Shown here: positions 1-64,000 of the stretch, one piece after another
How positions within the stretch are numbered: the stretch's first letter is position 1
Layout: each line of letters opens with the position of its first letter
Assembly: GCA_038087875.1 (NCBI GenBank)
Contig: CM075980.1
Span: forward strand, 63,488,001-63,552,000
DNA from: Malacoraja senta
Taxonomy: Eukaryota
Direction of reading: 5' to 3'
DNA length: 64,000 nucleotides
Made by a program: the position numbers and the translations under genes
Notes under the pieces: generated by a model
Database searches by the model: none
Seen by the model: the letters and a program-made list of their open reading frames with translations, nothing else
Told to the model about the DNA's origin: nothing

Positions 1-3000
1 TCCTGGTTCAACATCCAATCTATGTTGTCATGGAACTTTCGTGACTTGGCGTCTGCTACTATGTAGAATCTACCTGGTAGATAAATAGCTGAAATATCTT
101 TTTCAATGCTCCAGGCCCAAATTTGATTAGCCAATCTGTCACAAAATACCGACTTGATTCCACCGATGTGATTAATATATATGCCACTTGCGTAGTATTG
201 TCAATCTGAAACTGAACATGCAGATTACATTTATTAGAGCAATAAGCCTTATCCATAAAAACCTCTTAATAGTTAATTGCCCATGTCTGCAGAAGCGATG
301 CCTCTTGCTCAGTCCATCTGCCTCCACAGCTGAAACTCATATCCGTGACACCCCACCCGCGTGCACTGACATTCATCTGCAAAATCATGGAAGGCTGGTC
401 AAGCATTACCTTGCTATAACTTCTGGACACATGGTGAATCCACCATTGCAAATCAGAAATAGCCTTTACTGATAAATGCATAGGTCTATTATAATGACCC
501 GAATGTATCCTTAATGCCTCCATTAGCTTGATACAGCTGTCAATTAGCTCTACCCTTTTTTCCCCTGGGCAGAGTCACTTAATTGAATCAATTGTGACCC
601 AAATAGTCAGGTGTTAATTTGGATTTCTCTGGAAGGATCAGCAATCAGCGACTGAGCAGCAATTTTAGAGGAAACGCCCACTGCTTTCCCTCATGCGATC
701 GTCGTGCCTTATGCATTCAGCATGGGATCCCAGCACATAGCCATGTTTGGATTCCTGTTTGGAGTTAATCCATACTAACCTTAGACACTCTTTTAGAGTG
801 GGACTAATCGAAGCTGAAGCAGGTATCACCATCCATCTCCATTTGCTTGTACATGCCTCTGTACCAAGCATGTTGTTCGACACCATTCCCCACAATCTTA
901 TCATATATGTGTGTGGCTCCATCTTCATCCGCTATACATCCACGTGGGAGGACTTATGCAACCTGCAACAGGAACTGCCCCAGGCCTGTGTGCCTGTATT
1001 TTAGCACCATCTCGACCACTACGGAGAACCGAGTGGGAGTAATGGCAACCCTGCAAACAGGTGTTGCTTCAGGCCCATGTGCATACTCCTGTAGCACTCT
1101 CTCGACCACTCCGCCATTTGAGTGGGAGAAATTTTGGCAACCCTTTACTAGGTGTCACCTCAGGCATGTGTGCATGTATTTTAGCACCATCTCGACCACT
1201 ACGGAGAACCGAGTGGGAGTAATGGCAACCCTGCAAACAGGTGTTGCTTCAGGCCCATGTGCATACTCCTGTAGCACTCTCTCGACCACTCCGCCATTTG
1301 AGTGGGAGAAATTTTGGCAACCCTTTACTAGGTGTCACCTCAGGCATGTGTGCATGTATTTTAGCACTATCTCGACCACTGTGGTGCACGAAGTGGGAGG
1401 AATGGCAACCCTGCAAACAGGTGTTACTTCAGGCACATGTGCATCCTCCTGTAGCACTCTCTCGACCACTCCGACCCTTGAGTGGGAGGAATTTTGCAAC
1501 CCTTTACTAGGTGTTGCTGCCTGACATGCCTTACGATGGAGCGTTGTTGGATTGCGACGAGACACAATGTTGTCTGACATTGATACCCCAGGCTTGGCAC
1601 TCACTCTGAGTTGGGGTTGTCAGGTCGCTGCCTACAGCAGCCGCCAGGACTAGCCGTGCAAATCGATACTCTGTTGGTATCCTCCTTCCCCAAACAGGCT
1701 GCACGTGCTAGCGACTCCAAATCGTGCTCCTTCCCGATGCCAACGGCGTCTATAGGGAAGAATTGGAGCGCCTCCGTACATCAGACATAGTGGGAAATGC
1801 TGGAACAAAACTTAACAGTTATTTGTCATAGGCAAAGACACCCATCCCAGTTAAACCTGGGATTTATTTACTTTTAATATGAATAATCAGGCGTCTTGGG
1901 GAAGAAAACGTGCACAGTCCCTTTAATGAGCAGAATTACTATGACGCCACCTGGTGTAACTCCCACAGGTGACTGATAATACAGCTCAACAAGGCTTCCC
2001 ATTTCCTAAATTGAGTAAATGATAATCATCTGTCTCGGTATGATAGTCACAATGTGACCAAGTGGTAACTATAATGTCTACCCTTTTGAACGCTTCCCTA
2101 AATTGCGTTCGTCCTTAATTTGGAGGGCAACACTGCCGGGATGCGTGAATTGTAAATTCTCCTTGAAGGCCAGCTTGAACCTAGACCTGAAACCTCCACA
2201 GAATTAGTAGAAAATGCTACTGCCATAGACACATAAGGGTGATAAACCACTAATCTCACTTCCTGAGTTGGGGTTGGGGTCAGCCACACACTGACCCCTT
2301 GTACTCCTCTCCACTGACCTGCTCTGATATGGCGCACCATATCAGGATAATACACGTGTGAGGACATACTTATATAACAGAGGGGACCCTCCTGGCCAGG
2401 CTCCACATAGTTTAGACTCATATGGGCTGCCAAAGTCGGGGTTACTGCCTCAATGAGTCGTGTATTCACCTGACGACCACGCTCAGTCTGCACCCCGAAC
2501 ACCCTCGGGAGTCCGACGGCCACCGGCTCCTCACTTTACCGAGGACCGTAGCCGGTATCCCCGCGGTCTAGAGCCGCGGCCCATATTTAAAACACATCTC
2601 GGGAGTCGCTGACCTGCCTGTCAGCGACTCGAAACAACAAGCCCAACAGCCACCCACAGTGACCGTAGCTTGCATAACCCGCGGTCGACAAAGCCCGAAT
2701 TGAACCTCGGGAGTCGCGGACCGTTCTGTCCGCGACTCAATCAGCAAAACCCACCGGCCGCCTGCTACCGCACTCCCGCGGTCCGAAGCCGGCATCCCCG
2801 CGGTCAACAATTTCCCCGCGGTCCACCGGGTTATGTTCAATTCGATATCCAGCAGGAACCTGCGAGAAGAGATTCCTGCAACGGACAACCTGAAAAGTAA
2901 GTTAAAACTTACCTGCAGGATTTTTCAAACTTACCGCTGGAGGAGCTCTGTTCCTCCCAGCCGGTCTACGCCAATGCGACCGACGTAATAATGACGCGCA

Positions 3001-3050
3001 TGCGCCCTGACGGGTCTTCTTCACGTAGTCACTCACGTGACTCCGAAGTA
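1..3050 (-). mobile_element. DIRS1-type retrotransposon copy 1, 5' part (continues left of window); decayed, RT largely deleted
   Basis: Terminus tcttcacgtagtcactcacgtgactccgaagta (3018-3050) is the reverse complement of the DIRS left end at 43907. ORF 266-523(-) LQWWIHHV...PSMILQ...GWG...CGGRW aligns with the RNase H region at 46190-46450. Only the tail of RT (about 540-640) lies between it and the gag-like region. Confidence 0.9.
940..1525. repeat. Tandem repeat, about 3 x 180 bp, each a dimer of diverged ~90-bp monomers
   Basis: Lines 1021-1200 and 1201-1380 differ at one base; the third copy is more diverged. The motif tagcac..tctcgaccact...gagtgggag...ggcaaccct recurs every ~90 bp. Confidence 0.95.
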
Positions 3051-3239
3051 AAATAATGTATGCATGTTGGTAGGTGCAACCGAAACAAAGATCTTTTTTT
3101 ATCATTGTTGTGTTTGAATACCACATAAAATATTATGTACTCTCAAGATCACATTAAATAGAATATTATTGCTTATATATATAGTTATTGGACTTTGCAT
3201 TTTGGAAAAGTCCCAGCTGAGAGGAAGACAGCAAATCAC

Positions 3240-3512
3240 TGAAAATATTAAGGATGAAAATGACTTCAGGACAGTTTGTTAGGAAAATGAAGGAAATGGT
3301 AACAGAATACTTATACAGCTGAGTGAGTATAATTTTATGGATGGGAAATTGTGTTCAACCAATTGATGACTTCTTTGACAAAGTAACTAGCATGTTAGAT
3401 AACAAGGAAGCCAATGGATGTAGCAAATTTTGCTATACAAAATTTGGTCCGTGAAGAGCCCCATAAAAGATTACTGCATTAGATAAGCACCTGTGGACTT
3501 GAACGTAATAGG
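3240..3512 (+). mobile_element. Decayed CR1 LINE RT fragment
   Basis: Degenerate match to the GKSCLTNL..FF..VT...DKG..VDVVY region seen intact at 40607-40828. Confidence 0.6.
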
Positions 3513-3905
3513 TTAAGTCCAGGGGGTCAGATATGGTGCTTTATGTGTGGACCAGATATATTGTCAGTGCAGAGGGGCTAGGAACAAGGCCAAGTGTACA
3601 TCCAGAGTCAAGGTCTGGAATAGTACTAGGTGTGCAGTCAAAGCTGGGACAATGGGAGTGTTCAGCACTGGGAACCTAAGCAGGTAAGCAGCTATGATCA
3701 AGGTAGAATAGGGGGCCAGGTGTAAGGCTGGACACAGGATCAGGAATAAGAGAAGGTTTGCAACTGGAGTCAGGGTCAGAAGTAGTACCAGGTGTGCAGT
3801 GAGACCCAGGTTGGTCAACATGGGCGTAGTGCTTGATTATAATCTGATTTCCATACATGAATACACTAAGATCATTCATGTGCTGCACCTGTTGATCAGA
3901 GCCTG
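3513..3905 (-). mobile_element. Possible solo LTR with internally duplicated segments
   Basis: Internal duplication (3590-3640 resembles 3750-3810), ataaagc polyA-like signal on the minus strand near 3540, gcacctg motif near 3885. Termini not resolved. Confidence 0.3.
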
Positions 3906-3989
3906 GCTATACTGTGGAATGTAATTAGGAATGTAATTTAACCTAACCTTATTCATAGCTAATCCAATTTAAAGCATAAATATTGCATT

Positions 3990-4177
3990 CAAGTGTAAGT
4001 TAAAAGACTCGCTACAGTATTCACCAGATTGCACAATTTCAAGCTGAAAAATGCAAACACTCCGTACCAATGGGAGGGGGGATACCCCCCTCCCACACCC
4101 CCCGGTCGCAATGCTCCCTCGGGCTTAGTCTCTTGCATTTTCTCACTCCCAACTCTCACCCAAAGTTGACAGCCCTG
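3990..4177. mobile_element. Terminal fragment of a non-autonomous DNA transposon (hAT-like end)
   Basis: Ends in gttgacagccctg (CAGGGCTGTCAAC on the reverse strand), with a subterminal gggaggggg...ccccctccc hairpin. Confidence 0.4.
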
Positions 4178-4179
4178 GA

Positions 4180-4742
4180 AACAGCATCTCATATACCACT
4201 TGGGTAGCTTGCAATCCAAAAATATGCACAATTGAATTCTCCAATTTTAGGTAACTAACCTAACCCCCTCCCCTATCTCCTTTTCTCTACCCATCCGCCT
4301 TTTCCCCTCTTCTGTTCCCTGTGCCTCACGTGGATTCACACCCATTTCTCCCCATCCCTACCCTTCTACCAACATTCCTTACTCTGGTTTCACAATTCGC
4401 AACTCTTCTGTCCTTATCTCACACCTTTTGATTTTTCATCTCTGGCTTTCATCCAACCATCTGCCTATCAAAAGTGATAGGAGCAGAATTGGGCCATTCG
4501 GTCCATCAAGTCTACTCCACCATTCAAACATGGTTGATCTATCTCTCCCTCTTAACCCCATTCTCCTACCTCTCACACTTGCCGGACTTTGTCCTTCCCC
4601 TCCTTTCTTCCAGTGTACTCCCCAACCCCCATCACCACCACAATCAGTCTGAAGGGTCCTGACCCAAAACATTACCTATCCATGTTCTCCAGAGATGCTG
4701 CCTGATCTGCCAATTTTCTCCAGCAATTTACGTCTTATTTTG
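4180..4742 (+). mobile_element. Penelope-like element 3' fragment
   Basis: Decayed HLIF.LGSL.P..M.IEFS endonuclease tail, a pyrimidine-rich 3' region and the terminal repeat cagtctgaagggtcctgacccaaaac...tccagagatgctgcctga, all matching the end of the 53129-54540 element. Confidence 0.8.
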
Positions 4743-5322
4743 GAATTACCATTTTGCTTCCTTTAACACCTGCTCGTTAAACCTTAGTTCTTGCATCTTG
4801 CTGGTTGTTATTTTATTTTAAATATGAGATCGTTTATTTACTCTTGGGGAAAATCTAATTGGTATAATTTGATCCAAGCACCTTCTTTATGGATACCTGG
4901 ATTGTCTTCTTGTTCAGCATTAGTTGTTTTCAAAAGTCAATGAGGATTGCTTGCTGGTCTCTATTTTCTTTGTTTTGATTTCTGCTCTAAAGTTATTATT
5001 TATTGTTGATTTATTTTGAGCCAGTTAACATCTGAATTATGCTTCTTTCAGTATATATAGTAATGAAATTCCACCCTAATTAATGGACATCAAATGTGGC
5101 ACAAATCTATGTGCTCTAAATTACTCTTTTAATATGATGTAAACCAAAAGCAGTCAATATATTTAGCACTAGTAGCAAAGGTTAAAGATTACTGCCTTTA
5201 CACAGTATTGCATGAATATACAGCAGGCTGCTTTTCTAAAGATTTTTGAGTAGATATTAATATATATCTTGGTATTTCAGCATGTAGAGATTGCAAAATG
5301 ATATGCCAGAGTTTGCTAACTG

Positions 5323-5376
5323 GTTGCTAAGGTCTTTCCAGGCAGTCCATAGCAACAGAGTTGCTACACTGGTGAC
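5323..5376. promoter_or_regulatory. Cluster of three RFX/X-box-like motifs
   Basis: gttgctaagg (5323), ccatagcaac (5347) and gttgctacactggtgac (5360) lie within 55 bp of non-repetitive DNA; X-box consensus is GTTGCCATGGCAAC. Confidence 0.4.
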
Positions 5377-8300
5377 ATCATGCTGTAGGCAGGCAGTGTT
5401 AAGACTGAAAACATGTGATGCCTGACACTGCCTCTATCTCGTTTTCTCGTGCAGATTTCTGCAGCCTGGGAGGGAGGTAAGGGGTCACATCCACGCACAA
5501 GCTCTGACATTGAACGTTTTTTTTTTACAGTATGCACATTAGCATTTATATTTGTCTTTAGCTGTGGTAATGCAACAATTTGACATTTGAGTTTTGCGTT
5601 GGTATTTGAAGGAATGCTCATGAGCAGGGGGCTTAGTCTGAATGAAGAAAGGGAACTGTCACTTAGATTATTTTGTACAGTGACATCATATAATATTTTT
5701 ATAGATTCTGCAGTTTGGAATTGAGTGAGTATGCAGTTGTATTGATTGCATCCTGTGGAGCAGGCACATCCTCCACAGACTTCTTCATGTAGCTCCTTCA
5801 GTACAGGCCGCTGTTGTCTGAAGTTGAAATGATACGCCTTATATCTGGTTAATTTTTACTGTACTTTTACCTTCCTTGCATAACAAAAACATTATTTGGT
5901 GATAGAAGACACTAACCGCATTTCTCCTTTCAGTCTGAGGCCTACTAAAGAAGTGATAATGTTAAATTATTTGAAATTTTCTGTACAGATTGTCCATCAG
6001 GTTGTTAATGGACAACTTGATGCATCTGAAATTAAGACATAACTAGCAATTATACATAGGTTGATTTGCTGACAAATATTTATTTTGTCTGGCTTTGTAT
6101 TCTAAGAATGTTGTTGAAAACCCCCCCCAAAATTTAATCAGCCAATATTAAATATATTTAACAAATTCTGACAAGCAGTCATGGGGCCAATATGATCCAG
6201 TATACAAACTGCAAAGCTAAAATATCAGTCAGAGGAGATTATAATCAATCCATAATCTGAAGCCTCATACTGAATACTGTTGATTATTAAAAAAAAAAAA
6301 TTGACCACAATGTAGAAGAGCTACATGTGTGATTCCCCAGAATCTGGAGTCTGAGTTAGAAGTAAAACTGGTGCCTTGAAATGAACCAGCAACTGTAAAG
6401 ACATTGGAGTCAGTTAATGGCAGGCCAATGAACATTTTGTTCGAGAGTCCACTGCTGGGAATTCAACCACTTCAGAGCAGTCAAAGGCAATCCGGCAGAT
6501 CTGGACCGGGTGGGTGGGTGCTTACAGGAGGGAAAGTCGGACATTGGAGTGATTGCGGTTGGTACTGATTAGGAGGTAAGGGAGCTGGGTGGGGTAAGGG
6601 TTAGTTGTGGAGGATCAGTGACAGGGATTGGTGAGATCAATAGTCTGGAGGGGAGAAATCAGTGGTGTTAGGAGGAATTAATAATCGGGGGATGTTTTGC
6701 TATTTGGGGTTGGTGTGATTCTAAATATGCACAAGGAACTGGATGGAATGATTTATTTGGGCCCTTGTGTTGGCTCCGATGGCCAGTGAAATAGTGGCTG
6801 TTGTGATGATCACTTTGTTGCCTGATCTACATAACTCTTCATTCCTCTGTAGTAAAAAAATGTCATACATCTCACACTTAGTGACATAATGCTTCAATTT
6901 TCATGACTCCTTGAAGCAGAGAATTCAGAAGATTTACACAGTCTATCATCCTGAGATCATATCCACTAATTTGAGACTGGAGCTTGCCTACCTGAGCCAT
7001 ATTCAACAGTGTCAGTGTTGGGTCTGTATTAGGTATGGTGGAAATAATTTATGACCTCAGGCTTGGGCCTGCCTTTTATGAGAAAATGGCCTAAGATTGT
7101 TAATGGGGTTACTTGCCAACAGGTAGGTTGGAAAGTGGCAATACAGGAAGTAGTTGTATAATTCTATGACTTCATCGAACATCATGTGTAATGGAAACAG
7201 GCTATCTGAGCTAACCCCATTTGCCTGGGTATTTAAGTATCAGCCTGTGTTGGCTGACTCCTTCAATTTTTTACAGCAGATGGTGAGAGAGCAGATTTCA
7301 TAGAACTTCAGACAGAAATTGAGATACAATTCAAGAAATAAAAAAATGGTCAATACCTGATGTAAACAGATAAAAATTGGCTTGCTTTTTAACAGGATTT
7401 TTAAAGAATGAATTTCCATCAGCATATCTCAAAGTTGATAAAATTATGACGATTCATGAATGATTTGGGAATAACTTTACAACTCCATATACTACCGGGC
7501 TGTTGACAATGGAGAATAACTGTCAGAGCTGATTATTCCTGCGAGAACTCAACTGTTCTTTATGAATGCTGGTCAGGCAGATCCTGTGGAGAAAGAAACA
7601 GAGTTCAGGTTTTGAGCATGTATAGTTTTTTGATTTTCAATTATTATTTTAATTACTAGTCTGTGTCTGGTCCAGAGTTTTATGTCAACTGACAGTGGGT
7701 TCCAGGAGAAGAGCAATGGGACCTGGCTATATATGTAGAAACCAGGAACTGCAGGTGCTGGTTTTCCAAAAATATATACAAAATGCTGGAGTAACTCAGC
7801 AGGTCAGGCAGCATCGCTAGTAAACATGAATAGGTGATGATTCACTTAATTTTATACTTGAGCTTACCTCTTTTACACTGAGACCTCTACAAGAAGAAAT
7901 ACTCCCAACACAAGACCAAATAACCTCTCTATATCTATCCTGGAAACTTCCTTTAGAATCTTCTATGCTTCAATAAGAACATATCTCAATCTGTTTAACT
8001 CATTAGACAATAGTCTCATTCTGCTTAATCTCTCCTCATAGGACAGCCATCGCATTCCAGGATCATCGTTGTTCAGAGTTCTAAAAGCAAACAACTTCAA
8101 ATGTTGGGATTCTGAAATCAAACCATAAAATGCTGAAGATACTTACTGCACTTCCCCAGATTCCTCCATGCATTAGTGTTTCGGATACATGGAGGGCCTG
8201 GAATGAAAAGTAGAGACTGAGCCATCAATGTGGCGAGTACTGATTTTTCATCATATTATGTTTTCATATAAATTAAACGTGAATGGTGCTATACAATCTA

Positions 8301-10759
8301 GTCTCTATGCATTAATATGGAATAAAAGATATATGGGTTCTCCTGTCACAGTTCAACAGTTCCAGGTTCGAGTCAAATGGATGTTTAAGTACAAAAACCT
8401 GGAAGTTGCACTAACCAAGTAGTTAGTTTGTGAAAATCTCACCTTGTTCTCTGGCTCACCACTGAAATGCATGAATTGCTGTGAAATTGGTGAATTTTAA
8501 ATTCCCTTTATAGAGTTGTATATTATCCATTTCAGTCTGTATGCTCATTTAACCATGATGTTTCCCACTGCCAATCAACCTCTTTAACAAAGCAAATTAT
8601 CTGTGACAAACAAGCAGTCTGATTTCTTCAAGAATTAAATATCACTGGAGATTTTAAGAATATTAATCTTTAATTTTTGTGAATCTTTTTACTCGTTCAA
8701 TCCAATCTTTCTTTTATGTTATTTTTCTTACATGATTTGCAATAGAGTTATTTCACTCTAATCTACTCAGTCTCTGCACTAATAGAAATATCCTTCAGAC
8801 CAATTTTCTGGTTAAACAGAGTTGGTTTCCAGGTTCATTCATATCAACATGCCATTTTTCTCTGGAGGACCATTATTAGCACGCACTTATAGCAATTTGG
8901 CACACAAACCATATGTCACCCAAATGGGCATGGAGAAGTTCAGCTAACTGCAGATATCATTAGATTTAAACTGGGATAGAAAAGCAGGATAAAAAATAGG
9001 TAAGTTTGGAGCTGAAGTCAGGAAATTCTCATTTAGGCGAGTGATCATATTTGGACCAACTAAGCATGTAAAAGTTTTCTCTCTGCCACATGGATGCTGC
9101 AGTGACTTCATAGATGTTAGAATTGCTATGAGTTGTTTCATTGCGATGGGCTGCAAGAAATTCCTCTTCATTGTCTTGTGGATGACTATCTCTTGCGAAT
9201 CAGCCTTGTAACGATAGAGAAATGGCTCTAATCCTAACCAATTTTCTAGGCAGCAACAAAGTGACAGTGGTTGTTGCTGATCTCAGAAGCCCGTAAAAAT
9301 ATAAAAGTCTCGAAACATGTATTCTCAGATATAGCATTGCTCCTTTCCAAGATCCACTTGGCATTCTTTAGCCCTGGAGGATGTCAGAAACTCTTGGTAC
9401 AAAAACGTGCCTCCAATGGGCCTTGTTCTTCACCCACCTATCCAGGTCCTTGTCTCTTTAGAGCATTCTCTCTACACTTTCCACCATAAAAATGCCTTCT
9501 ATTGTAGACATTTATTAAGTTGCACTATTGTTGGAAGAGGGTTATGTGTATTGTGGGATGTCCCTTTAATATCTCGAGGCAGTAATCATATCCACAAGCC
9601 TGAATGATGATAGCTGCGAGAACTCACAGTGCAGCATTACACATGGACACCCATCAGTGCTGTTTTCTCAACCTGAGAGTTGAAGATCTTGATGTTCATG
9701 GGACTTTCACCAATAGGATGAGTTTCGTTCTACATCCCAAATGGGTTTGTAATTAAATTGGCAACTGTAAATTACTCCTAGTTTGTAGGTGAGTGGTAGA
9801 ATCTATGGGGAGTTATTGGGAATGTGGGGAGAATAAAATGAGATTAGTAGAGAAATAGTGTAAAAGGATAAATGATTGTTGGCACAAACTCGGTGGGCAG
9901 AAGGGCTTGTTTCCGTGCTGTATGATTTCATGTGTTTAACGGTGTCCCACAATGCTATCTTATCATTTTAACTACATAATAATTACAATTTTAAGGCTTA
10001 AATCTGCCGACCCTACCATGGCCCTAACCCTAACACAAAGAAACAATTATAGGTATATTGATATTCCTTTTTTTCTTAAGTCACTGGGTACTCGTGAGTC
10101 TGTTTGATTTTGAATATATCATGTGAATAGATGTCATAGAATGGAAATTAAGTAGAGGGATTGTCATTGAATGAAATCCATATGGATTTATCTAATCTGA
10201 TTGGCAATGCAACTTGACCAGTGACGGAAACTGGTAGGGCGTGGATATATTTGAGCTCCTCTGTAAATCTGATCACTCTGATGAGTATAAAGATACATGT
10301 GTCATAGATGGTGAATGCACACTAATTTTGCATTAACTGTCTGATTCTATATAGCATACTAAACTTTGTGCATCAGACCCATGTAATAATCTCCCATACA
10401 GTGGACAAAAATAGCTCATTAACACTTCAAAGTTAATCTAATTTTGGTTGCATTAATTGTTTTTCTACAATGCCATTCTTTCTTTTCATTTTAACTCATC
10501 TGTCAGAAATGAGGGATGCTCACTTCCAGTTCACAATACATACAGTTGAGTGCTTTCACATTATTAGTGTGGCTCATTTAGTTGCTGGCTGATGGTGAGT
10601 GGGTATTGTAGAGATAGAAATACTTCAGTTTTATTTTAAAGGCCTCCAAAATGGCCTCTATTTTACTTTAGATAAGAATATACAGTCAATACTAAGTAGC
10701 ACGCAACAGTGGCCTGAGGTATTTGGGCATGTTTGTTGTAATGTTTCTTGTAGTGTTTG

Positions 10760-11848
10760 GAACATAGAAACATAGAAGATAGGTGTAGAAGGAGGCCATT
10801 CGGCCCTTCGAGCCAGCACCGCCATTCATTGTGATCATGGCTGATCGTCCCCAATCAATAACCCATGCCTGCCTTCTCCCCATATCCCTTGATTCCACTA
10901 GCCCTTAGAGCTCTATCACACTCTCTCTTAAATCCATCCAGTGATTTGGCCTCCACTGCCCCCTGTGGCAGGGAATTCCACAAATTCACAACACCCTGGG
11001 TGAAAAAGTTTTTTCTCACCTCAGTCTTAAATGGCCTCCCCTTTATTCTAAGACTGTGGCCCCTGGTTCTGGACTCGCCCAACATTGGGAACATTTTTCC
11101 TGCATCTAGATTGTCCAGTCCTTTTATAATATTATATGTTTCTATAAGATATCCCCTCATCCTTCTAAACTCCAGTGAATACAAGCATAGTCTTTTCAAT
11201 CTTTCCTCATATGACAGTCCCGCCATCCCAGGGATCAATCTCGTGAACCTACGCTGCACTGCCTCAACCACAAGGATGTCCTTCCTCAAATTAGGAGACT
11301 AAAACTGTACACAATACTGCAGATGTGGTCTTACCAGAGCCCTATACAACTGCAGAAGAACCTATTTACTCCTATACTGAAATCCTCTTGTTATGAAGGC
11401 CAACATTCTATTAGCTTTCTTCACTGCCTGCTGTACCTGCACGCCAACTTTCAGTGACTGGTGTACAAGAACACCCAGGTCTTGCTGCACCTCCCCCTTA
11501 CCTAACCTAACCCCATTGAGATAATAATCTGCCCTGTTGTTTTTGCCGCCAAAGTGGATAACCTCACATTTATCTATATTATACTGCATCTGCCACCCAT
11601 CTGCCCACTCACTCAACCTGTCCAGGTCACCCTGCTAACCTCCTAACATCCTCTTCACAGTTCACACTGCCACCCAGCTTTTTGTCATCCGCAAACTTGC
11701 TAGTGTTGCTCCTAATTCCCTCTTCCAAATCATTAATATATATGGTAAACAGTTGCGGCCCCAACACTGAGCCTTGCGGCACTCCACTCGCCACTGCCTG
11801 CCATTCTGAAAAGGACCCGTTCACTCCTACTCTTTGCTTCTTGTCTGC
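10760..11848 (-). mobile_element. CR1 (HER1-like) LINE, 5'-truncated, frameshifted
   Basis: ORFs 11627-11860 ([20 protein letters not shown]...KFADD), 11362-11616 and 10855-11289 encode the CR1 RT and C-terminus. The 3' tail is (ttctatgt)n-like at 10760-10778. Confidence 0.95.
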
Positions 11849-12504
11849 TGAGCTCAGCAACTCAATACAATTGTTTGAATAGAATAATTATTATAACATG
11901 GTACTGGACTACCAACCTAAGTATTCAAATGAATGAAATTGAGTGCATGACTCAAAATGGAGATACTTTTATTATAAAGCATTCAATGTATGGGAAGAAT
12001 GACCCGATGCTACCTACAGTGGATTGCAGATGGGAAGAACCATCTCATATACAGAAATACTTTGACATTGATGTATTGACAGCATTAACTCAGATACCTT
12101 ATTCCGCAGAATATGATATTAATGAATACATGAAGTATAGAGACTCAATTTGGATTTTGAAGATTTGACTGTTTGATATTAAGTTAATGAGGTTTGAACA
12201 TGCAATTGTTCAACTTAAAATAATGTCAAACTGACGCAGGCATTTTGAAATACTGCAAATTTACTTTATCTTCATTGGTGTGTTTGTTTGATTTTGAATG
12301 CAGTCATCACTTTCATTTACCAGTAACAATTTTGAAATAAGCAAATTTATCAAATTGCAGATGAAAAAGAGATGTGTAAGCATTTTTTGCAGAAAACAGG
12401 TTTTGTTTGAAGTCACCTTTTTAATTAGTTTATTCAAATTTGTTGCAATGGGTGGAAAGCCACAAAAAGTTGAACCTAATTTTAATGAAATACTGAGCTC
12501 CTAA

Positions 12505-12785
12505 AGCCCCTGTCCCACTTTCACAACCTAATTGGCGACCTCTGCCGAGTTTGCCCTTGACTCATACTCGCAGCATGGTCGCCACGAGGTCGTAGGAGGT
12601 CGTAGGTCACTCTTCCTCATGCTCGTGAGTGGTCTCCGCATACTCGTGGCCTCAAGAAGGTCGCGCCGTTTTTTCCAGCCTGATAAAAAATGTCCACGAG
12701 TAAAAAAAAGGTCGGCATGGAGAAAATTTATACTTTTTACTCGTAGGTAGGTCGTAGTAGGTCGTGATGGTAGTCGTAGGTCGGT
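12505..12785. mobile_element. PIF/Harbinger-type MITE, one end only
   Basis: Begins taa|agcccctgtcccacttt and shares gacctctgccgagtttgcccttgactcatactcgcagcatggtcg with the complete MITE at 37073-37297. Confidence 0.8.
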
Positions 12786-12997
12786 AAAAGCATGTACTAA
12801 TTCGGGAATGTCAGCATGGATTTGTGGAGGGGGGGGAGGTTTGATTCTTCAATCGATTCGAGATTCAATCGGAAGTTTGATTGAGTTTTTTGAGGAAGTA
12901 ATAGAGATGATTGAATAGGATAGAGCAGTGGAAATTGTGTGGACTTTAGTAAAGCTTATGACAAGTTCTATCATGATAGCCTAGTCCAGAGGATTAA

Positions 12998-13698
12998 AGG
13001 GCCTGTCCCACTTGCGTGTTCTTGGCACGCAATTTACGCGACCTCGTGGTCGCGTTCAGGCGCACGGGCATCGTATGGCCGCGGGGGGCCGGTCCCACTG
13101 AGAAGCGCGAAGGGGTTTGTAGTTGTGCGCGACATCGCGCGGGGCTCCGAAATTTTGTAGCGAACGAAATCTTCGCGCGCCAACGGCTGTCGCGGAACTG
13201 ATGGCCAAAGTGGGACAGGCCCAAGACCCTAGCACGACGCAATATCTCACCTCTAACAGCAGCAGAAGCAGGCAAACGATCGCCGAACTCGACCTGGGGC
13301 TCACGGCTGTTGCGGATCCGGATCCGGATCCGCCCCCACTTCTACTCCCAGAGCGGGGCCAAGACAATTGAAGATGGACACAAAATGCCGGAGTAACTCA
13401 GCGGGACCGGCAGCATCTCTGGAGAGAAGGAATGGATGACGTTTCGGGTCAAGACCCTTCTTTCAGTCTGAAGAAGAGTCTCGACCCGAAACATCACCCA
13501 TTCCTTCTCTCCAGAGATGCTGCCGGTCCCGCTGAGTTACTCCGGCATTTTTCGTCCATCTTCAAATGACGTCACGTGCTCCAGATGGCTGTGTGTAAGC
13601 ATGAAATCGTGTGCGACCTTCGCGGGACCGTCGCGGCTCAACGCGACCATGAGGTCGCGTAATTTGCGTGCCAAGGACACGTAAGTGGGACAGGCCCT
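12998..13698. mobile_element. PIF/Harbinger non-autonomous element with TAA target duplication
   Basis: TIR agggcctgtcccactt...aagtgggacaggccct with ~60-bp imperfect subterminal complementarity; TAA on both sides (12995-12997, 13699-13701). Confidence 0.92.
13369..13565. repeat. ~200-bp palindrome of two inverted Penelope terminal repeats
   Basis: ttgaagatggacacaaaatgccggagtaactcagcgggaccggcagcatctctggagagaagg... pairs with ...ccttctctccagagatgctgccggtcccgctgagttactccggcatttttcgtccatcttcaa. Confidence 0.9.
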
Positions 13699-13761
13699 TA
13701 AGTCACTTGGGATCCACTGGTAAATTGGATATAAAATTGTTTGGCCATAAATGTATTGCTT

Positions 13762-14569
13762 GGTCATAGAAGACAGAGGGTAATGGTGAAGGGATGTTTC
13801 TCTGACTGAAGATGTGTATCTATTGGGTCATTGAGTATAAAAGTTGGGAAGTTTTGTTGCAACTTTATAAAAATTTTGGTAAGCCATATTTAGAGTATTG
13901 TGTGCTGTTCTGGTCAGTACATTACAAGAGGGATGTGGAGACTTTGGAGTGGGCGCAGAATAGATTCACCAGGATGTTGGCAGGATTAGAAAGTATTAGC
14001 TGTATAGAGAGATTGGACAAACTTGAATAGATCTCTCTGGAGAGTTAGAGGGTGAAGGTAACCATTTAGAAATTTATGAAAATTATGAGAGGCATAGGTA
14101 GGGTGGATAGTCAGAGTGTTTTTTACAGGGTGAACATATCAAATACTAGAGGGTTTAGCTTTAAGGTCATAGAAGACAGAGGGTAATGGTGAAGGGATGT
14201 TTCTCTGACTGAAGATGTGTATCTATTGGGTCATTGAGTATAAAAGTTGGGAAGTTTTGTTGCAACTTTATAAAAATTTTGGTAAGCCATATTTAGAGTA
14301 TTGTGTGCAGTTCTGGTCAGTACATTACAAGAGGGATGTGAGACTTTGGAGTGGGCGCAGAATAGATTCACCAGGATGTTGGCAGGATTAGAAAGTATTA
14401 GCTGTATAGAGAGATTGGACAAACTTGAATAGATCTCTCTGGAGAGTTAGAGGGTGAAGGTAACCATTTAGAAATTTATGAAAATTATGAGAGGCATAGG
14501 TAGGGTGGATAGTCAGAGTGTTTTTTACAGGGTGAACATATCAAATACTAGAGGGTTTAGATTTAAGGT
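13762..14569 (+). repeat. ~403-bp near-perfect tandem duplication inside the CR1 fragment
   Basis: ggtcatagaagacagagggtaatgg starts at both 13762 and 14165. I found only three differences between the copies. Confidence 0.95.
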
Positions 14570-15500
14570 AGCAAAATGTTTAAAGGAGATATGTGAGGCT
14601 AGTATTTTACCCAAAAAGCGGTAGATGCATGGAATATACTGCCAGAGATGTAGTAGAAGCAGATATGATAGTAACATTTAAGAGGCACGTAGTTGGATAC
14701 CTGAACAAGCAGGGAACAGTAGGATGCAGACCATATGCAGGGAGATGGGATTAGTTACTCTGCCATCTTGATCATGACACACATGGTGGGCCAAAAGGGC
14801 CTTTCCTGTGCTTTACTGTTCTATGTTTTATTAAGTTTGTTGTTTTGTCCTTTGTTGTTTTACCCTTTGTTTTTGTCCAGTGCAAGTGGGAAATTGTATT
14901 TACAGCTTTGCTACCCTGATTACACTTTTATTGCTTTTGCTCCATGCTTGCAATTGTGGCTCCATGATTTGCCTCTTCAAATCTTCCTGTACTGCTTATT
15001 TGTTTCAATTTGTTCTTTGAATTGATCCTGCTGCTTCCTCACCTCATAACTGCAAGCACAAGCCTCTTTATATTTCTATTTGCTCTCGAGCTTTCTACTC
15101 AATGGAAACAAATTAAAAAAAAACATCTTTGTGGGCATTCATATCTTACATTTCAGAGATCTACTGGAAAACATTAGTTAAAATTATCTTGTTATTTATC
15201 TTTGTACAAATGCATATTCTGACTAAAAAATAGCAACATTTTGAGTAAGAAGGATATTCTAATAGGACCATTCTACATTATATTGTTATTCAGAGACTCG
15301 CTCAAATGTGCAACAGTCTTTTCAATTGATAATTTGTCAACTTAAATTTCCTTTGTAGGCTTTGGGCCTGGCTATTCGCAGGTGTAAGAGGAATCCTTGT
15401 CTCTGATGGCAACCTTCTGATCCGTCTTCTTTCTGTGAAAATTGCCGAGAAAGACTACTTTGCCACTTTAGTTGTCCTATTTAGGAGCAGATTAAGAGCA

Positions 15501-17474
15501 ATGGAAGGTGATGGTGACTTTGTACATTGTGGATCTGCATTTGTAAAAATTGAAAGACCTCAACTTGTGGAAAAGAGCAACACAACATCAGAAGTGTGGA
15601 GATACTTTGGTTTCCAACCCGGTAGTGACGGCAGACCAGAAAACATTGAAACTCCAGTTTGCAAAATCTGTTTCCGTGTCATTCCAGCAAAGGCCTCAAA
15701 CACAAGCAACCTTTATGCACATCTGAAATCCCAGCACCCTCATATTTACATAGAGGTCAAAAGCAAATCTAACCAGGCACCAACAACCTCAACTTCATCT
15801 GGAGAACCAAGCAAGGAACACACCACAATGATGCGGGAAATCTTTCAGCGAAAAGATAAATTTGATCCAAAACCCAGAGAGCACAGGGAGCTGACTAAGG
15901 CTGTGACGTACTACATAGCCAAGGATAGGATGCCTCTGAATATTGTTTCTAAGCCTGGTTTTCAGCACCTCTTGAACAAGTTTAACCCTAAATATGATTT
16001 GCCAAGCAAGAACTACTTCTCCAGAGTCGCTATTCCATCACTTTACGCGGATGTTCGCAAAGTTGTGGAGAGAGAATTAAAGAGTGCAGATTGTTTTGCG
16101 GCAACTGTTGAAACATGGACATGCAGAAGCAATGAAATGTATGTAACATGTGGAGTTCAGTTTGTGGATAGTGACTGGATGCTCAAAACACATTGCCTGC
16201 AGACCCAGTACTTACCAGATGAACACACTGGTCAGAGTCTGAAGTGTGCCCTTGAAGATGTGCTGGAGGAATGGGGGTTGGACACTACCAACCTTGTTGC
16301 TGTCACCACAGATAATGGACCTGCTGTCAAACATGCCTGTGAGTTGTTAAGCTGGAAAAGACATAACTGCTTCAGTCAGAATCTTCAATGTTCTATCCAA
16401 AAGGGTCTTGATGATTCACGCATTGAACGAATTATTCAACTGTCTCGTCAGATATTCTCTCAGTTTTCACGCAGTTGGAAAAGGAAGAAGGAATTTTCTA
16501 TAGCTCAAGGTCAGAAAGGGCTTCCGAGAAATTCACTAAAAGTGGATGTTAACAACAAGTGGGAAACAACTTTGGAAATGCTCGAAAGGATTCTTGAGCA
16601 GCAGGATGCTATCAGAGCTGTATTGGCCCATGACCGAAAGATATGCCGTCTTGTACCAACATGGCAGGACATTGATGTCCTTGAGTCCGTTATAAGTGTT
16701 TTATGCCCATTCCGTGAAATGACTGAGGCTTTGTCTTCTGAGAAATTCATTGCTATTTCAGCAATAAATCCTCTAATAAAACATATATGTAATGATCTCA
16801 TAAGAGAGGAACAAGAGGAACTAACTCTTGGCTTTCTAATGCGAATGAGAATCAAACGGGACCTTGAAATACGATATGGAGACCCAGAACTGACTCATTT
16901 TCTGGAAAAAGTTACATTCATTGACCCCCGATTTGGCCCCACTTGTGTAGATGATCTAGAAAATGTCCTGCAGCAAATTAAAGGGGAATTACTTGCTGGA
17001 AAGGTGGCTGAAGAACCTTCATTATTTCAAATTAGCTTTGATGGTTCAACGCTTTCTCCATCAAACCATTGCAGTTGGTATGATCGAGATAGCCCAGGGC
17101 CAAGTCAGCCAAAGAAAGCCAGATATGGAGGAGGACTTGCAAAGGTATTTGGAAAGCAGAGTGGAGATGGAGGCACGGACAAAATGGTAACGACTTGTGT
17201 TTCACTGCAGGAGCAGCTTGACCGAGAGCTGGATTTTTATTTCAAGGAACCAAAACTCTCCTTGGAAAACTGTCCTCTTCAGTGGTGGAAAGCAACCCAA
17301 AATTGCCTGCCCTTGTTGGCAAAACTAGCCAAAAAGTACCTCTGCATCTCTGCAATAAGTGTAGCATCTGAAAGAGCCTTTAACAACAGCAGTTCTGCAT
17401 TTGATGAATATCGAAGCAGCGTGAAGCCAAAACATATGGACCAGCTGGTGTTCTTAGCTGAAAATCTTCCATGA
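15501..17474 (+). CDS. ZBED1-like BED zinc-finger hAT-transposase-derived protein (657 aa from first in-frame ATG); probably domesticated
   Basis: Uninterrupted ORF with a BED finger (SEVWRYFGF...CKIC...SNTSNLYAHLKSQHP), hAT core (VTTDNG) and hATC dimerisation domain (PLQWWK...LAKLAKKYLCISAISVASERAF). A splice acceptor ttaaatttcctttgtag ends at 15358 and AATAAA occurs near 18007. No TIRs seen. Confidence 0.9.
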   Translation: MEGDGDFVHCGSAFVKIERPQLVEKSNTTSEVWRYFGFQPGSDGRPENIETPVCKICFRVIPAKASNTSNLYAHLKSQHPHIYIEVKSKSNQAPTTSTSSGEPSKEHTTMMREIFQRKDKFDPKPREHRELTKAVTYYIAKDRMPLNIVSKPGFQHLLNKFNPKYDLPSKNYFSRVAIPSLYADVRKVVERELKSADCFAATVETWTCRSNEMYVTCGVQFVDSDWMLKTHCLQTQYLPDEHTGQSLKCALEDVLEEWGLDTTNLVAVTTDNGPAVKHACELLSWKRHNCFSQNLQCSIQKGLDDSRIERIIQLSRQIFSQFSRSWKRKKEFSIAQGQKGLPRNSLKVDVNNKWETTLEMLERILEQQDAIRAVLAHDRKICRLVPTWQDIDVLESVISVLCPFREMTEALSSEKFIAISAINPLIKHICNDLIREEQEELTLGFLMRMRIKRDLEIRYGDPELTHFLEKVTFIDPRFGPTCVDDLENVLQQIKGELLAGKVAEEPSLFQISFDGSTLSPSNHCSWYDRDSPGPSQPKKARYGGGLAKVFGKQSGDGGTDKMVTTCVSLQEQLDRELDFYFKEPKLSLENCPLQWWKATQNCLPLLAKLAKKYLCISAISVASERAFNNSSSAFDEYRSSVKPKHMDQLVFLAENLP

Positions 17475-19667
17475 GCTTAACGACTTTGAAAAAATATGTT
17501 TAAAAAAACAGTGCAGGTTTGTGCTTACTGATTTGGTTAATCAAATGTGAAAAATATCATTGTGAAATGAAATATCTATCTGGGACAGGATGAATCCGAT
17601 TTTAAAAGATCGTTGGATGGCGAACTTGAGGGTCAACAATTAGTTATTAGGAATGGATCTATTTTTTTCCCTCTAATTTACAGACGGTTGTTTTCCATTG
17701 CATAAGTTCTCCTTAAGGCAACAAATTGCAATGATTTTATTGCTTCGGTAGCAGATGTTCCTTTTCCCTCATGTTGTTCTTCGTCTCCTGGTAATCAGAT
17801 ATGAAGTCCTGTCCTACATTATGCTTCTTCAAGAATGATAGTGCAGGGTGGATCAAAGACACACAGCTGCGGAGACCATCATTTGTCAGCAGAAAACACA
17901 TCTATGCTGCAAACTCACATATTGCTGGGTTGGTGTGACATACTGATTCTTTTTTGCTGTTAGGCTCCCTCTAAGCCAAAGCACCAACATTTTTATTCAG
18001 TTGATCAATAAATACATCATATTCTTTGAAAATATTAAAGAAAAAACAAGTTGGCTTTTTAATAGTAAGATTAAATGAGAACTTACCAGTTTGAAGTTTG
18101 ATCTTTATTTCATGAGGAGTTACGATGAGGGATTACGTGAAGAGCCCGCCAGCCCGAATGCGCATCAATCTTCAAAGCAGCGGTGTGAAATCACAGATAA
18201 CAGTTGATGAACTGAGTATAGTAAGATTCGAGAAAGTAGAACTACCAGCTGATTCTTATGAAAGAGGGTTGGGAGCGGAGGGCACATAATCCCTCATCGT
18301 AACTCCTCATAAAATAAAGATCAAACTTCAAACTAGTAAGTTCTCGTTTAATCTTACTATTTTACTTCGGAGTCACGTGAGTGACTATGTGAAGATTTCA
18401 AAGCTCTGAGATTTCATGCCGTGGACACGAGTCCATGCGTCACTCACTGCATCAATTGACCAAGGATGAGTGAACTTAATCATGCATTCAGACATGACAT
18501 AGATATAGACATGCTGATGCTTTTTTATGAACAAATAATAACAATAGTAACCCCTGTCATCCGGGAGGAAACTATAGACAGAACTTAAAATAGAGTTGGC
18601 AAATACCCCCGGTCTGGCAATGGGTTTGTATAAATGTATGCAAAGATCGTTCGTTTGACCACCCTGCAGACGCTAGGATGTGGTACAGCGGAACGTCCAT
18701 ATCCCTGCCGCTGAAACTGTTGCAGCCCTGGTGGAGTGAGATTAAAATGTCAGAGTCACTCCTGCACAAGCCAGAACCCGTTTAACCACAGTCTGTACTG
18801 ATACCTTCTTATGAGGTTTATGTAACTAACAAACATTGCTAGATCAGTGCCCGTAAGGCTCTAAGTGACCTAACGTATAGTAGTAGATGACCCCATGGAC
18901 CACAAAGGTCCATGGGGTATGCCCAAATTCTAGTTAGAGACCTGATGCCCCTGGTCTGCTCTGCTTGACTAAGCCATGAACATAAATAGTTATTTGCCTG
19001 CACATGTAACCGTGCTGTCCAGTGTAACCTATGCAATGACTGGATCCGTTGTGCTGAACCAGTGCCATGAGCATAATCACTTGTAAGTGAGTTAGACCAA
19101 GGACAGGGATGACGCCGGAGCCCACTGGCAAAACGGCGTCAGCACAATGTTAACATCCCATATCTCTGCGTACCTGGGCCTGGGAGGTTTGAGTTCATGA
19201 ATCTGGATATCAGAGGGTGAGACCCAACAGAGTGAGTCCCGCTCCTTGCAGAAATATGATGAGAAGGCACCTTTGGCACAGTTAATGGTACTATAATTTT
19301 ATGTCAAAGACCCATTCGAAAATGAACTCCCAGTCGTCAGTATCCGTGCCGTATATATGTCAACGAATTGATTTATCATGCATTGGACGGTTGCCCGAGT
19401 CACGGGCTGAACCAGCAATACTAGTTAAAATTAACCATATAAGGTTCTACAGTGGCTTGCAAAAGTATTCATACCCCTTGAACTTTTCCACATTTCGTCA
19501 CGTCACAACCACAAACGTAAATGTATTTTATTGGGATTTTATGTGATAGACCAACACAAAGTGGTGCATAATTGTGAAGTGGAAGGAAAATGATACATGG
19601 TTTTCAAACTTTTTTACAAATAAAAAACTGAAAAGTGTCACGTGCAAAAGTATTCAGCCCCCCTGAG

Positions 19668-21540
19668 TCAATACTTTGTAGAACCACCTTTCGCTGCAAT
19701 TACAGCTGCAAGTCTTTTGGGGTATGTCTCTACCAGCTTTGCACATCTAGAGACTGAAATTTTTGCCCATTCTTCTTTGCAAAATAGCTCATGCTCAGTC
19801 AGATTGGATGGAGAGCGTCTGTGAACAGCAATTTTCAAGTCTTGCCAGAGATTCTCAATTGGATTTAGGTCTGGACTTTGACTGGGCCATTCTAACACAT
19901 GAATATGCTTTGATCTAAACCATTCCATTGTAGCTCTGGCTGTATGTTTAGGGTCGTTGTCATGCTGGAAGGTGAACCTCCGCCCCAGTCTCAAGTCTTT
20001 TGCAGACTCTACAATTTGTTTGTCTTTGTCTTTTGGACAAATTTGTCATTTGGACCCCTTGAGGTCCAAACGAAATGTCGTTTCTGCAGCTATACATCAC
20101 AAAACGAAGAAGACCCGAGACACAACACAATTTACACATACATCCATCACAGCGCTGTGATGGAAGGCAAAAAAACGTATCTCTCCACTGCACTCCCCCC
20201 CTCGATGTCAGAGTCAAAGTCAAAGCCCCCGGCGGGCGATGGTGATTATCCCACGGCCATTAAAGCCACGCCGGTTAATGCAAGGTCGCGCACCGGGTCT
20301 TGGTGTTAAGAGCCCCGGCGTGCGCTCGCAAAGTCCGGCGGCCATTCCAAGCCGCGCGGGGGGATAAAGCCCCCGCTCCAGGTGCTCTTCAACCCCGCAA
20401 CTTGGGCGGGAGAAGTCGCTGCTGCGGAAGCCCCGAAAAGCGGTCTCCCACCAGGGACCCGCGGGCTTCCGGTGTTGCCGTCCGCCAGACCCGCGGTTGT
20501 AGCCTCCGAATCTCCGGGGGTCGGGTCGCAGCAGCGCTCCACCACAGCTCCACCCGCTCCGGACTCGGCCAGCTCCATGACGGTGAGTAGTCGGCAGCTC
20601 CGCAACCGGAGCCCCAGGTCGTTCCTGCTGGAGGCCGCTCCACGTTGCCAAGCCCCAACGACAACGGAGACCCGACAAAGAAAAGGTCGGGTCTCCCGTG
20701 CAGGGGAAAGATTTCAAAGTTCCCCCCCCCCCACCCCCACCCCCCCACACACATACCCCGACAAAAAAAATAATAAAAATCTACATAAAAACGAGACAAA
20801 AATAATAAAAAGACAGACGGACTGCAGAGGCCGCTGCAAACGAGAGTCGCGCCGCCCACCGCTAACAGGTTTTCTTCCAAGATTGCCCTGTATTTGGCTC
20901 CATCCATCTTCCCATCAACTCTGACCAGCTTCCCTGTCCCTGCTGAAGAAAAGCATCCCCACAGCATGATGCTGCCACCACCATGTTTCACAGTGGGGAT
21001 GGTGTGTTCAGGGTGATGTGCAGTGTTAGGTTTCCGCCACACATAGCGTTTTGCATTTAGTCCAAAAACTTCATTTTTGGTCTCATCTGACCAGAGCACC
21101 TTCCTCCACATGTTTGCTGTGTCCCCCACATGGCTTGTGGCAAACTGCAAACGGGACTTCTTATGGCTTTTTTTCAACAATGGCTTTCTTCTTGCCACTC
21201 TTCCATAAAGGCCTGATTTGTGGAGTGCACGACTAATAGTTGTCCTGTGGACAGATTCTCCCACCTGAGCTGTGGATCTCTGCAGCTCCTCCAGAGTTAC
21301 CATGGGCCTCTTGGCTGCTTCTCTGATCAATGCTCTCCTTGCCCGGCCTGTCAGTTTAGGTGGACGGCCATGTCTTGGTAGGTTTGCAGTTGTTCCATAC
21401 TCTTTCCATTTTCGGATGATGGATTGAACAGTGCTCCGTGAGATGTTCAAAGCTTGGGATATTTGTTTATAATCTAACCCTGCTTTAAACTTCTCCACAA
21501 CTTTATCCCTGACCTGTCTGGTGTGTTACTTGGGCTTCAA
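19668..21540 (-). pseudogene. Tc1 transposase pseudogene
   Basis: Paired-like [24 protein letters not shown] and SPDLNPIE motifs, with 34 residues between D and E. The expected start reads TTG, codon 5 is TAA, and the ORF is split between EENLL and ESAKDL by the 20012-20862 insert. Confidence 0.93.
20012..20862 (-). mobile_element. ~850-bp GC/CpG-rich non-autonomous insert, probably a LINE-mobilised SINE-like element
   Basis: Cleanly interrupts the Tc1 ORF with a (C)TA duplication. On the minus strand it ends in a stem-loop (tttggacctcaaggggtccaaa) and a short-repeat tail (gacaaagacaaacaaa). No TIRs. Confidence 0.75.
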
Positions 21541-22086
21541 GATGCTGTTTGTTCACTGATGTTCTCTAACAAACCTCTGAGGCCTTCACAGAACAGCTGT
21601 ATTTATACTGAGATTAGATTACACACAAGTGGACTCTATTTACTAATTAGGTGACTTCTGAAGGCAATTGGTTGCACTGGATTTTATTTAGGGGTATCAG
21701 TAAAGGGGGCTGAATACTTTTGCACGCGACACTTTTCAGTTTTTTATTTGTAAAAAAATTTGAAAACCATGTATCATTTTCCTTCCACTTCACAATTATG
21801 CGCCACTTTGTGTTGGTCTATCACATAAAATCCCAATAAAATACATTTACGTTTGTGGTTGTAACATGACAAAATGTGGAAAAGTTCAAGGGGTATGAAT
21901 ACTTTTGCAAGCCACTGTATATCATTCCCAACATCAGCGGGAACCATGGCTGCATAGGACAGTCACTACAAAAAATGCCTGAAGTGGGATTACTGAATAT
22001 TTGCAAGACCCGACTGATGAGGCAAAATGGAGGAAGACAAACCTCTCCAGTGTAGCGAGAGTGCATCTATCGCCACTGCCATGCCA

Positions 22087-22088
<2 letters not shown>

Positions 22089-22138
<50 letters not shown>
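22089..22138. repeat. (TA)n microsatellite
   Basis: About 25 TA units inside the DIRS MT-like region. Confidence 0.98.
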
Positions 22139-22143
<5 letters not shown>

Positions 22144-25100
22144 TTTTCTACTGGTGATTGAGCCTGGATGCAACATCTCGATCTTAGTGTTCCATGAGTC
22201 ACCAAGTCATTAAATACTTAGTGATCCAACATCCATTCTGTTTTGACATTGATTTTACATGATGATACACCAGTGCCAAATGAGGTTAGGTAAACCATCC
22301 CTGGATACGTTGACTTGATTGCACCCATGTGATTAACATATGACACCACCAAAGTGTATCAACTTGGACTTGAACATGCTGATTATGCATATTCGCACAA
22401 CCCTTAACCCATAGAATGCACCTAGTGTCTAAAGGTAGTTGATACCATAGAACTGAAGAATAGGTAACTCATGCAAATCCCATCACCTCCGTAACTAGAG
22501 ATGGTATTAGTAATTTCGCATCTTCAAGCACTCGCATCAGTTTGTATACTTACGAAAAGTTAGTGGAGCAATGCTGAATACTGTTCGTCCACCATAGTGA
22601 CTTTCATGGAGGTAAATAACGAGACCCACTTACCAGAGTCTCTAACTCCAGGTCCCTTACCTTTGCTGGAGTTCCAGCGAAATTTCATTCGCAGACTCTG
22701 TCCATGTTGTCATTTCCATTAGATCGCTGATGCGGGTGGCCAACTTCTCTTGTAGTGGCTAGTCCGTCACCGACGGAGCAGCAATTTTAGAAGCAAAGCA
22801 CCGTTTTCCCTCATGTGATTGTCGTGCATTATGCGTTAAGCATGGGACCCCGGCACAGTCATATTCGGGTTCCTGTTTGGAGTCAATCCATACTAACCTT
22901 AGACACTCTTTTAGAGTGGGAGTAATTGCACCTGAACCAGGTGTCACCATCCGTCTCCTCAATTTGTCTGTGCATGCCTCTGTACCAAGCATGTTTTGCG
23001 ACTCCATCTCCCATGGTCTTATAATATATATGGCTCCATCTTCATCCTTTATTCATCCGAATGGGAGGACTTATGCCCTGAACCAGGGGCTGCCTCAGGC
23101 TTGTGTGCATGTATTTTAGCACCATCTCCATCACTGCACTCAACCGAGTGGGAGGAATGGCAACTCTGAACCAGGCGTTGCTTAAGGCACATGTGCATAC
23201 TCCTGAAGCACTCTCTCCACCATTCCGTCATTTGAGTGGGAGGAAATTTGCAACCCTGAAGCAGGAGCTGCTGCCTGACATGCCTTTAGATGGAACGTTC
23301 TTTGACTGCGACGAATCGCAATCTTGTCTGACATAGATGCCCAAGACTTGGCACTCACTCTGAGTTGGGGTTGTCAGGTTGCTTCCTTCAGCAGCTGCCA
23401 GGACTAGCTGTGCAAATCGATGCTCTGTTGGTATCCTCATTCCCCAAACAGGCTGCACGTGCTAGTGACTCCGAATCCTGCTCCTTTCCGATGCCAATGC
23501 AGTATACAGGGAAGGACTGGAGCGCCTCTGGCCCCCGTACGTCAGACATAGTGGGAGAAATGCTGGAACAAAAACCTGCCCCTTATTTGTCATGGGCAAA
23601 GATGTTTACATGAATGAAGACGCCCATCCTAGTTAAATCAGAGATTTGATTACTTTATTGATATGAATAATCGGCGTTTTGGGGAAGAATCTTCCACAGT
23701 CCCTTAATGAGCGGAATTACCATGACGCCACCATGTACAGCTCGCACAGGTGACTGATAGGTATAGATCAACAAGACTTTCCAAGCCAGTGATCTAGACC
23801 GCCATGGCAGGTCCGATTCTACTACACAATTGAAAATAAAATTCTTTCTTGGTTATGATAGTCACAACGTGACCTAGTGGCAACTAAATAAATGACCACA
23901 CTGTATAGCCATACTTTAAAAGAATACACTATAACTAGACCACACAACCCATGTTATGGAAACCCAGACTCATGTACCTGCATAGATACCAGTGGTCTTG
24001 AGGTAAGCCCAAAGGCCCCTGATGTAGGTCCCATTCCCGTCCTTGATTTGGAGGGTAGAACTGCCGAAGTGCGTGGATAGTATATTTCCCCTGAAGGCCA
24101 GCTTGGGCCTAGGCCTGAAGAACTCTGCCGACAGAATCAGTTCCCTGGCTGCTACCAGCTTTAGAAAAAACTACTGCCATAGGAGACGTAAGGGTGATGT
24201 AGCCGTTAGTAACGTGAGGGGAACTCTGGTCCACCCCCCCCGGGTATACTGGAATCTAATGTAGAATGTGCCCTGGACACACTTTCGGGGTTGGGGTCAG
24301 ACACACACTGACCCTTTGCACTCCTCTCCACTGAGGGGAGATTAGAAAGCAGCCCTGAAAACAGGCGCTGCCGTAGTCCCCCGAGGACCTGCGCTGATAT
24401 GGCCCTGATCCGTGGACCATATCAGGATGTGTAGAACGTCTGAGAATGTACCGTAATGACGGAGGGGAACCCTCCTGGCCGGCCTCGTCCAGCCCAGGCC
24501 TCTCTGACTCCGTATAATTGCCCTCCTTTTGGGCTGCCGAAGTCGGGGTCGCTGACCGTACTGTCAGCGAGTCGGGTAGTAAACCCGACAGCCACCGGCA
24601 TTACCCGCGGTCTAAGTACCCCGCGGCCCGAATTTAAAAATCCTCGGGAGTCGCTGACCGCACTGTCAGCGAGTCGGGATGTGGACCCGACGGCCACCGG
24701 CTACTAACTCTACGCCCAACCGTAGCCGGCATCACCCGCGGTCTAAAGTACCCCGCGACGAATTTAAAATTCCTCGGGAGTCGCTGACCGCACTGTCAGC
24801 GACTCGAGCAGCAACCCCAACGGCCACCCACTACCCGCATACCGCGGTCCGTAGCCGGCATCCCCGCGGTCCAATTGGTTTCCCCGCAGTCCGACCGGGT
24901 TACCGTATGCAATATCCCACAGGAAACTCTGCGAGAAGAGTTTCCTGGAACAAAGGACAACCTAAAAAGTAAGTTTAAAACTTACCTGTAGGCTTTTAAA
25001 CTTACTGGTGGAGGAGCAGCGCGCCTGCCCAGCCAGTCGCTGCGCCATGCGTTAGACGTAATGATGTGCATGCGGACTGGCGGGCTCTTCACGTAGTCAC

Positions 25101-25794
25101 TCACGTGATTCCGAAGTAAAATCTGCTTACTTTTCTCTCAGTATTTTGCATGCTTGCATATTTGCTGAACAATTACGAGGAAGCTCCATGTATATTTATA
25201 GTAATGAATCAGTGAACTACTTTTCAGTCAATTTATCAGACAATGTACACTGACAGCACTAATGTATCAAGAATGAAGAATAAATTGAAGGGAGAAATAA
25301 TTATTAATTCAGTACTCCTACTACCCAAAAACCCAAATACTAAAGCCCCTGCTGTAAGTAGAAAATGGCACTGCGGTATTTAAATTTGTGTCATATTTTA
25401 ATGCAGTTTATTTATATATTATGATAAAAGTTGTGTATAACATTTTTATCCTTAAATATTATTGCTATAATAATTTTTATGTCAACATTTAAAATTTATA
25501 ATGGAATTCTTTAGGTAAACATTTATGTAAGTACTTTATAATGGAAAAGTGTGTAAAATTTCACTCGCATGATTTGTTGATAAATCATTTAAATAAAACT
25601 AACATTGGCTACATTTTTAATGTTCCTGAAATTTCAAAAATCCACATGGCTTTAAATCAGTGTTAAAAACTTTTGTATTTCACTTCATTCATTGAATTGT
25701 GTATTTTGATATGTTAAAAAATGTCAAAGATCTAAGCACATGTAAAGTCTCTGGTTTGGATAATGAAATTGCACAAAATAGTGACTATTGATTC

Positions 25795-25955
25795 AAATTT
25801 CCTCCCATAGTCCAAAGACTTGCAAGTTTGTAGGTTAATTGGCCTCTGTAAATTGTGTGCAGGGTAGAACTAGTGTACGAGGTAATCGTTGGTCGGCACG
25901 GACTTAGTGGGCCGATGGGCCTGTTTCCACCTTGTATCTCAAAACTATAAAACTA
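25795..25955 (+). mobile_element. HE1-type V-SINE 3' fragment
   Basis: tttcctccca...tccaaagac...gtttgtaggttaattggc...gggccgatgggcctgtttcc...tgtatctc, as in 36860-37372. Confidence 0.75.
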
Positions 25956-25984
25956 CAACTGAAACTTCCTAATCAAGAACCTAT

Positions 25985-26825
25985 TACTCTCTGCCTTAAA
26001 AATACCAAAAGTCTTGGCCTCCACAACTATCTGTGGCAATGAATACCACAGTTTTACCATCCTCAGGCAAAATAAATTCCTCCTCATTTCCATTTTTTTA
26101 TTCTGAGGCTGTGTCCTCTGGTTCTAAATTATCCCATTACTAGAAACATACTTTCACTCAACATACTCAAACATACTTTCACTCAATATAGACCTTTCAT
26201 TATCCAGTAGGTTTCAATGAGATCCCTCCACATCCTGCTAAACTCCAATGAGTACAGACCTAGAGCTATCAAATGATTCTCATACTTGAACACAATGATC
26301 CCCGGGATCATTCTCTTCTGGAGCCTCTCCAAAGCCAGCACATACTTCCTTAGATATAGGGCCCAAGACTTCTTACAATATTCCTAATGTGGCCTCACTA
26401 GTGCCTGATAAAACCTCAGAATTACATCCTTGCTTTTATATTCTAGTCCTCTCAAAATTAATGCTAGCATTGCATTTGCCTTCCTTACCGCAAACTCAAT
26501 CTGCAAATTAATCTTTTGGAATCCTGCATCAGTACTCCCAAGTCCCTTTGTACCTCGATTTTTAAATCTTATCTGCATTTAGAAAATAGTCTACATCTTT
26601 ATTCCTTTTACTAAAGTGCATGACTTTGTGTACACTTCTAAAGTGTACACTTTGCTGCACTGTATTGCATTTGCCACTGCTTTGCCCACTCTCCCAACCT
26701 GTCCAAGTCCTTCTGCAGCCTCCCTGCTTCCTCAACACTACCTGCCCCTCCACTTATCTTCCCGATGAACCAAAAAAGTACCCCTTTATACCCACTCTTT
26801 GCCTTCTGCCAGTCAGCCAATCTTT
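25985..26825 (-). mobile_element. Decayed CR1 LINE fragment
   Basis: ORFs with RLQKDLDRLGEWAKQWQMQY and VRKANAMLALILRGLEYKSKDV. Confidence 0.85.
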
Positions 26826-28169
26826 TCTCTGAATTCAAAACCTTCAATATCCAAAAATAATTTGCATCCATCTTGAAGAGTACCTATTTTTAAACTTTAT
26901 TGACAAAGCAACAGCATTGCCATACTTTGATTTATTTTTGACAAAGCTATTCCTTACAACCATCTCCCATATCCTCCATCTTCCCAAACAATCCCTCTAT
27001 CTCTGGCTTTTGAGCCTACTCAAAGTTTGCAGCAATAGTCTGCCACACAGCAAAAAGCAGTTATTACACCCTCCAAGTTTGTGTTGTGTATCCATTTACA
27101 CTAATTGTACATTAATCCTATTCAATTGTGTACAATCTAATTAAGCCAGTCATCTGTTATAGACCTTGTATATTATATATGAATTGTATTGAATGGTCAA
27201 AGCCTCTATTCCGAAAAAAAGCATCTATCTTCCTTTTGATTTTTATTTATTCACAAGACAGCATCAGCAACATCATGGCTTGTTTTCACTTTTGTAATGT
27301 AATAATCTCATGTATCAACCTTATTTTGGTTTAATCTGAGAAAAATTCATACCTAGTTTCCAAAATGCTAAAAAAGTATGGTAGGTTTCAACCTATGCCT
27401 TTTAGCAACCATTCTCTGCTTTCATAACAACTTAGGTAGTGAAACTGTAAAGGTGGAATGTTAAAACCAAGCAAAACATAAAGTGCTGGAGTAACTCAGT
27501 GGGTCAGGTGGCTTCTGTGGAGGGAATGGATAGGCTGAAATTGATGGAAGTCCCATTGTCCCATTGATGGAAGTCCCATTGCATTTAAAATTCAAATTTA
27601 TAATATCAGAAATTTGCAAAACCAGAACATTGGTCTGAATGAATCCAATGCAGAACTATTAACACAAATGAATGCTGGCTTTCCGATCTGAGGGGGCTAG
27701 TAAAACAGACAGGACAGACTAAGCATCTACCTATAATTTTCATCTTAACTCTTCGGTTCCTGAGTAGCAGACAACAAGAAAACCATACGACATTTGCCTT
27801 ACTTACAGGTGGTTGATAACTTTGCATTTTGAATGACTGGGTATTCAGTTCTTAAATAACAGTAACCAACTTTGCCTACTCTTCGGGAGTACAGAAGACA
27901 CGTGATGGTACTGCTAGAGGAAAGTGTGGATAAACCAAAGTGAGGTGTATATTGGATAAGTGTAAATGAAGCAGTTCCATCTGATGGCTGTTTAGAATTG
28001 TAGGAAACTTTTTTGTCAGCTGGCCACTAAAGCACTTTATCAACAATGAAATTGCATATCATAGGGTTTAATCGTTAGTTCACCGGACAAAACTGGTAAA
28101 TATTACCAGATCAGCACTGGACAGCAGTAAGTGCTTTTGGCCCCTCTTATTCTTAAAATAAGAATAAGA

Positions 28170-29400
28170 CCCACCATCCAGGTCATGCCCACTTCTTACT
28201 ACTACCATGGGCAGGAGGTACAGAAGCCTAAAGTCCTACACCACCAGGTAGAGGAACAGCTACATTTCTATAACAATCAGGTTTTTAGATCATGATCATA
28301 TGAAGTAAGAGCAGAATTAAGCCATTTGGCCCATCAACTTTGCTGCACCATTTGATTATGGCTGATTTATATTTCCCTCTCCAGCCCATTCACCTGCCTT
28401 CTCCCTGTAACCTTTGACATCCTTGCCAGTACAACCTTGCTTAGATATGGGGCCCAAAACTGCTCACAATATTCCAAATGTGGCCTTGACCAGCACCTTA
28501 TAAAACCTCAGCATTACAATCCTGCTTTTATATTGTGGTCCTCTCGAAATGATTGCTAACATTGCATTTGCCATCCTTACTATCTACTCAACCTGCAAAT
28601 TAACCTTTTGGGAATCCTACATCGGCACCTCCAATTTCTGAATCCTTTCCCCATATAGAAAATATGACACCTTAATTTATTCTACAAAAGTGCATGACTA
28701 TGCACTGCTACAATGTATACCATTTTCCAATTCTTTGTCCATTCTTCCTACCTGTCCAAGTTCTTCTGCAGACTCCCTGCTTCCTCAACAATACCTGCCC
28801 CTGACAAAGATGACAATTCATGTAATCTGCAAAATTAACCTCAGAGCCATCAATTCCCTCATCCAGATTGGAACACTGCTAGTCACCGGCAGCCAACCAG
28901 AAAAGCCCCACTTTATTCCACTCTTCGCCATCTGCTAGTCAAATAATTTTCTATCCATGCTAATACCTTGCTTCTAATACCATGGTCATCTATCTTGTTT
29001 AACAACCTCACGTGCAGCACTTTATATCAAAGGCCTTCTGAAACTGACTTGCACAACCTTAATCACACCTCACCAATGGAATTCTGCAGACCACCTCACG
29101 CTCTACCATGGCGTTGTTTTGCTCTGATGCCTTTATTTTTTGTATCTGTTTCTTTTCAATGTCTTGTAGAATTTATATGTAATTTATGTTCAATTTAAGT
29201 GACATTTATGATTTTATTTTGTTGGTTATGTACTTATGATGTTTTTTGGGGGTTGTTTTTCATATGGCTGTATGGTAATTCGCATATCACTGTACCTTAA
29301 TTGGAACGTGACAATAAAAGACCTTTGAAACCTTTGATGTTGCTATAAGCAAGATTTTATTTCTACCAGTACCTCACCCTGCTTGTGCATATGACAATAA
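28170..29400. mobile_element. Composite of Rex1-like LINE remnants (+) and a decayed CR1 fragment (-, about 28300-29050)
   Basis: Decayed DPHHPGH...GRRYRSL...TTR.RNS Rex1 C-terminal signature at 28170-28270. CR1 tail and RT remnants resemble 10760-11848. Confidence 0.6.
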
Positions 29401-29769
29401 ACTCAAATCCAATAAAACATTTTGTTTTGTTTTATCTTCCTATTCCCATTTCTTGCTTTTAAAGTTGCTTTATGAGGGCTTACAATTCCTGTATTAAATT
29501 CATTTTCTGTGTAATTTTGTTTATTGGATGTACATCCATATAATGTTTTTCCTAGTATCGTTGATGTATCCATGGCAGCAGATTTCCATTGCTAACTTCT
29601 TCTAATCACACCACCGGTATGTCTACTGCAGTGAGATCTAAATTGATGCAGAGCAATATATTAAAAATATATTAGCTGTCCCATTGATTGACCTATCATT
29701 CTATATTTTAAGGACCTATGGAGGTCTAAAATCCTTTAATTCCCCTCATCTTTCAATTTTCTGCTATTA

Positions 29770-30070
29770 ATCATAGAACCATAGTCATACAGATGGAAAT
29801 GGGCTCCACAGCCCAACTTGCACCTGTCGATCAAGATGCCCCATCTATGCTAGTCACACCTGCCCAAGTGTGGCCCTTATCCCTCTAAACCTTCCTATCC
29901 ATGTACCTGTCCAAATGTCTTAAATGTTATTATTGTACCTGCCTCAACTATGTCCTCTGGCAGCATATTCCATATACCTACCACCCTGTGTGTGAAAAAG
30001 TTGCCTCTCAGGTTCTTATCAAATCTTTCCCCTCTCACCTTCAACCCATGTGCTCTGGTTCTTGATATTA
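29770..30070 (-). mobile_element. CR1 3' fragment
   Basis: cctctggcagcatattccatatacctaccaccctgtgtgtgaaaaagttgcc is antisense to the FFTQRVV..WN motif. Confidence 0.75.
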
Positions 30071-30844
30071 GCAATGTTATTTATTGTAAATCCCTTGCCT
30101 TTTGTGCCTCTTCCACTGCATTACCCCATATTTCTCAGGATTAAACTTAATTTGCTTTTTTTCAGCCTAACCAACTGGACTATCCCTTTCTTCCTACAGT
30201 CCTACAGTCAAACTAACACCAATTATTATATACCACATAAATGCTGCCTTACCCGCTGAGTTTCTCCAGCATTTTTGTCTACCTTCGATTTTCCAGCATC
30301 TGCAGTTCCTTCTTAAACACCAATTATTAGATCGCCTGAAAACAGCATACTGTGCCTACCAAGTGGCAAGGATTTATATATTACAAAAAGCAAGAGACCA
30401 GATAATGTGCTCGGTGGAACCCTACTGGTAACGGTTTTCCAAGTACAAAAGTACCTATCAACCATTACATTTTACTTCCATAGCTAATTTTGGATCCAAT
30501 GTGCCACTCTCCTTTGTATCTCGTATGTTTTTCCTTTTGACCAGCGTGCCTTTAGGGAGTTGTCAAAAGACTTGCTGAAATCCATGTAGGCAATATTAAA
30601 TGCATTCTCCTCATTGTTTCTCTTTGTTACCTCCTCAAAAGAATATAAAGCATTTGTCATACGCGGCAGCTCAGTTTTCTTAGGAGGAACATGTTTACTT
30701 TGAATTACTTGAATCCCCTTTTTAAAGGGGGATTGCTAGTCAGTCCCCTTCTGTGACTGACTTGCAATTAAGTAACTAGCTACAATCCTCTTTTGATAAA
30801 TTACTTCTCTGTCTAGTAAAATAGACCTTACCTTAATTTTTAAT

Positions 30845-31640
30845 TCAGCGAGACTCCTGGATGCCAGGATCAAGAATGTCGGAACAGGCAGAGAACATTC
30901 TAAAAGGGAAGGCTGTGCACCCAGGGATTGTGGTCGTTATTGGTTTCGGCAACATTGACCAGGTGACAGATGACGTCCTGTTCAGAAAATTTAGCAAGTT
31001 AGGTAGTAAGTTGAAAAGCAGGATCTCTGAAGTTGTCATCTCAGAATTCCATCCTATGCCACAAGCTGGTGAGGCAAGGAACTGGAAGATGGCACAGATA
31101 AATGTGTGGCTCAGGATCTGATTCCGGGGCTGGGGGCTTTCAGGTATATGGATTATTGGAGTCTCTTCCAGATATGGTGGGACCTGTAGAGGAGCGATGG
31201 GTTGCATCTGAACTGGAAGAACACCAATATCCTGGCTGGGAGATTTGTTACTGCTGCTTGTTAGTGTTTAAACTCAGCTGGCTGGGTAGTGAAACCCAAA
31301 CCAATAGTGTGGCAGATGGGGAAATAGAGTCTGATGTAGATGTTAATGTGAGTAAATTCAGTTGAGAGAACAGGCCGTGTCAAGTCAGGGAGAGAGGAAG
31401 GTTTGATAGACTAAACTGCATTTATTTTGATGCACAGAGCCTTATGGGTAAGGCAGATAAACTCAGGGCCTGGGATATTTTGGCCATAACAGAAACATGA
31501 CTGGGAGAGGGACAGGACTGGCAACGCAATGTTCCAGGGTACAGGCATGATAGAGTTGCAAGTAAGAGAGGAGAAGAAGTGTGTTTTTGATTAGGGTGAA
31601 CTGCAGTAGTACTTAGAGAGGAGATTCTTGGGGGAACTTT
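30845..31640 (+). mobile_element. CR1 ORF1 (SGNH esterase-like) and start of ORF2 endonuclease, decayed
   Basis: PG.R...SEQAENILKG...VVV.IG..NI...KLGSKLKSRISEVVISE...DGLHLN, followed by C.YF.A.SL..KA..L...DILAITETW-like sequence. Confidence 0.8.
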
Positions 31641-33769
31641 GCTCTTTATTTCCCTCAGACTCAGGTGTAACCTATAGTTGTGCAGCTCATGAAAGCGATT
31701 GATGCCTTTTTTTCATTAGCTGAACCTACATAGTCTCATTCCTTAATCCTTCTGACATATCCTCCCCTTTTCACAGCTGTAGTTGTCGCTTTAATCAATG
31801 TTGGCACTTCCCCTCTTGTTGTAACATCTCATTTAAGATATAGTGCTGAAAGTGGAGTCCCCTCCTCACTTGCCAGATAAAATGCTTCCGCATCACCTTG
31901 TCTGATTTTAGATGACCTGTCGTTCCTCTTCCCATAGTGAGATATGTTTGTTCCCAAAGGTATTTTCATCTTGAAGCCTGCAATATACTGGTCATTTACT
32001 GGTTTCTGACCAATCTTGATTTGCATCCACCCTAACCCTAACCCACAACATCATAATTCCACATGCTGATCCACATCTAAGTTGTTTGAAATTACCTGGA
32101 AGGCTGTTTTAAGTGATAATATTTCAAATTAAATTCAATCATATAATACAAAACCTTTTATTTTGCAATATAGTTATCAAGTCCATACAATTATCAGATC
32201 TTCACACACACAATTGCAGACACATAGCATTGTAACAAGCCTTGTATCCACAACATACACATTTGCATTTTATCAACCATCACTCAAACTTGCTGTTGGA
32301 TATTTACTGACACATTTCCTTGTTTCTTGCAAATAAAAGTGATGTGTAACCAAGTAACTTGAAAGAATTAGAGAAAAATATGTTTTGACCCGCATGAAGA
32401 AGCCAATTCTGATAATGGCTGTCAGAGGCTGGAGATAAGATTTTTGACATCCATTCCTCTTCTTGCATCCTCATCTCCCTGATCCCATACATTCTGATGA
32501 GTCAGAAGTTGCATATGATGATCTGCGACAAGTTTGAACAATTTCTTCATCACAACCCAAACCTAGTCCTTTAAAATTTCTGACATACCACGCCTTTCTG
32601 GACAGAAGGGGCAAGAACAAGATAATGAAGTTGAAGAGATGTTGTCACATTAGTCAGGGTATTCAGTCTAGAAGTTGTGATGTTGTATTCCAATTGTAAA
32701 AAACGTCGATGAGGCTGCATTTGGAGTTTTGGTCACCCTGCTATAGGAAGGATGTTGTTAAACTGGAAAAAGTGCAGAGTAAATTTACGATATTGCCAGG
32801 ACTTGCGGGCCTGATCTATAGGGAGAGGATGGACAGATTAGGATTTTATTCCTTGGAGCATTGACCCAACAACCTGGGAAATATATTGCCTTTGTCCCAT
32901 CCATAGTAAGCAGAACAATATGACTCTAACTACAGTAGTTATTTATTCCCCAAATCAATCTACTTTCAATCACTAATAAAATTATGAAAGGTGTCATTGT
33001 GCTCTAAAATCAATCACCTCTTACTGATTTTCAGTTTGAGACTATCCAGGACCTCATGCCAGCTCATTTTCAGACCTAGATCTCATTATAGTCTTGGTTG
33101 AAACGTGCTGAAATCCAGCAATGAAGTGTGAATGATTACGTTAAACATCCAGGTAACATGGGAAACAGTGTAAAGGGCACTCAAAGGGTCTCAAGTAGAG
33201 AATAATATAGTTGGTGTCATGTCTTGTTTAAAGAAGATTGGTTGGTGTTTGCTAAATATGATGCCCCAGCACATCATTGAAGAAGTTCATCAGGTCAGTA
33301 TCCTAGACCCAGTCATCATTGGTGTTCCATCACCTTTTTTCCATTGTACAATCAGAAGGGAGATTAATTAATGATTGCAAATGCACAATATGAAATAATC
33401 CATGCCTACATGAAACAAGACGTCAAACATGTTGAGAAACAAGTATTTTTGGTACCACACAAGTGTCAGGTAATGAAAACATTCAACAAGAGTGATTCTA
33501 ACAATCTATCTTCAGCCAACGGCATTCACTCACCTATATTGAACAGCACCAACCAGTCTACAAATAAACATTAATTTGATTTCTCCATTTATTGAGTGAA
33601 AACCTTTTCTGTGGTGCATGTGCAGACCCAAGTGATGGCTTCATGTTGACCAGTGGCTCTTTAATAGGTACACATATTAAAGCTTGGATAAAAATAATTA
33701 AATTACATGAAAGTGTTAATTCCATGCCAGTGAAGGAGAAAGGAGATTGTGAATGTCTATTGGAAGAAA

Positions 33770-34890
33770 TATGAAGAAACGAGGAACTGCAGATACTGTT
33801 TACATAAAGTGTTGGAGTAACTTAACGGGTCCACAGCATCTCTAGAGAACAACGATAGGTAATGTTTCAGGTCGTGATCCTTCTTCAGACTGATTGTGGG
33901 TAAAAAAAGCTGGAAAAAAGGAGGTGCAGGACAAAGCCTGGCAGGTAATAGATGGATATTGGTGAGGTGGATTTTTGATCGACAGATGGTTGGACAAAGG
34001 CCAGAGATAAAAAAGACAGATGGTGTGAGACTGAAGGATTGAAGAATTGCAAATTGTGAAGCTAGAGGAAGGAATGTAAGTGGAAAGGGGGAGGGGAAAA
34101 ATACATGCAAGCCCAGGTGTGGCACAAAGGAGAGAGGGGGAGAGAGGTGAGGGGAGGTGGTTTTGAAGTTACCTAAAAATTGAGAATTCAATGTTATCCA
34201 AGCGGAATACGAGGTGCTGCTCCTCCAGTTTTGCGTGTGGCCCCACTTTGGTCATGGAGGGGGCCCAGGCCAGAAAGATCAGTATGGGAATGGGAAGAGG
34301 GGATAAAATGGGTAACAACTGGCCTGGGCGGAGTGGTCGCCGAGATTATGCTTGGCCTCGCCAAAGTAGCGGAGACTAAATTGGGGGGCAATGCAGTAGA
34401 TGAGGTTCGAAGAGGTAAGATTGAATCTCTTTCTCACCTGGAAGGACAGCTGGATGGATCCCTGGATGAAGAAGAGGGAGGAGGTATAAGGGCACGTGTA
34501 ACATCCCTTGCGATTGCAGGAGAAAGTCTTGGACTACTGAGATATCCTATTTCTTTAGTAAACGTGGTTTCCTTCCTGCTGTATTAGATAGATCCTTCTC
34601 CCCTATCTGTATCCCGTAGTTCTGCCCTCGCTTCCCCTACCCCTCCCCCCCCCCCCCCCCCCAATGGAACAATGGTATTCTTCCCCTGGTCCTCATCTTT
34701 CATCCCACCAGCCTCCACATGCAACACATTATCCTCTGACATTTCCTTCACCTCCACCAGGATCCCACCACCAATCACATCTTCCCATCCCCACCCATAT
34801 CTGCCATCTGCAAAGACCGCTCCCTCCACAACTCTTTGGTTCACTCATCCCTTCCCACCCAAACCACCCCATCCCCTGTTACTTTCCCCA
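33770..34890. mobile_element. Decayed Penelope element in inverted arrangement (33770-34530 minus, 34590-34890 plus)
   Basis: The left part matches the 3' end of the 53129-54540 element on the minus strand. The right part matches its upstream P.VLTFHPTS...RDPTT.HIFPS coding segment on the plus strand. Confidence 0.75.
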
Positions 34891-35399
34891 GCATTTTCTT
34901 CTGTGGAAGAAGTATGAACATTCTAAATCAGGCAGCCAATACAGCCATTTGAAAGAGAGTTGATGATTTGTGGAATATATCTTTGGAATGGGCCGCCTGA
35001 TAAGTTAGTGAGCTGGTGTATTCCTGGGCAGAGGCAGAAGGCGGTGGAATGTACTTTACAATACTTGTTCTCTTTTGCTGCCAAATCTTTGATTGAGGCG
35101 GTTTCAATCTCAGTTTGCATGCAGTACATCTCAACAGGGGATGGGAGAATTATGGCAGGGAAAGTTCACTTAACCTATCATTATAGTAATTTGTTAGGGG
35201 AGGGGGGGGAACGGGAGCGAGGTTTGACTTTATTGAAACAGAATATTTTGTTACTTAGTCCCTGAGGTGCAGTGAGGGTGGATATTTATATTCCTGGTAT
35301 TGCTAGTTACCCAGTTCTGATAAGAGATGTATGTACGTTTAACTTACTTTTAGCCTTTCTAGAATAATGAGTGATTATTAACAATTAGAGGGTGTTTTT

Positions 35400-35975
35400 A
35401 AACTGGAAAGGTTGGAAGAAAATATTTCTGAAGATGTTATCTAGTCTGTAGAATTTGGGTTGTAAGGAGTGGCTGAATAGGTTGGGTCTTTATTCCCCAG
35501 AGTGTAGGAGGTTGAGGGGCGACCTTATCGAGGTTTAAAAAATCATGAGGGGCCCAACTATGGTAATTAGCCACAGTCTTTTCTCAGAATACGGGAGTCT
35601 AAAACTAGAGGCCAAAGGTTTAAGGTGAGGGAAAGATTTTAATAGAATCTGACGGGCAACGTTTCCACACTGAGAGTCGTGTGTTCATGGAACAAGCTAT
35701 CAGAGGAAGTGGTAGAGGTGGCTATAAATTTCGGACCAAAACGTTGCCTATTTCCTTCGCTCCATAGATGCTGCTGCACCCGCTGAGTTTCTCCAGCATT
35801 TTTGTGTACCTCCTGGCTATAAATGTGACATTTAAAGAACATTTAGGCAGGTATGTCAATAGGAAAGGTTTGGAAGGATATGGGCCAGGCATGGCCAATG
35901 GGACAAGCTGAGACAGGCAACAGTCGGTGTGGATGAGTTGGGCCGATGGGCTTGTTTCATAGCTGTATATATTTT
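35400..35975 (+). mobile_element. CR1 3' fragment interrupted by a Penelope terminal repeat (about 35725-35812)
   Basis: LGLYS.E.RRLRGDLIEV.KIM...TRG..FKVR remnants; inserted aaacgttgcctatttccttcgctccatagatgctgc. Confidence 0.75.
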
Positions 35976-36859
35976 TTAAATCTATGAGTGGCAACTACAT
36001 TGAAAGTATGATGAAAGAAAGAATAAATTAAGCATTTCTGTAAACCCATCAAAACAGGATAACCCAAAAATTGTGATATTAGTGAAGTAGTTACAATTGC
36101 AAGGGACTCTAAACTTTGTACGTTTTCCTAGGCTATGTTTACCGTATCGGTGGATCGCTTGGAAGTTCTGAAAGAAGGAGGAAATGTAGATAATAGAGGA
36201 AGCCGAGTGGGTGTGTACCATGACTGCATAAAAAACGAAAATAACCAAATTATCAGTCCTTCTATAATGTTGAATAAAGGATAAATACCGACTGGAAGTA
36301 GTGGCATGAAATCTTGTACATTAACCTGAAAGTTTATTTGGGATTAATTTTAATTTCTTACCAAAAGTTGGCACCTTTGCCTGCAACACTCCCTGACATC
36401 CACAGTGGGTCATTGTACCTCCCTTTGGAGTGTCCTCGACCCAAATCCTCCTGACTTACTAAGGCTTTGCATACTTTGGCCATAAATGAGTTGTACTGTA
36501 ATTTTTTTAATGATGTCCCAAGGTTTTGTATAAACCCAAATTCTTGGTATTCATACAATGTCCCGGAACTAACTAAACTACATTTTGTTCTGATTTGCAA
36601 ATTACAAAGAGTGTATTAATGGTACATCAGAGGTTGGAAAATTTCTGTACATCAGGAATTTGGCTATAATACCCTTTCGTAGCAATCTAAAGCTAACTCA
36701 GATCATGTTGGTAGCAAAACATTGATCGTGCTATCTGGGTAGACTCTCTTGGCCAATAGAAATGACTGCTTCCATAGCAGCACTGTGCTTTCTCTGAAGT
36801 GAAGCATATTTGATACACAATGTGAAAGCAGATCATCCCATTCCACCCATGGCCCTCCC

Positions 36860-37372
36860 TTTGCAGCCACGGTGGTGCAGCGGTAGAATAGCTGCCTTAC
36901 AGCGATCCCGACTACGGGTGCTGTCTGCAGAGTTTGTACGTTCTCCCCGTGACCTGCGTGGGTTTTCTTTGAAATCTTTGGTTTCCTCCCACACTCCAAA
37001 GATGTACAGATTTGTAGGTTAATTGGCTTGGTGTATGTGTAAATTGTCCCCAGTGTGTGTAGGATAGTGTTAAGGGCCTGTCCCACTTTCACGACCTCTG
37101 CCGAGTTTGCCCTTGACTCATACTCGCAGCATGGTCGTCACAAGGTCGTAGGAGGTCGTAGGTAGGTCGTAGCAGGTCGTGATGCTAGTCGTAGGTACTC
37201 GTGGCATTAAGTAGGTCGGGGCGTTTTTTCAACATGATGAAAAATGTCCACGAGTAAAAAAGGTTGTGAATTAGGTCGTGAAAGTGGGACAGGCCCTTTA
37301 ATGTGCGAGGATCGCTGGTCGGCGCAGACTCGGTGGTCCTGTTTCCACGCTGTATCTCTAAACTAAACTAAA
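36860..37372 (+). mobile_element. HE1-type V-SINE (tRNA-derived), interrupted by a Harbinger MITE
   Basis: cacggtggtgcagcggtagaatagctgccttacagc head, V-domain ttctccccgtgacctgcgtgggttt...tttcctcccacactccaaag, and (taaac)n tail. Confidence 0.9.
37073..37297. mobile_element. PIF/Harbinger MITE with TTA target duplication
   Basis: tta|agggcctgtcccactttcacgacct ... aggtcgtgaaagtgggacaggccct|tta. Confidence 0.95.
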
Positions 37373-37660
37373 CACTGACTATTCATTTCACCCTTCCTCT
37401 TCTTTTCTTATCTGACACCCTTTTGGTTCCTCAACCCCGTGAACTCTTGATGTATCAACCTTATCTACCCTGCCAGTTCAAAACCCATTAAATTTGTCAA
37501 ACACAATTTTCCTTTTGATTCTACCTAATCGTATTATGGCTACAAATGCCATTACCAGTTCCTTAATGATGGCTAGGTATTCTGCTGACACTGATGTCAA
37601 GCCAACTGATGTATGATTATTTTTTCTCCCTTCCTTAAAGAGCAGTCTTCTAGATAGAGG

Positions 37661-38037
37661 CATGGGTGGAATTCCCGGGGGGTGGGGGGTGGGGGGGAAG
37701 TGACCCCCCCCCCCCATGTTTTGAGAGGTGGGGGACAGTACACCACATGTTTTCTTGCTGGTGGGTGCGGCGTTTGGCGGCGGCGGCGGCAGCGGTCAGA
37801 ATGGGTCGGCGGCGCGTTATAACATGCAAACTTTCCTCTCTGCCCTCTCTCTCTCTCCCCTCTCTCTCTCCCCTCTCTCTCTCCCTCCCCTCTCTCTCCC
37901 TCCCCTCTCTCTCTCCCCTCTCTCACTCTCCCCTCTCTCACTCTCCCCTCTCTCACTCTCCCCTCTCTCACTCTCCCCTCTATGCCCACTCTCTTTGTGC
38001 CCCCCCCCCCATGTTTTAAAAGCAATTTCTGCCCATG
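37661..38037. mobile_element. Putative MITE containing a (CT)-rich microsatellite
   Basis: Imperfect TIR catgggtggaatt ... aatttctgcccatg; internal repeated ccccccccatgtttt; CT-rich array at 37835-37995. No TSD found. Confidence 0.5.
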
Positions 38038-39266
38038 CGACCTTAAAATGGCATCAGCTCATGTGGATAATACGCACAGAAGGTTTCCAGGCGGGTGATC
38101 ATATTAAAAAAGCTAATACAGATAATTCCCAAACATCTCACTTGTAAAAGTTTTTTTGTGGTTGTCAGAGAGCTCTGACCTGTGATAATCAGAGAATCAA
38201 GCTTCCAAATGCAGTTGTTTACTTTCAAGTCAGAAAATGATGGATAGCAAAATGTGAAAACAGCCCTAAAGCCATGTGAAATATTCACGAGAGTCAGGAA
38301 TTTCTTGAACCAAGCTTAATACTGTATTAAGAAGAATATTTGATATTTAAATTGAAAGTTACAAACAATGTTCAAAAAGTAAATTCAAATAAGAGGCAAC
38401 ATTTTTGTGCATTATGGTGAAGGTAAAAGAAAAGATGGTTTGGAAGATGGCAGCTTGACGTTCGTTAGTGCACTCATCTGTCTAAAGAAGGGTTCTAACT
38501 TGAAACGTTATCTGTCCATTTTCTCTATAGATGTTGCCTGACCTGCTGAGTTCCGCCAGCAATTTGTTTCCTGCTCCTTCTCCAAGGGGCATCAATGAGC
38601 TGAAATATTCCAGACCACAGGCTACCATTAATAGATCCTCAAGTTATCCAAGAAAAAAAACAAAGCCTTTGTTGAACATGCAGGTTTACAAAACCTTTTG
38701 TTTTGTTTTTAATCAAATACATTTATTTTCATACCTTAAGTATGATATGAATTTTCAGGCAATCACCATAGCCAATTAAAGAAATTCAGACCAAGGGCAA
38801 GGAGAAGGCTGCTTAGCATAGTGGAGAGTGGTTATCTCAAGCTTGGTTTTCTGTAAAGTGTGCAATGTTAGGTTTAAATCCATGCTGCCTTAAGGTGAAA
38901 CCAGATATACAACCCTTGAGTGCATTAAAGACATAAGTAGTTTCTCTGGTGCAGAAGTAATCTGGGCAACGCAGTTAGCATTGATGGTCTCTCTTAAAGG
39001 GTAATTACTACATTAGAAAATGGTGTTTGTAAACTTCTAATAGTTTTAAACTTCTCATCGATAGTGACTGAAAAACATGGCTTGCTCCAGCTCATGGTTC
39101 AGTGTTCAGTTTTGGTTACCCTGCTACAGAGTAAATGTTGTTAAGCTGGAAGGAGTGCAGAGAAGATTTACGAGCATGATGCCAGGACCTGAGGGCCTGA
39201 GCTATAGGGAAAGGTTCGGCAGGCTAGGACTTTATTCCTTGGAGCGTAGAAGGGTTATTTATAGAG

Positions 39267-39558
39267 GTTTAGTTTAGCGTCGTTTAGAGATATAGTGCGG
39301 AAACAGGCCCTTCGGCCCGCCGGGTCCGTGCCAACCAGCGTTCCCCGCATATTAAACCACACCATACACACTAGGGACTATTTTTACATTTACCAAGCCA
39401 ATTAACCTACAAACCTTTATGTCTTTGGAGTGTGGGAGGAAACTGAAGATCTCGGAGAAACCCACGCAGGTCACGGGGAGAAGGTACAAATTCTGTACAG
39501 ACAGCTGCCGTAGTCAGGATCGAACCCAGGTCTCCGGCGCTGCACCACCGTGCCGCCA
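39267..39558 (-). mobile_element. HE1-type V-SINE
   Basis: Reverse complement of ggcggcacggtggtgcagcgccggagacctgggttcgatcctgactacgg..., with V-domain and HER1-shared tail. Confidence 0.92.
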
Positions 39559-39592
39559 CCTAAGATCATGAGGGTATAGGGTAGAGATAGGG

Positions 39593-41892
39593 TAGACAAT
39601 AGACAATAGGTGCAAGAGTAGGCCTATCGGCCCTTCGAGCCAGCACCGCCATTCACTGTGATTCACAATCAGTACTCCTCCCTTCTCCCCATATCCATCT
39701 AACTCTCTCTTGAATGCATCCAGAGAACAGGCCTCCACTGCCTTCTGAGGCAGAGAATTCCACAGATTCACAACTCTCTAGGTGAAAAAGTTTTTCCTCA
39801 ACTCCGTTCTAAATGGCATACCCCTTATTCTTAAACTGTGGCTCCTGGTTCTGGATTCTCCCAACGCTGGGAACATGTTTCCTGCCTCTAGCGTGTCCAT
39901 TCCCTTAATAATCTTATATGTTTCAATAAGATACCCTCTCATCCTTCCAAATTCCTGTGTATACAAGCCCAATCGCTCCATTCTTTCAACATATGACAGT
40001 CCTGCAATCCAGGGAATTAACCTCGTGAACCTACGCTGCACTCCCTCAATAGCAAGAAAGTCCTTCCTCAAATTTGGACACCAAAACTGCACACAATACT
40101 CTAGGTGTGGTCTCACGAGGGCCCTGTACAACTGCAGAAGGACCTCTTTGCTCCTATACTCAACTCCTCTTGTTATAAAGGCCAACATGCCATTAGCTTT
40201 CTTCACTGCCTGCTGTACCTGCATGCTTACTTTCAGTGACTGGTGAACAAGGACACCCAGATCTCGTTGTACTCCCCTTTTCCTAACTTGACACCATTCA
40301 GGTAATAATCTGCCTTCCTGTTCTTGTCACCAAAGTGGATAACCTCACATTTATCCACATTAAACTGCATCTGCCATGCAACTACCCACTCACCCAACCT
40401 GTCCAAGTCACCCTGCATCCTCATAGCATCCTCCTCACACTTCACACTGCCACCCAGCTTTGTGTAATCTGCAAATTTGCTAATGTTACTTTTAATCCCT
40501 TCATCTAAATCATTAATGTATATTGTAAATAGCTGTGGTCCCAGCACCGAGCCTTACGGTACCCCACTAATCACTGCCTGCCATTCTGAAAGGGACTCGT
40601 TAATCCCTACTCTTTGTTTCCTTCTGCCAACCAATTTTCTATCCATGTCAGTGCCCAACCCCCAATATCATGTGCTCTAATTTTGCCCACTAATTTCCTA
40701 TGTGGGACCTTATCAAAGGCTTTCTGAAAGTCCAGGTACACTACATCCACTGGTTCTCCCTTGTCCATTTTCCTAGTTACATCCTCAAAAAATTCCAGAA
40801 GATTGGTCAAGCAAGATTTCCCCTTCATAAATCCATGCTAACTCAGACCGATCCTGTTACTGCTATCCAAATGTGCCACTATTTAATCTTTTATAATTTA
40901 CTCCAGCATCTTCCCCACCACCGATGTCAGGCTAACTGGTCTATAAGTCCCTGTTTTCTCTCTCCCTCCTTTCTTAAAAAGTGGGATAACATTAGCTACC
41001 CTCCAATCCACAGGAACTGATCCTGAATCTATAGAACATTTAAAAATGATCACCAATGTGTCCACGATTTCTAGAGCTACTTCCTTAAGTACCCTGGGAT
41101 GCAGACCATCAGGCCCTGGGGATTTATCAGCCTTCAGTCCCATCAGTCTACCCAACATCATTTCCTGCCTAATGTGAATTTCCTTCAGTTCCTTTGTCAC
41201 CCCAGATCATCTGGCCACTAGTACATCTGGGAGATTGTTTATGTCTTCCTTAGTGAAGACAGATCCAAAGTACCTGTTCAACTCGTCTGCCATTTCCTTG
41301 TTCCCCATAATAAATTCACCTGTTTTTGTCTTCAAGGGTCCAACTTTGGTCCTAACTAATTTTTTCCTCTTCACGTATCTAAAGAAGCTTTTACTATCCT
41401 CCTTTATATTCTTGGCTAGCTTACCTTCGTACCTCATCTTTTCTCCCCGTATTGCCTTTTTAGTTATCTTCTGTTGCTCTTTAAAGGTTTCCCAATCCTC
41501 TGGCTTCCCACTCATCTTTGTTATGTTATACTTCTTTTTTATTTTTATACTGTCCTTGACTTCCCTTGTCAGCCATGGTCGCCTCTTACTCCATTTAGAA
41601 TCTTTCTTCCTCTTTGGAATGAACTGATCCTGCACCTTCTGTAGTATTCCCAAAAATACCTGCCATTGTTGTTCCACTGTCATCCCTGCTAGGGTCTCTT
41701 TCCAGTCAACTTTGGCCAGCTGCTCCCTCATGGCTCCATAGCTCCCTTTGCTCAACTGTAATACTGACACTTCCGATTTTCCCTTCTCCCTCTCAAATTG
41801 TAGATTAAAACTTAGCATATTATGGTCACTACCTCCTAATGGCTCCTTTACCTCGAGTTCCCTTATCAAATCCGGTTCATTACACAACACTA
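39593..41892 (-). mobile_element. CR1 (HER1-like) LINE ORF2, ~2.3 kb, 5'-truncated and frameshifted; nested in an older plus-strand CR1 (about 39105-42195)
   Basis: Consecutive ORFs 41207-41890 (EPLGGSDHN), 40898-41200 (KSPGPDGLHPRVLKE...YRPVSLTS), 40607-40828 (YLDFQKAFDKVPH), 40233-40547 and 39778-40224; (ctattgt)n tail. Confidence 0.96.
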
Positions 41893-42329
41893 AAGCTGCA
41901 CAATCTTTTACTCAGATTAGAACCAGAGGACATAGGTTTAAAGTGAGAGGAGAAGGATTTAATAGGAACCTGAGGGGCAACGTTTTCACACAGAGGGTGG
42001 TGGGTCTATGGAATTAGCTGCCTAGGGGGTAGATGAGCCAGGTACTATAACAACATCTATAAGACATTTGGTCCAGATACATGGATAGGAAAGGTTTAGA
42101 CAAACATGGAGCAGGTGTGACTAGTGTAGATGGGGCATCCTGGTCCACATGGGCAAGTTGGGCCTAATTCCATATTCTATGAGTCTATGACTCTATGATA
42201 GACATAACGTGTTGGAATAGCTCAGCAGGTGAGGCAGCATCAATGGAGAACATGGATAGGTGATGTTTCGGGTCGTCACCCTTCTTCAGATTCAGTCTGC
42301 CAGACGTCCGCAAGTGTGCCAGATGTCGT

Positions 42330-42890
42330 TCACTTGTGTCACCACGTTCAGAAAACTCATGTACTTGTACCCTTTTTTACAACACTGTCTGAGGCCCTGC
42401 CATATATTGTACAAGTCCTGCCCTGGTTTACCTTTCCAAAAATGCAACACTGCATTTATCTGAGCTAAATTCCATCTGCCATTCCTTGGCCCACTTTCCC
42501 AGTCGGTCTTGATCCTTGTGTAATTTAAAATAATCTTCTTCACTGTCCACTATACCACTAATTTTGCTGACATTTGCAAACTATCTAACCATGTCACCAC
42601 ATTTTCATCCAAACTGTTCATATAAATAATGAATAACAATGGACCCAGCACGGATCCCTGTGGCACACCACCGGTCACATGCCTCTAATCTGAATAATAA
42701 CCCTGCACTACCGCACTCTAACTCCCACCATCAAGCCAATTTTGTATGCACTTGACTGGCTTCCCTGGATTTCATGAGATCTAACAATCCAGACTAGCTT
42801 ACCAGGTGGAACCTTGTCAATAGCCTTGTTAAAGTCCAATAGACAGCGTCTTCTGCTCTGCCCTCATCGATCTCTTGTTTACCTCTTCCT
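42330..42890 (-). mobile_element. Decayed CR1 RT fragment
   Basis: Antisense to [15 protein letters not shown]...KFA at about 42575-42670. Confidence 0.8.
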
Positions 42891-44336
42891 GGATTTGGAA
42901 AAAAAACAGGAGTGAGGGCATGTTTGACAGACTACATATTTGATGGGGAAGCTTTCTGTTTCTCACCCATTGATCTGAATTGTACTACTGATGTCTGTGT
43001 GGTGCATCTGGATCAGCCTCAAAGTCATATTGGCTTCAAAGTCGTCTTGTTGAGTCTCATTGTCTATATTCGTTTTCACCTAGGCCACAGCTAACTATGG
43101 CCTGGTTCCGTTATCATCGTTACTTTTTTGCATATCTTTCATTAATTTGTTCTATATCTCTCCACAACACCGTTTGTATCTCTTGTTTCCCTTTCCCCGA
43201 CTCTCAGACCCAAAATGTCACATATTCCTTTTCTCCAGAGATGCTGTCTGACCCGCTGAGTTACTCCAGTTTTTTGTGTCTATCTTCAGTTTAAACCAGC
43301 ATCTGCAGTTCCTTCTTACACATCCCAAACTGACCTCCTCTTTGTATCACAAACATTCACAGACAGATTTACTGATATCATGGCAGTGATTTTCTCGAAC
43401 TACTTCTCCTGCTGTCTCAGTGTTGTTTACAGAAAGACCATGAGCTGCCAGGGGAACATGGAAGATGAATGTTAAACTGGTGACCACAGAAAACCTCGAG
43501 AAACGTAAAAGGGCTTGCACATTTAGAGAACCATGACTCCTGATGCACTGGTGGGAAGTGAGTCAATTCTATATCTTCGTGTTCAGAGAAATTTGTTTCA
43601 GTTCTGGTCACCATGTTACAGAAGGAATTTAGAGAAGAGGCCCGCAAAAATTTTGCCTGGAATAGAGAGCATTAGCTATAAGGAGAGGTGGGACAAACTT
43701 GCCTTGTTTTCTTGAGGAATTGGAGGCTGAGGAATGATCTGATCAAAGTTATAAAATTATGAAAGGCATAGTCTATTCACAGGTTGGAAATGTCAAATAA
43801 TAGAGGGCAGTAGTACAGTTTAAAATCAATTTTAACCTTTAATCTATTTTCTCAGTCATCTCTGAAACTTGCCATGGTTAATGTCTCTATTTAAGGATAC
43901 TAATTGTACTTCGGAGTCACGTGAGTGACTACGTGAAGAACCCCGCCAGTGCGCCTGCGCGTCATTACGTCAGACGCCTTGATGCAAACGGACGTGAGGA
44001 GCAGAGCTCCTCCAGTGGTTTGTAGTTTTTCAACTACAAGGTAAGTAGAAACTTTTTTCATGTTTTCCAGGTCCGTTTACTGTGGGTCTATGGGGATTTT
44101 TTCCACAGACGCCATGGGAAAAAAACGGACAGGGGGAATAGGCGAGCGACACAGCCGACAGAAAGTCGGGAAAGTCGGGAGTCCGCGGTTAGAGACCAAC
44201 CGCCTCTAAACCCCGGTACAGTCACCAGCGGTGAGCATAGCGACTGTGGACCTGGGGCTGGTGAAAACACAGTCAGCGCCTGTCGGGCAAAAGACAAAGT
44301 TTAAATCCCAACGGCCCACGGAGGGAGTCCCAGGCA

Positions 44337-45280
44337 ATGGAAGTAGCTCCAGGGCTAGATACTGCTTTCGAGCGTATTGCCCAAATAGAAAGCCTTTTAC
44401 ATAGGCTGTTGGAGCAAAGTTCACTCAGGAAGGAGTGTACTGAAATCCAAGCTGCTGGAAGCAGCTTAACAGCACCTGGCTCAGGGCTGATGGAATGCAC
44501 CCTCAGGGATGAGGAGCGTGCTACGGGTCATGAGATTTCAGACCCCGACTCTGACGGTGAGGCTGTACAAGGCGATGAACGGCAGATTCCAGATGTTCCA
44601 CCCCTGGCAGTAGGATTCGCTGCCCCGTCAGGGTCAGGAGAGCCATTAGGAGAAGAACTGGCCTCCTTAATAAATTACTTGGTTTACCATCAGCTGGAAC
44701 AGCAGGAGATGGATGAGACTGCAAGAAAGCAGGAGACCCCAAGTAACTGTGGGTTGCTGAAAGCAGAAGCAGTGAACCAAATTATCTGGAATCAGTTGCA
44801 GAGAATATTAAAGCTGCTGGGTTGTGGAATAACTGTTTTTACCAGAATAGCAGATAACAGCCAAGAGATGACGAAGTTGCATCAGGAAGCACTGGGGTTT
44901 CTATGCAGCACCCACTTCGAGATCAATTATCTGAGGAAGGTGCTATACGGCCTACTATGAATCCGAAATTCGCAGCACTCTGCAAACCAAGTAATATACA
45001 ATTACCCAACTTACTCTTTGGAGAGGATCTCGGGAGACGTATTAAAGAGTTGGAAGATGAAGCGAAAACAGGATTGATAAAAACATCAATGGTTACAAAG
45101 TCTGTAAAGAGGAAGTATCCTTTCAGACGTCATACGGATCCTAGACCAGGACCAAGTCGCTCATCAACGCAGGGACGTAGCTGGCAGCCTGCAGCGGGAG
45201 TAAGAACCAGTGGTGGTGCTTCCGGGAGAATCCAGGGATCTCAGAATACTCAAATGACTCAAGAGGTAGGTGGACCTGGT
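44337..45280 (+). pseudogene. DIRS gag-like ORF1, frameshifted
   Basis: ORFs 44337-44960 and 44903-45475 (IRPTMNPKFAALCKP...LLFGEDL..RIKEL) lie upstream of RT. Confidence 0.75.
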
Positions 45281-47060
45281 TCTCTTGGGAACATACTAAC
45301 TGGATTAAGTCCAAAAGTTGGAGGCAGATTACGTCTCTTCTATAAACATTGGAAGAAGATTACTTCAGATGTGGTAATTCTGAATAATATACAAGGATTT
45401 CGAATTGAATTCAATCCAAATTATGATTTGCCTGTCCAGCATGTTCCTTGCAGAACTCTCCACTTTGCGAAGTAATGGAGGTTCAAGCTGCGCTTCAAAA
45501 CCCTATATATAAAAGGTGTTTTTGAAGAATCAGTCTACCAAATTCACCAATTTGGGTCAAATATATTGCCTCGATCAAAAAAGGATGGAGGATGTAGGAT
45601 GATTATAGACTTGACAAGTCTGAATCCTTTTGTTCAGTGTCTGTTCACTTGCAAGATATGAAGTATCTTAAATTTAAATGGATGAACCAATTAGGGCAGT
45701 TCAAAGCTCTGCCTAATGGGTTAACGTTCGCTCCCAGAATATTCATAAAATTGTTAAAATCAATTCTGGGGTTGCTGAGAGCCAGGGGCATGTACTAATG
45801 GCATACCTAGATGATGTCCTGATTATAGGAAGGACAAAACAGTCAACAGAAGCATCAGTTGCAGTTATAAAATCAAACTTTTGAAAGTTTGGGGGTTTCT
45901 AAATTCATCCAAAGAAATCAAGGTTAAAAACATGTACCTCAATTGATTATTTGCGGTTCACAATTGATTCAGCCCAAATGCAAATTACTTTGCCCAGTGA
46001 AAAAAGGGTGTTGATTAAAGATTGCAGTAATCTGTTAAACGAGCAAAAACCTCTAATCAGACAGGTGGCTCGAGTACTGGGAAAATTAGTAGATTCCCAG
46101 CAGTCCAGTATGGACCATTACATTATCAACAGCTGCAGAGAATCAAAGAACAGGCACTGAGAATAAATGCTAGTCATTTTGATAGAACCATGCAAGTGAC
46201 AACAAATGCTGTTTCTAATCTGCAGTGGTGGATTCTACATGTCTCAAGCAGTTCAGGCAAAGTGCTGATTGAACAACCTTCCATGATATTACAAACTGAT
46301 GCCAGTGCACTAGGATGGGGTGCAACTGACTTAACATCTAGCTGCGGAGGCAGATGGAATCAGGAAGAGTTATTGTTACTGCAGACATGGGGAATTACCT
46401 ATTTGGAGCTTTTAGGAGGTTTTCTATGGACTCCAAGCTTATGGTTCTAACACAACTAAAAGGAAGGTTCAAGTTAAAATTAATAAACACAACAGCAGTT
46501 GCCTATATTAATGATATGGGTGGAATTAAGTCGGTGTCATGTGACAAAATGGTTAAATCAACTTTGGTCTTGGTGTATTGAAAAGAACATTTGGATTTCA
46601 GCTATCTATCTACCAGGTAGAATGAACACGATAGCAGACACCAGGTCACGAAAGTTCCATGATAATAAAGAATGGATGTTGAATCAAGAGGTATTCAATG
46701 ATATAGTAATCAGATTTGGAATGCCCGACATTGACTTGAATCATCAGCTATCGAGATATGTCTCATGGAAACCAGATCCAGGAGCAGTGGCGATTGATGC
46801 TTTCTCGCTACATTGGGGTGGTATGTTTTCATATATATTTCCACCTTTCTTCCTCATAAGCCAATGTTTGCTTAAAATCAGGCAAGATGCTGCTTCAAGG
46901 GTATTGGTAGTACCAGATTGGCCTACACAGCCATGGTATCCGTTGATATTAGAATTAACAACACAAATGTTGATGAAAGTCCCAAAAAGGAGTAATTTAT
47001 TGCTGCACCCTGTAACGGGGTAACAACATCCATTATATGATTGTTTGGATTTGTTGATTT
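45280..47060 (+). pseudogene. DIRS RT/RNase H/methyltransferase-like ORF, multiple frameshifts
   Basis: YLDD near 45805, RNase H TDAS near 46295, MT-like domain in ORF 46499-47023. Confidence 0.88.
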
Positions 47061-48051
47061 GCAGGTTTTAAGAATGCCTTTTCTGGGACGAGGACTGTCT
47101 GAGCGTACTGTGGACATGCTTACGGCAGCCTGGAGGAAGAGCACTTAAAAACAGTACCTGTCTTATATTAAGAAATGGGAAGAGTTCTGTGTACAAAAGA
47201 ACGTGCAATAAAGCACTGCAGATATTTCAAATGTTTAGAATTTCTGTCAAAACTTTATTATGATGAAGGTCTGAGTTGTAGTGCAATTAATTCAGCCAGA
47301 AGTGCATTGTCCTCATATTTGGTTCTGGAGTCAGAAAGAAACCCAATCGGGTCACACCCAATTGTTTCCAGACTAATGAAAGGAATCTTTAATTCCAAAC
47401 CACCGAAACCTAGGTACATGACAATCTGGGATGTAAGTGTGGTACTGAAACTACTTCGTGAATGGTCATCAAGTGTGTCTTTACCTTTGGCCAAGCTCAG
47501 TATGAAAGTATTAATGCTTATGGCATGAGTGACAGCACAACGAGTGCAAACACTTGGAAAATTACAAATAGACAGTATGGAAGTAACTGAAGATAAGGTT
47601 AAATTCTATATCTATGACCTACTAAAGCAAATTAGGCTAGGTGTGACAGGATTTAAAATTATACTAGCAGTATATCCAAATGATCCTTGTCTCTGTATTA
47701 AGACATATTTGTTACAATACATTGAGGTCACAAAGAATTTGAGAAATACGAAAACTGGGTTGTTGATCGCACACAAGAAACCACACAAGAGAGTTTCAAT
47801 ACAGACTATTTCCAGATGGATAAAAGAAGTCTTAACAGCTGCTGGTATTAACACTTATGTTTTTACGTCTCACTCGACTGGGGCAGCAGAAACGTCGGCG
47901 GACAGGGCAAAAGACGTCCCCGTCGACCATATCCTCGAAGATTGACGCGCAGGCGCACTGGTGGTCTAATGAGTTGATGTTTCAACATTTTTACCATCGG
48001 CCTATTGTTAATGCGGGATTGTTTGCAGAAACTATTTTAAGTTCTGTGTAA
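47060..48051 (+). pseudogene. DIRS tyrosine recombinase, disrupted
   Basis: ORFs 47175-47528, 47529-47945 and 47857-48051. Catalytic R in TAQRVQT; HSTR is altered to HSTG; WSNE...FY at the C-terminus. Confidence 0.9.
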
Positions 48052-48696
48052 ATTCCTCTGGTTTAAAGGGGATCTGATTAATTTCATTATTGAAATGAAT
48101 TACTGCATTTGTGGTACAAATGTTATTATGAATGCATGATTGATTATTTCTCGTTCCGAGTCAATCAATGCAGTGAGAAGCCGGGATTGATCCACGGCAT
48201 GAAATCACAAAGCTTTAAAATCTTCACGTAGTCACTCACGTGACTCCGAAGTAAAATAGTAAGGTTAAACGAGAACTTACCTAAGTTTGAAGTTTGATCT
48301 TTATTTTATGAGGAGTAACGTAGTTGATTACGTGCCCGCCACGACCCTACCCTCTATCATAAAGGTCAGATGGAAGTTCTTGTATTACTCGTTTTATTAT
48401 GAGACTCTATTACTTCGGTTGTTGTTTTTTGTGATTTCACACCGCTGCTTTGAAGATTGACGCGCAGGCGCACTGGCGGGGTTCTTCACGTAATCACCTA
48501 CGTAACTCCTCATAAAATAAAGATCAAACTTCAAACTTAGGTAAGTTCTCGTTTAATCTTACTATTTTAAACCCATGTTTCTTGCCCTGAAACTGAATTT
48601 GAAATTTTCCCATGCTGTGATCATGCTTTGCTAGTGGTCTATTTACTATGAGATTATTAATTAAACCTGTCTCATTACAGCACTAAAATAGCCTAA

Positions 48697-50481
48697 AAGG
48701 TCTGTCTCACTGTGCGAGTTGACCCACGAGTGATCCCGAGTGAAAGACTCGTGGTTGCGTACGAGACTACAAGTTTATGATCCAGAGTTAACCGAGTTCC
48801 CACGGGTATGTCTAAGTTTCCCGTTTACTTCTCATTTCTGCGATGTTCCAAGTTCGTCTCCCGAGTGCACCAAGTTCCTCTCCCGTTAATCTTGAGGCAA
48901 CAATGTATATCGAAGTGTTGAAAAATCATCACATGTTAAAAAAATGATGTCATGCCAGCCAAAGAACGTAGAGACTATTGTGTTTGCTGCATGTGTTCTG
49001 CACAACCTGATCCGTATCAGAGGTGCAGCTTCAGGATCAGCAACAGCCATGCAGGACGGTGACTTAGTGGACAGTCAAACAGGGAGAATAACACTAGGTG
49101 CGTGGAGGAGTGGTACAAATGACGAGACTTTGGTGCCACTGCAGTGTTTTCGAGGTAACACGGGGACCAACAGTGCAAAAGAGCAGAGAGACCATCTCTG
49201 CTCCTACTATAATTCAGAATTGGGCAGTGTGCCGTGGCAGGACAGCTTATTTTGAGCGGCTGCCGACCACAGGTACATCACTGTATGAGGAGAGCCCACA
49301 TGCAGAAAAATCCAGTTAATTTCATGTTTAGTTTAAATCCTGCTGACTTTTCATTGTTTAACTTTAAGTGTGGATTTTATTTTTTATTGTGGTGTAAAAG
49401 TAATTTCATTGCATCTGTCTTTCCTTTAAAACGTGGTTATCATGCATCTGCTTATCTGATTGTAGATCTCAAAACTTGTCATTTAGCGAATTGCATTGTA
49501 TCTTTTATTGCCTGAATTTAGACTAGTGCATTTCTCAGCTGAATTAGTATATAGTGGAAATACTTTTATTTGTGCTTCATTTGTTGATTTTCATGTATGA
49601 GAAGCCCTTTTTCAGTGTTGTTTGCTGTGGTGCTACTTTTCTCAATATGCGCAAAAAAGCGTTTTTTATATTGAACAAGAATAAAGACTTTGTTTCACAT
49701 TCAAGACATTTGTTTCACATAAGACTTTGTCTTATTTTCTGATCTACTGAGAGGTGACAATTTTAAACATTTAAAAAGCACAGCATATGAGGCAGCTGAG
49801 TCCTTAAATCTCACAAATGATTGTGAGAATCAAGATGTGAATATATTTTGCCTTCCTCTATTTTGTGTTTTATGATGAAAGGAATATTACATTCAAGTCA
49901 TGAGACTTTGTAGTGATATTAAAATGAAGACTTCCAGACATCAATTTGATCTTGATAGCAAAGAACTCTCTTTTATTGTGCAATGAAGTAAACAAACAGT
50001 GAGAATCAAACGGATCAGCAAAAAGCTTTTCAACACAACACAACACAACACAAATTTATATATAAACTTCAAGCAATTTTTTCTTTTCAACCCACTCTGT
50101 CACCTTATCAATAACTTGCTTAACTTTGTTAAGCAGAATTTGTCTTTAAAAAGTCTAAGTAACTGATATTTCTGTCCCTGATTATTGTTTCTAAAAAGAG
50201 TTCCCATGGTAGAATCACGAGTCACAAAGTTAAACGCACGGGCCACTACGTTCTTACAACGAGTTTAAATGTTTCAATTTTTAACCACAAGAGTACATTT
50301 TACTCGTGGAAAAGTTCTAACATGTTTGAACTTTTGCAAGAGTTAACAAGTTTCACGTGTACCTCCCGTTAGCGCCAAGAGTCGCTAAGTTGCGTGCACG
50401 AGTCCGACGTTCCCGCTACGTTAATTGTACGTGATTACCACGAGTTAAATTTGTTTTAAACTCGGGGTCACTCGTGGGTCT
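48697..50481 (+). mobile_element. PIF/Harbinger deletion derivative with a transposase C-terminal remnant
   Basis: Left end aaggtctgtctcactgtgcgagttgacccacgagtgatcccgagt is complementary to right actcggggtcactcgtgggtc. ORF 48944-49255 reads IVFAACVLHNLIR...R.HLCSYY...GSVPWQ. Confidence 0.85.
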
Positions 50482-53128
50482 ATTTGGAGGTTTACCTAGC
50501 ACTCCCAGCAGTGTAACTATTCTTTTTTTTCATACTCTACTTCAACCCATATTGTCTCAAGTGATGACCCTTTTGACATTATCCCTTCTCATAAAGGCAA
50601 CTATTCTTTAACCAATTTGTGCTTATTCACCTTCTCTTTAAACCATAATTCAGTAGTAGCTATCATATTATATTTAATTTATATATTATACCCTCAACTA
50701 TCCACCTTATGCACTGCACTCTGTGTATTTGGGTATATAACCATTCAGCAGAGTTGAGCATTGTCAATTTATAATGTTCATTATAACTACTTCAAATAGT
50801 ACAGATTACACTGGGGTACGTCACTCCCAAAATTGTCCAGTCATCTATTTTTGATTGTTTTTTTCAGAATCTATATGGTGCTGCAAGATAAGGACTTATG
50901 GCCCATGTTGAGAAGATGGTGCTGAACCATCTTGAATCACTGCAGTCTTTCCAGTTAAGTTACTCTCATAGTTTTGTCACTGAGGGAATTCCAAGATTTA
51001 GACTCTTCGAAAATGAAGGACCAGCACTATATTTCAAACTCAGGCTAATGTACCTGGAGAAGAACCCGTAGGCAGTGGCATAAAGATGGTGTTGGCGAGT
51101 AGGTGTAGCATTACAGGTACTATGCACTGATGGTGATGGAAGGATTAAATGTTCAGTGTAATGTTTGGCAAAAACAGTCAACCAGTGGGTATTTCAACCA
51201 CCTCATTTACAATACGATATGGTATGATAGAACTTTATTTATCCCAGGAGGGAAATTGATCTGCCAACAGTCATGAAAACAAAAAATACATGAAACATGA
51301 AATTGAAGTGACGAGTGGAAAGGATTGGGGATGTGCAAAGGTTGGGGAGGAGGGGGAGATGAGTCAGTCTCAGTCTATCCCATGACAGAAGGGGGAGGAG
51401 TCGCACAGTTTGATAGCCACTGGAGTTGCATATCTGCTGGAGAGATGCATGGCTTCTGGTCAACATTATGTTTATGGACATCTAACGTTTCCAGAGAAAA
51501 AAAATAGAAATTAATTACTTTCAGCTGCCTGGTCCATCTATGTTTCTCATGAATTGTCTTTTATTTCCTGAAATTCCTTCCTAAAGTGGCAGGCACTCAA
51601 ATGGTAGCAGATCTGCTCCACAGCTCCACTGTGGGCCGATTGCAGATTGGGGAACATGTTTCGGATCTGGAACATTTTGGGTTCCAAACCTAGATGGTTT
51701 CCTACCTTGAGCACTTGATTCTGATGCTCTGGGGTGCACTTGTGCACTGGAGAATGAATACATAGGAGCAAATGGAAAGAAATTGGGTAGCTGGAGTTTT
51801 GGTTCAGAATATCTATTCTTAGCTGCTGAGATGAGTTAGTCTCTGCACTTGAATGAAGGTACACCTGAGGTTGTGAAAGTTTGTGAGTGTTTGGAAGACA
51901 GGTGTGGAAGCAGTAGCATGGGATGGTTTTGTTTGTTGTATGAAAATTCAATTGTGCCATTAACACTTTGGGATGTAAATATACACATGGATCCACATTA
52001 TGACAGGCAGACAAGTTATACTGATTACGCATCATGCCATCAGCCTGAGACAATACATTTCTCGAGTGTCTTGCACATGTTTGAATTCCAGCATTCAATA
52101 TCAGTTTGCTCTGAGGCAACCAGTGCCTGAAGCATTCAGGGAAACCTGATCTACATGCTATGTGACAGATTTTGAAGGAACAGCCAAGGGCCAATTTTGT
52201 AAAGATAAGTTGCTTAAAAGTACTTGGCTGAATGTGAAACTTATCAGGGGTGGATGTTGGTGCAGGACAAAAGAGGAGATTCAATTCAAAAACAATTTCT
52301 CATTGTGTGAAGCTATTTGTAGTTTTGCTTCACAAGTCAGCTACAATGCAGAGATGAAAGCGAAATATAAAAATTCAGTTGAAGACATTGTAGATGACAT
52401 GTGGAGCATTGGTTTCAAGGGCAGCTGTGGATCACAACGTGTGGACGGAGTACAGGATGTGGAAGTGGAGTGTGGGGGTTTCAAACTCCTGACTGGCGAC
52501 TTCCAAAGTAAAACAGGAACATTACTTGTCGTTTACTTCATCCTGATAATTTGGATAATGTTATTGCTTTGTATTGAACAAGATTTTAAATATATATTTT
52601 CTCCTGCTAGGTACGTGACACAAAATCCCTACATCAGTCGCACTGTAGTTAAGTGAATGACAGTTAATTCTGAAATCATGATGTTTGCCTGAGTAGACAT
52701 TGTAAGGAATCAATTTATTTGAGGTTAAATGGTTGTGAATGATGCCGTATTGCATTCAGAGTTGTAATATTTCTTGCATTCCATATGGAATAGATTCATA
52801 TTACCCTTGCAAACCTTTCATCTCAATCTAGAAATGACTCCGAAGTTCATACGGAAACATTTTCATCCCAGATCTCTTGCTGATAGGCTTGATGGATGTG
52901 TTATCCCTAAACTGTAAATAGTAATGTCAAATTTATTGTCGTATGCACAGTAATTTATATATAAATTACACATAAATTTTCCAAGACTGAAAAAAAGGAT
53001 TGTGAAACAAACAAGATATTAGTGCAATATGTAGTTCCAAAACCAGCTCATGGTAATGCAAGAGGTTATCTGTGCTGTTGCTGAGGTATTATTAAGTTTG
53101 GCTTAAGAACCTGATAGTTGTAGGAATG

Positions 53129-54540
53129 TACACAAAAATGCTGGAGAAACTCAGCGGGAGCAGCAGCATCTATGGAGCGAAGGAAATAGGCAACGTTTCG
53201 GGCCGAAACCCTTCTTCAGACTGATAGGGGGTGGGGAGAAGAAAGGAAAAAAGGCGGAGGAGGAGCCCGAGGGCTGGGGGATGGGAGGAGACAACCAGAG
53301 GGCTGATGAAGGGGAGGGGACAGCAAGGGCTAGCAGAGTTGGGAGAATTCAATGTTCATGCCCCCAGGGTGTAGACTGCCCAAGCGGAATATGAGGTGCA
53401 TTTCCTCCAATTTCCGGTGTTGCTCGCTGTGGCCATGAAGGAGACCCAGGACAGAGAGGTCAGATACGGAATGGGAGGGGGAGTTGAAGTGTTGAGCCAC
53501 CGGGAGGTCAGGTAGGTTATTGCGGACCGACCGGAGGTGTTCGGCGAAACGATCGCCAAGCCTCCGCTTGGTCTCACCGATGTAGATCAGCTGACATCTA
53601 GAGCAGCGGATGCAATAGATGAGGTTGGAGGAGATGCACGTGAACCTCTGTCGCACCTGGAACGACTGCTTGGGTCCTTGAATGGAATCGAGGGGGGAGG
53701 TGAAGGGACAAGTGTTGTATCTCTTGCGGTTGCAAGGGAAAGTACCCGGGGAAGGGATGGTACGGGAGGGAAGGGAAGAATTGACAAGGGAGTTACGGAG
53801 GGAGCGGTCTTTGCGGAAGGCAGACATGGGGGGAGATGGGAAGATGTGGCGAGTGGTGGGGTCACGTTGGAGGTGGCGAAACTGACGGAGGATCACTTGT
53901 TGTATGTGACGGCTGGTGGGATGAAAGGTGAGGACTAGGGGGACTCTGCCCTTGTTGTGAGTGGGGGGATGGGGAGAGAGAGCAGTGTTGCGGGGTATGG
54001 CAGAGACCCTGGTGCGAGCCTCATCTATGGTGGAGGGGAACCCCCGTTCCCTGAAGAATGAGGACATTTCGGATGCCCTGGTGTGGAACGCCTCATCCTG
54101 GGAGCAGATGCGGCGTAGACGGAGGAATTGAGAATGGGGGATGGAGTCCTTACAGGAAGCAGGGTGGGAAGAAGTGTAGTCCAGATAGCCATGGGAGTCA
54201 GTAGGTTTGTAGTGGATGTCGGTATGAAGTCTATCACCTGCGATGGAGATAGTGAGGTCAAGGAATGGTAGGGAAGTGTCGGAAATGGTCCAGGTGTATT
54301 TGAGTGCCGGATGGAAGTTGGTGGTGAAGCGAATGAAGTCAGTCAGTTGTGTGTGGGTGCAGGAGGTGGCACCAAAACAGTCATCGATGTAGTGGAGGTA
54401 GAGGTCGGGGATGGGGCCCTGGTACGTATTGAACAAGGATTGTTCTACGTACCCGACAAAGAGGCAGGCGTAGCTGGGGCCCATGCGTGTGCCCATAGCT
54501 ACGCCTTGTATTTGGAGGAAATGGGAGGAGTCAAATGAGA
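53129..54540 (-). mobile_element. Penelope-like element, 5'-truncated; RT C-terminus plus GIY-YIG endonuclease in one open frame (53330-54496)
   Basis: AMGTRMGPSYACLF...YIDD...LPFLD...YKPTD...NLIYCIRCSRCQLIYIGETKRRL..RF.EH. The terminal repeat carries ctgaagaagggtttcggcccgaaac. Confidence 0.97.
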
Positions 54541-54999
54541 AGTTATAGAGGGTAGCTGTTCCTGAAACGAGTAATATGGAGCTTCAGGCTTCTGATGATA
54601 GAAGCTGCCTTCTTGAGGCACCACCACTTATAGATGATTTTGATGGTGGGAAGAGAAGTTATCATGCCAGATATAGAATTACTAAAGGATATCAAATTAT
54701 GTTGATAGGATCTGCCCCAGCCGTCTGAAAATTCTCCTTCCATGGCTATCCTAAAGGTTTGGGGGTTTTCAGGATCTTTCAAATTCATTCCATTGCCGGC
54801 CATCACAATCCATATTAATGATTTGACTGAGGGAACCAAATGCTATACTTCCAAATTTGTTGATGGTATAGAAATAGATGGGATTGTGAGCCTAGAATAA
54901 GGGGTAAATCAATTAAGATGAATGTAAAGAGAAACTTATTTCACTTGGAGGGTTGCGATTCTGGTAGCATTTGTACCCTGAATGCTGTGAAGGCTCAGC

Positions 55000-55545
55000 C
55001 ATAGAGTCATACCGCAATGAAAGAGGCCTTTTGGACAAACGCGTCCATGCTGACCAAGATGCCCATCAACGCCAGTCCCTATTTGCCTTTATTTGACCCA
55101 TATCCCTCTAAACATTTCAGATGTTCTATTAAACATCAATGTACCTGTCCAAATTTTAAATGTTGCTTTTGTACCTGCCTCAACTCCTTCCTCTGGCAGC
55201 TCATTCCATATACCCACCACCTCTGTGTGAAAATGTTGCCTCTCAGGTTCCCATTCAATCTTTCCCCTTTCACCTTAAACCCATGCCCTTTACTTGATTT
55301 CCCTATCTTGGTAAAATACTCTGTGCATTCACCCTATCTATTTCCTTTTATACACCACTCACTGCATTCCAAGGAATAAACCCTAGCCTACCCAAACTCG
55401 CCCTATTGTTCAGGCCCATGATTCCTGGCAAAGTCATTGTAAATCTTCTGGTACCAATTGGCACCTTCCTATAGCAGGGTGCCTAGAATTGAACACAATA
55501 CTCCAAGTGCGGCTCACCAAGAATTGTACAACTGAAATATAATAT
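55000..55545 (-). mobile_element. CR1 3' fragment
   Basis: Antisense FTQR...WN and LEYCVQF remnants with a HER1-type tail. Confidence 0.75.
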
Positions 55546-55593
55546 CCCACAAGTGTGAAGAAGAATCCCAACTCAAAACATTACCTATCCATG

Positions 55594-57782
55594 TGTCGAG
55601 GAAATTGCCAGAGGAAAATTAAAGGAAAAACGGAGCTTTGAGGTTTGCTTCAAGAAGCTTTATTGCATGATATCATGGAGAGATGGTGGCAGTTAACTGC
55701 TCACCAGTTCTCTGACTTTGCAGCAGAATTAGCCGATAGTTATACAGTGCAGTAAACAACTTTTTTTTGTTAGATACAATTATACAAAAACATACTTCAT
55801 CCTTGGCTATATGTATTCCTGTTATTACTATCTGCTACATGGGTATTAATTATTTCATTAGTTATAATATACTTTTTGTTTATGTTAATCTTATTCAACA
55901 GCAGATGGTTAATACAACTCAAATATATTACAAGGGCATCTATCTCATCTTTCAAGCAGACTGCGCCACTGCCCCCTCTCTCTCTACAAAATTTTACGGT
56001 AATTAAACTATTGTTTTCTTCTCCTCGAGGGTTCCGTCTGAGTGATGCAGTTTACATCTGGTGGCGTGTATCCAATCGGGTTTCTCTTTTACTTTTACTG
56101 CTGTTCGTGTTGTTAGCAGCACCAAATATAGTCCTTTCCACCAAGGAGAGAAAGAATATTTGTTCATTGCTCACACATAAACTGATCTCCTGGTTTAAAC
56201 AGGTGCATATTTCCTTTTGTTGGAGGGACCTGTGCCTGCTTTACTTTTTCATAGATTTTGCCGACTCTAGGCACCATCCCACCTAGTTGGATGTGCTTCC
56301 ACACATCTGGAGAACATATCTACTATGACCAGAATGTACTTTAAACCCTTTGCTGCGGGCATATGTACGAAATCAATTTGCAAATTCTCAAAAGGCATTT
56401 CAGGTTGTGTAGGTGATCAAATATTGCAGGCTCTTCCTCTATTTTGTTGACACACCAGACATGTTTGGCTAATTTATCATTTTGACAGTTATACCAGGTG
56501 CATACCTTGTTAGGATAATGTGTGTGCCATCCCCCCTTTTATCATGCGAGTCTGTCCATGGGCTACATTAATGTTAACCGGGAGCTTTCTTTGTGCCACA
56601 GGCTCAATTTTAGCTGCTTGTAATGGCGGGGTTTGCCGGAGGGCACCTGTTTGGCCGCTTAATCAGCTGATCTGTTTCCATTAGATCGCGTTTAATAAAG
56701 GTGATTTTCTGTGGCAATTGACAGCATCCAGTAAATTTAAGACAGTTTATCATGTCTAATAGCCTTTCCCGTTGATGTGATGAATCCTCTATTTTTCCAT
56801 AACTACCCAAAGTCATGTACAATCCCAAACGCATAGCGAGAATCGGTGTAGAATTTAACTTTTGCAATCATACCGCTCAGCCTGCCTGAGCAGATTTTCC
56901 GGATGGTAAAGCATATGCCTCCAGCACTTGGTGTGGTGTGACTACCTCATATCCTGCTAACAATCTGTCATTGCTAGGTCGGCGTGAAGAGCCATCAGTA
57001 AATAGGGCCAGGTCAGGATTATCAATCGGATGACTCTGTAAGTCCAGCCGGGGGAGTGGCAGTGGCTTCTATAAATAATAAACAGTCATGATCAGATCCT
57101 TCTCCTGGCAATGGTACAAAAGTAGCTGGGTTTACAGCAGGCGATCGCTGGTAGGAATAGTTAGGATGTGATAAAAAGGATGACTTCATATCCTGTTCTT
57201 CTAGCGGCTGTGAAATGCTGTGTGGCTGCAGAGTTCAATAATAACATCACAGCATGAGGAACAGTCACTACACACGGGTGATCAAGAACGATGGGGATTG
57301 ATTTTTCTATCATCGTAGCCGTTGCCGCTACAGCTCATCAATAATACAAGTCAAACATAATACAAGGGTAACTTGACATTATTCTATCTCATCTTTCAAG
57401 CAAACTGCGCCACTGCCCCCTCTCCGAGCCAATCATAAGTCCCCATTTACTGCACGTTTCCGCGCTACTAGAGGCAGGTGGTCTACTCAGCTATTGCTGT
57501 TGGTTTTTTGATCACAGTTACATGGTTGACTATTGTGATCCAGCATTCTGTAACATTCCAATGAGAAACAGGCTTCCTTATCTATGTCCTAATTTGTTGT
57601 GCTTTATTCACCATGCTACGCATTTCCAAACAAGAGATAATGCATCTGAAACTTGTTTTGCCAAATTCCCATGATCTTCTTCTGCACCTGGTCAACAAGA
57701 GATGCCAATTGCAACATCCGCACACCCTTGTTTAATTACGATCAAAATTAAGTAAATGAAGATTTTAATTTTTTCTTCTACA
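55594..57782 (-). mobile_element. Endogenous retrovirus remnant: an LTR with an embedded pol fragment, flanked by CCATG duplication
   Basis: TGT...ACA termini; ccatg at 55589-55593 and 57783-57787, splitting a Penelope terminal repeat. Minus-strand remnants: integrase PFENLQIDFVHMP...YILVIVDMFSR.VEA.PT (about 56280-56400), RNase H LFTDGSS (near 56990), and AATAAA near 55660. Confidence 0.88.
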
Positions 57783-57899
57783 CCATGTTTTCCAGAGATG
57801 CTGTCTGACCCGCTGAGTTACTCTAGCAATTTGTGTCTTTTTTTGGGGAACGGTATCAGCATTTCCTTGTTTCTACATCCAAACCTCTACACTCAGTTC

Positions 57900-59150
57900 C
57901 CTGACTGATATAGACCAATGTTCTCATAGCCTTCTCAGAGTCATAGAGTTATAGAGTCACGCAGCACAGAAACATGCCTCTCCCCAAAGCTTAGGCCCGC
58001 GGGTCCTGTCAACATCCTTGTAAATTTTCTCAGCATACTTTCCAGCTTAATGACATTATCACCATCTGTGATGTCACTTTACGGGAACTATTTACTTTTA
58101 CTTCTGCACCCCTTTGTTCTATAACACTCCCAAGGACCCTACCGTCCACAGTGAACATCTGCCCTTGTTTGACTTCCCAAAATGCAAATCCTCCCACTTA
58201 TCTGAATTAAACTCAATTTGCCATTCCTCAGGCCACTTGTCCTGCTGATCAAGATTCCACTGTCCTGATGACCAAGATTCTTAATAACCATCTTTACCGT
58301 CTACAATACTATCTATTTTAGTGTCATCTGCAAACATACTAATCGTGCCTTGTACATTCTCATCCAAATAGATGATACAGATGACAAACAACAATGGGCC
58401 CATCACCAATCCTGAGATTTACCACTAGTCACAGACCTCCAGTACAACCATACTTCTCCCACCGCCCTCTGCTTCCCACTATGAAGCCAAATCTGAAGCC
58501 AGTTAGCTAGCTGATCCTGGATTCCTTGTGATCTAACCTTCCAGAGCAACCTACAGTACCATGCAGAACCTTATTAAATGCCTTGCTGATGTCCATACAA
58601 CTATGTTTACGGCCCTGCCCTCTTCAACCTTTTAAGTTACTTCTTAAAAAAACAATAAAATTTGTCAGATATGATTTCTCACATACAAAACCAGGTTGAT
58701 TAACCCTAACCCTCTATTCAAATAGAACGAGTTGAACAAATGCATGGATATCTTATCCCTCATAATCCTCTCCAGTAACTTTACTGGTCTAGTTCACATG
58801 TTTTTCTTTGCAGCCCATCTTAAATATAGGCACAACATTAGCCACCTTCCAGTCTTCCGGCTCCTCGCCCATGTCTAATGATGATTCAGATATTTCATTC
58901 AAGTCTCCTGCAATTTCTTCTCTAGCTTCCCACATTGTCCTTGGATTTATTTGATCAAGCCTTGGAGGTTTATCTATCTTCATATGTCTTAGGACACACA
59001 GCTCCTCCTTGACTGTAATCCGGACTGACCTCAAGAAATCTCTATTAACTTTCTCAAGTTTCCTAGTCTTCGTGTCTTTCTCTGTGGTAAAAACAGAGCA
59101 GAAATATTGATTGAGGACCTTGACTATCTCTTGCAGCTCCACACATTGAT
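57900..59150 (-). mobile_element. Decayed CR1 ORF2 fragment
   Basis: ORF 58789-59142 (LNQYFCSVFT...PEDWKVANVVPIFK) plus downstream RT remnants. Confidence 0.85.
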
Positions 59151-59169
59151 GACAACTTTGGTTTCAGAG

Positions 59170-60555
59170 GATCCCCCATTAGACACTGTTGCCTAAAATT
59201 AAAGCCCATGGAATTAATGATTCAAAGCATTGATTTTAGTGTTACACCTCCTGAAATTGGCTGAAACTTAGCAGAGGTGTAATGTTACAGGTGCTTAAAT
59301 TGGCAGGATTTCCTATAATGATCTGTTTTGCTGCATTTATTATCAACAGAGATAACGGGATATAAAGCCATATACCCAGCTTTGATGACATGCAGATAGT
59401 TGGCATTTTAACTACTGTGAATGGAAGCATTAATTACAAGAGACCAAAGTGTGACAAATGTGATATTATCCACTGCAAGTCTAAAAATGGATAGAGAAGA
59501 GAATTTATCTAAATAGTAATTTTGTCAGCCAATTCTGTGATCTCTGTTTTAATCATCCATCTATTTTTCAAATAATTTATCATTTTTACCATCTGTAAAA
59601 ATGGAGTGCCACAGGGATTGATGCTGGCTCCTCTATTGTTTCCCATTTACATTAATGATTTGGCTAAGAATGTACGTTGCATGATGAGCATGTTTTCAAG
59701 TTATAACAAAAATGGGGCTTTCGCTGACATTGAAAGAAGATTCTCAAAGGTTACAGCAGGGTTTTGATCAATTGTAAAAATGGATAAGGGAATGGCAGAG
59801 TAAAGTTACCTCAGACATGTATGAAGTGATGCATTTTGGGGAGATGAACCAGGGCAGGACATACGCAGTGAATGGCAGGGCTCTGGGGAGTGTTCTAGAA
59901 CATAGTGACCTAGAGGTACAAGTCTATAATTCTGTGAAAAATGGAACACAGATAGACAGAAGGCTTATTGCATGCTTGCCTCCATTGGCGGAGGCATTGA
60001 ATTCTCATGTTACCGTTGCACAAAACGTTAGTTAGGCTACACTTGTTGGACTGTATGGAGTTCTGGTCACCACATTACAGGAAGGATGTGATTAAGCTAG
60101 AGAGGGTGCAGAAAAGATTCACAAGGATGTCGGCAAAACTGCAGGACTTGCATTATCATGTGAAATTGGATAGGCTGGGACAGTTTTCCCTTCAACAAAG
60201 GAGACTGAAAGGTGACATGATAGTAGTATAAAAATGAGAGGCATAGTTAGCATAGATAACTTGTATCAGTTTTGCATGGTAGGGGTGTCTAAAACTGGCG
60301 GGCATGGGTCTAAGGTGAGAGGGAGGAGGCTTAAAGAGGATCTTAGGGGTAATTATTTTGCACAACGAGTAGTTGTATCTGGAATGAGCTGCCACAGTAG
60401 TACTGGAAGCAGGAACAGCAACAACATTTAACATTTAACAACATCTGGACAGGTACTTGTATGAGTAAGTCATAGAGGAATATGGAATTAATGCAGGCGT
60501 GGGATTAGTATAGATAGACATGATGGTCAGCATAGTAATGGTGGGCCGAAGGTTG
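59170..60555 (+). mobile_element. Decayed CR1 ORF2 fragments
   Basis: GVPQG..L.PLLF.IYIND near 59605; ORFs 59817-60431 (EVMHFG, FWSPHYRKDVIKLERVQKRFTRM). Confidence 0.85.
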
Positions 60556-61699
60556 TACAGCTTAGTAAAAGGTTTTATGACTCCAAGGTAGGAATTATCT
60601 TGCCATCTGTTTAATACTTATTTTCTCATTGTACTGTCCCACATCTCTGGCAACAGATACTACTCAGAGCTTTCAAACCAATCAAAATAAATTTAAACAA
60701 AGTGCAGGTTCAATGACCCGCATCGAAGACAATTAAACTGACGAGATAACTGTGTTTCAGTCTGCAGCTGCCCAGCACTTTTCAAGTTCTGACATGCTCT
60801 GTCAAGTAATTTTCATTTCCATCCAATTAAAAGTGTAATAAATGTCGCGCACAATGCACATACTTGATGTGGATAACACAACAGTTTCACAAAGCAACAC
60901 CTTCCTCCTGGAATCATCACACACAACTCGTAACTTGTACTATCCATTCAATAATAAGAACAACTTTTTATCAACTTTAAAGACACTTGAGTGAATTTAA
61001 ATGGTTGTGTTCCAAAATTTCAAAACAGAAGAACTTCCCCATGTAACATCTAGACCATAGCATTTGCCTCCACCTGGGCCGAATCCTTGAATTGAACCTA
61101 AATCTTTCCAGAAACTTGCAGCGGGCTACGGCTGTCCCTCTCCCAACTCTATCATGTGACGTAGATGTTGGCTAATTATTCATTTGGTCTGCACAGCGTA
61201 TATATTCTTTGGAGCATTTAATGCATTTTGAGCACATGCAAAACAGGTGATAGAAATTCTGCAACCCATTTTACTTTCCATCCGATTAATGTCAAATAAA
61301 TGACATTCAGGGAAAACTTGATGTGCATACCCAACCATTATCATCCATTAATATCAGCCCAGGGTGCACTCCTGACTCCAAATCAAAATAATTATATACA
61401 ACTATCAAAAAACATAAGTAGAGTAAATTAGAGATTCATTTTCAAGTGTGCCTATTGTTTGACCATCAGTTGTTCTGTTTTCTAATTCGAAATATTACAT
61501 CTTGTGCAGCTAGAGCCATGCATGTTGAGAAATGTTTAGAAAAACAGCAAGGTAAAAAAAAACAGGGACATTGCACAAAGTAACTCAAGTCACATTTGAT
61601 GTCAGCTTGAAATGTTTTGTTTATATTTATTCACTAAAGGGTTTACCCATTTTCAAAAGATATATGGGAGGAAAGCCTACTACACATACATTACTGTTC

Positions 61700-62350
61700 T
61701 TTAAATGTCAGGCATTGCCTGATACAATTCAAAGTATTGCATAGGTTATACCAAATTGAATAAGATTTTCCCAACTGTGTCCCCTCTCTGTGATAAATGT
61801 CACCTCCAAGAAGCTACCCTAACCCATTCTTTTGTATCCTGTATAAAAATACAAAATTTCTGGATGGGAATATTCAATACCATTTCTAAAACACTCAAAA
61901 TTCAATTGGAGTCAGATTCAAAATGAATAATATTAGGAATGTCAGAGGGCTGCTCGAAGTTAACGATATTCCAAAGACGTTTCCTTGACTATGGTTTAAT
62001 AACTGCGAAAAAACGTATACTTAAATTCTAGAAAAAGATAACAGTTCCCACAGCGAAGATGTGGATCGCAGAAATGACCGATGCTAGGGTCGGGTGAGCG
62101 GGTGTAGGGAAGGATAGTGGGACGTATCTCTGCTTTTTCTTTTTCTCACTTCTCTGTTAGTTCAGGGGGGTTTTCTTCTTTCTTTTTTGTATCTTTCTTC
62201 TTCCTTTTTATTCTTTCCTTTTTACTTTTTCCCAATTCACTTATCAGTTTATAAAATGTTAAAACTGCAGCTGTACGAAAATTGTATAATTGTTATGTCG
62301 ATTACTTTCTCCTTGTACAATTGCTTCTAATAAAATAAACATTTAAAAAA
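61700..62350 (+). mobile_element. L1-clade LINE 3' end
   Basis: VRHCLIQFKVLHRLY...SPLCDKCHLQEATLTHSFVSC.KIQNFW CCHC-type knuckle, T-rich 3' UTR, AATAAA and A tail near 62330-62350. Confidence 0.85.
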
Positions 62351-62779
62351 TATATATATATTTATTCACTAAATGCAGGTGGGGTCATTAAGGCTCTCAT
62401 TTATTACTCGTGTGTAACTGCACATCATTGAGAAAACATTGGTGAAACCCCTTCTTTAAGAGCTACCCTCTTTGTGGAAAAGGTGCTTTGTATTGCTCTG
62501 AGGTAAGAAGCCATAGAATTTCTGTCCATTGTCTGTCTGTCCATTTCTCTCCACAGATGCTGCCTGACCAACTGAGTTCCTCCATCAGTCTATTTTTGTT
62601 TGCTTAAAATTAATGTTCTCTGTCTTGTTTCCTGCATTTAATATAGAAGAGCATATCAGTGTAGTAAACATAGTAAAGAAGTGGCTGGAAATTGGTCTTA
62701 ATTTTTTCTTAATTAAAAAGAGAGTTTGGCGAGTCGAGACAGTCAGGTACAACAAAGTCCTTTATTTTATTTTTTTAAT

Positions 62780-62955
62780 TAAGTGATTACCCGAGTCGAT
62801 ATTGACAGCCAAAATAAATGATGCTCGCTCAACCGCGTGTAGCTCGAATGAATGGTTTTACAGAAAGCCTGCGAAAAAACGCTCCCTCGCTCACGTGACC
62901 GCGCCAGCCAATAGCGAGGGTTCGACATTACCAGGGCCACCACTAGGTGCTTTTT
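62780..62955. promoter_or_regulatory. Small CpG-rich patch with E-box, CCAAT box and CTCF-like motif
   Basis: tcacgtgac (about 62891), agccaatag (about 62906) and ccactaggtg (about 62940) in an otherwise CpG-poor AT-rich neighbourhood. Confidence 0.35.
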
Positions 62956-63104
62956 TTTGAGGTGGACATAAATGTTGCAAACCATCATAATAATGTGCCT
63001 TTGTGACAGTTAGGAGATGAGATATAATAACAGAACATCAAAAATCGCAGCGAAGCACTAAATGAACTAAAATATTTTATGAATATAAATGTTATAAATA
63101 TTAT

Positions 63105-64000
63105 AAATATATTAATGATTTGTACGAGGGAATTGAATGCAACATCTCCAAGTTTGCAGATGACACGAAGCTGGGGGGCAGTGTTAGCTGTGAGGAGGAT
63201 GCTAGGAGGCTGCAAGGTATACTTGGATAGGTTGGGTGAGTGGGCAAATGCATGGCAGATGCAGTATAATGTGGATAAATGTGAGGTTATCCACTTTGGT
63301 GGCAAAAACAGGAAAGTAGACTATTATCTGAATGGTGGCCGATTAGGGAAACGGGAGATGCAACGAGACCTGGGTGTCATGCTACACCAGTCATTGAAAG
63401 TAGGCATGCAGGTGCATCAGGCAGTGAAGAAAGCGAATGGTATGTTAGCATTCATAGCAAAAGGATTTGAGTATAGGAGCAGGGAGGTTCTACTGCAGTT
63501 GTACAGGGTCTTGGTGAGACTACACCTGGAGTATTGCGTACAGTTTTGGTCTCCAAATCTGAGGAAAGACATTCTTGCCATAGAGGGAGTACAGAGAAGG
63601 TTCACCAGACTGATTCCTGGATGGCAGGACTTTCATATGAAGAAAGACTGGATAGACTCGGCTTGTACTCGCTAGAATTTAGAAGATTGAGGGGGGATCT
63701 TATAGAAACTTACAAAATTATTAAGGGTTTGGACAGGCTGGATGCAGGAAGATTGTTCCCGATGTTGGGGAAGTCCAGAACAAGGGGTCACAGTTTAAGG
63801 ATAAGGGGGAAGTCTTTTAGGACCGAGATGAGAAAAACATTTTTCACACAGAGAGTGGTGAATCTGTGGAATTCTCTGCCACAGAAGGTAGTTGAGGCCA
63901 GTTCATTGGCTATATTTAAGAGGGAGTTAGATGTGGCCCTTGTGGCTAAAGGGATCAGGGGGTATGGAGAGAAGGCAGGTACAGGATACTGAGTTGGATG
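63105..64000 (+). mobile_element. CR1 (HER1-like) LINE 3' portion
   Basis: ORFs 63079-63675 and 63534-63992 (DRLGEWANAWQMQYNVDKCEVIHFG...HLEYCVQFWSP...FFTQRVVNLWNSLP). Confidence 0.96.

What the first reader, a model, noticed from the sequence alone, without database searches (positions are those of the whole stretch)
15341..18012. Candidate domesticated hAT transposase gene (ZBED-like) with a selectively altered catalytic core
Seen: this is the only full-length intact ORF among many decayed TEs. It has a splice acceptor (AG ending 15358), a downstream AATAAA, no visible TIRs and few CpGs, so it looks old yet unbroken. Seen against hAT consensus: the first catalytic Asp motif (T-T-D-x-W) reads TVETW (GAA at 16110), the CxxH motif reads CFSQ (CAG at 16377), and TRW reads NKW. 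The second Asp (TTDNG), the final Glu (SERAF), the BED finger and the hATC dimerisation domain are retained. It also has SUMO-consensus sites (VKIE, IKGE) and an NLS-like PKKARY. Established: vertebrate ZBED genes arose by repeated independent hAT domestications and act as DNA-binding regulators. Inference: this protein resembles fish hAT transposases more than mammalian ZBED1, so it may be a separate chondrichthyan exaptation that lost cleavage but kept DNA binding and oligomerisation.
Basis: partly seen in the sequence, partly recalled or inferred. Interest (0 to 1): 0.75.

Follow-up and report, generated by a model that had tools for sequence, protein, structure and literature searches.

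The report
Shark-and-ray-specific tamed hAT transposase gene
This skate gene descends from a jumping-gene enzyme; cartilaginous fishes have kept it as a single, intact, constrained copy since before chimaeras split from sharks and rays, and it is a separate taming event from the vertebrate ZBED1 whose name databases give it.

Summary
Window 15501-17474 (+) encodes an intact 657-aa protein with a BED zinc finger, a Hermes-like RNase-H fold and a hAT dimerisation domain. The first catalytic Asp is Glu, the CxxH His is Gln and the RW Arg is Lys.

Full-length orthologues exist in another skate (98%), a devil ray (90%), a shark (88%) and a chimaera (81%). In the three annotated genomes the gene lies nested, same strand, in a gene for a 311-316 aa product. 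It is single-copy by read depth, has no TIRs, and dN/dS is about 0.2 between skates; dS is saturated against chimaera.

The 66-residue BED region is invariant in all five species. The three altered catalytic positions also differ between species (E/K, Q/R, K/Q/H).

It is not ZBED1. Identity is 29% to gar ZBED1, whereas gar and primate ZBED1 share 71%. Trees place it with intact hAT transposases, one of which has perfect TIRs and an 8-bp target duplication. An AU test rejects a clade with ZBED1 (p = 6e-6). ZBED4 and ZBED6 are more distant.

It is most likely a non-catalytic, oligomerising DNA-binding regulator: a new member of a known kind. The host gene, tissue expression, DNA targets and the presence of a true ZBED1 in cartilaginous fishes remain open.

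The parts
15501..17474 (+). Intronless coding sequence of the domesticated hAT/BED gene: 657 aa plus stop.
   Evidence: ORF listing. Pfam zf-BED and Dimer_Tnp_hAT. 81-98% identical orthologues in four other cartilaginous fishes, all starting at MEGDGD. DNA conservation with chimaera runs from 15480 to 17475 only.
15359..15500 (+). 5' untranslated part of the coding exon. The splice acceptor AG lies at 15357-15358.
   Evidence: Contigs of runs X1 and X2 start matching at 15357, each with 27 unmatched letters upstream, and have no depth over 14836-15336. This stretch has the highest skate-skate divergence, 4.9%, and its peptide is not conserved with chimaera.
15552..15749 (+). BED zinc-finger region, residues 18-83. 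Presumed sequence-specific DNA-binding module.
   Evidence: 66 consecutive residues are invariant in all five species, and skate and chimaera are 100% identical here. Pfam zf-BED. Matches the solved ZBED1 BED domain 2ct5 at E 3e-8. Model pLDDT is 83-93.
16110..16112 (+). Codon GAA for E204, at the position of the first catalytic Asp (Hermes D180).
   Evidence: Hermes alignment ATIDLWT / ATVETWT. E in the four elasmobranchs and K in chimaera; D in 47 of 51 other homologues.
16311..16313 (+). Codon for D271, the retained second catalytic Asp (TTDNG).
   Evidence: D is kept in all five species.
16368..16379 (+). CFSQ in place of the hAT CxxH motif (C290...Q293).
   Evidence: Q in skates, ray and chimaera, R in shark; H in 42 of 51 other homologues.
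16557..16562 (+). K353-W354 in place of the hAT R-W pair.
   Evidence: W is invariant. The Arg position is K, Q, H and H across the clade.
17109..17126 (+). PKKARY, an NLS-like basic patch inside a predicted disordered stretch (residues 502-565).
   Evidence: PKKA(R/K)Y is kept in all five species. pLDDT is below 50 over 502-565. Nuclear-import function is inferred, not tested.
17217..17471 (+). hAT C-terminal dimerisation domain, residues 573-657, including the retained catalytic Glu E624 (17370-17372).
   Evidence: Pfam Dimer_Tnp_hAT at E 7e-18. Aligns to Hermes 425-505. 82% skate-chimaera identity.
17475..18052 (+). Proximal 3' UTR, with AATAAA at 18007-18012.
   Evidence: Covered by the X1 and X2 contigs through about 18063. 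Collinear with the related-skate contig L002 up to 18052.
25120..25660 (+). Probable continuation of the ancestral 3' UTR, separated from the gene by a 7.07-kb insertion (18053-25119). The end coordinate is approximate.
   Evidence: L002 joins 18052 directly to 25120. The X1 and X2 contigs run 527-546 letters past about 18063. AATAAA lies at 25591-25596. That the RNA continues into this stretch is inferred.
5288..5476 (+). Candidate promoter and non-coding first exon, with a GT donor at 5477-5478.
   Evidence: This is the only non-CDS block conserved with chimaera (L001 8407-8580, E 1e-7). GTGACATCATGCTG and TCTGCAGCCTGGG(G)AGGGAG|GTAAGGGGTCA are near-identical between the two. The exon ends in AG, which fits the contig matches starting 2 nt early at 15357. 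It is not confirmed by RNA: X1-X3 hold 0 of 6 sampled words.

Best explanation
This is a host gene that arose by domestication of an Ac-like hAT transposase. The event happened in, or before, the common ancestor of living cartilaginous fishes, and it was independent of the events that gave ZBED1 and ZBED4/6.

The whole protein is encoded in one exon, which is spliced to upstream non-coding sequence. In other cartilaginous fishes the gene sits in an intron of a same-strand host gene.

The protein keeps three transposase parts: the BED zinc finger, the RNase-H-like core with its helical insertion as a scaffold, and the C-terminal hAT dimerisation domain. It has lost the first catalytic Asp, the CxxH His and the Arg of the RW pair.

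The most likely mechanism is as follows (inferred). The protein enters the nucleus, forms dimers or higher oligomers through the hAT C-terminal domain, and recognises specific DNA sites with the invariant BED finger. It then acts as a transcription or chromatin regulator, as ZBED1/DREF, ZBED4, ZBED6 and the plant SLEEPER proteins do, without cutting DNA.

Shown here: architecture, fold, residue changes, orthology, constraint, single copy and separate origin. Inferred: DNA binding, oligomerisation, nuclear location and regulatory role.
For: Architecture and fold: Pfam BED and hATC. The AF2 model has pLDDT 81. Its best solved match is Hermes (TM by target 0.68-0.73, E 5e-17). Its best reviewed matches are ZBED1, ZBED4, SLEEPERs, ZBED6 and Ac.

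Orthologues: 98, 90, 88 and 81% identity in skate, Mobula, Chiloscyllium and Callorhinchus. An exhaustive HMMER search of 1.84 billion representatives found nothing between the clade's own 50%-identity cluster, represented by the chimaera protein (81%), and 44%. The clade has 100% support and species-tree order.

Synteny: nested on the same strand in a gene for a 311-316 aa product in three genomes.

Single copy: depth is about 32 across 14836-18008 on one error-free 3.4-kb genomic contig, while flanking repeats reach 1e4-1e6. No TIRs.

Selection: dN/dS 0.17-0.22; dN 0.107 with saturated dS against chimaera. CDS divergence is 1.67% against 2.8-4.9% in the flanks; 22 of 33 changes are at third codon positions; no indels. 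The BED region is invariant over 66 residues.

Catalytic sites: E/K, Q/R and K/Q/H. All three altered sites vary within a clade in which 75% of columns are invariant.

Independent origin: the clade sits in a 96-98% supported clade with P0005, P0006, P0007 and P0009, which all carry D-D-C-H-R-W-E. The P0009 element has 16-bp perfect TIRs and an 8-bp TSD, TGTGTACG. The AU test against a clade with ZBED1 gives dlnL 83.5 and p 5.6e-6. Identities are 37-41% to these transposases, 29% to ZBED1 and 25-26% to ZBED4.

Expression: contigs of two runs from a related species cover 15357-18063 and start at the acceptor. The tool guesses these runs are probably DNA. A few sense-consistent poly(A) RNA-seq reads come from another relative.
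Against: No functional data of any kind.

Elasmobranchs keep an acidic residue (Glu) at the first Asp position, and also keep the second Asp and the Glu, so residual metal binding cannot be excluded from sequence.

The sister sequences come from metagenome or Logan contigs of unknown organisms.

The trees are quick searches with SH-aLRT support only, and the stem branches are long (0.7-1.2).

The host gene is unidentified. Its product length (311-316 aa) is close to that of DHRSX, the ZBED1 neighbour. The arguments against DHRSX are indirect: no Pfam hit on record in three species, and no DHRSX-like exon within reach.

The tool labels runs X1 and X2 'RNA? (probably DNA)'. The upstream exon is unconfirmed.

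I could not check whether cartilaginous fishes also have a true ZBED1.
Confidence: 0.8

Rival explanations
1. It is the cartilaginous-fish orthologue of ZBED1, as the automatic NCBI names suggest, and has simply diverged very far.
For: NCBI names the chimaera protein 'E3 SUMO-protein ligase ZBED1' and the others 'ZBED1-like'. Human ZBED1 is the best reviewed structural match. Like ZBED1 it has one BED finger, a similar length and a single coding exon. It is nested on the same strand in a gene whose product length (311-316 aa) is close to that of DHRSX, the ZBED1 host or neighbour (PMC3606216).
Against: Identity to gar, coelacanth and primate ZBED1 is 27-29%, whereas gar and primate ZBED1 share 71%. 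ZBED1 ranks only about 80th among library representatives. The two clades are separated by starred branches with TIR-bearing transposons between them. The AU test rejects the joint clade (p 5.6e-6). The catalytic lesions differ. The host product has no Pfam hit on record in three species, whereas the DHRSX part of ZBED1-DHRSX fused models does carry PF00106 on record. tblastn with three DHRSX parts finds nothing in the 64-kb window or in 22 kb of chimaera DNA.
Confidence: 0.06
2. It is a domesticated transposase that still uses its active site. Like RAG1 or the yeast hAT-derived Kat1, it would act as a host nuclease or recombinase rather than as a pure DNA-binding factor.
For: Elasmobranchs have Glu, Asp and Glu at the three catalytic positions, all acidic. 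The RNase-H core is confidently folded. Hayward et al. noted unexplained retention of the DDE triad in ZBED proteins (PMC3606216).
Against: Chimaera has Lys at the first position. The CxxH His is Q or R, and the Arg next to the invariant Trp is K, Q or H. These sites therefore drift inside an otherwise strongly conserved protein. The N-terminal half of the RNase-H core, which carries both Asp positions, is the least conserved folded region (73%), while the BED finger is 100% conserved.
Confidence: 0.08
3. It is a transposon copy, active or recently dead, that happens to be intact.
For: It is hAT-like throughout and lies in a TE-rich region.
Against: Single-copy depth. No TIRs or TSD. Positional orthologues in ray, shark and chimaera. 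Purifying selection. The catalytic Asp was lost in every species.
Confidence: 0.01

Closest known systems
ZBED1 (hDREF/TRAMP), the domesticated Ac-like hAT gene of bony vertebrates
   Same: It has one N-terminal BED finger, a hAT RNase-H-like core with a helical insertion, and a hATC domain, with similar length (657 against about 694 aa). The CDS lies in a single exon spliced to 5' non-coding sequence. The gene sits inside or beside a same-strand host gene. It is a catalytically compromised but strongly conserved protein. It is the best reviewed structural match.
   Different: Identity is only 26-29%. The clade is separate and the AU test rejects a joint clade. ZBED1 keeps the first Asp and the CxxH His and has Asn at the second Asp in most species, whereas this gene shows the opposite pattern. 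ZBED1 has a C-terminal acidic tail of about 40 aa that is absent here. No DHRSX linkage was found. The taxonomic range here is cartilaginous fishes only.
ZBED4 / ZBED6 / ZBEDX group
   Same: They are domesticated BED and hATC proteins that act as DNA-binding regulators. ZBED6 is likewise nested on the same strand in intron 1 of a host gene, ZC3H11A (PMC3606216).
   Different: Identity is 22-26%. ZBED4 falls far away in the tree. These proteins have 2-4 BED fingers and are 980-1170 aa long.
Autonomous Ac-like hAT transposons of aquatic animals (P0005, P0006, P0007, P0009; element in L003)
   Same: They are the closest sequences, at 37-41% identity with full-length collinear alignment, and they are sister in the trees at 96-98% support.
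   Different: They keep D-D-C-H-R-W-E. At least one is bounded by 16-bp perfect TIRs and an 8-bp TSD. The skate gene has no TIRs, is single-copy and syntenic, and is altered at three catalytic-site positions.
Hermes transposase (solved structures 2bw3, 4d1q, 6dww, 8edg)
   Same: Same fold over about 550 aligned columns (TM by target 0.68-0.73). The alignable motifs define the catalytic positions.
   Different: 18-19% identity. Hermes is an active enzyme with D180, D248, E572, H268, R318 and W319 intact.
Plant DAYSLEEPER / RICESLEEPER
   Same: They are independent domestications of BED-hAT transposases that keep the DNA-binding and dimerisation modules and have lost catalysis. They rank high among the structural matches.
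   Different: They are plant genes of unrelated origin, with 17-19% identity.

Membership tests
hAT transposase superfamily (by descent) | BED or other N-terminal DNA-binding finger, an RNase-H-like core interrupted by an all-helical insertion domain, and a C-terminal hAT dimerisation domain | tested here: met
   Pfam zf-BED and Dimer_Tnp_hAT. Orthologues carry PF27041 and PF27039. The AF2 model matches Hermes at TM 0.7.
hAT transposase superfamily (as an active element) | Intact D-D-E triad together with the CxxH and RW motifs | tested here: not met
   The pattern is E/K-D-E, with CxxQ/R and K/Q/H-W.
hAT transposase superfamily (as an active element) | Short terminal inverted repeats and an 8-bp target-site duplication; multiple copies | tested here: not met
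   No credible flanking inverted repeat. Single-copy depth. For contrast, the sister element in L003 has both TIRs and a TSD.
Domesticated (exapted) transposase gene | Single-copy orthologues at a conserved genomic position across deeply diverged species | tested here: met
   Found in skates, ray, shark and chimaera. Nested in a same-strand gene for a 311-316 aa product in the three annotated genomes. The nesting could not be verified in the window itself.
Domesticated (exapted) transposase gene | Purifying selection on the coding sequence | tested here: met
   dN/dS 0.17-0.22. dN 0.107 with saturated dS against chimaera. Third-position excess, no indels, and a CDS less diverged than the flanks. 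Only three DNA sequences were available.
Domesticated (exapted) transposase gene | Transcribed as a host mRNA | tested here: inconclusive
   Contigs of two runs start exactly at the acceptor and span the CDS and 3' UTR, and there are a few poly(A) RNA reads. All of this comes from related species, and the tool is unsure that X1 and X2 are RNA. The upstream exon is not confirmed.
ZBED1 orthology group | Groups with bony-vertebrate ZBED1 in a tree, with identity in line with ZBED1's slow rate | tested here: not met
   29% against 71%. Separate clades. AU p 5.6e-6.
ZBED1 orthology group | Linkage to DHRSX (PMC3606216) | tested here: inconclusive
   No DHRSX exon in the 64-kb window or in 22 kb of chimaera DNA. 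The host product has no Pfam hit on record. The host gene was not identified.
ZBED1 orthology group | SUMO E3 ligase activity and DRE-type DNA binding | not testable with these tools
   These are biochemical properties. The psi-K-x-E motifs are conserved but they are substrate-type motifs and do not show ligase activity.
ZBED4/ZBED6/ZBEDX group | Multiple BED fingers and membership of the ZBED4/6 clade | tested here: not met
   One BED finger. ZBED4 is distant in the tree. Identity is 22-26%. ZBED6 was compared by structure search only.

The most novel reading that the evidence does not exclude
Cartilaginous fishes may lack a true ZBED1. In that case this independently domesticated hAT gene would fill the same role, a non-orthologous replacement reached by convergent domestication. 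Both would have one BED finger, a single coding exon, same-strand nesting in a host gene whose promoter or first exon the gene borrows, and loss of catalysis by a different route. ZBED1's regulation of proliferation genes would then have been invented twice in jawed vertebrates from different transposons.
Probability: 0.15. Interest if true: 0.65.

Novelty: new member of a known kind. Interest (0 to 1): 0.45.

Why it matters
Domesticated hAT/BED genes (ZBED1, ZBED4, ZBED6, SLEEPER) are textbook cases of transposases turned into regulators. The vertebrate set was defined without any cartilaginous fish (PMC3606216).

This gene adds an old member restricted to that lineage. It predates the split between chimaeras and elasmobranchs, which from general knowledge is about 400 million years ago or more. 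Its BED finger has not changed in that time, which implies a fixed DNA target.

The finding also corrects a database label: these 'ZBED1' and 'ZBED1-like' proteins are not ZBED1. Any inference of SUMO-ligase or DREF function carried over by that name is therefore unfounded.

The different pattern of active-site decay gives a natural comparison for asking which transposase parts domestication preserves.

Tried and rejected
- **Host gene = DHRSX?** Motif scans for SDR signatures in the window and in L001, and tblastn with the DHRSX parts of fused gene models P0253, P0265 and P0202, found nothing. The host gene stays unidentified.
- **Other conserved exons.** Six-frame fragments of the window against chimaera L001 gave only the CDS and one 200-nt upstream block.
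- **The window's own protein in the assembly index.** Not on record.
- **RNA support for the candidate first exon.** The runs with transcript-like contigs hold 0 of 6 sampled words. The test is blind if the exon is short or has diverged.
- **P0057 as a possible ZBED4.** It is not, but the search returned true ZBED4 sequences, which I used in the tree.
- **Is there a true ZBED1 in cartilaginous fishes?** The ZBED1 search list was cut at 120 of 230 hits and showed none. The atlas search gave only phylum-level taxa. Unresolved.
- **Earlier notes of the scan.** Nothing on this gene.
- **Literature.** Four full-text searches found no description of this gene.
- **I2** (21 nt, 76% complementary, 15045/17515) was considered as a TIR. 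I rejected it because it is weak, its right arm lies inside the conserved 3' UTR, and there is no TSD.
- **N-terminal extension.** An extension from an in-frame upstream ATG (5418 in the candidate exon) is rejected as conserved coding sequence. That stretch is the most diverged between the skates and is unrelated in chimaera.

Full report
**What is there**

The + strand frame is open from 15333 to the stop at 17472-17474. The conserved start is the ATG at 15501, in a good Kozak context (gcaATGg). It gives a 657-aa protein, and all annotated orthologues start at the same MEGDGD.

Pfam finds a BED zinc finger and the hAT C-terminal dimerisation domain. An AlphaFold2 model built on a 56-sequence alignment is confident (mean pLDDT 81, pTM 0.70). 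It has three disordered stretches: residues 1-17, 92-119 and 502-565. Its best solved match is the Hermes transposase (TM by target 0.68-0.73, E 5e-17). Its best reviewed matches are human ZBED1 (26% identity), ZBED4 (22-23%), the rice and Arabidopsis SLEEPER proteins, ZBED6 (22%) and maize Ac.

This is the longest ORF in the window by a wide margin. The neighbouring ORFs are TE remnants, including a Tc1-like HTH ORF at 20392-21498 (-) and a weak, sub-threshold GIY-YIG match (E 4e-4, 21.0 bits against a 22.6-bit cut-off) in the ORF at 53333-54496 (-).

**Catalytic core**

The HMMER alignment to Hermes and the 56-sequence alignment fix the key positions:

| Position (Hermes) | This protein | Window codon |
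|---|---|---|
| first Asp (D180) | E204 | GAA 16110 |
| second Asp (D248) | D271, kept | 16311 |
| CxxH | C290...Q293 | CAG 16377 |
| R318-W319 | K353-W354 | 16557 |
| Glu (E572) | E624, kept | 17370 |

**Orthologues and constraint**

A word-indexed search found four close clusters:
- a second skate, 98%, from Logan genomic contigs;
- Mobula hypostoma, 90%;
- Chiloscyllium punctatum, 88%;
- Callorhinchus milii, 81%.

The next hit drops to 41%. An exhaustive HMMER scan of 1.84 billion representatives confirms the gap: after the clade's own cluster, the best hits are 31-44% identical.

DNA was available for the related skate (L002) and the chimaera (L001).
- Against the skate, dN/dS is 0.17-0.22.
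- In that comparison the CDS differs at 1.67% of sites, against 2.8-4.9% in the intron, 5' UTR and 3' UTR. 22 of 33 CDS differences are at third codon positions. The CDS has no indels, while the flanks have eight gap columns.
- Against the chimaera, dN is 0.107 and dS is saturated. Nucleotide similarity (74%) starts 20 nt before the ATG and stops exactly at the stop codon.

Conservation is uneven along the protein. Residues 18-83, which hold the BED finger, are invariant in all five species. The N-terminal half of the RNase-H core, which carries both Asp positions, is the least conserved folded part, at 73% between skate and chimaera.

The three altered catalytic positions also differ among the five species: E/E/E/E/K, Q/Q/Q/R/Q and K/K/Q/H/H. 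About 75% of columns in this clade are invariant. If the sites behaved like average columns, all three varying would have a chance of about 0.25 cubed, or 0.016. This fits a protein selected for DNA binding and architecture rather than for catalysis.

**Not a mobile element**

A genomic run of the same organism (X6, all sampled words held) covers 14657-18086 with one error-free contig at word depth 32. The unique intron beside it has the same depth, while the flanking repeats reach 1e4 to 1e6. No credible terminal inverted repeats flank the ORF.

In chimaera, shark and ray the gene lies inside a same-strand gene whose product is 316, 311 and 311 aa. That gene overruns the 22-kb loci on both sides. 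This conserved micro-synteny spans the deepest split within living cartilaginous fishes.

**Gene structure and expression**

Contigs of two runs from a related species (X1, 3285 nt, depth 17; X2, 2101 and 1186 nt) cover the gene. Both start their match at 15357, each with 27 unmatched letters upstream. Neither has depth over the unique stretch 14836-15336.

The simplest reading is a spliced mRNA that uses the acceptor tttcctttgtAG|G at 15358. The 2-nt overhang would arise if the upstream exon ends in AG. The tool itself labels these runs 'RNA? (probably DNA)', so I treat this as good but not conclusive evidence. A poly(A) RNA-seq run from another relative gave a handful of reads in the CDS with the orientation expected for a + strand RNA.

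One non-coding block, 5288-5487, is conserved with chimaera. It contains a perfectly conserved GTGACATCATGCTG. It ends in TCTGCAGCCTGGG(G)AGGGAG|GTAAGGGGTCA, a conserved splice donor after an exon that ends in AG. I propose it as the promoter and first non-coding exon. The RNA test was blind: X1-X3 hold 0 of 6 sampled words.

The AATAAA at 18007-18012 is real, but the related species' contigs read 527-546 nt past it. The related skate's genomic contig joins 18052 directly to 25120. So this species carries a 7.07-kb insertion about 580 nt into the ancestral 3' UTR.

**Is it ZBED1?**

The NCBI pipeline names the chimaera protein ZBED1 and the others ZBED1-like. Five lines of evidence speak against orthology.

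- **Identity.** True ZBED1 is very conserved. A tenrec query finds gar, bichir, sturgeon, coelacanth, frog, bird and mammal proteins at 58-72%, and gar and primate ZBED1 share 71%. The skate protein is 27-29% identical to these. The ZBED1 representative ranks only about 80th in the exhaustive search.
- **Trees.** IQ-TREE trees (LG+C20, PMSF) with 53 and 40 sequences give a 100% ZBED1 clade and a 100% cartilaginous-fish clade. They are separated by starred branches. The cartilaginous-fish clade sits in a 96-98% group with P0005, P0006, P0007 and P0009.
- **Sister group.** Those four proteins keep the full D-D-C-H-R-W-E set. The P0009 element is bounded by 16-bp perfect TIRs (TAGTGTTGAGCGGTAT) and an 8-bp duplication, TGTGTACG, the hallmark of a hAT insertion.
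- **AU test.** Forcing the cartilaginous-fish clade together with ZBED1 costs 83.5 log-likelihood units (AU p 5.6e-6).
- **Active-site lesions.** ZBED1 keeps the first Asp and the His and has Asn at the second Asp in most species sampled. This gene does the reverse.

ZBED4 is far away in the tree and only 25-26% identical. ZBED6 is 22% identical by structure-guided alignment.

One loose end points the other way. ZBED1 lies in or beside DHRSX (PMC3606216; several gene models fuse the two), and the unidentified host product here has a similar length. Against that, the host product has no Pfam hit on record in any of three species, whereas an SDR would be expected to carry one, as the ZBED1-DHRSX fused models on record do (PF00106). 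In addition, tblastn with three DHRSX sequences finds no exon in the 64-kb window or in the 22-kb chimaera locus. I put ZBED1 orthology at about 6%.

**Mechanism**

What is shown: a transposase-derived, single-copy, syntenic, constrained gene. Its DNA-binding finger is frozen, its dimerisation domain is kept, and its active site has decayed.

What is inferred: the protein is nuclear, since the conserved PKKA(R/K)Y sits in a disordered loop. It oligomerises through the hATC domain as Hermes does. It binds a fixed DNA motif through the BED finger and regulates transcription or chromatin, as ZBED1, ZBED4, ZBED6 and the SLEEPERs do.

The two psi-K-x-E motifs are conserved. About one is expected by chance in a protein of this size, and they say nothing about ligase activity.

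A residual catalytic role cannot be excluded for elasmobranchs, which have E-D-E. The Lys in chimaera and the drift at the His and Arg positions argue against it.

**Novelty**

Repeated domestication of hAT transposases is well established, so the kind is known. This particular gene appears undescribed. Four full-text searches found nothing, and the reference ZBED phylogeny contains no cartilaginous fish. It is currently mislabelled.

I rate it a new member of a known kind, of moderate interest. The more novel possibility is that cartilaginous fishes lack ZBED1 and that this gene is its convergent replacement. That could not be tested here.

**Limits**
- Only three DNA sequences were available for dN/dS.
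- The trees are quick searches with SH-aLRT support only.
- The sister sequences come from contigs of unknown organisms.
- The host gene is unnamed.
- The expression evidence comes from related species.
- No functional data exist.

Noticed in passing
window 18053-25119: This is a 7.07-kb insertion that the related skate lacks: its contig L002 joins 18052 directly to 25120. It begins with a 79-nt inverted repeat (18061-18139 / 18283-18361) and holds a Tc1/mariner-like HTH ORF at 20392-21498 (-). It interrupts the gene's ancestral 3' UTR about 580 nt after the stop codon.
   Followed up: partly
window 5288-5476 (chimaera L001 8407-8580): This upstream block is conserved between skate and chimaera. 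It has X-box-like GTTGC(T/C)A motifs, an invariant GTGACATCATGCTG (a CRE-like TGACATCA) and a conserved GT donor. In the skate an ATG at 5418 would be in frame with the main ORF if this exon is spliced to 15359. A 1-nt indel before the donor changes the phase in chimaera, so it is probably non-coding.
   Followed up: partly
proteins P0023, P0175, P0176 (lampreys) and P0032, P0308, P0309 (bichir, reedfish): These proteins are also labelled 'ZBED1' or 'ZBED1-like', but they form their own clade (91-98% support). Their catalytic sites are degenerate: D-E-C-Q-K-W-E in lamprey and D-G-C-D-R-W-A in bichir. The lamprey protein is more than 90% conserved across three or four lamprey genera. They may be further undescribed domesticated hAT genes, and the bichir also has a true ZBED1 (P0286).
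   Followed up: partly
L003 5854-8200 (ENA metagenome contig ERZ25069580:ctg100909): This is a compact 2.35-kb hAT element encoding P0009. It has 16-bp perfect TIRs (TAGTGTTGAGCGGTAT) and an 8-bp TSD (TGTGTACG), inserted in a (TG)n tract beside a kinesin gene of an unidentified eukaryote. The called protein lacks about 29 residues of the hATC domain.
   Followed up: partly
proteins P0080 and P0313-P0325 (Podarcis, Lacerta, Zootoca): These gene models are named 'nucleolar protein 9'. They are about 1000 aa long and carry a hAT transposase part with intact TTDCW and CxxH motifs, and they are conserved across three lacertid lizard genera. They could be a host-transposase fusion or a recurrent gene-model artefact.
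   Followed up: no
proteins P0202, P0249, P0253, P0265, P0255, P0286: Several public gene models fuse ZBED1 with DHRSX (they carry adh_short Pfam hits) or name a ZBED1 protein DHRSX. This reflects the nested arrangement of the two genes in bony vertebrates.
   Followed up: no
window 53333-54496 (-): A 388-aa ORF with a weak GIY-YIG nuclease match (E 4e-4). It may be a Penelope-like element remnant.
   Followed up: no
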